From: Yuukianura sp. NJ FZ-2021
Lineage: Eukaryota
Direction: 5' to 3'
Assembly (NCBI GenBank): GCA_046563655.1
Contig: CM102284.1
Span: 1,364,001 to 1,428,000 of the forward strand
DNA length: 64,000 bases
The notes under the pieces are model-generated. The model saw only the letters and a program-made list of their open reading frames with translations, did not search any database and was not told the origin of the DNA. Both the position numbers and the translations under genes were made by a program. Position 1 is the first letter of the stretch. The number at the start of each line of letters is the position of its first letter. Shown here piece after piece: positions 1-64,000 of this stretch.

Positions 1-345
1 ATGTAACCTAACTTGGCCAACTTGAACTGAGCAAAGTCAAAGTAAAATTTAGTACAGTTAAAAAATCTCTTTTTTTTTATATATTACCTTTGTGGTGAGT
101 AGTGCTCTTGAATACACTCTGCTAGTCTTGTATAAGCGGAACTCTGATTTAATTTAAAATTAAATTAATTTTCTATAGCTGATAAACATGCCAACACATA
201 TAAAACGGTTTATATTAGTTTATGCGTAGTTTGTATTTCAAAAATTTCCATAAAATTTAAATATAGAAAATGTAATATTGACAAATGTGGCACAATTGCG
301 TAAAATTAGTTTAAAATATCAAATATACAAAACATTCAATTAAAT

Positions 346-1395
346 TTAAGTTCGTGTAAGCACTATTTTTAGTTCTCGTGTCGTAGACTCTTTCGTGTGG
401 ATTTTCAAATGACGTCTAAATACATCGTTGCAATCAAATCCAGCGTCACAAAATTCACAACAGTATTTGAATCTCCCGCCGAGTTGATTTTTACTTCCCC
501 GTTTTTCTAATTCGTCCTTCTTACGTTGCTCAAGTATTTTGTGACCAGTAGTGCCAAGATGCTTCCATAAACTCTGAGCGGATACAAACTCCACTGAACA
601 GGTTTGGCACGAATAAGGTTTTTCCCCTGTGTGTCTCCTGACATGAACATCTAAGTATGTCTTTACAGCGAATTGCCTTGCGCACAATTTGCAATTGAAA
701 AGTTTGTCCTGTTTGTGCTTCTGTTCATGGCGTTGCAATTGTACTTTTAGTGGAAATCCTTCTCCGCATGTTTCACACTGGAGTCTGTTTCGCCATTCTT
801 CATGCGTCATTAAATGAGCCCAGTGGTTACCGCTGATTTGCTGTTGACAGAATTTGCAGAAGACAGGTTTTCCTATTCCATGCACTTGGCGCATGTGAAT
901 CTTCAAATCCATTTCACGTACGAACACCTTGGGACATGCTGTACATTTCTGAGGAGTTTGCTTGTTGTGTAGTTCCAAATGGACCAACAGATTCTGCTTC
1001 TGCCGAGCAGCGTAAGGGCAAAGCGAACACCGAAAATCTTTGTTGAGGTCGTGAACTTTTTCATGACATTCTTTATTATATTTTGTTGTAAATCGTCGCG
1101 GGCATATTTTGCACTGAAATGGTTTCTCGCCTGTATGACGACGCATGTGTATCGCGAGGTTAGCGGCAAATGGAAACGCATGATTACAGACGTTGCATTT
1201 GTAATTCTTGGTTTCATCGTGCGACCTTTGATGTGTTTTGAGTCCATTCCTTGATGCAAATTCCTTTCCGCATTGCTTACATTTATCCAAATCCTGTGCA
1301 GTGTGTATGCGTAAGTGATACGCCAAGTCTTCCCTATGAGCAAACCCTTTGCGACACAGTGTACATTTATGTCGCTTGTCTCCCGCTTTCCCCAT
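346..1395 (-). CDS. C2H2 zinc-finger protein, about 11 fingers, tandem paralog 1
   Basis: 349-aa ORF with repeated C-x2-C-x12-H-x3-H units and HTGEKPF/Y linkers; splice acceptor gttctag just upstream of the ATG (~1408). Confidence 0.95.
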   Translation of the reverse strand: MGKAGDKRHKCTLCRKGFAHREDLAYHLRIHTAQDLDKCKQCGKEFASRNGLKTHQRSHDETKNYKCNVCNHAFPFAANLAIHMRRHTGEKPFQCKICPRRFTTKYNKECHEKVHDLNKDFRCSLCPYAARQKQNLLVHLELHNKQTPQKCTACPKVFVREMDLKIHMRQVHGIGKPVFCKFCQQQISGNHWAHLMTHEEWRNRLQCETCGEGFPLKVQLQRHEQKHKQDKLFNCKLCARQFAVKTYLDVHVRRHTGEKPYSCQTCSVEFVSAQSLWKHLGTTGHKILEQRKKDELEKRGSKNQLGGRFKYCCEFCDAGFDCNDVFRRHLKIHTKESTTRELKIVLTRT

Positions 1396-1492
1396 TTTGA
1401 TTGAGCTCTAGAACAAGATTAAACATTAAATTGTGAGGAGCTGCAAAAAAGTAATATAATGTGTTATTAATGATGTTATTAATTGTATTAGT

Positions 1493-1940
1493 CCAAGGCC
1501 CGTAGGCCGGGGGGACTAGAGCTCCGGCTCTATCCTACTAACACCTTGGACGGGCGCGGGTTCGAGTCCCGGCGTCGCCGACACGAAAGTCGTTTTCCAG
1601 AAATGGTTTTTCCACTTTCCTAGCCCAGATGGGGTGTTCGGATGATAGGTCAGTTTGGGGGTTATGGGTGCGTGTGAAGAGGTCAGTAGTTGCTGTTGTG
1701 GAGGGGGGTCGTGGGCCGGTATGCGTACGATGCTGTTCCTGTCACTTGCCTGGAGCTGTGATATGTGGTAGGGCCCTAGCCCGTTCAGCTCTAGCAGAAA
1801 GCCTTTCGTCCTTCCCTCAGAACTTCTCGCCAACTATCTGACTGTACCACCGCCCCACCCCATAGGACCTCAACCCAACCCAGAAATTCCCTAACCCTTG
1901 TTGATAGAGCATATGCTAAAGTCAATAAATCCCGCAAAAA
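1493..1940 (+). mobile_element. tRNA-derived SINE with 15-bp target-site duplication
   Basis: Direct repeat attaattgtattagt at 1478-1492 and 1941-1955; tRNA-like head with B box GGTTCGAGTCC (1559-1569); AATAAA at 1924-1929 then a short A tail; GC-rich; absent from the equivalent region of paralogs 2 and 3. Confidence 0.8.
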
Positions 1941-3200
1941 ATTAATTGTATTAGTAGTTGTATCAACTACCATTACATCAAGTGAATTGCATCAACTGTA
2001 ATGGTATCAACACACAACTGTTAAAACGGCTATTTGTATCAACAAAAATAATCAAACTAATCTAAACTCAATTCAGCTTTATATACCTGTTGACACAATT
2101 CAGTTGATACAATGGCGTGCTTCCTCCAGTGCCACTACTTAGCAGTTAACTGACAATAAATTAAAATCAAACTGACCTGTCTTAAGAAAACTGCCAGTAG
2201 GGTATTCAGAGTGCAAAATTAGTACTTTCTGGTTTGAAAATCACAAAAGTGTGCAGGCAGAGAACTTGATTTTTTGACTTCGTCTCAAAGTTTTTTAATT
2301 CCAACTGCAAACAAAAACGTACAGGACGTTCCGTATTTTTAGAAAAGGTAGTGAAACAACATTGCCCGGGGTTTGTGCTTAAAATGTAAGTTCGTGGAAG
2401 GACTTTTTAGAGTTCACGTAGTATTTTAATTTCCTGTATGCTCCCCTAACATCCAATGTGAATTTTATTTTTTTCAAAAACAAAAACATCATTAAGAAAA
2501 TTTGTGTGACCTAACTTAACTAACTTAAGCAAAGGCAAAATGAAATTTAGTACTTATAACAATTTTCCTTGCAGCAAATATTTTTGTGGCTCCCCTTGAA
2601 ATCGAATCTAAAATGATTCCAGATGAAATCGCAACGTCGCCTGAACTGGAATCAAAAGTTCAAAAAAAAAATGTAAAAAGTGTAGAAGCAGTATTTTTAG
2701 AATTTTCTTTTTTGAAACAACATGGCCTGGGGCTTGTGCTTAAATTTGAATTCGTAGGGGAGCTATTTAGAGTTCAGTACCTTAGTTTTGAAACTTTCCA
2801 GTATGCTAACAGCTAACGAAAATTTTATTGCTATTTCAGAAAAAAAACTTCATTAAAAAAAATGTAAACTTAAACTTCCTTACTTAGGCAAAAGCAAAGT
2901 AGAATTTAGTACGATTAAAAAAAATTTCTTTGCAGTATACCTTTGTAATCAGTCCAGTACGTATAGTACTCCACTAGTCTTGTACAAATAGAATTTTAAT
3001 TTAACTTTAAAAATGAAATTGCAATACAAATACATTGAAAACGGCTTAAGTCATCTGACAATTTAGATGTATTTGACCATACAATTGTGAAAACGTAGTT
3101 TGTAAAAGTTCAAAGATTATTTCAATAAAATTAAAAATTAATTAATTTTGGCAAATGCTGCACAAATTAGTTTAAAATATCAAATATACAAAACATTCAA

Positions 3201-4286
3201 TTAAATTTGAATTCGAGTAAGCACTATTTTGAGTACTCTTGCCGTAGACTCTTTCGTGTGGATTTTCAAATGACGTCCAAATTCGTCGTAGCAATCAAAA
3301 CCAGCGTTGCAAAACTCACAACTGAATTTGAATCGCCCGCTGATTTTAGTTTCACTTCCCCGCTTTTCCAATTCCTCCGTCACTTGCCTCTTTCGACTTT
3401 GCTCGAATTCTTTCTTATGGCAAGCACTGCGTTGATGTCTTTTTAAATTCTGAACGGATACAAAGTCGACTGCGCATGTTTGGCACGAATAAGGCTTCTC
3501 TCCTGTGTGTCTCCTAACATGAGCATTCAACTTTGTCTTTACAGAAAATTGACGAGCGCACAATTTGCACTTGAAAAGTTTTTCTTCCTTGTGGTTCTGC
3601 TCATGGTATAGCAAATTATGTTTTGTGGAAAATCCTTCTCCGCATGTTGAACACTGGAACCTGTTTCGCCATTGTTCATGCGTCATTAAATGAGCCCATC
3701 GGTTACCTCTGATTTGCTGTTGACAGAATTTGCAAAAGAAGGGTTTTCCTATTCCATGTATTCTGCGCATGTGCATCTTCAAATCCACACCCCGTAGGAA
3801 AACTTTGGAACATGCTGTACATTTCTGAGGAGTTTGCTTGTTATGCAGTTCCATGTGGACCAAAAGACGGTGCTTTTGTCGAGCTGCGTAAGGGCAAAGC
3901 GAGCAGGGAAATTCCTTGTTGAAGTCGTGAACTTTTTGATGATTGTTTCTAGTCTCTTTTGTTGCAAATCTTCGGGAGCATATTTTGCATTGAAATGGTT
4001 TTTCGCCTGTATGACGACGCATGTGTTGCACGAGGAGGGAGGGAATTCCAAACGCATGATTACAGACGTTGCATTTATAATTCTTAGTTTCATCGTGTGC
4101 ATTTCGATGTATTCTGAGTCCGTCCCTTGATGAAAATTCTTTTCCGCATTGGTCACATTTGTCCAAATCCTGTCCAGTGTGTATGCGCAAGTGATACGCC
4201 AAGTCTATCTTCTTATGAAACGTTTTGAGACACACTGTACATTTGTGTCGCTTGCTCTCCGTTTTCCGCATTTTGATTGCCGGCAT
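3201..4286 (-). CDS. C2H2 zinc-finger protein, tandem paralog 2
   Basis: Colinear with paralog 1 along its length; likely start MPAIKMRK after the ttctag acceptor near 4291. The 5' extension in the ORF track to 4412 is probably intron. Confidence 0.93.
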   Translation of the reverse strand: MPAIKMRKTESKRHKCTVCLKTFHKKIDLAYHLRIHTGQDLDKCDQCGKEFSSRDGLRIHRNAHDETKNYKCNVCNHAFGIPSLLVQHMRRHTGEKPFQCKICSRRFATKETRNNHQKVHDFNKEFPCSLCPYAARQKHRLLVHMELHNKQTPQKCTACSKVFLRGVDLKMHMRRIHGIGKPFFCKFCQQQIRGNRWAHLMTHEQWRNRFQCSTCGEGFSTKHNLLYHEQNHKEEKLFKCKLCARQFSVKTKLNAHVRRHTGEKPYSCQTCAVDFVSVQNLKRHQRSACHKKEFEQSRKRQVTEELEKRGSETKISGRFKFSCEFCNAGFDCYDEFGRHLKIHTKESTARVLKIVLTRIQI

Positions 4287-5732
4287 CTGCTCTAGAACTA
4301 AATTCAGCTTTAATTTTGAAAAATTGTAAAGAAAAAAATATGTTTGTATTAGATTTCCAACCCCCTGAGCTGGTTCATAATATTGGGTCAATTGAATTGC
4401 ATCAACTACCATTACATCAAATGAATTTTGTCAATTGGAATTGCACCAGCGCTCAACTGCGTCAACGGCTAATTGTATCAGCGAAAATAATCAAACATAA
4501 CATAAGCTAAATTAAGCGTAATATACCATAATTGACATAATTAAGTTGAAATAATTGTAGTTGACGCAACTCAGTTGATATAATGGCAGTTGAGATTATT
4601 CAATTACCACAATATCGCTAACTTCCTCCAGTGCTACGAATTACCAATTAGTTGAGTTAAAATTAAACTAACTTACCTTAACGAAACTGCGAGGGAAATT
4701 TTTTCTAAATGTGCAAAGTCGTTTCTTCCTGTTTTGAAAATTACAGAAGTGTAGAAGCAGAGCAGTTGATTTTTTGCCTTCCTTTCAAAGTTCTTTAATT
4801 CCAACTGTACACAACAGTGTACAGGACGGTCCGTATTTTTAGAAAAGAGTTTCAAACAACATGGCCTGGGGCTGTGCTTAAATTCAAGTTCGTTGAAGAA
4901 TTTATTTTGACCTACCGCGGCGTCATTGTTCCAACACGTTCCTGTATGCCATATAACAGCTAACGTGAATTTTCTTTTAAACAAAATCTTCACTTAAAAA
5001 ATTATTTAACCTAACTTAACTAGGTTCAACTAAGCAAAGACAAAGTAAAATTTAGTACAATAGAAAAATTTCTGAAATGATTGATATGTAGAATCCAATG
5101 AATCCACTGTAAATCAGCGGTCAACTCTGGCCTGTAGCAACTGACTCGTTCGTTTGATTAGTTGAAGTTTATTTAGATCCAAATTAAAGTTAAAGGAATG
5201 AATGAAAAGACTTAAAAGTTAAGTTATGAGAATTGAAATTGGAGAGACTTAATCTCTAGATCCTACTCCTATGAAGTACGGAATTGAACTTATTCTTATT
5301 CTTATGCCTATGCATCACAATACAAAAGGAAAACCCAGAAATGCTAAATTTAAAACCAACGCTATAAGTTAGCCTCAAGCGCTAACCGACAAATCTTTCG
5401 TTTTGTGATGCTAATTTTAAACTTGGCGCTTTTGCCCCAATTCACCCCAACAATTTCTTTGCAGAATATATTACGATTGTGGTGAGTCCACTACAGAATA
5501 CACTCCACAAACAATATTTCAATTCAATTTAAAAAGTTAAACTTCACTAAGTTATGAACATACAAATACATTGAAAGCGATTTGTCATCTTGCTATTAAA
5601 CAGTATTTAACTATACAATTAGCACGTTAGTTTTTAAAATTTCAACGATTTCCAAACAAAGAAAAATATAATTTTGACAAAATGTACCGCAACCAAAATT
5701 AATTTTAGAATATTAAACAAAAGATAGCATAA

Positions 5733-6800
5733 TTAAATTTGAATTCGTGTAAGCACAAGCGTCAGTACGCGCGTCGTAGACTCTTTCGTGTGGATTTTCA
5801 AATGACGTCCAAATTCATCGTAGCAATCGAAACCAGCGTTGCAAAATTCACAACTGAATTTGAGTCGCCCGCTGAGTTGATTTTCAATTCCCCGATTTTT
5901 CAATTCGTCCTTCGTTTCTTTCTTCTGAGATTGCTCAAGTTTGTTGTGGCCAGTAGTATGTCGATGTCTGCTTAACTTCTTAGCGGATGCAAATTCGATT
6001 ACGCATGTTTGGCACGAATAAGGTTTCTCCCCCGTGTGTCTCCTAACATGAGCATCCAAGGACTGCTTTAGTCCAAATTGACTTGCGCACAATTTGCATT
6101 CGAAAAGTTTTTCTTCTTTGTGTTGCTGCTCATGCATTTGCAAATTATGTTTTCGTGAAAATTCCTTGCCACATTTTGGACATTGGAATCTGCTCCGCCA
6201 TTCTTCATGCGTCATTAAATGAGTCCATCAGTTACCTCTAATATGTTGTTGACAGAATTTGCAGAAGAAGGGTTTTCCTATGCCATGTATTCTTCGCATG
6301 TGCATCTTCAAATCCCTTTCACGCCCGAAAACTTTGGGACATGCTGTACATTTCTGAGGAGTCTGCTTGTTGTGAAGTTCCATGTGGCGAACAAGAAGTT
6401 GCTTGTGTCGAGCAGCGTAAGGGCAAAGTGAACATGAAAATTCCTTGTTGAGGTCGTGAGTTTTTTCATGACATTTTGCATTCTTTTTTATTGCAAATCG
6501 TCGTGAGCATATTTGGCACTGAAATGGTTTTTCGCCTGTGTGACTACGCATATGCTGCGTGAGGAAGGCGGCACATGCAAATGCATGATTACAAACGTTG
6601 CATTTATAATTCTTAGTTTCATCGTGTACATTTCGATGCAATTTGAGTCCGTTCCTTGATGTAAATTCTTTTCCGCATTGCTCACATTTGTCCAAATCCT
6701 GTCCAGTGTGTACGCGTAAGTGATACGCCATGTCTGCTGCACTAGCATATCGTTTGGGACATAGTGTACATTGGTGTCGCTTGTCTGCTAATTTCCTCAT
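5733..6800 (-). pseudogene. C2H2 zinc-finger paralog 3 with in-frame nonsense codon
   Basis: ORFs 6228-6860 and 5733-6215 are in the same frame, separated only by TGA at 6228-6230 where paralog 2 has CGA (Arg) and paralog 1 has CAC (His). Confidence 0.8.
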
Positions 6801-6924
6801 TCTGATTCTGGCGGGTCTAGAACAGAATTCAACATTTTGAAAAAAGAATAATGCAAACAAAAGTTTTCAGTAAGATTTCAAATTATTCAAAGATTTTTAA
6901 TTCAGTGATTTCTAACTAATAATA

Positions 6925-7138
6925 CATTGTGCAAATTGAATTGTATCATTTCATTTCATCAGGTGAATTGTCTCAACTGTAATTCCGTCAACACTGAACT
7001 GTGTCATCGGCTACTTGTATCAAAGAACCTAACTTATGTAACCTAAATTAAGTTTTATACACACATTGACACAATTCTAGTTGATACAATTCCAGATGAT
7101 AAAATGGCAGTTGATGCAATTCAATTGACACAATGACC
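6925..7138. repeat. Foldback/MITE-like inverted repeat in the ZNF upstream intron (related copies at ~1956-2115 and ~4381-4610)
   Basis: cattgtgcaaattgaattgtatca ... tgatgcaattcaattgacacaatg are imperfect inverted ends with internal tcaact/agttga sub-repeats; present in all three ZNF units. Confidence 0.6.
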
Positions 7139-8143
7139 AAGTTACAATACTATTTAGAAGTTAATTGAGCTAAAATTAAACGAACCTGCTTTAAGGAAAC
7201 TGCCAGTACTGTGTTAATTCTTTAGAATGTGCAAAATTGGTACTACTTACTGTGTGAAGATCACAAGAGAGTGGAAGCGGAGCAGTTGATTTTTGTCCTT
7301 CTTTCAAAGTTCTTTAATTCAAACTGCATACAACATCGTATAGGACGGTCAGTATTTTTAGAAAACATGTTTGAAACAACATGGCCTGGGGCTAGGCTAG
7401 TAAAGAACTAGCAAAATTGACCTTTCAAGCAAATCCAAACTGCACGCGAAATTTCACATTGATTTGCAAAATACAACAGTAAACAAAAATTATTAAAAAA
7501 AATCTTAAGAATGAGCATTGTCCAACTGCCCTACTTTCGAACAATCTGGAAATTCCATTATAATAACAATAGCATTTGTATTTCTCACGATGTTCATTTG
7601 GTAACAAAAATAACGTTTCTTGGCTAATCAACTCTCATTGCCACTCTTAAGAAAATGTCCAATATGTTTAAATTTTAGTTCCACTCGAAGCGAATTTGCG
7701 TCAATGGAAATTTTGCTGTCCAGAAGACGGGATTTTCCCGCAATCATTTTAAGTGAAAATAAAACATAGAAGTTTTTCCTTGTGAATTTCTGTCACGGAT
7801 TAAAGTCTAGCAAAACTTGTTTTATAAACGAGTTTAAAAAAAATTTTTTTTTCTTTAGCAGGTATTGTAGTTACAAAAATTAGCTTGGAAACAAAAAAAA
7901 ATTATCTGCCTTACAAGAAATGGGTTTCATAATTTTATTCAAGGATAACCTTAAGTTTCAAATTTTCAAAACTTTTTGAATGGTAAAACTTTATTGTTAC
8001 ACGGCTAGCCTAATGCCATAAACATAAAATGAATTTTTGGTTTTCCTATGATACATGAATTGAGATGATTTGTTCAGATCAAAAATATTTGCTACTATTT
8101 CTTCTAAATTTTTAGAATTGAGCAGTTCGTGGAGCATGAGCAG

Positions 8144-9359
8144 TTACAATTTACTACTTTCTGCTTCTGCAGTTTCCAATGACTTTTCAATGTCATCTAA
8201 ATTGTTAACATCTCCTTCATCACCAGAATCCTCTTCATCATCAGCACTTCCACGAGCACCGGCAGCCAACTTCCCGCCCATGTAATCTGGCATTTCATCT
8301 TTTGAAACGATCTTCTCTATGTCCTTCTTCCGCATCAGTTTGATCTTGCCTTGATGCTCGTCTGGAACTAACTTCAGAACACGTTCAGCAATTGTGGCAA
8401 AGAATCGCGGCATCTCGTACAGAATCAATTGGCCGACTTGATCCGGGGAATACCGAACCATGTTGATGATCAACCAGCCTCCGACGGCAGCTAGATCTTT
8501 GTTGGCATACTTCACCAAATCTCGAATAGCGAGACTGCGACAGTCCAACACAATCGTGCTCTTTCCTTTCGTTTCGGTATCGATTTTGTGGAAGTTATAC
8601 AACGCAAAACGCTTCAAGGCTTCTCCATCCTGAAGAATTTCAAAGGAAAAATTAAGTTTTACTCCTATGTATAAAATGTTATACAAAAAAAAAAATTAAA
8701 AGAGTATGATTCTCTCCAAACATTTGCAAAAATGCGGCAATTGTGCGGTAATCTGGGTAAATATTCGGTAAGTACCGCAGGAATGCGGTAAAACCAAACC
8801 GGTACACCGTACGGAGTCGTTCGCATATAGCTCCATAACTTTATGTATGAAAAGCTATTAAAAAATTTCTCCATGGTAACTCTACTATAGATATTTTGGG
8901 TGGAAATAAAATGGCGTAACGTTAATTTTAACTGTCAATATTTGCGGTTTTACAATTAATTTATGTTTGTGTATTTTTTTTCTATGTGTATTATACCTTG
9001 GAATTTCGCTTTGCAATTTTCTTGGCAGTTTTGTATCGAATGTAGACAGTCCGATTGCCGGCCTTATCTTTGCCCTGGTATTGAACCATATTTTTCACAT
9101 CGGCATTGAATTCGCTCTCCTGAATTTGTGCAATTCCGTTGCGTTTGGCCCATCGCATAGCTCCACCCAAGGTTTCAGCTGCCTGCCAAGGATCACATTC
9201 CTCCCGGGTCAAGTAACGAGAAATGAACAGATCTTCCGTTTTGACCCGGTCAATGTCCGTCGGGTCATAGGCATTCTTGTTTTCCTCGACCGTCGCAAGG
9301 ACTTTGGCACGAACTTCTGCAATCAGCTCTGGAGTCACGGTGGCTTTCTTGGGCGCCAT
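8144..9359 (-). CDS. CRAL-TRIO (Sec14-like) lipid-binding protein, similar to the MOSPD2 N-terminal region; 2 exons (~9359-8997, ~8629-8144)
   Basis: DLFISRYL..CRAL_N-like helix, GKDKAGNRTVYIR, TIVLDC, RYSPDQVGQLILYEMP, DEMPDYMGG; GT-AG intron joins the two ORFs; acidic tail. Confidence 0.8.
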
Positions 9360-11245
9360 TTTTCAAAATTTAGTTTGAGTATTTGCGGTGTGAAGAGGAA
9401 CTTTGACAGAGATGAGTGCTGTGAATGTGGTCAGTCCTGGTTGGAGGCAGCAGTTGAAACGAGATGTCAGTTGCCAAAGTCCACCGGTTTTTATCACTTC
9501 CATCACGCCAAAAAATCACCTCCTTTCTGAATCTTATCAAATTCCCTCGTTTGCCTCATTACAAAACCGGCATTGTCTAAAAAAAAGTTTGTTTTTTGCT
9601 TCATAACAATTGAGATACGGTGAGAACAATCTGAACCAGGGTTTGGTCATCCCCACCGGGATTTCCCGGGCACCCAGTTTTTGATTCTTTTTGAAGCAAA
9701 AGAATTTGCCAAAAAAATTTTTTGGATGATCCCTTCATTATTTTGGCAACTGCCTCCATTGAAAAGTGTTATAATAATCTAATAATAATAACATAAATTA
9801 TAAGTTTAGTGTGACATTTGAATAATAGCAATGGTTCTACGCACTTGCTTCAAATAGAAATGTTTTGATTTGAACTGTTTCAGAAAATAATTGCTTCGAA
9901 ACGTCCATTTTTCGCCTGTGTTTTCTTTATCTCATTTCTCATCTCCCACCATTTAGTTTTTGCAGCTGATGAGTTTAGTGCAAAAGAAGATGAAACGGAT
10001 TTATTATGAACCATAAGTTATGGTACACCCGCTGATTACTTCAAATTGGAGTTCAATATTTGTTTCAAATTGTTAAAAAGCAGCCAAATTTAACTATGCC
10101 CACGAAAAACTGGGTTGAGGTTTTGCTTAACCCTTGGCGTTAATCACTTTGCTGAAATCTGGTTTTCCCAACGGTACCACGAGTTGGATTTTCTCATCTC
10201 TTGATGTAAGCTGTATTATTTGAATTTCCCCTCAAAGTCCACATCAAAATCAACTTAAAAATAAAAAAGTTGCAAAAAAGAGTAGCCAAGAGGCTGGTCT
10301 GAGGAGCATAACGCCGTCTTGAAATTTTTTGTTCAATTATTTCCATAAACCCAGTTTCTCGTGCTGATGATGATGATGCTCATGGCAGTAGCTCAACTCT
10401 GCAATTAAGGCTGGCAGAGTATGACTCATCCCTCATTGTTCGCGATTATTTCAAAAGTTTAATATCAAAGAAAAAAATGTAGCTCAAAAGCAATGCAGCG
10501 AAAACACGAAAACGAACAATTACTTTTCTTCTACGTGCCGTTTTTTGCATTCAACGAGCTCGGAATTTTCTGAAGCCAAGAAATTGCAATTGAATGCGAG
10601 GCCGTCAAAATCTAGTTTTCATGTGCTACATCCTTTGAATTTTAAAACTGAAAGAAAATGATGAACTTTTCGTAATGTATGTGATGGTTCTCGCGCCCTA
10701 GAAACTGGCACCCATAAATTAATTTTTGCCAATGTGCAATTATTCTGGTATCAAACGGGGATCAGACGCGGAGGGGGGTGGGGTTGCGGTTTGATACAAA
10801 TTTTTCATTAACTTTTGGACTCTGAAGGAATTCTTTTCTCTTTTTTTTCAAAAACTGTAATTAAGTTGTGACTTAATTTTGTGAGAAATTTTATGGTTTC
10901 TTTTTTTTCTTGCTGCCAGCCAACAGGCAATTACCGACGCGTTGAGCCATTAATTTTTAGTGAATTCCCGTCTCATGCAAAAACAAAAAAAAATGATAGA
11001 AAAAAAGAGAAATTGCTGTTAATTTTTCTACAAATAAAATCAAATTCACAATGTTCTCAAAAATTCAAACTTTTTGTATAGAAAACGTTCAAAACTTTGG
11101 AATACTTGTGCTAACCAGAAAAAAGTAGTAATAACTACACATATAAATCACTGTTTATTCTACCTTCATTGCAGTATTGAAAATATAATATATTTGAAGA
11201 AAATATAATATTTAATATTAATTTAATATATTATAAGTTCATATA

Positions 11246-13924
11246 CTATTTGGTTCCGGCATGTGGAATGTGCTGGTCACGAATATTTGGTGACGCATTT
11301 GCGCTCAATGGAAGATAAAAGTTCCCTTTGACCCTAAAATCCGAATAAATTATTACTTGTGTTAAAATTGGCATTAATTTTGTAATTCAAAAAAAAAATT
11401 AAAAAAAAAATTAAAAAGACAAACTGCGAATTCAAGCTGAACGCTTCAACATTCTGAACACAATTTCTGGGCTTTGTGCATCCGTACTGGTTGTTTCCTT
11501 TGCATTTGCAACCTTTCATTACTTCACCCAGGATAGAACGTTCATAATAGTCAACTGCATATCCATGGCTACAAAATGCAGCAGTAGCTATAAATAGAAC
11601 ATTATTTCTTAATAATATATATATTTTTATATTATATCAAAAGTAATTTTTTGTACTACGTAAACGATAACTTCAAGTGTCATTATAGGGCTGTCAAACA
11701 TATATATTAAAAGCCTCCGAAATATTGAAAAAATTTTTAAATCGCCCAGGTATTTATATACTTAACATTGAGGGCATGAGTAAAAAAAATATTTAGCAAG
11801 AAAATACTGTTTCGTTAACATGAAGGGTACGGAGACTAGGGGTCGAAATTCGGATTTTGACTTCGGATTCAAATCCGAATTTTTGACGAATCCGAATAAT
11901 TCGGAATTCGGATTTGACAGCAAGCGAATTCGGATTCAGACGAATTTGAGACTTAAATAGATGTAGGCGCGAATTTAAATTTTAAGACCCAATTTTTAAA
12001 ATTCCGACAAGGAACAGAATCGTCAAGTTCTTGCAGGAAATGACGAAAAAAGTAATGGTCGAAGCAGACGCCGAGCAAGAAATTGAAGTAACTGAAGAAC
12101 CCCAGAATTTAGCAAAATAAAAAAAGAAGAAACGCTTATGCCCAGAACTGGAATCAAAACACGACCAGGCATTAAATTACATTTCAAAGCATGCTCATCG
12201 ATTCAAAACAAAATCTGGTGAAAAGGACTTAACGGCAACAATTAAGAAGGAAATGACCATGTTCGAAAATGGTGGTAACCGGGGTCCCCATTTGGAGCTC
12301 TGCTACAATTTCCTAAAAATTGTTCCACCAACAGCAGTTGAAGCGGAGAGATCATTTTCGTCTGCCGGATATTTTTGTAACAAAATAGGATCACGCCTAA
12401 GCGATGACACTTTGACAAACTCTGCTTTCTTCATTCGTATTTTCAGGTTCTCTCAATTACTGAGAGTCGTTGTCATCACTACTGAGTCTCAATACTTTTT
12501 GCTTTAGAAAACAACCTCAACATTGACGGGTAGTTATTTTATAGTGTTCAATTATAAATAAAAGTGTTATTTTTTAATTTCTATTATGTAAGGGCGAATT
12601 TCTTAAAAAAATGAAATCCGAATCCGAATTCGGATTTTGCCGAGATCAAATTCGGATAAATTCGGAATTCGGATTTGGGCAAAACCACCACGAATTTCGA
12701 CCCCTAACGGAGACTAAATATGTTTGACATCCCTGCTCATTAGTAAACTGTGTTACTGTTTTTAACAGAGTTGATTGATAATGGTGGGCATCCAGGTTGT
12801 TGAGATCCACCGTTGGCCCAAAAGTCAGCTTGGCCGATACGTTTTGCAATTCCAAAAACTCCCGCGTCTGTGTGCAGCACTTCAACATACTTTGCTTTTG
12901 AAGCGGTTAGCATGTATTGCTCTGGAACTACTTGATACAGTGGACCTAACAAGTTTTGGAAAAAATTTCGTCTTTAAAAAAATTAAAAAAAATTTCTTTT
13001 TGAAAAGAAAAATGGTTAAAGTTGTAAATTTTTGAATTTGGTTTGCAGAATTTCATAAATTTTTGAAATGTTAAATGAATTTACCGGCAGGATCTAGACC
13101 TGTAATGCGTGAAACATTTTTGTTGTATTCTCTTTGAACAAATCCGCCAGCTACTCCACTCGTATGAGCACCTAAACTATGCCCGACAAGGTGAAAACTT
13201 TGAAAATTTGGAACAACTTTTTTGGAAACCAAAAATTTCAAAAACTGGGCTATGCGCCTTCCTACAGTCAACGTATTTTTTACAGCGATTGGGTAATTCA
13301 GCACATCTGCCGGATTGGGCAAATCGTTTTGTGATTGTCCATTTGCCGCCGCCAGTTTGCCCCAATCCACACAAATCGTGTTAGACAAACCCCGGTAAAA
13401 GCGAGCTAAAGTTCATAAAATGGATTGAAATTTTACTCAAGGAAAGTTTAGTATACGAGGCTTTCATAAAATCCTTGTTTGAATTTTACCGCTTTTTAGT
13501 TGAAAACAACCGCCCGTTGTATAATTATTTTTAAAACCGTGGGTGTACACAAAAACGGGTTCGTTGAGTACGAAATTCAATTTTTTTAAGGTTTTTACTT
13601 TTCCGTAAACAATTTCCCGACTGCGGTCTGGATTTCTAAAAAACCAAAACAGTTTTTCAGTAAATTCTGAGTACCTTGAAATTCGAAATTAAAATTTTCA
13701 GCCGGTTATAGAATATACGTTTTGTCTGGGAAATAATAGAAATGAACGTCATTTGGATTTCCCGAAGTTGCCAATCCAGCTTTGACGAAAAACTTTTCAA
13801 AATCTTCCGGAATTGGAAATATCGCTTCTCCAGATTCTGTTTTGAGCAAAACCGTCAACGGCAAATGTGTCATTACAAAAACTATACAAAAACTAACAAA
13901 TTTGGCGTAAATTAGAGGATTCAT
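11246..13924 (-). CDS. Secreted pancreatic-lipase-like / phospholipase A1-like lipase, about 6 exons
   Basis: Signal-like N-terminus, YTHGF, VDW, nucleophile GHSLG, GLDPAG, VEVLHTD, DFWANGG..QPGC, CSHGYAVDYY (catalytic His), terminal GNFYL exon; splice phases checked at several junctions. Confidence 0.92.
11686..12735. mobile_element. Older hAT-like MITE (outer element) in the lipase intron
   Basis: Inverted ends tagggctgtcaaacatat (11686) and atatgtttgacatccctg (to 12735), 2 mismatches; degenerate flanking tcatta repeat. Confidence 0.6.
11837..12706 (+). mobile_element. Non-autonomous hAT transposon (internal-deletion derivative)
   Basis: Perfect 16-bp TIR taggggtcgaaattcg; 8-bp TSD acggagac (11829-11836, 12707-12714); ttcggatt/aatccgaa subterminal repeats; hATC dimerisation remnant VPPTAVEAERSFSSAG...SRLSDDTL (~12253-12420). 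Confidence 0.93.
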
Positions 13925-15236
13925 GTTTAAAATAGCTCGAAACTAAAAACCAACCAATTCCTAGCAAATTTTTAGACTTTCTGTTTAAAAAGTAGAACTC
14001 AAAAAACTGATGCAATTGGGTCAAAAGCAAAAGAAAGTTTTGGTTGACATAAGTCGGTCAAAATAAATTTCTTGGAAATTTCATGACATTTTGAGAATTT
14101 AAGATAGTAATAATAAGAATTTCTTGAAATGACATGAACTCTGTATGAAATATTTTCAAAATATGCTGTTCAAAATTATTTTTTGAACAAACTTGCATAA
14201 CAAAGTTTTTCTTTGTATTTGTCAAACATTTTTTTTTAAACAAAACCACAGTTTTTTATGGGTTTTCAGAAAATTATAGTCTAGTCTGTTGTTTAAAAAA
14301 AAACACGATTTGAACCGTATGTGCCGAAAATTTCTCTAAAAAGACCGCCGTGTAATTCCAAGGCCGCTTTAGCTTTTTAATATTATTCACAGCTAATGCA
14401 CTAATTAGTTAATAATCTAACCAAACCAGCGGAAGCAAAATTTGACCCGAGCAGAAGTCTAGTTTCTTCGATTGATTCAAATAACAAACAAAATACCACA
14501 ACACAATCAACAACAACAACAACAACCAAAAAACCATGCAAAACATGGAAAAAGAAATGCAGGACTCGGAGACCCAAAGATGACAGCGAAACGCGAAATT
14601 CAAACTCGAAACGGGGTTCCGATTGACGTCGTTTTAAATTTTTATTATTAAGAAAATTTTTTAATTTAATTTTAAAAAAATTTAAGCCAGAGTTCGCTAG
14701 GGCTAATCAGCATTTTGTGAAACTCAAAATTTTAAAGAAGAACTGAAATAAGAACACCACCGTAATTTCTGTAGATTCAAATTTTCTATTTGCTTGGTGT
14801 TTGAACTGTTTTAAAAACTTAATTTTCTTGTAAATTTTCTTGCAAGCTGAACATGAGACAAATTTTTTTCATACAATATTCATTTTTAAGTACCAAAAAA
14901 TAAACGCTTAACTTCGATAATCGACAGATTTCGTGGTAGGTTTTTACTGATTTCCTTTTGTTATAAATAAAAAAGAAATTTCTCCCGCGTCACTTTTTTG
15001 AATAGAAATATTTTTGTTTAGTAGAAACCGCTTTTCCAAGGCTACCAGCCATTGTTCAAATTTTGACTACTTTGGCGGTAAGCGTCAGCGTATGGACGTC
15101 ACAGTCATTGTTTTGTCCCACAATGGCGACATTTCCCAATGTCAATTTTTGTCATAAAGTCGATTTCAATTGCATAAAAGTTTAGAAACTTTTTTTTAGT
15201 TTTGGTTTCACTGTCGCTCGAAAAGCAAGCAGTGAC

Positions 15237-16052
15237 ATGGCTGTTTCCGTTAACCTAATTCAGGTCATCGCTGTTGCCCTGCCTATCGTGTATATCACGC
15301 AGGCTCAGCTGATGATGCCACGTTTTCCTGCGATGCCAGGAATGCCACAGATTGAGAACCCAAAGCAGGAAGCTCTAGAAAAAGCCAACAAGGCTGCTCC
15401 TTCTCTTGCATCGTACAACTTTACTAATGCAAGTACGTTTTTGACTGACGGAAAAGTGTCGGAGTTCAGCTCCAAGGACTTTGGCAGCAACAAGCAAATC
15501 CAAGATGATTCAGGACAAATAGTTCAGAAGACCATTGCTGCTAAGATGTTTGCTGAAAACAAAAGTGCAGATGCAACTGTGCTTGCAGATAAACAGCGAA
15601 TCAGCAAATTTGCCAATGCTACGGCTAACTTGGAAGATAACTTCAAAGTTGCTGATGGAAATACGACATCGCAAGTTTCCAAGAGCGCAGGCGGAGAACA
15701 TGCTGCTATGCATGTAATCAAGGATCCACTGGGTAACGTTAAGGCAGTTCCGCAGAAGGGAAGAACGGTGGTAGGAGTAGCTGCAGCGGCAGCAAAGGAA
15801 GTGGCCAAGCCTAAGGAGGCGACAGAACCAAAGAAAGCTGAGTCAAAGGAGTCAAAAGAATCAGGATCTGAGGAGTCAGAGGAGCCGCAGTCTGAGGAGG
15901 CAAAGGAACCTGAGTCAAAGGAGTCAAAAGAATCGGAGGAGTCCAAAGAATCGGAGTCAAAGGAGTCCAAAGAATCTGAGTCAAAGGAGTCAAAAGAAAG
16001 TGAGCCGAAGGAGTCAAAAGGAAATAAGCCAGAGTCAAAAGAAGATGATTAA
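15237..16052 (+). CDS. Intronless secreted protein with C-terminal charged (ESK/ESE) repeats; function unknown
   Basis: 271-aa ORF, hydrophobic signal peptide, cataaaag TATA-like element at ~15173, AATAAA downstream (~16154). Confidence 0.8.
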   Translation: MAVSVNLIQVIAVALPIVYITQAQLMMPRFPAMPGMPQIENPKQEALEKANKAAPSLASYNFTNASTFLTDGKVSEFSSKDFGSNKQIQDDSGQIVQKTIAAKMFAENKSADATVLADKQRISKFANATANLEDNFKVADGNTTSQVSKSAGGEHAAMHVIKDPLGNVKAVPQKGRTVVGVAAAAAKEVAKPKEATEPKKAESKESKESGSEESEEPQSEEAKEPESKESKESEESKESESKESKESESKESKESEPKESKGNKPESKEDD

Positions 16053-16848
16053 GCTGACGAGCCCGAAAAACAATGGCTGTTACGATCGAAATTTTAAAAT
16101 CATTTAAAAAATCATGTTAAAACTTGATTCAATTATGACGAGAAAATGATTAAAATAAAAACTGAATAAACTAAAACTTAAATTAAAAAATAATCGGAGT
16201 GGCTTTTTTTTAAATTATGTTCTAAAGACTTCAAAATTCGGAAAAAAAAACTTATCTTTAGTGAATACTGCACCTTACACCAACATATAGTTCAAGCATA
16301 TCTGCTAATTGATTGGACTGCGCCTTCCTTGTCATTCGAAACAAAGGAAAAGGATAGTTATGTTCACTTCAAGGTCAAATTCTCATTCGGTATAGGCTAA
16401 ACAATTGAAGGTCAATTCTTGACATACAAGTAACCGCCACAATTTAAATTTCGAATGTCCAAGACAAGATTCACTAACATAACCAATTTAAAAATTTTGA
16501 ACCTGCAAAATCAGATAAATGAAAAGTTTCGCTAAAAAATTTTTCTCAAAAAACTGGTAAAAAAAAAACCTTGGACCAGTGTAATTCAACTAATTAAAGC
16601 AAGTGGAAGTCAAAACGGAAACGCAAATTTATTTTCCAATTTAAAAATTGTTGTAAGATTTTTGATTCTAAGCCAATTCCAAGTACAACAAACGTAAGTG
16701 AAAGGAAATGAAAGGAAACGATAACATTTAGGATCAAATTTGAAACATAAACGAATATTTTGTTGTTATATTTTTTGTGTATAATTTTATACAGATTTAT
16801 TTAGTAGTATATTCCGTATTTAGTAGTAGTGTAAGAAATGGCCCTGTT

Positions 16849-17841
16849 TCATCCATTGGGTGGATCCCAATAGTTGTATCTTGGGTACTGTTGATAACCA
16901 AAATGAAAATTATCATTTTAGCATAAACTTTTTAACATTAACTTTTAACATGAAGTTAAAACCATAACTAATATCTACCATTAATAACTTTTAGAATTGT
17001 TCTTACAATTGGAAGACAATATGTTTCCCACCATTCTCCCTGCTCTGGTGTGGGGTATTCCTTATGCAGCAAGCTGCGGTGCCGGCAAACACGTTGCCTG
17101 TTTTTGCCGTGGTTATAGCAACATTGCACAGTCTTTGCTACTCCTGAAGAATAATCCCCTATGTTGCCAAATTCATTTAACATAATAGCTTACACAAATA
17201 TTTCAGTATATTCCCAGCCTTATTGATCATCAACGGCCGGATAAGAAAGATAAATCTTTGTTACAACTTTCCCTTCTTTAAAAACTTATACAAATTTCAA
17301 ATATCTTATAAATTCTTTTTTTTGAAGATATTACTTTTTCGGAGCTTTAAAGAAATTTTTAATATCTTAAAAAGACGTGTTTTGCATCCTTCTTATCCGG
17401 GGTATGTTGATTATGTACTAAATGCATTTACGGTATACATATGTATGCAAAGTTGTACATGCTAAATTATTGCGGTTACGGTTTAATTTTACATGAACTT
17501 ACAAACTCCAAATCCACACCTACAAAATCAAAATTTATATTCACCGATTAAAGTCGATTTAAAAATGAAGGAAAGAAAAATTTACCTTTCCCAGTCAATT
17601 TTACACTGAAATCGAAACAAGAAAATTTATTAAATGTTTTACCGAAGTTTTTCGTTCTAACTTTGTATTTGTTAAAAGACCAAGCTTAGAGTTGAGTTTA
17701 TTTGGTAACAGCACTTACCTGATGTGTTGGGCATCCGAAAAAATCGGCTATGCAGGGCAACACTTCCTGATTGGGTGGTGGGGCAGCGTCCAAGTAGAGG
17801 GCGCTAGCAATAACAAGTAAAATGAAGCGGAGGAATGGCAT
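16849..17841 (-). CDS. Small secreted 8-Cys peptide (~116 aa), 5 exons including two micro-exons
   Basis: Exons 17841-17719, 17605-17586, 17519-17503, 17158-17007, 16887-16849 join through GT-AG introns with matching phases (0,2,1,0); signal peptide MPFLRFILLVIASALYLDA. Confidence 0.75.
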
Positions 17842-18355
17842 CGTTCCAATTGTAGTTACTTGTTCAAAAACTAAACTCATTCTAAAAATCTTCTTCTTTT
17901 GTATTTCGGATTGACGCAAAGGAATTGAATTAGCGTTAATAGCGACATGTTTTCTTTAAACAAAGGAGAAAACTATTGAGTCCTTCACTTTGTTGGCCTA
18001 CAAGGGCAAGTCAAACGCCCGACACTTTTTATGCTTTTAAAAAATATTTACTATAAATATTTACTAGTTCACCTTGATTTACAAGGTTAATTTCAGCATT
18101 ACGAATTACCGACATTTTACAACTTTGTGCATGTCAAAAGTTAAACTAACTGCTAGTTTATGCAAATATCAGCAACACGAAGAAGAAGTTTATTTATGTT
18201 TTGCTTTTATGAGGCAGAACACTTGCTATTATTGCACAAACGCAACAACTGCAAATTGGAACTAACAAGTACAAAAAAATTTAGGGAATGTTTTGCATTG
18301 TCAGTTAAAAATGTTGACAAAAGTTGTTTCCAGTTGTCCAAAAAAAGAGTTGAGC

Positions 18356-21132
18356 TCAATCCAAGCAAGTATCTTGAATGCGGTTAACAATTTCCGTAGC
18401 AGAGTCCAACGACTATGGAGTAAATTAATGTAATTAAGTTACTAAGTTAAAAAGTAACTTACTAAAAACTTTTTCGTTTACGAAAAAAAGTTCGTAACGA
18501 TCATAGGAAATTACCTTGATGAGAAGCAAACACCTCTTTCTGGCAATAACAATGTTTTCAGGCTCCACCATCAGCTGGTCAACGCGAGCTGAAGCGGATT
18601 TTACCTGGGAGAATTCAAAATATTAACACAGATTTGTAAAAATTACACAGAACATGTTACTTCAAAGAATAACTTGAAACGTCTAGAGCGACTCACGACG
18701 TTGACATGGAACTTGTTCATTGTCTGGCGGTACATGATGTACATGACCCGTTTTGGAAGGTAGTCCATAATGTTCCTCTGAACACATCCAAAGTAGGTTT
18801 GGACCAACTTTTGAATGTACGTCAGTTGCTGGTAGTTGACTCCGCCTTCTTCAGTGGACATTGGAAATGCAACCAAGTCTCGAGCTGCCGTGGTCCTGTG
18901 AACTGTCTCTGGAAATACTGCTAGCAAACTCGTTTTCGAGCCATTTCCATTGTCCTCCAGTGCTCGAGCTGGGTACTAAAACCATCGAAAATAATATACA
19001 TATAATAAATCAAAACTGATTAACGTGTGTATTGTAACAACTCGATACCTTAAGCAGGTCATTGAACTTGTCATCTCTAGAGAAGATCATGATGAGATGC
19101 TCCTCGAACATGGCATTGATTACGTCCTTCATTGTGACCAAACTTTCTTGAAGTAGATTGCGCATGACTGACGAAATTTCGCTGTTCAGCTTCGGAACAC
19201 GGCCGTCCTTGAGGCAAAGTTTAAATGCCGCCAGGAGAATCTCGTGCATTTGGACACAAAGTTTTTGGCAAGGAGATTCCAGTAGAAGAATTTGCTTCTT
19301 CGCCAGTGCTTTAAAAACTTCCTAAAAACGAACGTTTGCAATTCATTAAATTTGATATTTTTTTGTATAGTTTTCACCTCAATAGAGACAAATCGTTCCC
19401 AGTTGGTTGTTTGTTTGATCATGTTCTCAATGTCCCCATGCTCCAAGCCTTCTAATCCATTAATTGCGTCCATTTTGTTACAATAGTCCACGATTATCAT
19501 GGCAATTTTGGAACCAACAGAACGATCGTTCAATTTCTCTTGAAGTGACGTCCTCTGCTCCACACTATGCTCAAAATCCTTTTCAAAATTTCGGATAACT
19601 TCCGTCATGAGCTGCATTTTCTCAAATTTGGTTTCTGGTAACTCTGCTCCGTAAGTATTGAGCAGTTGATGCTGTTCATCAGTCAATTGGGAAATCCTGG
19701 CCTGAAACACAAAATACGAGTTATTTAATTTAATTAGCAATTTGTGCTGTTCTTTGGTCAGTCCAGCAATTCAAGTCTGAAAAAACGACAGTGAATACAC
19801 CGTGCAAGTAATTAAATGACTATTTTCGGAACAATGTACTTTTCGGAGCAATTAACATTTCGGAGGAATTGGTTAAGTCAAAATTCATTCGAAACAATAC
19901 GTTTCGGCGTAACTAAATTTTAAGTAAATTAAATGAATTGTTTACTTTCAAATCCGGAAGACATTTTTGAATATGATCCAACAGGAGTTCGTTCAGCCTT
20001 TTCGCCAAATACACTGACCCAATTCTGCCAGCCAGAAGCGGATACTGTTCTTCGAGTTTTCCAATTTCATCGTTTAGAGCATCCTCAACTGATTTGTTGT
20101 TGTTTAAATCCTGTTGTGATCGATTAATAACACCAATAATTCCTAGTTTGACAGGAATAACGCGTCCCTCCAATTCCTTTTCAGCGGTGACGCCTTTGTC
20201 CAGAAGATCCAACTTTGTTACTACTGCTAAAGTCCGCTCTCCATTTGGATCCAATTCTTTAGCAATTTTCAAACTTTCGGAAGTAGCCAAATCAACGTTC
20301 CCGGCTGAAACGGCTAAAATTATGGCATTTGGATTGCTGATGTAGTGTTTGATCATTCGCATGACTTGGGTTTCAATGTTGCGTGGTTGGTCTCCAACTG
20401 GATTCTAAGGTTAAAAAAAAACCGAAAATTTGTTGCTCACGTTTTTCTTTTTCTATTTTTTTTTTGAAAATGTGAGTGAAGAACTTACTTTGACCATGCC
20501 CGGCAAATCGACAACTGTGAGAGATACGACATTTGGAGCGAAAATTCGAACCACGATTGGCGTATTCGTAATTCCTTTGTTCGTTCCTGCCACTTCATTT
20601 GTCTTGGCTTCAATGGCAGCCTGGAGCTCATCGTAATCCGTGTAGCGCTTGATAGTGTCGTCCCCATTTTCACAACCAGGGTCAGATTCTGATACGAATT
20701 CACTCCATTCATCTGCAAACGTTTCAAAACCAAGTCAACACCAAAATCGAACCGGTCCAGTCCAACCCAACAAAAACACATTAAGTTTTAAATTTTAAAG
20801 TTAAATAGTTTACCTTCTCCTTCCTGGATCTGGTTCAACTGGATGATGATTGGGCATCGAGTGACAATTCCTGTACCCCTTGGCAGAAACGACTTTCGAA
20901 CGAGACTCTCCAGAACCGAACTTTTCCCGCAACTCTGCAAATTTTAACAAATTGAAATTTCGAACAGGATTTTCGAACGTCATCAGTTTCTTTTTTTCCT
21001 GAAAAACTTGGAAGTGAAACTCTACTTACCTGGGATCCCACAACCACAATTTGTGGTTAGTTCAACTTCTTCCATTCCAACATTCTTGAAAACGAGTTGA
21101 AGTTCGTTGATTACCGGTAACAGTGACTCCAT
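18356..21132 (-). pseudogene. Divergent dynamin-related GTPase (DRP1/DNM1L-like) with a +1 frameshift in exon 1
   Basis: MESLLPVINELQ, PQIVVVGSQSCGKSS (G1), GTGIVTRCP (G2), DLPG (G3), TKLD (G4), middle domain and GED; an extra base at ~21057 (CTA-A-CCA-CAA) breaks the frame. May be an assembly error. Confidence 0.75.
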
Positions 21133-22079
21133 ATTTAACCGTGACCTGTGACCTCGAGAGCGTGTTCGATGCTGTAACGTTCTGCTTACTTCTGTACCGA
21201 TCGACTTCCTCCTACCAACTAAACCAAAACCAATGATGGTCCTGCGAAAGGCTAAATGAAAATGAAACAGCTTCTTGTGGGGCATAACAAAAAAAAATTC
21301 CAGTTTGTTTCTATTGAATTTTTGTTTAAATTTTTAAATTGCTGATATTGAGTGTTTCTCACTTTTTCCGCCAGAGTAGCGTGACCGAGCCCTGATTCAT
21401 TCACATCGACCTTGTGGCCAAAGCCTGAATTGGACCACCCAACGCGTCGACAGCTAATTTGCTTAAAATTGAGCTCCTCCAAAAATTCTGTTTTACGGTA
21501 TTTTAGCCGGAGAAAGCAATGGTGCAATTTGAGGACTTATTCTGTACACGTGTATTATCGACAAGCCGTAGTACCGAGTGCACCATTAACCCCCGTTAAA
21601 ATTTTCTCTTGGGTGGGGAGGAAATTCCTTTAAATCGTGGGTGGTCCAATGCTGTGAGACGGGGGAAAGGACAAAAAATTCGTAAAATTCAGAAAGTTTG
21701 ACTTTCTCATTTACTAGGGGGCTTGAAACACTCGGTAGTTAAGTTGCTCGCACCATACTTTGCCAAAACTGATGAACGACATCACAGTATTTGGCAAAAC
21801 TGTATATGTACACGATACTGTGATGTGAAGGTTTTATTGCAAAAATATAATTAAAGACTTTTCATGCAAAACTCGAGTTTAGATGTTTCTTCTCAATATA
21901 GTTAAAGTACTGCTCAGTCACTGAAATGTTTGTCTAATTAGCAAAATTGAACGAATGGAATTTTATTTGATACAAATGGTGGAGAAAACAGGATGATTTA
22001 ACCTTTCCCATGTTGGTGATTCAGTATTTCAAAATTCATTTACTTTTTTTTCAGTAATATTTCCTGACCATTGACCTGG

Positions 22080-22422
22080 TCAAGCCTTCTTGGCCAATTT
22101 TTCATAGCATTCCTTGGTTGGCTCTTTGGTGCGGCGACGTCCACTCTGTGGAGGAATGGGGCAAAAGCATCGGCTTTTAAGATGGGCGTTCCTGTAGTGT
22201 TTTATACACCTATATTTTAGTCCCATCGACGCGCAGTGATTTTGACATGTTATCGCCATTCCCGGACAACCATAGTCCGCTACAATGGGAAAAAAATATT
22301 TAAATAAATTAGCAAATTCGTTGTGTCGCAAAGTTTGGAAGTTTTGAAAGTCACTTGCCGAATGTGACGGTCAGCAGGAGAGCTGACATCAGCACGGAAC
22401 AGACAAGAAGCGCGCTGTGCAT
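22080..22422 (-). CDS. CSαβ (invertebrate) defensin-like peptide with basic C-terminal extension; 2 exons (22422-22359, 22279-22080)
   Basis: Signal peptide MHSALLVCSVLMSALLLTVTFA followed by DYGCPGMAITCQNHCASMG..C..RCFC (GCP, CxxHC and CxC motifs); phase-1 GC-AG intron. Confidence 0.8.
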
Positions 22423-23006
22423 TGCTTCCAAACCGAGGATTCGGGCAAAGTTCTAAAATTTCGATTGTCAGTTCATTTTTGCTTTGAAAACTCGTTTTTG
22501 AAAAAAAAAATGAGCCGATAAAATTGTGAAAGTTTCGGCTTTGTGCTATTTGTACAAGTTACTTCAATTTTTTTGAAGTGTTCAATTACTTAGGGTCTTT
22601 TTCAGAAGCCTCAGCCTTTGGCGTTCCAGATTTCCTGGAAAAAGATTTCACTAGTGTAGTCAAACCCAAGTACTGAACCAATTCTTCAGAAGAATGATTT
22701 TTTTCTCTTTGTCGCTTGAGTTTTAGCGCTTCGAATCAGTTTGAACAATTGCTCAAGGTCTTTGTATTGGCAGCCAAGCACTTAAAATCATCGGGAACTA
22801 TAAAATATCAATGTCATTGCTTTTATTCAATAACTAAATCAAAATCACACGCCATTACGGAAGTACGTGGGAATTTTTAAAATTTCAAATTACGATTCAC
22901 CACACTCCCTTTATTGCAGCACATACTACCATTTTTAACCTGATATTTTGCAAAATTATTAGAGTTTTCAAAATACATATCACAAGTTCCATATCGCTGC
23001 TGCTGT

Positions 23007-26000
23007 TTACATGCACATGAAGTTACCGCAGAGATTTTCGCAGCACGATTTACTGCCAGTACAAGCCAAGGCCGGATCGTTGTTGCAGCTGCTCGATTCT
23101 TTCGGTTGCGGAGAACACATATACGGTTGGTTGCCGAGGCTGCATTTGCGAGCACCTTCGATAAAATTTTGTGAAAAAACGTTTTCAAAGAAGGGATTCG
23201 ATTATCGGCGTGTTTTGGGCCCCGGCAAAAGTGGGTGTATTTGAAATGACGACATGATGAAATTTTCAGGATAGCTAGATGAAACCCTTTAGAAAACTGT
23301 GTGAAATTTTCAAAATGACGTCATTTCAAATACTGGTCCAACTTGGGGTCCAACTCCGGCAACTTTTTGCGGATTTGAAGCTCAAAAAATTGCAAAAATA
23401 GGGAAAATGCTTCGGCAACCGTGTTCTTGGGCGATGTTTGCAGTAAGAGTTAACAGTTTCGCAACGAAAAAACGCAAAAGTTTGGAGTTGTACAGTAAGC
23501 AAAACCCAATTGCGGGAATTGTGCAGGAAAAAGGCAAAAGTGGAATTTGTGCAGCACGAAAAACGCAAAAGTGGAATTTGTGCAGCACAAAAAAACGAAA
23601 AAGTGGAATTTGTGCAGCACAAAAACCGAAAGGTGGACGATTGTGCATCTTTTTTTTTTTTTTTTCAATTTGAATTTTTATTTCACAGTCACCTGCCAAA
23701 GGCAGGTTGAGAAAAGAAGTAGGATTTAAATTAGATTATAATATGAATAATTCGTAAAGATCTTTTCCTGAGGGTAAGGTTCCCAAGATTGAGCAGGAGT
23801 TTCCGCGTTGAACAGCTAGGCTTATTCGTTGTAGGAAGAAGGTCGTGGCTCGTTTATCTCCAGATGTTTCTGACAGCCGATGTCCGATTTGTTTTAGTAG
23901 ACGAAGACCTTCGGATCCGAATACACCTGATGTCTCGACGGCAATGATGGATACCACGAAGCGAGATTCTAGGTCACGATAGAGATGATGTTTGTGTGTC
24001 TCTGCTAATTCGGCTGCATGACCATAGCGGGAAGACGATGTCGAAAGGTAGGAATTTGCATAAGTGTCACGGCAGGTAAAGTCCCAGCAGAGGCAGCGTC
24101 CTGAGCTCCAAGGAATGAGAGTAACACCATCTGGTCGTTTGCCATCGGATCTGCTGCAGCCGACAGGTTCTTTAATTGAAGGAAATCCAGCGGTTTGTAA
24201 TGCTCTGAAGATTATGTCGTTGACTGAGTTGTGACGCGAGTGTCTTCCGGCGCTACGCTTACAGCTTAAACCGTGGAGACCGTTACTTGACACCGGAGCA
24301 CCGCACGAGCAGATATGAGGTTGGCATATATCAGTTCCTAGGCGAAGAGCACAAGAAATCCTAAAAGATTCGTCCGAAAGTAGAGTTCCAAGTTGTCCGG
24401 AGGGAATTGCGTGTAACCAATCTCCAGAATGTGGTGCAGCGGCAGCCAGTAGTCTTGCTTTGTCGATAAGGGTTGAAGAGTTCTGAACTAGGGAAGAAGA
24501 AATTTGCTTAAAGACTTGAATTTCCCAGAGGTTTTGAGATTTTTTGTCCTGTGGAATAACGAAGCCCAATTGAGACCAGTTGAACAAAGCCAAATCCATT
24601 GAATTGTCGAAGGGTGACAGGGAAGACGGCAGAAATGTAGAAATTAGCTCCGCACAACTATGGACTGATGCCAAAAACGAAAATGTAGCGCAGTCCTTAG
24701 CGTGGCGAACTCCTAATCCGCCCAAATTCACCGGAAGACTTGACTGAGACCAAGCGTCTGAAGACAAAGTAGAGTTGAGAATTGATTCCATCACTGCACG
24801 TAGCGCACAGTCGTATGCTTCGAGAAGATCGGTTTCCAAAAATGAAGGAGCACATCGGAGGAAATATAGAAGTCTTGGGGTGGAAATTGAAGCTCGAAGC
24901 AGGTAGAACGCGATGTGGGCTGGTAATTCCGACAACTTGGATGAGAGTGACTTGAAGTACTCTGTTTTGCATTTGAGAATCCGACGAGTCGATTCTTTGA
25001 AAAGAGGCGCTCCTAGAAGTTCAGCTTGGTCAGATTCAGGAAAGATGATGTCTGGAGAAATAGATTGGAATGATTGGACGATTGATCTGGATTCATCTGC
25101 GTCTGCGTTTAGGATGATGACTTCACATTTCCTTAGGTTGAGTTCTAGTCCAAACGAAGAGGCTTCTCTTTGGATGTACTTTAGATTTTCTAGAACGACA
25201 TCCGGAGTATCGGCAATCGTTGCGTCGTCCAAATACCAGATGTTGAAATCAGTGGTTAAAGTAGAGGCCAGCTGGTGGATTGTTAAAGCGAAAAGAGCAG
25301 GACCAAGGGGATCCCCCTGCTGCACTCCTAGTTTCGATTTGATGCAAGCAGAGTCGTAGTAGAGATCTGAGTCGTGCGAATAAGCTTCAGAGACGAATTT
25401 GTAGAAGTCTGGAAGTATGGTCTTCACAATGTCCAGCATACGGTCTCTTCTAATTAAGTTGAAGGCATTGCGAAAGTCCATCTTGAGTAGAACCTTGGCA
25501 GAACCATGGTTGGCATTACAGAAGATTCTGGCAGCGTGGGCGACGGCTTCAGCACCATTCTTGATTCCAACGCCAACTTGGATCGGGCTTAAGGTTGAAG
25601 TAATGACATTCAACGAGTGAGATAGGATAAGTTTAGACACGAGGCGTCTCCAAGTAAGGCCGATTGCGATAGGACGAATGCCTCCTTTCTTCTTTTGGAT
25701 TGCTAATAGAGTTGCACCAAAAAAAATTCGTCTCACTTCATCGGGAAGAGAACCATTTGCAATGAAGTTACACAATCCAGAAACTGATGCTAGAAGAGCT
25801 GCTCCTTCATCGCCTGAGGACTTTGAAGTTAGTTCCTTTAGAATCTGTGGACGAAAAGAGTCCAGGCCTCCGGCGGATCCATTTGGGAATGACGAGATGG
25901 CTTTGATGACGTGACAGTTTTCAAAGATAACCTCAGATCTCGGAGGTGCGGCAGGAAACGAGGTTGGTAGTGGATGATCGGGATGCAATTGGTGGAGAAT

Positions 26001-27757
26001 GTTCAAAGTATCAGAGTCTTTGGAGGCTATGCAATCTTCGGAGACCAGGATTCGAACTGCACCGCGTATATCCCCGTCGGCTAGTTTAGATTGAATGACC
26101 TTTGAGGAGTTACAGTGATGTGAGGACGGATGATGGCCACGAGAGAATTGCTTGAATTGATGATGGGAGATGTTTGCAGGCGCCTCAGAAGTGATACGGC
26201 TAGCGTTTGTCTTCACCCATTTGGTTAGATTTGTGACAGCATCGTCTTTTGACGGGATGGGAAAAACTTGGTAGGGGAAGTAGAATAACTTTGCCCAAGA
26301 ATCTGTAGAGTTGTGCTCGATTGCTTGGTCGATGATGGTGGACAGGGCAGAGGCGGTCGTTCTTCTTGCTCCTTTTGGAATGTGTTTGAGTGTGGACGTA
26401 GATTTTCTTAAGTCAGCAAGCTTTAGCCCAAGAGAAGTTGTAGAGATATCCTCATTGGAAGGAGCGGACCAAGTGATGTCGAAGTAAGATTGTTGAGAAT
26501 GTTTGCGTCCGCCGGCTCGTGTTTTGGTAATGTTTGGAAAAGCTTTTAATAGTTTCAATCCAATTGTCGCGTCGGCTAAAGGTTTGATCTTCACATCAGA
26601 GCAAAAAGAATGGTATTTATCTTTTAGATCTTGTTTCTTGATCAAAGCTCCAGAAGCCTCCTGAATGTTGTTCTTGATCCAGTCGTCAGTTAGTTTAGAA
26701 ATTTGTGATTTTCTTAAGCACCCAGTGGATGACGTAGTAGATGACGATGATGTAGTTGATGAACCACTGAACTCCAATCCGCAGTCATCGGATGATGACC
26801 CGATTCCGGGGTTCTCCGTGGTTGTGTCCAGGGTGTTATCATAAATCAAATTGATCGTTGAATTTTCTGGAAAATTGAGTTGGATGTTTGTTTCACAACT
26901 TCCGAGGTATCTCATCTGTCGTTCAGTTGCCATGAAGAGCAGAAAAGGTTGTCTAAATCCGTGAATTTTCAAGATTTAAAGTTGAATTTGATAATTTGTT
27001 GACAAGGTAACGCTTAGCAGCACAAGTAGTTGTTTGTTTGAAAACGTCCTTCGAGTTGTCCAGAGATGAGAGACGACTTGGACGATGAAGATGGCCGGGT
27101 TGACGGATATCCGGAGACAAAATGACCAAACAAGTATGTCAAAAGATGCGCGAGAGATTGAGGAACAGTTTGATAATTGTGCATCTTGAAAACTGAATAG
27201 TTTGAAATTGTACAACATCAAAAACCGACAAGTTTGAAATTGTACAATATAAAAAACACAAAAGTAAGCAAGTGCACCATTCACAAATTGCAAAATTTGA
27301 AATTGTGCATTTCAAAAACTGAAAACCTGTGAAATGGTTCAGTCCTCCACACAAAAGTTTAAGTGTACAACTTAAAAAACCCGAAAAGTGGAACATGTGC
27401 AGTGTGAAAACCCGAAAGGTGGTACATGTGCACTTTAAAAACCCGAAAAGTGGAATTTGTGCAATGTAAAAACCTGAAAAGTGGATTTTGTGCACTATAA
27501 AACCCAGGTGGTAATTGTGCAATTCAAAAGTACAATTTTGTTATCAAAGTACACATGAATCCTGGGCCCAGTAATTTACACGGCGAGAAAGCGAAATGGG
27601 CCCAAAATCAACCAATTCCCGTAGGTGTCCTTTGGAATTTTCGTAAGTTGAAATAAACTTGTCAGTTACCCGGTGTTACAGCTGCTCCTTCTACTGATTC
27701 AAATGTCAACATGACTGCTGCCAATACTGCAGTGAGAACGAACACTTTCAAATTCAT
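23007..27757 (-). CDS. Secreted single WAP/four-disulfide-core-like peptide, copy A; exons 27757-27670 and 23155-23007, 4.5-kb intron filled by insertions
   Basis: MNLKVFVLTAVLAAVMLTFESVEG + ARKCSLGNQPYMCSPQPKESSSCNNDPALACTGSKSCCENLCGNFMCM; 8 Cys with C..D...C....CC...CG...C; same phase-1 intron position as copy B. Confidence 0.8.
23476..23651. repeat. ~31-bp minisatellite, left part (~6 units, consensus aaaagtggaatttgtgcagcac-aaaaaccg)
   Basis: Directly visible tandem units; the last unit is cut by the retrotransposon poly(T). Confidence 0.9.
23652..27175 (-). mobile_element. Full-length-looking CRE-clade (RLE-type) non-LTR retrotransposon
   Basis: Poly(T) 23650-23665 (A tail), minus-strand AATAAA at 23677-23682, TSD attgtgcatct(t) at 23640-23651 and 27176-27187, single intact intronless ORF. 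Confidence 0.92.
23736..26933 (-). CDS. Retrotransposon polyprotein: RFX-type winged helix + reverse transcriptase + Cys/His knuckle + restriction-like endonuclease
   Basis: RT motifs GIRPIAIG, DFRNAFN, GVQQGDPLGP, YLDD; C-terminal CSCG..HGLSC, RH, EP, KRPDG, WDFTC; N-terminal WIKNN..KYHSFC..PL..ATIG..L...F..I.KTRAGGR..S...YF.I; first ATG at 26933. Confidence 0.93.
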   Translation of the reverse strand: MATERQMRYLGSCETNIQLNFPENSTINLIYDNTLDTTTENPGIGSSSDDCGLEFSGSSTTSSSSTTSSTGCLRKSQISKLTDDWIKNNIQEASGALIKKQDLKDKYHSFCSDVKIKPLADATIGLKLLKAFPNITKTRAGGRKHSQQSYFDITWSAPSNEDISTTSLGLKLADLRKSTSTLKHIPKGARRTTASALSTIIDQAIEHNSTDSWAKLFYFPYQVFPIPSKDDAVTNLTKWVKTNASRITSEAPANISHHQFKQFSRGHHPSSHHCNSSKVIQSKLADGDIRGAVRILVSEDCIASKDSDTLNILHQLHPDHPLPTSFPAAPPRSEVIFENCHVIKAISSFPNGSAGGLDSFRPQILKELTSKSSGDEGAALLASVSGLCNFIANGSLPDEVRRIFFGATLLAIQKKKGGIRPIAIGLTWRRLVSKLILSHSLNVITSTLSPIQVGVGIKNGAEAVAHAARIFCNANHGSAKVLLKMDFRNAFNLIRRDRMLDIVKTILPDFYKFVSEAYSHDSDLYYDSACIKSKLGVQQGDPLGPALFALTIHQLASTLTTDFNIWYLDDATIADTPDVVLENLKYIQREASSFGLELNLRKCEVIILNADADESRSIVQSFQSISPDIIFPESDQAELLGAPLFKESTRRILKCKTEYFKSLSSKLSELPAHIAFYLLRASISTPRLLYFLRCAPSFLETDLLEAYDCALRAVMESILNSTLSSDAWSQSSLPVNLGGLGVRHAKDCATFSFLASVHSCAELISTFLPSSLSPFDNSMDLALFNWSQLGFVIPQDKKSQNLWEIQVFKQISSSLVQNSSTLIDKARLLAAAAPHSGDWLHAIPSGQLGTLLSDESFRISCALRLGTDICQPHICSCGAPVSSNGLHGLSCKRSAGRHSRHNSVNDIIFRALQTAGFPSIKEPVGCSRSDGKRPDGVTLIPWSSGRCLCWDFTCRDTYANSYLSTSSSRYGHAAELAETHKHHLYRDLESRFVVSIIAVETSGVFGSEGLRLLKQIGHRLSETSGDKRATTFFLQRISLAVQRGNSCSILGTLPSGKDLYELFIL
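27176..27524. repeat. ~31-bp minisatellite, right part (~11-12 units)
   Basis: Same orientation and same tgtgca/tgtaca core as 23476-23651. Confidence 0.88.
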
Positions 27758-28238
27758 AGTCTTTTTTTAGAATACGTGAAAACAAAGATGGCTGAACTAA
27801 ACTTGTCAAGTTAACTTTGTCAAGTGGACTAAATGGCGAAGGTGCGTAAAATTCCCTAGGATAAGAAGGTTGATGAATGTTATTAACCTATTATTGTTCT
27901 AAATCACGGTTAATTAACAACTGAATTAAGTTTGAGGTTATGACCAATCTTGTTTATAAATGTTCAGGCCAATTTCAATAAGGAAGTGATGACTCGGAGG
28001 CTGGGTGGTCCGGAGATAAACAAATTGCAGAGGAACCAATCAGAGTCATCGACTTGACGCCATTAATAAATTATGCGGGAATTTTTCAAATTTTTCGAAT
28101 TTCAAACAAGGATTCAAGTCAGACAGTCACTTTATTCCACCACATAACACTTGTAAACGCGGATGTTTAGGTACGACCCATGACCGAAAAATTAAAGTTT
28201 AGTTAATCTACATCTTACTTCCGGTTTCTAATCGCTGT

Positions 28239-28550
28239 TTACATACAGTGGAAGCCATTACACGAAGTTTCGCAGCACAATTTTCCGTCGGTACAGGCCA
28301 ATGCCGGATCATTTTTGCAACTGCTCGGTTGGATCGGACGCGGACACGGGGCCGGCATCGGGGGTAGGCATCCACGCGGGCCTTCAAGAAAATTTGCATA
28401 TAAAAACGTTCAATTTTCGTCTTTTGAGTTTTATTAAATTGAAAAACTTTAAAGTTTTTAGTTACCCGGTATTCCCGCTCCTTCTACTGGCTCGAATGTC
28501 AACATCACTGCTGCCAGTACTGTAGTGATAACGAGTACTTTCAAATTCAT
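28239..28550 (-). CDS. Secreted single WAP-like peptide, copy B; exons 28550-28466 and 28381-28239
   Basis: MNLKVLVITTVLAAVMLTFEPVEG + PRGCLPPMPAPCPRPIQPSSCKNDPALACTDGKLCCETSCNGFHCM; upstream and 3' regions resemble those of copy A. Confidence 0.82.
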
Positions 28551-28995
28551 AATTTTTTCGAAGACTTGAAAAACGATGATTGACTGAACTAAGCTTGGTA
28601 ACTGTAGCTTTGTCAACTGAGGACTAAATTCCAAGGTGTATAATGCTCAAGGATAAGACTAGTTGTTCTAAATTACCGTTAACTGACAACTTAATTAATT
28701 TTGAGGTTACGCCCCCCACAACCACAAAATTATCTTCCATAGCAACATGCAACTTCATTAGCAAGGCTAGTCACAATTGAAATGGAGAGTACTGGACAGT
28801 ACCTTCCCTTAGAAATGTAGCTAACATTAGAATGCATTTATTGGTAACATTTCAAACCATTTTAAACGTTTAGATTTAGATAGAAAGTGTGAAACGCTGA
28901 ATCAGAGCGGCGTTAATATGAGCATTTTAAAATCAAAATTTTTATAAAAATTAATTTAAACGTACATAAAAGTAGGACGGAACCGCTGGACATAG

Positions 28996-31463
28996 TTAAA
29001 GCAAACTTGTATAAGAAGAATTCCAGTCCCGACTAAAGATGTCCTCCACTTGCTGTCGCACGTCGACCTCGTCACTGGTCATATTCTGCTTTGGTGACAC
29101 AATGACTCCCACTCCCGCGGTGTATATGAAGTAGTCACCTGACCAATTAGACGTGCCTAACAAAATTTACACTAGTACGTTAACTGAACCATATTTCAAC
29201 ATTAACATTCCAACTGCCAAACAACGAATGACCGTGATAGAGAACTTGCCTATATAAGCTGATCTATCGGTCACCATGTACTTGTTATGCACCAGTCTCG
29301 CAAAAGGGATCTTGGCTTGATCCGGAGTTGAAGGCACTTCAAACAGTCTCTATAAATCGAAACCACAACGTAATCATTTGGCGGGATGTTAAAAACTTTG
29401 AAAAACTACTCGGGTACACTACTGGCAGTTACAGTTAGTGTTACTAAAAAAAAGTCTGGGCAAACAAAATCTTACTATTTGAATATCGACGTGAGGATAA
29501 ACGTGATTGAGTTCTTGTAGAGATTTGAGAAAGAAAAGTTCGGCAGGATTCAAGTGTTTGTGCTTAGACATAAGCAATTTGATTTTCACTTTCCGGTCAA
29601 TCGCAGCACTCCGAAGTTTATCGTCAATGATAGGCCAATACCTAAGATAGCACCGTTAACATAATGTTAATTGGTCAAAACTAACCTAACTACTAAGAAT
29701 AAGCATTACCTGGTATGCGGTAGGTACATTATGAGCGGGAAGTACTCGTAGAGAGAAACGTGAATAAACTTTTCAGCTTTGTCTATCACATCCAGAATAG
29801 AGTCAATGTCATTAGTTCTTCCTTCTGGACAAAATGGAGGAGGAGAACTCTGTAAAAAAAAAATGAAATTTGATTATGATCAAATCAATTGATTTTAACC
29901 AATCCCAACTTATTAAGACACGGCACCTACAGCTAAATATGATTCATACGGTATCCCATTAAAGGCAATGTTCATAGGATTATTCTTTCCAAACTTCGTG
30001 TCCAAGTCAGCTGGCCATTCGCTCGGAATTTGGGAATCGTTTTGACCCAGTATCCAATATGCCTAAGACAATTCAAAGGAATCTGCACTATTCAGCTTTA
30101 ATTTTAAAGTTGACGTTTTTTGACGTTGAAGTTGACCTAATTACCTCAAATATTTTGGCGATATCTTCTGCAAAGCAAGTACAATTTTGCACAAGAAGTC
30201 CAAGCTCTTTAACCTAAGACAAAGTAAAACATCTTGTCACTTCCATAGAACTTTTTTCATCATCGAGCGTTACAATTACCTGCGTTAGCGACCTCCAATC
30301 TAAATTGGCACTGCCGATATACACATGAGTTGAGTCAACAATCCAAAACTTTGTATGAAGAATCCCCGATCCCAGCAATCGTGTAAAGTTCAGCCTACGG
30401 ATCTACAAAAAAAATGTGATAAGGGAAGTGAATATATCCTGTTTGTTAACTCATCGTCAGTTGTTAAGTACCGATGAAATAAAATATTACCTCGGCCGCT
30501 CCAGTATCCTCGAGGTCATGGGTATCATAATTAGGAAACGAATGAGTGTCAATATTTTGAGCAATTCGAATTTTGATTTTTGATTCCAGTCCAGCTTTCA
30601 TCAGACGTTTGAATATGTCTTTCCCCTTGTAAATAAATTGATTGAGTTTATATTAAAACAACAAGCTAACAATGTTTTTGAAGTTTTTGAAACAGCAGAG
30701 TTCTAATTACTTGCGCTGCAGAGGGATGGTCGACTTCTTTTCCTTGGAGACTCCAATAGAATGACCCAATGTCAATTTCCTTTTCAGCCAGGCTGAGCAA
30801 CTGGATCCAAGAATCGTATGTAGTTACGTGAGGTAGGCTGCCATTGAAAACCAATCCCTCCGGAATACTTTCTACTACCGCCATCCTGAACAAGTAAAAA
30901 TTTACCACGTGTTAATGATCAGTAGTGTTAATAGTGTTAATCATCTCGTAGTCGAATCTTGTACAATAAGTAAAATCTGCGACAGCAACTAATTTCACAT
31001 AGTAACAGTTTTACCTGCAAGATTCTTGGCATTGGAGCAACTTCTGGTTCTGCTGGACGGTTATGAGGTAGCGAGACTCTTCCTGTTGACGATCATACAG
31101 TGAAAGAGCAGTCACCAGTACAAGTATTACAATTGCAACTGCGATTGAGAGGCAGCGCCTATGCCAACCCCTAAACCAACAATTTCGTGTGTTTCGTTAA
31201 TAAAATGGCATCGACGTCAATTAAGCTAATTTATGTTCAATTCCAAGCTAATTGCCCACGCGTAACCTTACCCAGGACGTTTCTCATGGTTGTTTCTTAG
31301 AATTCGCGTTCGGTATGACTCACTCCAGTACTCATCATCACTCTCTTCTTCTTCGCATTTCCCAGCGCCTGACTATAGAAAATGACCAAGTTAAACCGAT
31401 TCATACGTTCACATGCAGATTTCAAATGAAATGCCAATTTCATAATAAGCCACTTACCACCAT
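28996..31463 (-). CDS. PLD3: Phospholipase D3/D4-family (5'-3' exonuclease) type II membrane protein, multi-exon
   Basis: TM segment, [38 protein letters not shown] and [19 protein letters not shown], terminal FSRDWNS. Confidence 0.93.
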
Positions 31464-31629
31464 TTCGTTAATCCTAACCCTGAACCCCGTGATCTTTAAC
31501 AAAAGTCGAGCTAGTTTAATTACCAGTTGACAAGGCTGAGGCTTAAAGAAAGAAGATAATTTCCAGTACCAAAGTAGGAATACGTAATTAACTAAAACTA
31601 AAAGTAACAATTCAACTTTAACTGATTAG

Positions 31630-32581
31630 CAGAGGCGCAAAACATATGTTGTTAAAACCGGTGAAATATGTATGTAAATATGTAGTAAGAATCAGTGAAA
31701 TATTTACTAAAATATTTTTTATTTTACGATAAATTTAGCTATATGTTAAAAATTACTACACAACATTAGTTGGGATTGAGTATTACAGAACACCTATTCC
31801 GGAAAAATTTTGATTTAGTGTATACTATTTTTCAGAATTATATTAAAAAAAAATTGGCCGGAAATAAAAAGAAACCGAGTTCAAATAAAAAACAAAAAAA
31901 TTTGCACAAAAATCGGTTGTTAAAATCGTATAATTAATCAGTGACTATGTTGTGACTATGTTGTGGCTATATTGTGACTATGTTGTGGCTATGTTGTGGC
32001 TATGTTGTGGCGATGTTGTGATTATATTGTGGCTATGTTGTGGCTATGTTGTGGCTATGTTGTGATTATGTTGTGGCTATGTTGTGACTATGTTGTGGCT
32101 ATGTTGTGGCTATGTTGTGATTATGTTGTGGCTATGTTGTGATTATGTTGTGGCTATGTTGTGGCTATGTTGTGATTATGTTGTGGCTATGTTGTGATTA
32201 TGTTGTGGCTATGTTGTGATTATGTTGTGGCTATGTTGTGATTATGTTGTGGCTATGTTGTGGCTATGTTGCGGCTATGTTGCGATTATGTTGTGATTAT
32301 GTTGTGGCTATGTTGTGGCTATGTTGTGGCTATGTTGTGGCTATGTTGTGAAAATTATTTAAATTATTTTTGAAAATTATATTAAAAAAATTAATCCCAA
32401 CACTACGCGAACCCTTGATAAACGATTTGTGCATGACAAACAGTATAAAATTTGCAAAAATGCCAAATTTTTGCAAAATCTTAGAATATTTTGTTAAATA
32501 TTTTTCATATTTTTTTTCAAGAAATATTTTTTTAAAATATAAAAATATGTAATATGTAAGAAAATATGTTTTGCGCCTCTG
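31630..32581. mobile_element. hAT-type MITE carrying a minisatellite
   Basis: Perfect 18-bp TIR cagaggcgcaaaacatat; exact 8-bp TSD ctgattag (31622-31629, 32582-32589). Confidence 0.93.
31942..32350. repeat. 11-bp minisatellite tatgttgtg(gc/at/ac), about 37 copies
   Basis: Directly visible tandem array. Confidence 0.97.
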
Positions 32582-33503
32582 CTGATTAGGTAAACTCGAT
32601 TGAGCTTCTCACATCTCACAACTTTATACTTGTTGTTGTTGAAGTAAGGTTCATGATGCCTCGATGTACCCCCACGGCATACCATTACAACATATAACAT
32701 ATTGTACCCCACATATCGCCAAATCCACCGATTCCAATGTATAATTGTATCTGCGCCTGGGGGATGGGGTTACATGCGTTAGTATTGCTGGATATCTACT
32801 TTTTTTGACATATCGTCTACTGGATATCTTGTGCATTACATTTTATTCGGTTTTATCCGGAAGACATGGCTGAATAAAATAGACATAAATGGATACTTCC
32901 GGATAATTCCACCTAATTTGATGTAGTAGGCTGGAGAAATATTTTATCCATCTGACAACGACAACACCAGGTAGATATAAACCTAACCTCTCATAACTTC
33001 TCACGTACTTCTTGGTGTGCAATTAGCAACCATAAACCTTATGTCAACCAATTGTTTATGTTTTGCAGCTTTTTTAGTCTCAGAGAAAAAGCCAGATAAC
33101 TCAGATAAGTCAGACAGGTAGCCAATGTCGCCTTGTCATCCCATGACGACCCCGTTCAAGTAATAATATATCGTTGGAACGGGCATTGCCTCCCGATTCA
33201 GAAAATGTACATTATTGCTGCTTATTAAGTAGCAACACGAATCCTGTAATATTTCAAACCCAATATGTCAAAATATCAATATCAACTAAATAATATCTAC
33301 AATTTACAAACATCAATAAAAATTTGTGCAAGCCCACAATCAAAGAAGCGGAACTAACTACAAATTGTCGACTATACATTTTAGCAGTAGGTATACAGTT
33401 TATAGTTTAGTACATAGTTCGGTTTGTCATATTCACTTTGGGAACGTTCTCGACAGCGGGAGTAACTTCTATTTTGAAGTCTAACAACGCTGGAAACTTA
33501 ATT

Positions 33504-34388
33504 TCACGCAATATTTTCATTCTGTCCGAGAGAATTTTGTCGTGGATACTGCTTTTCCAGTTGTTTAGTGTAGCGTTTGACCACGTTCAGGAAATACCAA
33601 TTCAATCTGAGTGCGAGGAAAACTATACTGGCATAAACTACGCCCACCAACACTCCAGAGATGCCGGACTGCGCAATGCTAATGAACAAGACTAAGACAG
33701 TTCCCACAACACAAATTGCTGCAGTGATGAAGAAGTTAAAGTAGCCAAAGTACAGGTAAGGAACCACATAGTTCACATTTTTCTACAAAAAAAAAACAAA
33801 TATGTTTTAAAGATATGTTTTTTAAATTTCAGCTTTTGAGATCATAAATACGTTAGTTCATTAACTAATTTTGCTTGTACTTTCATACCGATCGCATTCC
33901 GTGGAACAATAACGACGCCAAAATAATCGAAACAACGGCGTAGAAGATTAGCACAACGCGAATACCGAATGGTAATTGCGCTAAATAATAAATATTATAT
34001 AAAATAGTATAGTGTCCAACGATTCATAAATTACAGTGTAATTATATTTAATACAATAGCAAAAGTAAATCTAAATCATACCAATGCGGGAATCAACAGC
34101 ATAATCCGAAGAGTCGGTGAACGACAATGCTAGTTGGGCCAAAGAAGAAATTCCTCCTAGCTAAATAAATTTTAGTTAATTTAGAATGTTTAATTATTAT
34201 TGAATATAATTAAGCACAGCATTAATAATCAAAGTAATTGAGTAATTTTATTTAATCGTAATTAAGTCAAAGTGACTTACTAAACTCAACACTCCTAGAA
34301 TACTTGTTCCAGTTGATAAAGTACAACATCCACTGCAACACATTACCGACTCCTCATTTCCTCTGTTTTGATCCGTATTTTTAAACAT
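33504..34388 (-). CDS. Small four-TM membrane protein (LAPTM/DUF4728-like), about 4 exons
   Basis: N-terminal CCSGCCTLSTGTSILG, hydrophobic helices, LLFHGM..KNVNYVVPYL motif, last helix ending WYFLNVVKRY; GT-AG introns. Confidence 0.65.
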
Positions 34389-35459
34389 GTTGCACCTTTA
34401 CATCGCCTATACGCTGCCGATCCTAACATTAGTTTTGACTTTGTAACTTTGGAAAGTAAAAATATAAATTTGTAAAAGCGTAAATTTGTGCAATTGTAAA
34501 TTTTTTGAGTATGCAATTGTACTTACAAACCGAAAAGTGAATGTACACGGTATCATGCAAGTGTGGTAGTGAAAGTGAAGTAGGAGTCAAATTTTGTAAA
34601 TTAGGAAAACATCGATTTTGTTTTGGCAAACAAAGACCAGATGCTGCTTTCACTTCTTCTAACAATGTCAATAAATACCAGGTTTCCTGTGTGTCATAAA
34701 TCCTAAAAGCAAACCTGTTGCAAACCGCATATAACATAGTAGCTCAGCAAATTTGTTGAATGGCTTCTCGCTGGTATCGGCAAAAGAAACAAACCGATTT
34801 TGCAAAGTAGATTTTGAAACTGGTTCTCGGAAGGATTTGTTAGATCAGTTAAGTCAGGTTACTTAATTAAATGCGAAGATCAAAAGGAGTACGATCTGAA
34901 AACAATAACAGCAGCAGAAATAGAGCGGGGACAAGGACAATATACGCCAGCCACGATACTGTGACTCGAAAAATGCCGTATCCAAATGGGTCTAGTAATT
35001 GAAATTGAGATTATCGTTCTAATAGTTTACTATTTAACTATGCTTTTCTCTATGCCAAGACGAAAAACGGACGGACAAAGGCAAAATTATGAATTAGCTT
35101 CGCTACTTAAAAAGAAAACGTTAACAGCCCAAGTGAAACTATACTGGCAATAAAAACCTAAACTTGTTTACATATAATCAGGTATCTAAAAATAAGCCGT
35201 AGACCTATACCGCGAGTCAGTTTATAATTTCGCAAAAGTTTTTGAGCCTCAAAATTTCAGGTTACGAGAAAAAACTTCTTAAAAACTAAAAAAAACCGCT
35301 TTTAACTATACGAATTCAACAGCAGTTTACAACCTGCTGATGACAAAAAATCTAGAAAATTTTGAACAACTTGTTACTTTTGGAACGTCAGTGTATGACT
35401 TTATTTGTTCATTTATGGATATGATAACCTTGAACCACACGCTTCTGAGCTGCTGTCAA

Positions 35460-38400
35460 TTAGCGCGAAAGTGTAATGTTGACTGCCTTGGCGTTGGCGA
35501 GTGTATTATGCACTGCCTTGACACCAAATTTAGGATTGTAGGTTTCTTCGAACAGTTGAGCAGAAATGTCCAGAATAAATTTGGTATCCACGGTAACGTT
35601 TCCGTGCTTTTCCTTGATTTCCTCGAACAGCCTGAACGCCTTTTCATGCACTTTCAATTCCCCGCACCAGTTAATTTCATTTTCTTCAAGATATTTCACA
35701 TATCCATCGTCGTTCCACTGTTTCAAAAAAAATTCAAATTCGTGACATTTGTTAATATTTTTCAAATTTTGAAAAAAAGTTCAAGGAACCTTGAAATCCA
35801 TGAGGCTGTTTATGAGCAGCGATTGGTTGACAGATTCTGTAAAAATGTGCTGCGGAGTTGACGGGTGGGTGACATTAGTACGGTAGATGTCAGCAGTGAT
35901 GTTTGTCGTGCGTAGATTTAGTGATGGATGCATTTGAACGACGGTCGCCGACAAAATGTCGCGCACAACTCCGTTGGTCGAAGATCCCTGCATTTTGGTT
36001 ACGTGCTTGTTCCTGCCCTCGTCCGACCATCGTACGGTTAATTCCGCTGATCGCACCAGCCTCCGCTCATCAGTTATGTTACTCTACATAAAAAAGTGAA
36101 AAACAAGCTTAAAACTAACGCTTTAAAAAAGACACTATTTTTTTTTTCAAAATTTTGAAAACTTTGAAATCTACCCGTAATTCACCGATGTAGACTTGTT
36201 TGTCTTTCTCTTTGTGAAGTTCGTAGTTGTCGATCACCACAATGTCAAACGGGACGAAAAAAGTTCCTTTGAATTCATTTTCAACTGAAAGTTGATACTG
36301 AAAATCGTATTTGGCGGGAACGTGGTTTTGCCTATCGTAGTTGACCTTCGACCTGTAGGTGAATTTTGGAGAGCCAATCGGAACAAGGTCAAAGTCGGTG
36401 TCACTTTTGAAAGTTTCCGCCTGCTGTTGATTGGTTTGGTTCAAACTGGCTGTGGCAATGGCGCCTCCTGTATCCTGAAAAGTCATAGCAGCAGAGCTCC
36501 GTCCGTTGTAAAAATCTTGAGCGATTTTGGCGTCTGCATGGAACTTTCCCAGAATTCTGACGGATTTGTCAGTTTTCCTGCTTTCTACTGTCGAAGAACT
36601 AAAATTCAAATTTTACCGCAGAATTATTCTCAAACGAAAAGTTTTAGTTTCAGTGAAAAGCAAAAAAAAAGTTAATTTTTCCTAGTTTTCTGGAGACGCA
36701 TGTCTCCGACATTCTGAGAGAAAACTCTTCATACGACTTTGTCTGTCCGTCAGGTTTTTTTTTACATTGCGTTCTTTTGAAAACATGTTTTCAAAAAAAA
36801 ATTAAGAAAAAAATTGAAATTTGAAAAACTTACTCGATTTGGAGCGAGCGTTGAACTTTTTGAAAAACAATTGACGAGTCCGTTGTAACTTTTCTGTCTG
36901 ACCTTTCCATGTCCGTGATAACTTGCTTCGTCACGTGCTTATATTCATCTTTGCTGTCTCGTATGTCATCTGTCACCATAACTTCTATTCCGGCAACGGG
37001 CATCTTCACATCAATGTCAGCATGGTAGTGTTGTCTCTCCAGGGTGACATTGGCCTCTCCCTTGAGCAGTCCCGTGACCTCCCAGGTCATGTGAATTTGA
37101 TTCTGAACGTCTTGCGTTAACTTGGCCTTTGCCACTTTTGTTTCTTTGCCCTGTGTGCTCAACTTTGCCACAACTTCATAGTCACCTGGAAGCACCGTAC
37201 TGGCCACTTTGGACGGTCGGTATTCAAAGTTCAACTGGCCACGATGAGTACTTCGATCGAGTTGACCTTCGACTTCTACTTTGATCTTCTGTGGTTCATC
37301 TTGAAACGAAATTCCAAGAGTCAAGTGCCTGGACGTTGTGGATCCTGGAGTGGTCAGGGACGCTTTGTATCCGCCTTTATCTATTAAGTTAAGTTGAACA
37401 AATTTTGTTACGCTATGTGATGTTCAGGGCTTATATGGCTTGAGAGACAACAAATGGCGGCAAAAAAAGCCGAGTGGGATTCGAACCCGCATCTCTTCAA
37501 TCAAAGAAGATCTCTAACCATTACGCTATCAGGCTCTAGTCAATAGAGCCGGCAAACTACAATAGTTTACGTCAGAGTAGGTATTGTTGTTACGCCGCAG
37601 CTGAGAGTAACGTTATTTGTAGTTCAGTATGTTAATTAAGTTAGTTATTTAGTTAAGGTTAATTAGGTTAATGTAACATTAAGTTTGTTAGGTTAAGCAT
37701 TATATTGTCTTACTATCACTTGTGACGGACACTTCGAAGCCCTTCATGTTCATTTCTGTTTTTTCAAGAGTCGATTTGTACAAAACCTTGCCGTCACCCG
37801 TGTGCCATGATTTGCAGCCACGCAAGCCTGTTAGTTCGCAATCTCTGCAATCTCTATTTAAAGAAGATTAAAAAATTGTAGGATTTTTTTTTGACAATTT
37901 AACATTTTGGATGAAAATTTTGTTTTGTTTTTAAAACGTGTTTAACTTCTTACGTAAAAGTTGTTCCAAGAAATATAATATTACGATGTGGGTCGTCAGG
38001 TTCTGACAGCCGTTCAAATATTTCGTTCACTTCTTGGTATCCAAACCACTCTGCTTCCAGAACTCTTGTGTCTATAACCCCTCTTGGGAAGGTCAACTTG
38101 AGGTCAACCAAGGTTTTGTCATTAGAGGTCAACTCGAGGTCAAATGTTGACCTCTGGGTCAGCTTCCCTTCGACACGGTGACCTACTGCCATGGGTGTGT
38201 TGACTCCAATACCAAGTCCGGCTTGTCCAGCCAATGACAGAAAACAATCCGCTTTCATTTTGTAATCAAATGGCGGTTCAAACAAAGTGCCCATCAATTC
38301 AGCCATGTCTTTTTTGCCCGGGGTCAGCTCCAGTTTGGCCATGTCGAATTCTACCGCTGCCAGGTCAAAGGTCAATGGCATTCCCATGAGCGATGGAAAA

Positions 38401-41400
38401 GTTATCTCTTCTGCCAGAAGCGTCGTGGGCAGAATTGCATTGAGTTTCCACGTAGCAGAGCCGCCTTTCATCATTTTCAGAAGCGTCGTTTGTACTGCTT
38501 CGTGCAGCGATTCCAGCCCCAGGGCAACTGTTGTGCCAAAAACACGAATATAGGAGTCTTTTGCGCCTGCGGCTGCGTCGTAGCAGCACCACGTTCCACC
38601 ATAAGGGCTACTACGCATGTCCTTGTCCAACATGCGTTGTGAAAGTCCAAGCTGTTTGACAAAAACAAAAACAGAATTTTTGAAAAAAAAAATTAAAAAC
38701 TTTGGTTTTGACCATTTTTGAAGTTTGACCTCTAGAAAGTTGAAAGACCTGCCGAACAGGTCAAGCGTTGCGGAAAAAGAGACAAATTGTGGTTTGTTTT
38801 CTTGTTCATGAAAAAGGATCGTAGCTGAGCCAGAGGCACCAAAATTTTCTTTTTCATTAAACGCGGAATACTCGACGAATTGTGACGCACGTGAAAATTT
38901 TTCGACTGACGCTATTTTTTCGGGAACGTCGATGTGGGAAAGCGAGTTTTTCAATATGTAGAAAGACGGGCTCGATGAGCCAATGATACTGCGAACATGA
39001 GTAGCGATGAACCGGGAAACTAAGGAGAAATTTCCAAAAAAAAAAGTTTTAGCAATACGTTTTTTGAAATGTCATTTTTTGGAGTCAAATTCTCGAAAAT
39101 TACCTTGCGAATTGGTTTTGAGTACTAAGTGAATAGTGGCCGTATCTTCGCCAATCAAGCAGCGGCTCATAGTCAAATATGCAACTATTTTAACTTGCTC
39201 AGAGTGTTTCACGTCGCTCAAAATTCCGCGTTCGATTTTTTTCAGTTCTCCCACGCATGCGTCGCGTCGAAACGCTTCCAAACCTTGAATCAACAACCAA
39301 TCAGGAACCTTCTTTTGATCAGCACTGAAAATTTCCTGAAGTTTTTTGACAGCTTTTGGTGTAAGACGAGCCAAATTTCCTAGTGCTTGTAAAGTAGCCA
39401 GAGCAATTTCTTCTGCACCCGCAACCTTAAATTTGTTCAAAATAGAAATTTTCAAAAAAAATTTATGTTCGAGCGATTTTGACCTAACTTTTACTTTTTT
39501 CGAATCCAAAATTTGTTTGATGTTTAGTTGCTCTGAAATTGCATCGACAAGGTCCACATATTCAGTTCGTCTTAAGCACGTTGGAAAATTTTTGCAAAAT
39601 TGATAAGCCAATCCGGAGGCTCCAAGGAGCAAATGCTGAACAGTAGTTAGACGGGATTGAAATTCTTCTGTTTGATTACCATCTTGTGGAAGTGGTCCTA
39701 TCACATTTCTGAAACAATTTTTCAAAAAAAAAAAAGTTTCAAAATTTGAAGTTTTGACAAATATTTGTTTGGAAATACTTACGGAATGTTTTTGACAAGA
39801 GACGACATGGCTGACAGAGCACGAGGACCAGGATTTGTAGCAAAAGCAATTGTGCCAAAAAATTTGAGTTGCGTTATTTGATCAACCGCGCCATTTTTAG
39901 TCAGTTTTGCCAACGCTGAAATCGCTGCATCCGTTGCCACTTCGGCCATTGCGTCGTAAAACGTTTTTGAGTGAATTTCTTCTTTCAGCAAATCTGAAAA
40001 AAAAAACATTTTGAAAAGTCTTTGAAAACATTACTTCTGTTATTTGCCTTTGCTTGACCTTTTTCTTTGAATTTTTTAAGTTGTTACCAGATTTTTCGAA
40101 TTGTTCCAAATTCCCGGCGCGTCGAATGAATTTTTTGAGTTGAATGAAAACTTCTGCTTTGTTGGATCCTTCCGTTTCGAGCGTTTTGAGTAATTCAGTA
40201 ATTTGATTCTCAGCTGTTGAATTCTTCGAAAACGATTCCGTAAAATTGTACAAAATCGATGCAGGTAAAGTAAGATGCGCAAGGTCTGCGCTGTTGACTG
40301 TTTTGGCTTCACTGCGCAAGTATTTCAGAGTGGCATTCATTCCGACCACTTCAAACATCCCGCTTCCGTACTCCTTGCAAGCAGCTTTAGACAGAATTCC
40401 ATTGTCCAGTTTTTGAAAACATTTGGCCAATTGCGCAGGTCTGATGACTCCAAAAATTAGCTTGTTCTGAATAAAATTCAAAAGATTTAGTACCAAAAAC
40501 GTTTTCAAATTTCAAAAAATCACAAAAATTTCAAAATTTGAAAAGGAGTGCTCAAAATATGTTTCGTACTTCAACATGTGGAGCATGGTACGGTGTGCCT
40601 TGAAAAATCAAATCCGAACTTTCTCCGTTGCTGCATCTCGTCAAATTTATTATTTTGCCGCCCGAAACTACAAAATTTGAAATACTTTTAGTTTAGTTTA
40701 AGTCGATTACAGTTTTAACTAATTCAAAGTAATTGTAATTACTTTTGTAATTACTAATTACTTGTCTACTTCGTTGGCATTAGTGAATTTAACAGGTTTA
40801 ATGCTTACAGTCATATGTGGTAGGGCAGACTCCGTACACTGACGACTAAAATTTCAAAGTTTATGATTACTAATTGAAATTTTAAATTTTTGTAAATACG
40901 CATGAGCAACTTACCTCATGAGCATCAAGATCAAAAGTGAAGGCGGCACCGTTTTGAACCATAGACAAAATCCCGCGTTTCAAATTTTGAGTCCAAGCAG
41001 CTTCCGCTGGGTCCACGAACACATGCTCCACCAGGCCTTGGTTGAAGAAAAATTTCATGTACGATTTATTCGGCATGCGAATGAACGTAGTTTCCTAACA
41101 TTTAAAAAAAAACGATTTTTTCTTGAAATTTCGAAAGAAAATTCATAATTTTGGAAATTGAACACATACGGTGCTTCCTGTTGAGCCAGCCGTGACCTTC
41201 ACATCTTCAATGTTAAGCACAACATCACATTCTGAAATGAACGTAAAGACGACAGTGGCCTTGACCTTGAGTGTCGGATTTGGGCCAAAGTTGGTCATGC
41301 CATTGTAGATAAAACCACCAAAGTTTGATTCATAGTCGTAGTAGTAGGCTTTTCCTGGTTCGTACTAATTGTTTTTTAAATACAAAATAAAGTTTCGAAA

Positions 41401-41855
41401 TTTTGAAATCCTTTCAAAATCAGAACTGAGAGGCAAGGCTTTTCATACCTTCAGAGTTCCATTGAATCCTTTGCAAGCCGGACCCATAACACCTAAAATT
41501 CAATCAGACATGAATTTTTTATGAACAAGAATTTCAATTTAAGAAAATCTCCCGTCATCAGAATCTTCGGGGAAGTGGTCGGTGTCATGGCGGAGCAAGT
41601 GGTAGTAGGCGGTCAGAAAAGTGGTCGGTGGTCGGAGAAGTGGTAGGCGGCCGGAGAAGAGAAGTGGTAGGTGCTTGGGGAAGTGGTCGGTGGCGGAACA
41701 AGTGGTATTTCTTCTTAAGTAGGGTTTTCATGTTTTTTTGAATTTTTGAAATCTCATTTTCAATTTGACTTACGCATAGACGTTACTACACAAACGTTGA
41801 TGACTACGATGGCCACTGCGCATAGGGCAGTCCTGGCCATGTCGAACGCAACCAT
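35460..41855 (-). CDS. Large lipid transfer protein (apolipophorin/vitellogenin superfamily), many exons
   Basis: Signal peptide, YEPGKAYYYDY, WTQNLKRGILSMVQ, LQALGN, VKIVAYLTMSRC, EKFSR, LDLFGRSFNFLEV, FPSLMGMPL are characteristic LLT/DUF1943-region motifs; start could be 41855 or 41840. Confidence 0.85.
36682..36752 (+). repeat. Possible truncated HINE/DINE-1-like 5' end
   Basis: agttttc..gaaaact inverted repeat enclosing a ggagac/gtctcc hairpin, followed by a gtctgtccgtc microsatellite seed. Confidence 0.4.
37469..37534 (-). other. tRNA-like sequence (pseudo-tRNA or SINE head) in an intron
   Basis: Minus strand has A box TAGCGTAATGG, B box GGTTCGAATCC and a T7 run directly after; the anticodon arm is irregular. 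Confidence 0.6.
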
Positions 41856-42784
41856 GACCTATGACCTCGACTTGCTTTTAGAGGGAGTAACTAGATGCTT
41901 ATTTTTCCAAGTTCCCACTTCCTGTAATTCCAAAACCCAAAACTTCTCAATTTCCTTCAGAAGCGAATACCTTTATGCCAGTTTCATAGCTTCAAACAAA
42001 AATCTCCTTTCAATCTACTTCTTTTTGTTAAACTAAAATGACAAAGCCAATTTGTTCAAAAATAACACAAACAGGATCTCAAAACCGGAAGTGAATCAAT
42101 ACATGCACGGATCAAACAAATTGAATGCATAATTACACAAATTTCAAAAAAAAAAAATAGAAAGAAAAGAAAGACTGTACGTCAATACTTTGACACGCAA
42201 TTTTAAAAAAAAATCATGTTTGATGGAACAAATGACCAAGAGTCATATTTCAATTCCAGTCATCAAAATTTTTCAACAAAAAAATGCCTTCCAAAGTAGA
42301 AGTTTCAATTTCAAAAAAAAAAATCTTTGTTTGGCAAATCGACAAAATTTGTTATTGTAATTACCGTAATTGGGCAAAAAAAAAAACGTTCAACGCGATG
42401 TGTCATTGCTACAAAAAACGAAAAAACGCAACTCCTACTTTTTTTTTTGCATGATCATGATCATGATGGAGGTGGATTGAGTTAGGTTAGTTAGGGTTTC
42501 AGATTAGCCTAAGCATATAAGTCAAATTTTAGGCTAGCTTTCGACTGCTGGAGCATAAGGCGCAAATATGATAAACTTTCCAAAAAACTTAATTTTTTAT
42601 ACTCTATAGAATATTTATTAAATAAACAAATAAATTATTTTATATAAATGTAAACAAATGAACGAATAAATAAGTAACAGCATTGTTTTTGAGAAAGCAA
42701 AAAATAACTAAATTTCCAAATTTTTTCTTCAATGTGTGTTAGTCATGGTAGGGCTGCAAGTCCGGTTGGCGAGAAAATTCGAAT

Positions 42785-45700
42785 TTAAGGATCGTAGTGG
42801 TACAATTTCTCGTAGAGTTTGTGTTTTTCTCTGGCGCATGTATCGATCTTGGCATGCCGGATGACCGAATCCACCAAGTGCTTGGGCAGGTCATGCGCAT
42901 AGTAAGACAGCGGGAACTGTCCCACGAACTTGGCAGCCATGCACTGCAGAATCAGCGGCGGATTGGTTGAAAATCCAGGGTAAGGTTTCTCCAGTAGCTT
43001 TTGAAGCGGACAAAAGTTAGTGTGGTCGTAGTGGTCCAAATGCGTTCCATTCTTCCCTTCTCTGCTGACTGGATCCTGTTTTCCTTTCACCAAAAGTTCC
43101 GCAATCTAAAAAAAATGAATTTTTTATTTTTTGAAATTTTGAAAATTTTGATAATTTTGTGGCGTTGCTCAAATTGGGTTAAAAAACTGACCTCATCTTC
43201 TGTATAATTCTTATCTTTGAGGAGAATGTGGAGGGGGGTTTCTCCGTAGAAGTTCACTGCGTTCACATCAGCGTCGAGTTGGACCAAAAATTCAACGTAT
43301 TGCAGATTAGGAATCTAAAGTGTCAAAAAGTTAGAAATTTCAGAATTTTTCAAATTTAACAAAATGAAAATACAGAATATTTTTAGTTTACTAGTGAATC
43401 TCTGTTCGAATCTCCAAATCTCCTAACAGCCAAATGAAGCAAAGTGTCTCCAGTAGAAAATACAGGAAGAGCGTTACTCGCAAGATATTCAATACCCTGT
43501 TAAAAAAAACAACATTAAAAAAATTCGTAAAAAAACGAAACGAAAAATAAAAAAAATGAAAATTTAAATTTTTGATTTTCAAAACTCAAATTCAAAATTC
43601 ATTACCTTGCATATTTCCAACATTTGTTCCTTGGACCTGAAGGGGACCTTTGGTGGACCTTCTGTGGATTTAATTGGATCGTTGAGGAGCAAGTAAATAA
43701 TTTTACTGCAAGCCAAAATGTACCTGGCAAAAAATTGAACAGTTCAAATTACAACTTTTTCGTAACTCATAACCCAAAAACCACATTTCCCAGAAAATTT
43801 TGACAAACTTTTTCTTTAAAAATCTTACACGTCGTAGCACGTTCTTTGGCTCGGCAAAAATGGTTTGGGTCGTTTAATCGTTGAGATCAGTTGATCGAGA
43901 ACTTCTGCAAGCTGTTCCATGAGAAACCGAAAGGTTTTCATCAACAATTCAAATGGACAAGCGACAAAGCTAAATCCATCTCTGTCCATCTTCTTCCGAT
44001 GGTGGTACCAATCCATGTACACTTCAACCTGAAAAGTCCAAAATTTCACAAATTAAGTTTCAAATTTCGAAAAACTTAACACCAAAAATGTTCTTACCAA
44101 ACTTTGCAGTGCTTTTGCTGCATTGTAATACAAAAGTCCATTTTGATCTTTGCGACAATGAAGCTGAAGAGCATAGAACTTGATGGCTTCTTGGTAGAAA
44201 AAGTTGTCACGCGCCGATTCAAGCTCCTTGGTACATTTGTCCAACTTTTTCAAAAAATCCTTATGAAAAACTCCAAGTTGGCGTTCAGAGATCAGCAGTT
44301 GCTGAATTTGAAGATCGTCACGGCGGCGGTTGTGCTGGAGGTTGTCTTGGATTGTTTGCCATTGGGCAACGGTTGTGTGCTCTTGGATCCGGGAATAAAC
44401 TTCGCCTATAATTGATAAAAAACGAAATTTTTTCAAAAACTTTTTTTTCAAACTTGAAAAATTGATAATATTTTAAAGAAAACACGCTAAGACTTACCGG
44501 TAGTTGCGTCAGTGAGACAGGCGTAAGGCGGATAGTAGTCGAGCATTTGTTTTTGAATTCCTGTGCGCTCCCGAATTTCAGCGGCTTTTTTGAAATTTTC
44601 AAGAGCTTTCTGTGTGTCACCACTGTAGCCGTTGGACAATGCGTTTGCACCCATCATTTCCAGTAGATTTGCTTCATCTTCAGCCGAAATCTGAGTAGTT
44701 GTCTGCAAGTACTCCACAATTTTTAAATCACCCTGTAAAAACAATCGAAAAAAAGTTCAGTGAAACACTTAAAAAAAACAGTTTTCAAAAAACTGAACAT
44801 TTTGGTAGTGGCATACCTTGTGTGCTGCCAGTTGTAGAGCACTTTGTCCAAACATGTTTGACAGGAAAATGTTGGCTCCATTTTCAACCAGAAGCTTTGA
44901 TGCCTCCAGACGACGTTCCAGCACTGCGTAGTGAAGGGCAGTATTCCCTTCGTAATCCTAAATTGAAAAAAAAAAACACTCAAATTTTTGCAAAATTTCA
45001 AAATCATATCTAGTTTCAAGATTTTTTTTAAGTTACCTGTACGTTTACATCAATTAGACGCTGCAAAAAAATCAAATTTTTGTAAGATTTCAAAATCATT
45101 TGTCGTTTCACAATTTTGCTCTTTTCTTAAAAAAAAAGTTACCTCTCCGTTTTCGTTCCTTTGCTGCAAAAGATACTCAAGCAACTCCAAGCATTGGACT
45201 GCATTGGTAAGGCAAGATCCACCTTAAGAGTAGAAAATTCAATTGAATTACTAATTACTTAAGTAATTAGCTTCATTTTTTTTACTAACTTTTCAAATAT
45301 TTCACACAGTTTTAACTGACTAGCCTTACCACATTGGTTAGTGATTCTGATATCGGCTCCAGCTTCAACTAGAGCTTGCACCACCAGCTTGTTACTCATG
45401 AAACATGCCGAACGGACAGGAGTTGACCGACTATTGCTTGTCTAAAAATTAAAAATTTTGAATTTTTTAAAACTAAGAAAAAATTTTAAGCGAATTTTAA
45501 CTTTTGGACATACCGTGTTCACATAAGCGTTTTTACTGAGCAGATATTGCACCATTTTAAGGCCTCCGTAGACACTAGCGACCCACAACGGCGTGGCCTA
45601 AAAACAACAAAAAGTTGGTGTCAAATTTGAACTAGAAATGAAATACTCCTTATAAATGGCAAAGGCGTGTATTAATTACTTTCGAAATATTTAAGTAATT

Positions 45701-46379
45701 AGTAATTACAAATACAAAAGTAATTATTTTCTAATCGTACCGTATGTGGTCTTGATTCTGAAAACGTGTCCAACGTTCCTTTGATCTCAAGGTCAGCTCC
45801 GCAGTCTTCGACCAAAAACTGTGCCACTGCAATGTTGCCCATCCTGGCAGCATGGAACAGCGGCGTACAGTCATCCTCATCATGCGAATTCACAATTTCC
45901 CGCCGATCGGCCTCATCCAATCCCAGCAGAGCCGCTTTCAGCTCGTCCGTCAATGGTGCATCACGCCTGGTACCATTCCGAACTAAAATTACAAAAAAAA
46001 TAACTTTGTTAAACCAAACTTTCAAAATTTTAAAAACGCCCCACATATAAGAAAGTTTAGATGAGAATTTAGTAAAATTTTTAGAATATCACATTCGAAA
46101 CTTCTTTAAAAGTTTCAAAGTACGACAGTCATATTAGAAAGTTCAGGTGAAAAGTCGGTTGAGGTAAGGTTTAACAACGGTCATTGTATCCGCACAGTTT
46201 AGCCACTGGCTACACTGTGCGACTACAATACCCGTCGTTAAACTTTACCTCAACCAGAAATTTACATAGAACGACACGAAAACGTTACCTTCTTGAAACA
46301 GATTTTTCCTAACTTCGTCCTTGAGGTTGACTCCTCGGGGTCGTGGGGGGCAGCGACTCGATGATGGAAATGCCAACAT
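42785..46379 (-). CDS. fem-1: Fem-1 family ankyrin-repeat protein, multi-exon
   Basis: TPLFHAARMG, ATPLWVAS, STPVRSACF, GGSCLTNAV, ANLLEMMGA, second ankyrin block GETPLH, C-terminal LQCMAAK..LPKHL box. Confidence 0.88.
46157..46255. repeat. 99-bp near-perfect palindrome in a fem-1 intron
   Basis: Two 49-nt arms with about 7 mismatches around a 1-nt centre. Confidence 0.9.
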
Positions 46380-46828
46380 GATTCTTCCTTGAACTTTTGG
46401 TTTAACAGGTACACCTGTTTTCACTGCTTAACTTTTCGAGTAATAACACTGTATTAATTTAAAGTTTTCAAGTTTTGGAGCAGTTTTGACTGAAAACACC
46501 TTGGACAAGAGATAACGACAGCTACACGACAAGAACTGCAGTAAAGAACTTCTACTTCCTTCGACTGTTGAATTGTAAATGAACCAACAAAAAGCAACAA
46601 TGAATGCAGTCTGCAGTGGGTGGAAAAGTTTTTTGGTACAGAAAAAGAACGGATTGTCTTTTCGCACTTTCAAATTCCAATGAAGATAAAAATAAGACAC
46701 AAAAATGAGCGTTAAAATGTAAAACTACAAAGCATAAGGAAGTTTTAGCGGAAGGGTAGTGTTGTACGGCCATTGTGTCGTTTTTTGGAAAAACTATTTT
46801 AAAAACTTTTTTCAAAAAACTGTCCGTA

Positions 46829-47170
46829 TTGAACAAAAGATTTACAAGAAAGGTACGAATTTGTTTCCGAAAAAAGGAAAAAAGCTGAAGGGCAGAAAAG
46901 GTCGACAGGTCAAGCTAACGACAAAAAATTTTAAAGACGATGTCGGGCGTTCCTTGTAATTTGTAATTTAAGTTAAAAATGTTGAAATTTTCAAACTGAA
47001 ATTTTAAACCTGTTTGAAAAAATTAAATGTAGAGTGAAATTCCTTGGTTTTAGCTTAATTTGGATGCGCTTATTAGATTTGGAATTGTGTCGATTGGTTT
47101 TTGAGTGTTACTGGAATGAATGGTTTTCGGTTTCCGTTCGATTAGGAATGCTGAAACAAAAACAAAATTA
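46829..47170. repeat. Dispersed ~330-bp duplicate, copy A (homologous to 57431-57755)
   Basis: Colinear blocks gaacaaaagatttacaa, ttgtttccgaaaa, agaaaaggtcg, aaacctgttt, aatttggatgc, ccgttcgattaggaa. Confidence 0.85.
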
Positions 47171-48025
47171 CAAAAAAAAAATTAGAAATATCTGTTAGTC
47201 TCATTCTCTGCAGATTCTATTAGGAAAAATTACAAAAATTTAATGATTTTTTTTAAATTTAAAATTTTTGTCGAAACTTTTTTTTTAAAACTTATTATTC
47301 CAAGAAAATAAAGCCACTCAAGTTAAAAAAGAAATACAATAGTAATTTACTTTGAAAATTCAGAGAATAATCAAAAATTGCTCCTGGAGGGGAGTGATAC
47401 AAAATTATAGTAAAGTATAATTCATAGCGTAGGACACAAAATCCGGTCTTACCTAGTTCTAAAAATTTCAACTCAAAATTGTAAAATAACTTTTACATAA
47501 AAATTATAAATACCTAACATAACTTTTTAACAATAAGTTCATTACTATACTTTCTAGTACGCTTCTAAAATTCTGATCAATCCATAAATCATAAAAACAA
47601 GTTCTTAACTAACTACCTCAAATTCAAACTTCAAAATCAAATTCATTACAACTAGATTTTTTGTTAGGTTATGTTACCCTAACCTAGAAAAAAAGATGTG
47701 ATTTCATTATTAGTTTGGGCCTGAGATCCTTGGAAATACGTATCACTTTTTTTGTCAATGCGCCGCATATAAGGAAAAGTACATTACACAATCGCAGTAT
47801 AACGTAGTACCCAGTGCGCAATATAGGCGGGGATTTAGGCTAGTAGTAAATCAAAAATTAGAGGAGGTAGCGTATAAGTGTGGGGTGGGCGTTAATTAGT
47901 TAGTTAAATTAATTAATTAAGAATAAATATAACAGCCAAAACTTATTCTAAAAGTTTACAAGTATTTTAGACAAAGTCAACACTATTTTCAAATGGTGTT
48001 CCAGGAGGGTTGTGGCAGTGATGCG

Positions 48026-51000
48026 TTACATGTCACTCGAAGGACCGGAAAGCTCGCGGGACTGAAATGAGTCAAAGTAATTACGTTAATTTGTTAATTA
48101 ATTACTTAGTTAATTAAGTAATTAGTTATGACTTACATGGAGGACAAAGTTATCGTAAACTCGGAAAAGCTCCTCCATGTGATACTCTTCCAAACAAACG
48201 AAACCTTCCAGGGATGGATGATTTTTACGTGCACAGTCAATGCAAAACACGATGTGGTACTTGCCTTGCTCACGAGCAAACAGCAAGTGAAAGACTTCCA
48301 ACTATAAAAAAAAAGTTCAAAATTTCGAAACTTATGAAAAAAAAATCTCCCTTTTTCAAAAATGTATTTTATTTCTTACCTCGCAGATACTGCAGTAATG
48401 TGAAACGTTCTTGTCTTTTCCATAAAACGATTTCGGTACGTTTTTCGATTTGATAAATTCCACAGTCTTTATAGATTGGACGAGAGTTTTCATTAAAACC
48501 GTTCTAAAATTCCAAAAAAGCAGAGTTACGTAAATAAAAAACTCAAAATACAAAATTCTGAATCTCCGTCCAAATTTTGAAAGTTCGTGCAACTTACTTG
48601 ATAATTTCAAAAAGTTTGGAATCGGTGACATTAATGTTTCGTGCCAAGTTCCAACTCAAGTGGATCATGGGCACGATGGACTTGAAGTTCTGGAGTTTGT
48701 TCCACTCGTAGCGTTCTACTGCCAGTTGATACTGGCGTGCTGTCAGTGGACCAACATTCCATGCCACATTGTTGCACCACCCAATGGCTTGAACCCAATG
48801 AACACATCCGGAATTTACCCACACCATCTCGCCCGGTTTCTGCGTAAACCGGTAAACCGGTATCTTTTCCGCATACAAATCGTCCAGATTCGGCCACCAC
48901 GATCCTTGTAGATAATTCAAATTATTCCTACAAGCAAAAAAACGCAATTTAATTACTCCAAAGAAAAAATTTCAAAAAAAAAAAATTTTTTTTTCGTAAC
49001 TTACTTTTCACATAACCTTTGAACTCCGCCCCAGTAGGCATCCGGCACAGCAAACCACTCGCAGTCTCCAGGACCAATGTTGATGTTGATTGAGCAAAAG
49101 TTATTATTTTCTTGGTGTCCAGGAGTTCTGGAACCCGGAACCTTCATGTACAGTTGGACAGTATTCATGCCTAAGATGGCATGACCTACATGCGACAACA
49201 TGTTCCCAGCCGACACTACTCGGGCAAACCACGGTAGTTTCTGGAGTTCCTCTAACTGTGGACGCCACTTCCGCTCATCCGACAGGTCCACGTTTGTCCC
49301 GAACCGAATCTGTTTCGGAGTCTTCCTCAACTTCTTCCTGGATAGGGAATCTTTCGAATCTGAGTCCGAATTTTTCTCATTACTCTGCTCATTTTCTTCC
49401 TAAACCAAAAATCAAAATTCTCAAAATTTCGAAAAATCTTGTAACTTTTCAAAATTGGAAACTCACCTTGACACTATCTTGGAAACTCTGGGCCTGGTAC
49501 CTGGCATAATTGGCAATGGTCGTATGAGTTCTGGTGGAGTAGCAATGCCAACTTCTGAATCCATTGGCATCCCAGTTTTCGTCACTCGGTTGCAGATGTT
49601 GAGTCCTCACTTCTATGTTATGTTCGGGATTAGCTTCAACCAATGTCTTGGTCGAAAACAGACCAAGGTTCAATCTCAGCTTAGCAGCAATCCCACGCAC
49701 AACTGCGATTGGATGCTGGAGACAGAACTCTTGAAGTTGTTGATAATAGCTTTCCATATCCTTGTCCTTCTTGATTTCAAACAACACTGACGGAGTTTGC
49801 GGTAACAGTTGGTCAGGCGTCAGTAGAACCTGCGACACAAAATTCAAAAACTTATTTCCAACTTTATTTTCTTCAAAAACAAAGATTCTGGGATGTATTT
49901 TCCCATGTGGGAAATACTGTGTAAAAACCCGTTTCAAGGAAAATAATTTTTCAAAGTGGGCAATAGTGGGGAATAATGTCAATTGTTTGGAAAACTGAAA
50001 TTGAGTGAGTTAATTTTTTTAAACTATGTGTCGGTAGGCCGCCTGAAACTTTTCCCGCAGCCCCCTTCACCTCATTTTCATTAAAACACCCCCAACACAT
50101 TATATTCCATTTATATTAATTAATTAGTAAAATTGTTCACAATACGGAACTCCATGTTTCATAAAACAAATGCCAATTAGCCGATTTATAAAAGGTTTGA
50201 ATGCATAGTACATTGGGATGATGGAGTCTCAAAATTATATTGCCCATTATTCCCCGTCTTGTCCCAGGAAAACCCTACTCCCCTACCCTGGGCAATAATA
50301 GTATTACCCGGGCAATTCCCGAACCCTGTCAAAAACTTACTTTTGGAACATCAGGTACTACGGGGGGTTGAGCTGAATCATGGAGAATGGAAGTATTCGT
50401 GACTCCTTTGAGACCAAGTCCAGCACAATTTGTCACCAACTCATTGGATGTCAGTCCAATATGAAGTACTGGGGCAGTATCACTCCCACTTCCGTTAGCA
50501 GAATTGGCAGACTCAAAGTTATTGTTAAATTCAAAATCCAATTCATCAAAATTGATTTCTTCTGTGAGGTTTTTCTCCCCGAGCCAAGCCGAGAGATCTT
50601 GGTCAGAAAAAGTTGGGGAGAAGGGCGGAGAAAATGGCGTTGGCGGTTTACTATGAGGCACACTGTACAAAAAATATCAAAATTTCAAAACCCAAACAAT
50701 AGATTCAAAACTTTTGAAACTTGAAACCCAACTTACTCATCGTGGATTTTTTCAACCGCTTCCACTTTGAACTTTTTGATAGGTTGTGGTTCGTGTTTGA
50801 AATTTTGAGCTCGGGCGGCCATGTCCGCAGTGATCGGCAGATTCCACGCTTCTTCTATCACTGGCAGTTGCCTCGCTTTGATTCTAAACAAAAAGTAGTC
50901 GCCACAGTTTTTCAAAAATTTCAAATTTTTCAAAAATTAAAGTTTACTCCTCGCGTGAGAAAAGTCAGTAACTCACACTGTCTCTTGTTTTGGTGCTGCT

Positions 51001-54000
51001 GCTAAACTCTTTTGTAAAAACTTTATCTTCTCCTTGAGGTTTCCATTCAGTTTACAACGACCACGACTAGCATTGACGTAGCAGGCTAGAGCATCCCGAG
51101 GTTGCTAAAACCAAACATCAAAATTCAAAACCACAAAGTTCCAAATTCATTTCTTCACTCACATCCACTCAATGTGGATAGACAAAGCGAAACTAATTAA
51201 ATTAATCTACTAATTACTTTAGTTATCTCCTCACCTGTGACACCGTTTCGTATAAAATTCCAAGATTTGTCCAAGCTGCTCCGTGATACTTGTCTAACTG
51301 GACAGCACAAATATATGCTTGCAGGGCATCCAGCGGCTGATTCTGCTGCTGGTAAAGAACTCTGCAAATACAGAAAAAAAAATCAAGTTTTACCCAAACC
51401 ACAAAAACCTCAAAAAAAAATTGACAAAATTCCGCTTCCTCTGCTTGTTTTCAAAAAACTTAGCAAAGAAAAAAATCGAAACATTTCAATATCGAACTTG
51501 GATCTTTTCTTAAAAATTCGAACAGTCAAAACCTTACCCAATAGAACACCAAGTATCAGCGTTCCCTTCTGACTTGTCAACACTTTTTCTGTACGCTAAA
51601 AAAGCGTCATGCACTTTGCCCAGCGAAGCGTAGCAGCGTCCCAGAAGATACAGCGAGTGACCTGAACGCGGTTCCGACTCCAGCGATTTCTGGAAACAGT
51701 GGATCGCTACTTGCTCTCGGTACAGTTTCTCCCCAAATGACTCTTCACAGTGATGCAACCACCCTAAAAAAACAAGAAAAAATTATGTTTTCACTTCCTC
51801 AAATTCCAAGCGCCAAAAATTCAAAAATCTGTATTTTTCAAAAATTTACCCAAATTCCGGTAAATGTCTGCTCTGAGTGCTGGCGGTAAGTCTTGATTCG
51901 GGAGTAGTTTTTCGTAGAGCGCTTTGGCCAACTTCACTTTTCCTTCGACGTCAAATAGATGGGCAATATGAAACCGAATTTGGCTCTCACTTAGGCTGCA
52001 GGGGCTGGAATCGTTGAGCGCAAGTTTAAAGTGTTTCAGCGATTGACCGAGGTGCGGAGCCGCTTTGAAAATTATGCCCAGTCGAAGATGAATTTCCTTG
52101 CTACGGCTAAAGGCAGGATCTTTGTACAAGACTTCTTGGAAGAACTTTGCAGCCCTAGTAACACAAAAACACAAAACACAATTAAAAATCAATTAACTTA
52201 AAAACTCAATTAATTAATTAATAAAACAAATCAAGGTCTAAATTGCTTCACTCCAAATGCAGAAGCTGTCGGAGGAGCCGGTCAAGACTGTTCAGCGTGG
52301 TCAAGTAGGCGCTCAAAACTGTCCAGCCTCCGACTATCTCTTGGCCTACTTAACTAAACTAATCGTCACTCTCGTCACTTACTGATGATGATTAGTTCGA
52401 GAGTAGGCGGAGTCCTGGCATAGAAATGGCAATTGCCAATTCCAAATTTATGCCAACAGCTTTTCTAGCCTACTACTGTCCCCAATTCACTTCGCAGGAA
52501 AACCAATCCTCACAACAATGTCAAACTACAATTTCACTTCCTAGACCACAATTTCAGATCAGGTTTAAGCAATATTCAGCGTAGTACTGCCAGCGTCACT
52601 GTTCAGATAAATTCTTAGTGGGTCAATTCGTCATGACGAGCGTCCTACCACTTCAACACTGTCTAATAAACTTATCTCCACCAGCCCATTTTCCCAAATA
52701 CTTCCAGAGATATCGTAAATCTCTCCAACAATACCCGAATCCAACCGATAACAGACCAAAACACATCGACAGCGGTCCACTGGTCACAAAATTTACAAAA
52801 GAAAAATAGTCACCCGAAAAATTTTTTTTTTGCCCAAGTAACAGTAACACTCAACTGCTGGTGAATGTACAGATTTAATTACCCTCAAAAACGGACATTT
52901 TAAATTCCCCGTACCATAAACCTGGCAAAATGTCAAGATTTATGACATTTATGGTGTCCACTTCATTCAAAATGGACAAGGGACCCTTTGACGATAGTCT
53001 TAAGGCCCACCTTGGTCCTTCAAATCCCTTCTTGGAATATACCGTAATTACAAGCTCAATTTGTGCTAAAATTGTCATGTCTTAAGTTGACATGACAATT
53101 GACAAACACAGACCCTGGAATCCGTAAGTGCCCCAACTACAATTTCAAAATTTTGAGTCCAAGGTCCCTTTGAAATAAGATTTTTACTTTAAGGGTACAC
53201 TTACCACCATGTTTACTTTTTTGTTCCGTTGGGCGATTTTTTTTTAAACTCAAACGTTCTTTGAACCATTTAAGAATTAAAACGTTTTCACTATAAAAAC
53301 TGTCACGTTTTGTCGTAATTTGTACGTAGAAACTTTAGAAAAATTTGAACACTTTTTTGAATTGTTGGTGGTTTTAGGCAGTAGTAGTATTTAATTGAGA
53401 GTGCGTTAAGACACGCCGACGTGAGACCTTTAGTTGTTTCGCGTTTCTTTTATCTCCTGTATGGTTCAAAATTTGATAAAATTTTTTATGAAATTTTACA
53501 AATTTTCACAGTATAAAACGGCATTTGACAAGAACCAACAGGAAGTAGTTAGTCGAACGCTTTTTTGAACACAATGGCGTTGAGTCGTTTCTTCTTAAAT
53601 TTGTCGTATACAACTAAAGTGTGAAAATGTGATTGAGAAACAGTGCAAAATAGTTAAATTTAAAAGTTAAAAGTTACGCAACGAGTTACTAGGAACAAGG
53701 CAGTGTTTAGAAGTGGAGACTTTTAAATCTAAAATGTGTCTTCTTATGCCCTTTTCACTCTGTACAGAGTTGAGTCAAGGAAGGGAGTATACGCGTTCAC
53801 CGTAAAACTTCTCATAACTACTCTCCTCTCCATTAAACGCCTGATATAAACCTAAAACTCAAGAGGTTCAATACGCGCCTTGGTAATTATAAGAGCTTTT
53901 GCGGTACACAAAATGCAGAAGGGGGAGTCGAAGGAAGAGTTCACTGCCTCCAAACAAAAGGGAAAACTTCCCATGGCTTCTTACCGCTATGGGTACCCCC

Positions 54001-56811
54001 CCCCTCCCCCCACATACAACCCCCCCCCCCCCATCTAACAAGGGGGGGGGGGCACGCACGCACTTTTGTATTTACACGAACATCTTCCTTCCTTGCGCCC
54101 AACATCTCTCCTATACCACATAAAACCCAAACACTTTTTAGTCATCCACCATCTGAGTCAATAGACTGCGACCAAAATCGCATCTCTGCGTCGTCGAAAC
54201 CACTAAACTAACGTGCGAAATAAATTTGTACAGTAAATACCTTAACATTCAAAACATTTGGTTCAATGTCCTTACAAAAAATATCAATCACTTTAGTAAC
54301 TCACGAATTACAAGTTATAATTTATAAGCTATAATATATATATAATTCAAAACCAGTCTCTACCTTACCCTAAATATTCGAATAGAGGTTGATGTCCAGT
54401 TTGTGAGTAATAAAAAATTTAACGACTGAAAAGCCAAATTGTTAACATTGACTATTTGGAGAAAGTTGAATTCCGGAATCAATTCTAATCATTTATCGAT
54501 TATCTATTTGAGAGTGGGAAGTAGTTTCGACCTCGCATATGCAACTTTATCTCGCAGCAACCTCGCAGGTCGTACATTCGATTTCACCTCGCTACCTCGC
54601 AAGTTCGGTTCTCACAGCAACCTCGCACAAACCATTACGTAATGAAACGACTACCGGCTTTCCTCTTTTTAGTGAAGATGCGTTTTGAAGATGGGAACGG
54701 GAAGGAAGAAGAAGCATTTAGCAACTCACCGCTATTCTTCGTTCCTACTTTTGGTATATCCCGGTTCAAAAAAAATCTAAACACTTCACCTTATACTAGT
54801 ACTAAATAGTACACCACTTCCCCTAAAGTGACGAATCCAGAGTGCGTTGAAAGTGCACACACTCGGAAGATATGCTACACAACACCTAAAACCTAAAACA
54901 GTTACGAGATTTGAGTAGGGGGGACAGGAGGGCCTACGTGATCTCGGAACAACTTCTCAGGACGGATGCTGTTGCCATGGACCACAACAGGATGAGACTC
55001 TGTACACACAACAGAAACAGAACAGATGAATGGAAAGTAAAGAGAATCCTAGTCAAGTCCAACTGAATACTGCCAGTACTGTCAAAGTGAAGCCCTTCAT
55101 AATCCAAGCCAAGGGCCCTCCACAAGGGAAGCTGGAAGGGTCTCTATTATAAAAACGAAATTTCATAATTATTGGCCTGGATGTTCATTTTGAACAAAGA
55201 AAAAATAAGTTAGGGCAACAAGTAAAAGTGTAAGGGCCCTTAAGGGAAAGTAAATGGTTATGGTTATAAGGCCATATGGCCAGCCTACACTTAAAAGTAA
55301 AACAAGAAAACAAAAGTGATCGTACAAAACAATTTCAAGAAATTGAGCCTTTCATGTTTCCAGTTTTCATCGGCTAATCGGGCACCCTGAAAAACCTGTC
55401 TCAAGGGGTACCTTAACCTGAATAAAGGCTAAAACCTGAATAAAGGCTAAGGGCCCCTCTGAAGACAATGACTTTTCCTTACTCCTTGAGGCCAATGTCC
55501 ACCAAATTGTCTCAATTTGGCAAACTGCCAGTACTAGTAGTAGTACTACTACTCCAGCATTCTGGCATTAATGAACGCCCCTTAATTCATACCTTTCAAT
55601 AAATTCTCCAATTTTAAGAAAGACTACTACTGTACATGGCAAAAGTAAAACGAACCGCCTTGAACTTTTTGTTTGTAAGGCCGGACCACTCCATCTGCTT
55701 GACGCCGGGTACTCGGACACCCAAAAACTTTCTGAACACGGACACTGTTTCTGGTTTTTGTTTCAAAAAATCTCACGACAGGAAGGAAATCATTACTTCC
55801 TTACTGTAGTAACAGACATTTTTTGAATTTTGGAAAAGGACATTAAGCAAATGGGAATGCCATTTGACATGACCTTTGAGTTTTAGAAATTAGGACAAGA
55901 AGGTAAGCTCGGAAGCACAAAGCATACAGACAGGATGCATTCAGCTAATAAAGATAAGCTTCAGCTTCTCGTATGATTTCCGGGCATCATCCCTGACACG
56001 ACAGACAGAGACAGTTGACATAGTGACAGTTTACGTGTAAAAAACGTAACAATCAGTTAAACGTAACCTTACCATTTGAAAGCGTTGAAATGGAAGTAGA
56101 CGAGGGCAAGTCCGTACATGAAAGGAATGTCTTGCCAGTATTGATCCTTGTGCTCACGGTAGTACTTTTCATAGGCAGACTTGGCTGTAAAAAGAACATA
56201 AAATCATTGTACATAGAATTGTAAAATTCAGCTTTAATTGATACGAATTTGGATCCGACATGCCTTTGTGGAAATCCTCCAGGAGGAGATGGAAATGGCC
56301 CAGTTTGCAGTATGTTTTGGTCTCGATTGTTATTTTGGTATCACTCTTGGCTTCGATGATCATCCGCTCCAAATGACCAATGGCCTAATCGAAGGAAACA
56401 GAAGTTAAAAAAAAGTTAGGAATTTGCGATGTGTGGTTGTTTGTGAGTTTTAAGCAATTAGCTTACCTTTTGCATGATATCTCTTCTGGAATCAACAGCA
56501 GGTACGAACCCGAATTGACGACTGGAATTGACCAGAGGGCAACATTAGTTTATCATTTGGTGTAGTAGTACATGGTAGTTGCTTAAGCAAGAAGGTACGT
56601 CTTGTAAATATCGAATATCCAATGTAATGTTTACGTTTGGTTTGAGTTTAAATGTAACGCATAAGTGCAAATTGTCATGTTTTATCGAGTGTAGGTACTA
56701 GGTACATAACATTATCTTCTACCGTAACTAACGATACAAACTTACACCATTTTAAGATCAATACCTGTCAATGTCCGTTAGAATTTGGAGATCTTGTCCA
56801 GTGAGCTCCAT
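48026..56811 (-). CDS. KDM6A: H3K27 demethylase UTX/KDM6A (TPR + JmjC + Zn-binding domain), multi-exon with a ~3.9-kb intron (52155-56071)
   Basis: [74 protein letters not shown]. Confidence 0.96.
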
Positions 56812-57430
56812 TGCCAACGTTAATTGTCAAATTGGCACTGGCTGATTTGACTAATACCTCCTAAGATCTCCGTATCACTGCTGATGAGATGAATTGGGTA
56901 ATTAACAAAACAATTAGTAATCGAACAACAAAAAATTGAGGGAAAATCCCTCCTACTCATTTCGCTTTGCAAAAACGGCGAACATCGACTCCACTTGATT
57001 CAAGGTCAACCTTCCGCGAATTTCCCACTTATTGGAAGCGGTTCGTTTTACATGGGCATCCCGCCCGACAGTTTCCTGTTATAGCTTGGTAAATTGTTCT
57101 TTAAATTGGGTCAGTTTGTCAAGATTAACTTTAACTACTCAACACCGGGTAGTTAAGTGTCAATTACTGATTTAATTAGCCTGTCAAACTTTGTTTTATA
57201 AATCGGTGCACTCTGCTCAGCTGATATGTAAACAATCTCGTCGTGGAGGGCGGTAGCAGAGGGTGGGATTTTTACTTGTGTTCAAAAAGCGGGTCGAAGT
57301 AAGGATTAGCGATCATCATTTGTTCACACCGTGTACCCACTTGTGGGCAACGCACACAAATTCAAAATCGACAAAGTGCCAATCGTTTTCAGTTGAACTA
57401 ATAACACTCTTTTTCTAAATACGGTCTCTT

Positions 57431-57755
57431 TTGAACAAAAGATTTACAAAAAACTACCAACTTGTTTCCGAAAAGGAAAAAACGGAGGGAGGATAGAAAA
57501 GGTCGCCAAGCCTATAACGATGAAAAGTGTTAAAGACGTTGTCGTGTTACTTGTGTTTCATGATTTGGTTAAAATTTTGAAATTGAAATTCGAAACCTGT
57601 TTAAAAAAATTAAATTTCGAGTTAAATTGTTAGACTTGGGCTGAATTTGGATGCTGTGTTCAATTTTGAGTTGAGTCGATCGTTTTTTGAATGTTTACTG
57701 GGTGGCCCTCGATGTCCGTTCGATTAGGAAATCATTCTAAAACAAACACAAAATT
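57431..57755. repeat. Dispersed duplicate, copy B; probable terminal exon / 3' UTR of the fax-like gene
   Basis: Begins (minus strand) at acceptor ttttag 57738-57737, which pairs with donor gtaagt at 57810. Confidence 0.75.
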
Positions 57756-60401
57756 TTAAAATTACACAAAAAAGTGACTTTTGAAATATTTCATGTTTAC
57801 GAAAACTTACTGCGGGGGGCAAACTGCTGTTGCGGTAAGAACTGCTGTTGTGGTACGAACTGCTGCTGTTGAGGTTGTCCCGCTGTTCCCATGTCATTGA
57901 AGTACCCTTGTTGCGCGGTCATTGGTCCAGGAGGAAAGGTTGGCTGCCCATGTTGATACGACATCGGTCCACCCACCATCACTTGGCCATTGAGGTCCGG
58001 TCGTGACATGGACAAGGAACTCATCGGAAGCTGCGACACTCCGGCGACATTCGGATTAGCATAGAACGGTCCTTGGTACAGTGGGCGGGAACGCGATGCT
58101 GCTGCGGGATGAAAGTACTGCGGTTGTGAATACTGGTACATTGGATATACTGGTTGCTGCTGCTGAAGTCCCTGGAATGGGCGAAAGTGACCTTGACCAG
58201 CAGCGTTGCTTCCGCTTGGGGAAGGTTGACCTTTGGCTTCCACTGAGGCTGCACTTTGAGGATATTGACCTTGACCCCCAGGGGTCATCGTGGGGTAACT
58301 CGTTCCCGCTGGAGCTGGATATCGCTGACCTTGCTGCTGACTATTCGATGACTGCTCAAGCGTAATTTGACTCTGAAGGGCCTGGGCCATTGCCTCCACT
58401 TCCTCTCGCAGATTTTGAAAGTTTGTAGCCGGTCGAGGACGATTTTGAAGTGTCGTTTGCGCCTGCGTCGAAATGTAAGTCCGTGCTGGCGGCATCACTT
58501 CTTCCATTTCTCCTTCACTTTCGTTTGCTTCCTTCTCGTCCAGACGTTTCAAAGAGTCCAGGATTTGCTTCAATTTTTCAAGATGGCTCCGCCCGTCCAA
58601 AGAAACAGCTGATTGGTCGTTGTTGTTTTCCAGAATTGAGACTCTTGAGACTGAAGCTTTAGAACGAGAGTTTGAGCGGGAACGGGACGACGGGCGGGAA
58701 GTTGACTCATCGAATTTGACTTGTTGACTCGTCTGGCTTGACTGCTTTGTGACACTCCGACTCTGACGAGAAGTCGGAGTTGAGCTGGAAGAAAAGTTTC
58801 GGCTTTCTTCGGCATCAGGCTCCTCCCATTCCGGTTCGGACTCGGCACCAGTTCGGCTGGAGTGGATATCGGATTCTGGCAGGGCAAATTCGCTTACTGG
58901 ATAAACGAAAGCGGCTGTCTGCTCTTCCGGTTTTGCCATGACCTCATTCCAGTCCTTCCAGAATTCGTCACGCATGCGTAACACGAAATCGCAGAGATTC
59001 GGATACTCTGTAAAGCAAAATTTTAAAAGTTTGAAATTTTTAAAATGAGTTTTCAAAAATTCACTAAAAAAATCGTAAGATTTCGAATGCTTACTTTGCA
59101 TTTCTTGGTAAAACGGGCAGTTCGGCATAGCCCAGAGAATTTGAGCCAACATGGAGAAGGCAGTACAATCAACTTCTCCTGGATTGGTATCTCCAAGGAA
59201 GTAGTAGTGTTTTCCTATACAGTTTTTTCAAAAGTTAGCGCCATTTTCAAACCAAAGTTTTCCACAGAATCAATATGCTTGAATGTTGATTGAAATTTTA
59301 GCATATACCAAGAGCAGCTGACAAATCACGTAAGTCCTTTGCAATCTCCCGCGTAACTTCATCCAACGGCTGACGGCCAATCCGGCTGTGCATGGCAGCT
59401 CGTCGAACAGATTCGCTAATCTTGGCAATCGTTGATGAGTCGTCATCTCCCTTGGGGTAAGGCTGAATAGCAGGAATGGACTCTCCTTTGTCAAAAATCC
59501 AGCGCCAAGTGGAGATTCCCCTGAAATCACAATTCCTTCAATTAACTTCAGGACTGCTCAGAATATAAGGCGTACCGATCGCTTACAAATATTTTGATTA
59601 GTATTTTCATACCAGTAGAGCCGATTTTCCAGCATGACCTCTACAAGTCGAGAAGCGGTCAACCGACTTGGGCGGGCATCTTGGTCCAAGTTGATTCCAA
59701 ACGCCTTTGTCAGCAGAGGGACACATTCGTGCATTTGGAAGGCCAAGTCACCTCCAACTGTCAGCCACGGAACCCGACCTTCCACATCAGAGTAGTCGGA
59801 CATGTCAACCTGAAAATAAATCATATCAAATATCTTGTCAAAATCTGATAGTCAGGATCATGTGACATGACTTTGACAATCAGCTGATTGTCAGCTGACT
59901 CTAGAGTCAGACCCACTTTACATAATTTACATAATTATGCACAAATTATGTAAAAGTATGTCAACTATCATCAAGTACCTCATAAGGAATTTGTGTAACT
60001 CGGAGCAAGGTTTCCAGCTTGAGTGGAAACGGCGAGATGCAAGGAACGGTGAATCCACGCGGACATTGGTGTAGGATGACCTTTGGCCTTTCGTTGACCT
60101 CTGACTCGTTTGCTTCTATGGCATCCTGTCCACCATACAGCAAGTACTTGATGCCATAGTACGACACCACTGACAGACCACCGATTCCAAGGATCCAGCC
60201 AACACGGGCGAGAGATCTGGATGGAAGTAAGATGAAGAAATAAGTAACTGTTAACTTACTTAGTGTTTTGTTAATCGATTAATTGTGAACTGACCTTGTA
60301 GAGAAGAAGCCATTGGGTGGAGTGGGAGTGGCGACAAGTGATGGAGGCGTGGCTACAGGAGCCAGATTCTTGGTCGTGTCATACGTCGGGTATCGCGTCA
60401 T
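57732..60401 (-). CDS. Failed axon connections (FAXC/metaxin GST-like) homolog with a long S/Q/P-rich C-terminal extension
   Basis: N-terminal TM, VILHQCPRG..PCISPFPLKLETLLR, GRVPW, MLENRLYW, AFSMLAQILWAMP, YPNLCDFVLRMRDEFWKDW; ends at 57797 unspliced or 57732 via a 74-nt intron. Confidence 0.85.
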
Positions 60402-60632
60402 ATTTCCGTATGTCGGAGACCGTGACATCGTGTCCAGCTAATGCTCTTCTCGAAGTCACCAAAAATCTTGAAATTTCGAATTTGACAAAGTGAAATGGAC
60501 GACGGAAATTTTGAAAATCGCAAGAAGATGCGCGAGATGAAAATGAAGTGTTTGCCAAATAGAAAAAAAAAACTACAAGCATCAAACTTTGTCAAACTCC
60601 CGAAAACAAATAGTTGATGACTCGGGGAAATC

Positions 60633-60646
60633 GTTACCATGGCGAC
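60633..60646. promoter_or_regulatory. X-box (RFX-binding site) about 230 bp upstream of the fax-like ATG
   Basis: GTTACCATGGCGAC closely matches the palindromic X-box GTTRCCATGGYAAC. Confidence 0.6.
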
Positions 60647-60901
60647 TTAAAAAATTGGACTGGAGCCAAAAAAAAAATTCAAAAAAAAAAAAAACGAAAA
60701 ATCATTCATTAGGGAAAATCGTAGAAAAAGTAATTCTTATTCAAATTAGGGTTTCTAAAATTGGTTAAAGTTCAAGTGTTAAGAGATTCTTTGGAGCGAC
60801 GAATCCTTAGAATCGGCCAGACTACTAACGTTGTTTGTTTACATAATTTGAGTGAAATTGAAATTGATGGAGTAAATATCTTATCTTGATAGAAGAAAAA
60901 G

Positions 60902-62391
60902 TTAATCTTGAGCTGAATCCATGTTGTCGTTGCTGTCTGCTACCAACTCATCATCTCCCTTATCCGACGTATCAGCTGCTGAAGAAGCTGAAGCTGGAGT
61001 GTTGACACGGCTTTCGGATTTACGTAGAAGACCAGCTCCACGCAGGTCATCATCACTGTAACAATAAAATGAAAGAGGTCACAAATTAAGAATGTTAAGT
61101 TAGGAATGCCTATCAAACCTGTATGGAATGACAACTGTCTTCCAAATTAGTAGACTCTTGTCCTTCCCGCCAGTAGCGACGATCATTCCATCAGGGGAGA
61201 TGTCAATTCCTTTAACTCCCTCCTTGTGACCAAAGATCGTAAAAACTGGCCTGCCTTCAATGACATCCAAAATCTTCAGAGTCTTGTCCTCTGAGACAGT
61301 CATGGCAAAGTCTCCAGAAGGGTGAAAATCAAAGTTTGTTATGGCGGCAGTATGGATATCACGATAACATTGTACCATCGTGCCTTTTCGTTGATCATAG
61401 ATGTGGAACTCTTCTCCGGTTGCAACTCCGAAGTAATTTGGAGCAGTGGGATTGAAGTCGGCGTGAACTGGAATTCCTTTTCCAATTGGAAGTTTTAGAG
61501 AAGAATCGTTGCAACGGGTATCCATTAGCTGGACACTCTTATCATCCGAAGCGGTAATGAGAGTTGTGCCATCATTCTTGAATCGGACGGATCGAACCCA
61601 ATTGTTATGAGAGGACCAAGAAGCAGCAAAGTGGTGCGATTTCAAAGTAGTTTTTCGGGCAGATTTAGTGTAATCCAGATTCCATAGCTAACAAAATAAT
61701 TATGATTTTGTTATATACTGAAAAAAAAACTCGATGAGCCGATGATGGCGGGAAGTCATACCTTCACTGTTTTATCATCAGAAGCCGAAACGAAATAATC
61801 ACGCTGAATCGGATTGAAAGCAACTGATCGGACCGGAGCCGTATGGCCACGAAAAAAGTACGATGCTCCAGTTACCATTGGAACCCAAATGCCAATGCTT
61901 TTATCATCCGATCCAGTAATCATGAGATCACCAACTGGGTTGAAGGAGATATCGTTGATTGGTCCCTCATGTCCATCGAAACTATCACACCAAAAATGCA
62001 AAGCAATCATGATGAATAAACTAGTAAGACTTTCGAAAATAAAATTCGTTAGCAGAGAGACATACCGTAAAGCTCGCTTATTCAAATTATTATAATCCCA
62101 AAGATAGACATGTTTGTCTGCTCCAGCAGTGGCTACTAATGGATCACTTGGATGATACACAACGGCATTAATCGTAGCACGGTGAGCTCGAAAGTGCCGA
62201 AACAACTGCGGTGTAGGTTCCTTTCCACGACGATACAACTTCTGAACCAATTGAGCAGCTCGGAGGGCCTTTCCTGCGGCTACTTCCGAAGATGACCAAT
62301 TGTGACCTACATTCTCTTTGGAATGACCTCCCTTGTTCACCTTTGACCTTGCGGATGCCGGCGGAAGCCTACCACTTGAAATTGCACTCAT
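60902..62391 (-). CDS. POC1-like WD40 protein, 4 exons
   Basis: P.LFRHFRAH, RALR.FDGH, IWVP..TG...F.GHTAPVRSVAF, SASDDKTVK.W, SHNNWVRSVRF, FHPSGDF, LKILDVIEGRPVFTIFGH match the POC1 repeat series. Confidence 0.8.
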
Positions 62392-64000
62392 CCTGTTCCG
62401 TTAGAGTACACGATAGGTCTTTCACAGAATCAATCTGGATTCTGGAAACAAATGACAACATAAGCGAGGGGAAAAGGGAAATACTAGTTTCAAATGGTTA
62501 TAATGGATATAACTTCCGAATATAAGTTGTTAATTTAAGAATTACCAACCTGACAAACCAAAGTATGAGAAGAAACGTTTGACTTATCGCGTTCGCGACG
62601 AATAGAGGCAAAGCAGAGACACAATTGAAGTTACGGTCAGACTCAAATCAATCACTCAATCAATCGTGAATGAAAAATACGAAAATCAAAGACGAAAAGA
62701 CGAAATGAAAAAATGAAAGTATATCAACTTCAACACAGACAAAAGAAGGCAAAAAGTAAACAAATGGAAAAATTGAGTACGTTCAACCAAATTGCAATTC
62801 ATGGTTTTGCAATACAAAATTCAAACCTGAAAAAAGTTGAAAAAAAAAAATAACCTTGCTTTTTTCAGTAAAGTTGACTTGCGGAAATTCTGCAGCTAAG
62901 CTGACGACTTGGCTTGGGAGCTCAAGACTAGTAACTGGCTTTTTGAAAACTTTTAATTCAAATTTAATGATAATAATAAAATATTGCCACCCAACTGCTT
63001 CACCACAAAAGCTTTATGCCTACAAAGTGAAATAACTTAAGAAATAGAGTTTATCATGTTCATAAGATTTTAGTATTATATTTAATACTAAGCAATAGTA
63101 ATAGAATAGAATAGTTTAATAATTTTTTTCTGTTTTCAGTTTTCAAAATGGAAAGTCTATTTTGTAAAAGTCATGTTTCACATTTTTGTCACTGACAAAT
63201 GGCAAAACCCAATTTTATTTAATCCACTTTATTAGTACCGGAAAACTCCCGCGCGAGGGAAAAATCTTACAGCAGCGGGATCAAGAAATCGGGTTTTCTC
63301 AAAAATTACTTCAGCTTATTACGATGAACTTTTTAAAACAATAACGCGAATAGTTTTCAAACAAAATTGTGTTTGTGAGTGACCGTTTTTGTTGTTGCTA
63401 AGTCTTGTGTACTTTTTCATAGTGTACGACATGATTTGGAGCAGTTACTTACTATCACTTCACTACTTCCTGCACATATAAACTAAACAATTTTGTTCTT
63501 ATGATGATTTAGAATAGATCGAAGTATTCATTCGGTTCAAAAACGGCCCGAAACAACTTTAAAATCATGTGAAATTTTGAAATGTACCTTACATCAGTTT
63601 TTATCACATAGAAGAAAAAGAAACTTTAACAATACTGAATAACATTACTCAAGGCCAATGTTGCGATGTTAGTTTAGAAATCAGGTTATCGATTTCGGTA
63701 AATCTTAACTAACAAAGTGTTAATCTATGACAAAATCAAAATCCTAGTTCAGTTCAATAATTATTGTTTGATTTACTTCTTATGGGTTATATTATATTCT
63801 AGCAAACTGGCTTAAATGCAGGGCTAAACGGTCCTAAAATTTTCTGAATAATTAAGTATACTTAATTCTTCAGAAAAATTTTCAGTATTTCAGTATTTTC
63901 AGTTTTTGTATCGTACCTATATGCATGATATACAAGAAGTGTGATTATCATAGCAATTACAGCAGTACATGTTCCACTAAATACAGTTTTTGAAATTTTC

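Follow-up and report, generated by a model that had tools for sequence, protein, structure and literature searches.

The minus strand of the 64-kb window (the whole stretch of DNA that was analysed) carries at 23652-27175 a 3,524-nt non-LTR retrotransposon. It interrupts a minisatellite of 17 units, ~31 nt each, which lies within the ~1-kb intron of a gene for a small cysteine-rich peptide; the element has the sense orientation relative to this gene. The element encodes a single intact open reading frame (ORF), ends in a poly(A) tail and is bordered on both sides by copies of a perfect target duplication (Table 1). Its 3′ untranslated region (UTR) forms a stem-loop with a predicted folding energy of −13.5 kcal/mol (z = −3.37), matched by 1 of 200 shuffled sequences.

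Table 1. Features of the retrotransposon and of the interrupted minisatellite (positions in the window).
Feature	Position	Strand	Basis or remark
Left minisatellite part, 6 units plus first 4 nt of the interrupted unit	23464..23651	.	TRF period 31/32; unit parsing and alignment
Target-site duplication, copy at element 3′ end	23640..23651	.	ATTGTGCATCTT; last T or two possibly tail-templated; 12 nt, longest string shared by both junctions
Poly(A) tail (A16) of element	23652..23667	-	T16 on + strand
Element 3′ UTR	23668..23735	-	Stem-loop ACCUGCC/GGCAGGU at ~23691-23707
Intact single ORF, 1,065 aa	23736..26933 (stop codon included)	-	ORF list; homologues
CCHC knuckle and restriction-like endonuclease, residues ~875-1003	23925..24311	-	Conserved columns, model, Foldseek
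Reverse transcriptase domain, residues 412-641, YLDD box	25011..25700	-	Pfam RVT_1 E 9.1e-18; R2 RT profile E 2e-11
RFX-type winged-helix DNA-binding domain, residues 82-154	26472..26690	-	Pfam PF02257 E 5.7e-10; RFX5 8zjr, RFX1 1dp7
5′ UTR remnant, 242 nt	26934..27175	-	Copy stops here; most public-run copies extend at least 74-113 nt further
Target-site duplication, copy at element 5′ end	27176..27187	.	12 nt, longest string shared by both junctions
Right minisatellite part, remainder of the interrupted unit plus 10 units	27188..27521	.	TRF; unit parsing and alignment

The insertion and its array

A first-pass annotation had placed the element cleanly inside one 31-bp unit, with the duplication lying over the conserved core of the repeat. 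Removal of 23652-27187 by script left 17 consecutive units of 27-32 nt, and the unit spanning the joint (23648-23651 plus 27188-27214) measured 31 nt. The insertion in the 31-nt minisatellite is real, and its coordinates and anatomy are confirmed. Conservation in the alignment of units is highest at the columns TTG-TGCA and AAAAAC; the duplication indeed spans ATTGTGCA together with the four following nucleotides. However, every clean insertion that duplicates its target restores the array in register on removal, so that this is no evidence of aiming; likewise, a random 12-nt duplication covers a given 6-mer inside a 31-nt unit in 7 of 31 placements. What is non-trivial is that the element lies in a tandem array in the first place; this array makes up 522 of the 60,464 nt that remain once the element and one duplication are removed (~0.9%). 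Growth of the array after the insertion was considered and rejected, the units to the left and to the right of the element sharing one register.

Tandem Repeats Finder (TRF) detected the flanking arrays on either side of the element. Numerous distinct contigs of the public sequencing runs overlap the minisatellite units, the maximum at a single position being 17 (27229, run X1), which indicates that the repeat is multi-locus. The uninterrupted unit junction ATTGTGCATCTTG was found in three contigs of run X5. The array contains no canonical X-box half-site. The description of the minisatellite as transposon-borne is weakly supported: the search for inverted terminal repeats of a carrier transposon gave only a 10-nt inverted match (E 0.055), and a paralogue has an intron without the array-carrying block.

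The family to which the element belongs is multi-copy and young. Contigs identical to it over 207-591 nt occur in the public runs at depths several-fold to tens-fold above that of the flank (X3, 54-93 versus 8.5; X5, 2073-2585 versus 95.7), ratios that vary too widely among runs to give a copy number. Within the 64-kb window, tblastn and blastn found no second copy or fragment. No near-identical sequence was present in the viral, prokaryote-genome or metagenome collections, and an exact 41-nt pattern from the 3′ UTR had 0 matches in prokaryote genomes and viral contigs.

Beyond position 27175, contigs from four public runs continue at high depth with 74-113 additional letters in common. Loose ends behind this position, in X1, X2, X5 and record 24 of X3, have depths near that of the element interior (among the 24 of 280 loose ends and 32 of 1,444 pieces listed, with 23641-23683 masked). 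A contig of a diverged subfamily (X2 record 16, agreement 0.95) also carries the continuation, which marks it as element sequence and hence the window copy as truncated; this copy is probably 5′-truncated rather than full length.

An R2-like protein with an RFX-type front end

Of 7,999 candidates, 240 are homologous to the 1,065-aa ORF at E ≤ 0.001, with a best identity of 52%. Its domains follow one another in the order RFX winged helix, reverse transcriptase, CCHC knuckle and restriction-like endonuclease. The winged helix noted in the first pass proved to be of the RFX type, both by Pfam (40.1 bits against a cut-off of 27) and by matches to the structures of RFX5 and RFX1; in the wing, R, G, R, S and Y of the element align with both proteins, and the region was modelled with pLDDT 80-89 for residues 81-140. 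Whereas cellular RFX transcription factors have an architecture free of reverse transcriptase, the RFX domain is here fused to a reverse transcriptase and an endonuclease.

In a Foldseek search with the whole model, R2 proteins ranked on top (E 2 × 10−16). The full-length AlphaFold model reached a pLDDT of only 30-55 at residues 888-1065, and for this reason the endonuclease was modelled again as a separate domain from 96 sequences, giving a pLDDT of 94.1. All seven Foldseek matches of the refolded domain at E ≤ 0.001 were R2 proteins, followed by nucleases of the PD-(D/E)XK fold at E > 0.03. Near-invariant positions among the 96 sequences are C875, C877, H887 and C891, RH at 900-901, PD at 934-935, D951 and K981..Y985 (motif names after PMC4838377). 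The restriction-like endonuclease of the earlier annotation is thus upheld by its motifs and by its model. Three features of the class are present: a single ORF with a LINE-type reverse transcriptase, a CCHC knuckle followed by a PD-(D/E)XK-type endonuclease, and an N-terminal DNA-binding module, here of the RFX kind. The front end of the element is an RFX winged helix in place of zinc fingers or Myb.

Relatives and known systems

The element was placed in a rapid tree, rooted at the midpoint, whose 58 rows comprised no named Dong or R4 sequence; there it falls outside a 30-row clade with (AAT)n tails (SH-aLRT 98) and within a 14-row clade that includes the Folsomia candida proteins P0010 and P0004 (SH-aLRT 98). 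These two share the RFX plus reverse transcriptase architecture (42-47% identity over 95-97% of the query) but represent other families; their names, ‘RFX-like transcription factor daf-19' and ‘R2DM pol polyprotein', come from automatic annotation. The Folsomia homologues are spread over several different large scaffolds. The wider clade exchanges its N-terminal modules, among which PHD, C2H2, OTU, USP, SAP and RFX were found.

In the neighbouring clade, 12 loci have (AAT)n on both sides, and metagenomic relatives (35-42% identity) carry at their ends a hairpin, an A-run and (AAT)n. Relatives in metagenome-assembled genomes comprise 11 loci, all at 46% identity or less. Among relatives whose 3′ flank is visible, the closest are L001 and L003 (51% identity), and neither has a tandem repeat there; a search of these two for target duplications returned only 9-nt chance matches. 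No flanks were common to different loci of the RFX clade. An HDV-like ribozyme at the 5′ end is a feature of R2, R4 and Dong. Rfam found no ribozyme or RNA gene at E ≤ 1 over the element region, a chance miRNA match apart, in this copy without its 5′ end, and none in L001-L040 (40 of the 80 metagenome loci).

R2 has 28S rDNA as its target, which it reads through zinc fingers and Myb. Its proteins (R2Bm, R2Tg and turtle R2; 8gh6, 9dou, 9nl3, 9nl2) resemble that of the element in the single ORF with an N-terminal DNA-binding module, reverse transcriptase, CCHC knuckle and restriction-like endonuclease, and are the best structural match to both its whole model and its C-terminal domain; integration through target-primed reverse transcription is a probable further likeness. 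The element differs from R2 in its RFX front module, Pfam finding no zinc finger or Myb; in its site, where Rfam detects no rRNA (23300-27700); in its poly(A) tail and 12-nt duplication; and in sequence, the similarity being weak (E 0.0088 with a single sequence).

Tx1L of Xenopus laevis sits inside an internal tandem repeat of Tx1D. According to PMC1950540 and PMC6719617, its site is a specific one and Tx1D is a DNA transposon, which makes Tx1L a precedent for a LINE harboured by another mobile element. Tx1L has, however, an APE-type endonuclease, whereas that of the window element is restriction-like, and its specificity was shown biochemically, whereas that of the window element is conjecture.

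The R4/Dong group consists of LINEs with a restriction-like endonuclease that reside in tandem repeats, Dong in (TAA)n microsatellites and R4 in 28S rDNA (PMC7998251). The window element is likewise such a LINE in a tandem repeat, and its 3′ UTR has a hairpin, as in the (AAT)n-tailed relatives. By contrast, it ends in a plain A16 tail with 31-nt units at both junctions rather than in (TAA)n or rDNA; compared with Dong, it has RFX instead of the divergent Myb reported there, and the repeat at its site is of 31 nt instead of 3 nt. NeSL/Utopia elements, again with a restriction-like endonuclease, target repeated genes and vary in their N-terminal modules, which include zinc fingers and an Ulp1-like protease (PMC4640811). 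The exchange of N-terminal modules is a likeness to the wider clade of the element, while the targets of NeSL/Utopia differ, being U2 snRNA or spliced-leader genes. That text describes no RFX domain for them (‘winged' occurs 0 times).

Readings of the insertion site

We consider it best explained, with a probability of about 45%, that the copy is a recent, ordinary insertion through target-primed reverse transcription of an active, multi-copy R2-like LINE whose family is not strictly specific for the 31-nt repeat. In such an event the endonuclease would have nicked the + strand immediately 3′ of ...ATTGTGCATC(TT), a position that in the unit would follow TGTGCATC(TT). The 3′ OH, ending in T, could then have annealed to the poly(A) terminus of the element's RNA and served as the primer for the cDNA. 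The second strand would have been cut 12 nt off, an offset that gives rise to the target duplication, and copying would have halted, or switched template, ~100 nt before the 5′ end. The element may have landed, or survived, in tolerant AT-rich repeat DNA, at an intron site of presumably little cost to the host, and a preference for a step between a T-run and an A-run, which suits poly(A) priming, may have helped in the choice of site.

An ordinary, unspecific insertion is supported by the tandem-repeat-free flanks of L001 and L003, by the unshared flanks within the RFX clade, by the array without an X-box half-site, by the three uninterrupted unit junctions in X5 and by the several scaffolds of the Folsomia homologues. 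Against it count the small share of the window taken up by the array, the multi-locus nature of the target, the 12 related loci flanked by (AAT)n and the presence of a sequence-reading DNA-binding domain at the position of the targeting domain of R2. With one insertion site known for the family, non-specificity is no better proven than specificity.

A tentative alternative is that the RFX domain, the endonuclease or both allow the family to recognise the 31-nt unit, probably at its TTGTGCA core, the minisatellite serving as a multi-locus and possibly transposon-borne safe harbour. Such targeting might be likened to that of Dong on (TAA)n and of Tx1L on the Tx1D transposon. In its favour, the insertion fell inside an array of so limited an extent, the most strongly conserved columns of the unit lie between the cuts, and the contigs over the units, with the three further ones carrying the junction, point to several target loci. 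Precedents agree with it: most LINEs with a restriction-like endonuclease are specific for repeated targets (abstract of PMC4640811), the (AAT)n-flanked relatives recall the insertion of R4/Dong in rDNA or microsatellites (PMC7998251), and Tx1L aims at another transposon (PMC1950540 and PMC6719617). However, the evidence from the family is a single insertion, whose in-register restoration is automatic and whose coverage of the core has the chance frequency given above; the poly(A) tail, the long duplication and the 5′ truncation are no less compatible with unspecific LINEs. The missing half-site, the closest relatives outside tandem repeats and at least three uninterrupted copies of the unit junction argue in the same direction. 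A role of the RFX winged helix as the reader of the 31-nt repeat is a candidate one, and conjectural. What stands is a real insertion and a good lead; the repeat specificity that it suggests is tentative and unproven.

A more elaborate form of this alternative, which we regard as rather unlikely, holds that an R2-like lineage swapped its zinc-finger/Myb module for RFX and that one young family was thereby aimed at a lineage-specific, multi-locus 31-nt minisatellite on another mobile element. If true, a swap of the DNA-binding module would have redirected an element in nature, and its target, its cut positions (staggered by 12 nt about TTGTGCA) and an intact enzyme would be available together. 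R2-type elements are under development as tools for gene insertion at chosen sites, and how far the N-terminal DNA-binding module determines the target is a central question for such tools. An intact, recently active element with an RFX module is a natural experiment in this respect, and the present copy offers a candidate target with mapped cut sites; should the sites of the family prove scattered, the finding would shrink to one more RFX-bearing LINE copy.

It is improbable that the site was chosen through a preference for a short motif or DNA shape, for example the step between T-run and A-run beside TGTGCA, which would occur once per unit and elsewhere, so that arrays would be hot spots and not a dedicated target. 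The nick at CATCTT|GAAAAC would lie at a step from T-run to A-run suited to poly(A) priming, an A-run is present in every unit and T-runs follow the core in several; yet a single copy is equally compatible with the targeting and the unspecific readings. Finally, a repeat-induced misjoin in the assembly that put the element into the array is very improbable, for although neither junction is bridged among the contigs listed (32 of 1,444 pieces), a misjoin would not yield a perfect 12-nt duplication, an abutting tail and an array that closes in register.

Structure of the insertion and its protein

The element has the layout of a minus-strand non-LTR retrotransposon (see table), and RNA folding gave a stem-loop in its 3′ UTR (z = −3.37). 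The perfect target-site duplication, the pure tail, the intact ORF and identity to an abundant form point to a recent insertion of this copy. Five public sequencing runs from two studies contained 68–81% of the words sampled from the stretch, and four of them (X1, X2, X3 and X5) were compared in detail. Contigs identical to the element over 207–591 nt had a depth well above that of the flank (54–93 versus 8.5 in X3, 2073–2585 versus 95.7 in X5); as these ratios vary between runs, no copy number is given. Depth was higher over the 3′ UTR than over the interior, which is expected where many copies are 5′-truncated. In X1, X2 and X5, contigs over 26869–27175 extended past 27175 by 79–113 letters absent from the window, and the single X3 contig did so by 74 letters. 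The same extension occurs in a diverged contig with 33 differences and 10 gaps (agreement 0.95), so this is element sequence and the copy in the window is probably 5′-truncated.

Features of the insertion, its protein, the surrounding predicted gene and related metagenome loci
Feature	Position	Strand	Basis or loci
A16 tail (T16 on the plus strand)	23652–23667	−	sequence
Target-site duplication, 12 nt, ...GATTGTGCATCTT	left of T16, again at 27176–27187		junction comparison
ORF, 1,065 codons, uninterrupted	23736–26933	−	ORF list
5′ UTR remnant	26934–27175	−	layout of non-LTR retrotransposon
3′ UTR, 68 nt	between ORF and A16 tail	−	layout of non-LTR retrotransposon
RFX DNA-binding domain	residues 82–154		Pfam E 5.7e-10, 40.1 bits versus cut-off 27
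RVT_1	residues 412–641		Pfam E 9.1e-18
Predicted peptide gene, exon 1	about 27670–27757	−	frames; splice sites by eye
Predicted peptide gene, exon 2	about 23007–23155	−	frames; splice sites by eye
Hairpin CCCTCGGGA...TACCGAGGG, A-run and (AAT)n	first 60–110 nt after stop		L015–L017, L029, L035, L036, L039, L041, L042, L044
Same hairpin, A-run and (AAT)n, further loci			L047, L051, L052, L059, L061, L074, L075

Against PDB sequences, the N-terminal piece of the protein matched RFX5 (8zjr, E 8e-8) and RFX1 (1dp7, E 0.003), with which the wing residues R, G, R, S and Y of its RFX domain align, and a 13-sequence profile matched RFX5 (5e-14), RFX1 (5e-11) and R2 reverse transcriptases (2e-11). The best Foldseek matches of the full-length model (pLDDT 73.8, poor over residues 888–1065) were R2 proteins (9nl3 at 2e-16, then 8gh6, 9nl2 and 9dou). 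When the last 266 residues were folded separately with 96 homologues, pLDDT rose to 94.1 and all seven Foldseek matches at E ≤ 0.001 were R2 proteins, PD-(D/E)XK-fold nucleases coming next at E > 0.03. The R2Bm endonuclease motifs named in an excerpt of PMC4838377 (CCHC, RH, PD, D and K..KY) can all be recognized and scarcely vary across the family alignment, with leucine replacing the second lysine of K..KY in the window's copy. By its predicted structure the element is a restriction-like-endonuclease LINE, and would work like R2 and its kin. It differs from R2 proper in a site without rDNA and an N-terminus without ZF/Myb, and from Dong in junctions without (TAA)n. No paper joining RFX to such LINEs was found among those listed for the collection searched, beyond which the literature may hold one; the words RFX and winged are each absent from PMC13188248.

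The 31-nt array as insertion site

After 23652–27187 had been excised by script, the remaining DNA was split into 17 consecutive units of 27–32 nt ending in TGTGCA-like cores, the joint unit being 31 nt long; TRF gave a period of 31/32 on both sides of the element. Unit parsing and TRF thus confirm the first-pass annotation, according to which removal of the element restores a 31-nt unit in register. Its claim that the duplication covers the conserved core also holds, since in the unit alignment the duplication spans ATTGTGCA, the best-kept columns. A clean insertion with duplication always restores a tandem array in register, so the register carries no weight for aiming; by arithmetic, a 12-nt stretch dropped at random into a 31-nt unit would span any chosen 6-mer in 7 of 31 placements. 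The non-trivial part is that a tandem array was hit in the first place. Once the element is taken out, 60,464 nt remain, and the array makes up 522 nt of these (∼0.9%); besides it, the window has one other non-coding array, an 11-nt repeat at 31941–32350.

Array units were matched by many distinct contigs (for example, 17 at 27229 in X1), and in at least three X5 contigs a unit is joined to ATTGTGCATCTTG... by other letters and not by the element. The repeat and the unit junction therefore exist at other loci or alleles, and presence at other loci is a requirement for a multicopy harbour. It is less clear that a transposon carries the array, as had been proposed; the sole candidate for a terminal inverted repeat of such a carrier is a 10-nt match (E 0.055). 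By reading of frames, the array would lie in the intron of a minus-strand gene for a small, cysteine-rich peptide with a signal peptide. Matching blocks in this gene were ∼980 nt apart before the insertion, versus ∼80 nt in a tandem paralogue at about 28239–28560, and no Pfam family was found for either.

Element and array are in sense orientation within the predicted intron, and the peptide has eight cysteines. A separate MITE-like foldback at 23211–23348 has 32-nt inverted arms (23237–23268 and 23302–23333); one X3 contig holds a copy with a palindrome perfect to the outer 30 nt. The 11-nt array has ∼37 copies and 43-nt inverted repeats on its flanks (31612–31654 and 32557–32599). The whole, 31612–32599, has the appearance of a satellite-bearing mobile element, so mobile-element-borne arrays seem to occur in this genome. 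At 1–7400, a block of ∼2.5–2.9 kb is present in three tandem copies (repeat families D2–D14, 66–88% identity).

Relatives and site specificity

The protein search yielded 240 matches at E ≤ 0.001 among 7,999 candidates, the best with 51–52% identity. PF02257 was found in nine of the 120 relatives listed, the named ones being from Folsomia candida; others among those listed have PHD, C2H2, OTU, USP or SAP as N-terminal modules. Translations of N-termini (n = 51) gave one weak RFX match (L002), two PHD matches and nothing in 45. In a quick maximum-likelihood tree (58 rows, none of them a named R4, Dong or R2 element; midpoint root), metagenome locus L001 and protein homologue P0002 form a group with the protein of the window's element (SH-aLRT 99). 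This trio falls inside a 14-row clade with all nine RFX rows (98), itself inside a 25-row group with other N-terminal modules (98), and a 30-row clade of metagenome elements stands apart (98).

In the 30-row clade and its kin, (AAT)3 or longer lies downstream in 29 of 54 loci with a placeable stop codon, and inspection by eye showed, in about 19 of the 54, from many metagenomes, a hairpin CCCTCGGGA...TACCGAGGG with an A-run behind it. Twelve loci have (AAT)n on both the upstream and the downstream side, the signature of Dong. An excerpt of PMC7998251 gives rDNA or microsatellites as the insertion sites of R4/Dong elements, (TAA)n being that of Dong itself. Targeting of tandem repeats thus exists nearby in the family tree.

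We favour, with a probability of roughly 45%, an element family without strong site specificity. There is a single insertion, its features are common to unspecific LINEs too, the same unit junction exists uninterrupted, and the Folsomia homologues are spread over several large scaffolds. The nearest relatives also lie outside repeats: the 3′ flanks of L001 and L003 (51% identity) are without tandem repeat, and a target duplication looked for at these two loci was not found. RFX-clade loci have no flanks common to one another, and Rfam detected no RNA gene in L001–L040 (40 of the 80 loci).

Strict targeting of the 31-nt repeat by the family comes second, as somewhat less probable. It draws on the high prior for restriction-like-endonuclease LINEs (PMC4640811), on the Dong-like neighbours, on an insertion site that is a multi-locus repeat and on a sequence-reading domain, RFX, in the targeting slot. 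Excerpts of PMC1950540 and PMC6719617 provide a precedent in Tx1L, a LINE with another mobile element, Tx1D, as harbour. The endonuclease of Tx1L, however, differs in kind from that of the element. The RFX half-site consensus is GTNRCC / RGYAAC. Neither form occurs in the array, the nearest being GGCAAC at position 23414 (238 nt away from the nick); as the RFX domain of the element has diverged, this counts only mildly against the winged helix reading the repeat. That the family prefers a short motif, instead of targeting the whole repeat, is unlikely.

Several metagenome loci show further features. Downstream DNA of L016 (3686–4220) matches 5′ regions of Dong-like elements in L016 itself (288–830) and in L054 (18–314), which suggests head-to-tail or nested copies. 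In L036, a telomere-like (GGGTTA)7 run at 257–298 lies upstream of a Dong-like element. Ahead of its RFX-RT ORF, L001, the closest relative, has three features within 300–1320: a GC-rich, possibly structured 5′ region, degenerate C-rich repeats of ∼52 nt (620–1000) and, in an upstream frame, a stretch resembling a PHD finger. Loci L081–L091, filed as bacterial or archaeal MAG contigs, hold eukaryote-type restriction-like-endonuclease LINEs (26–46% identity), probably eukaryotic contamination of prokaryote bins.
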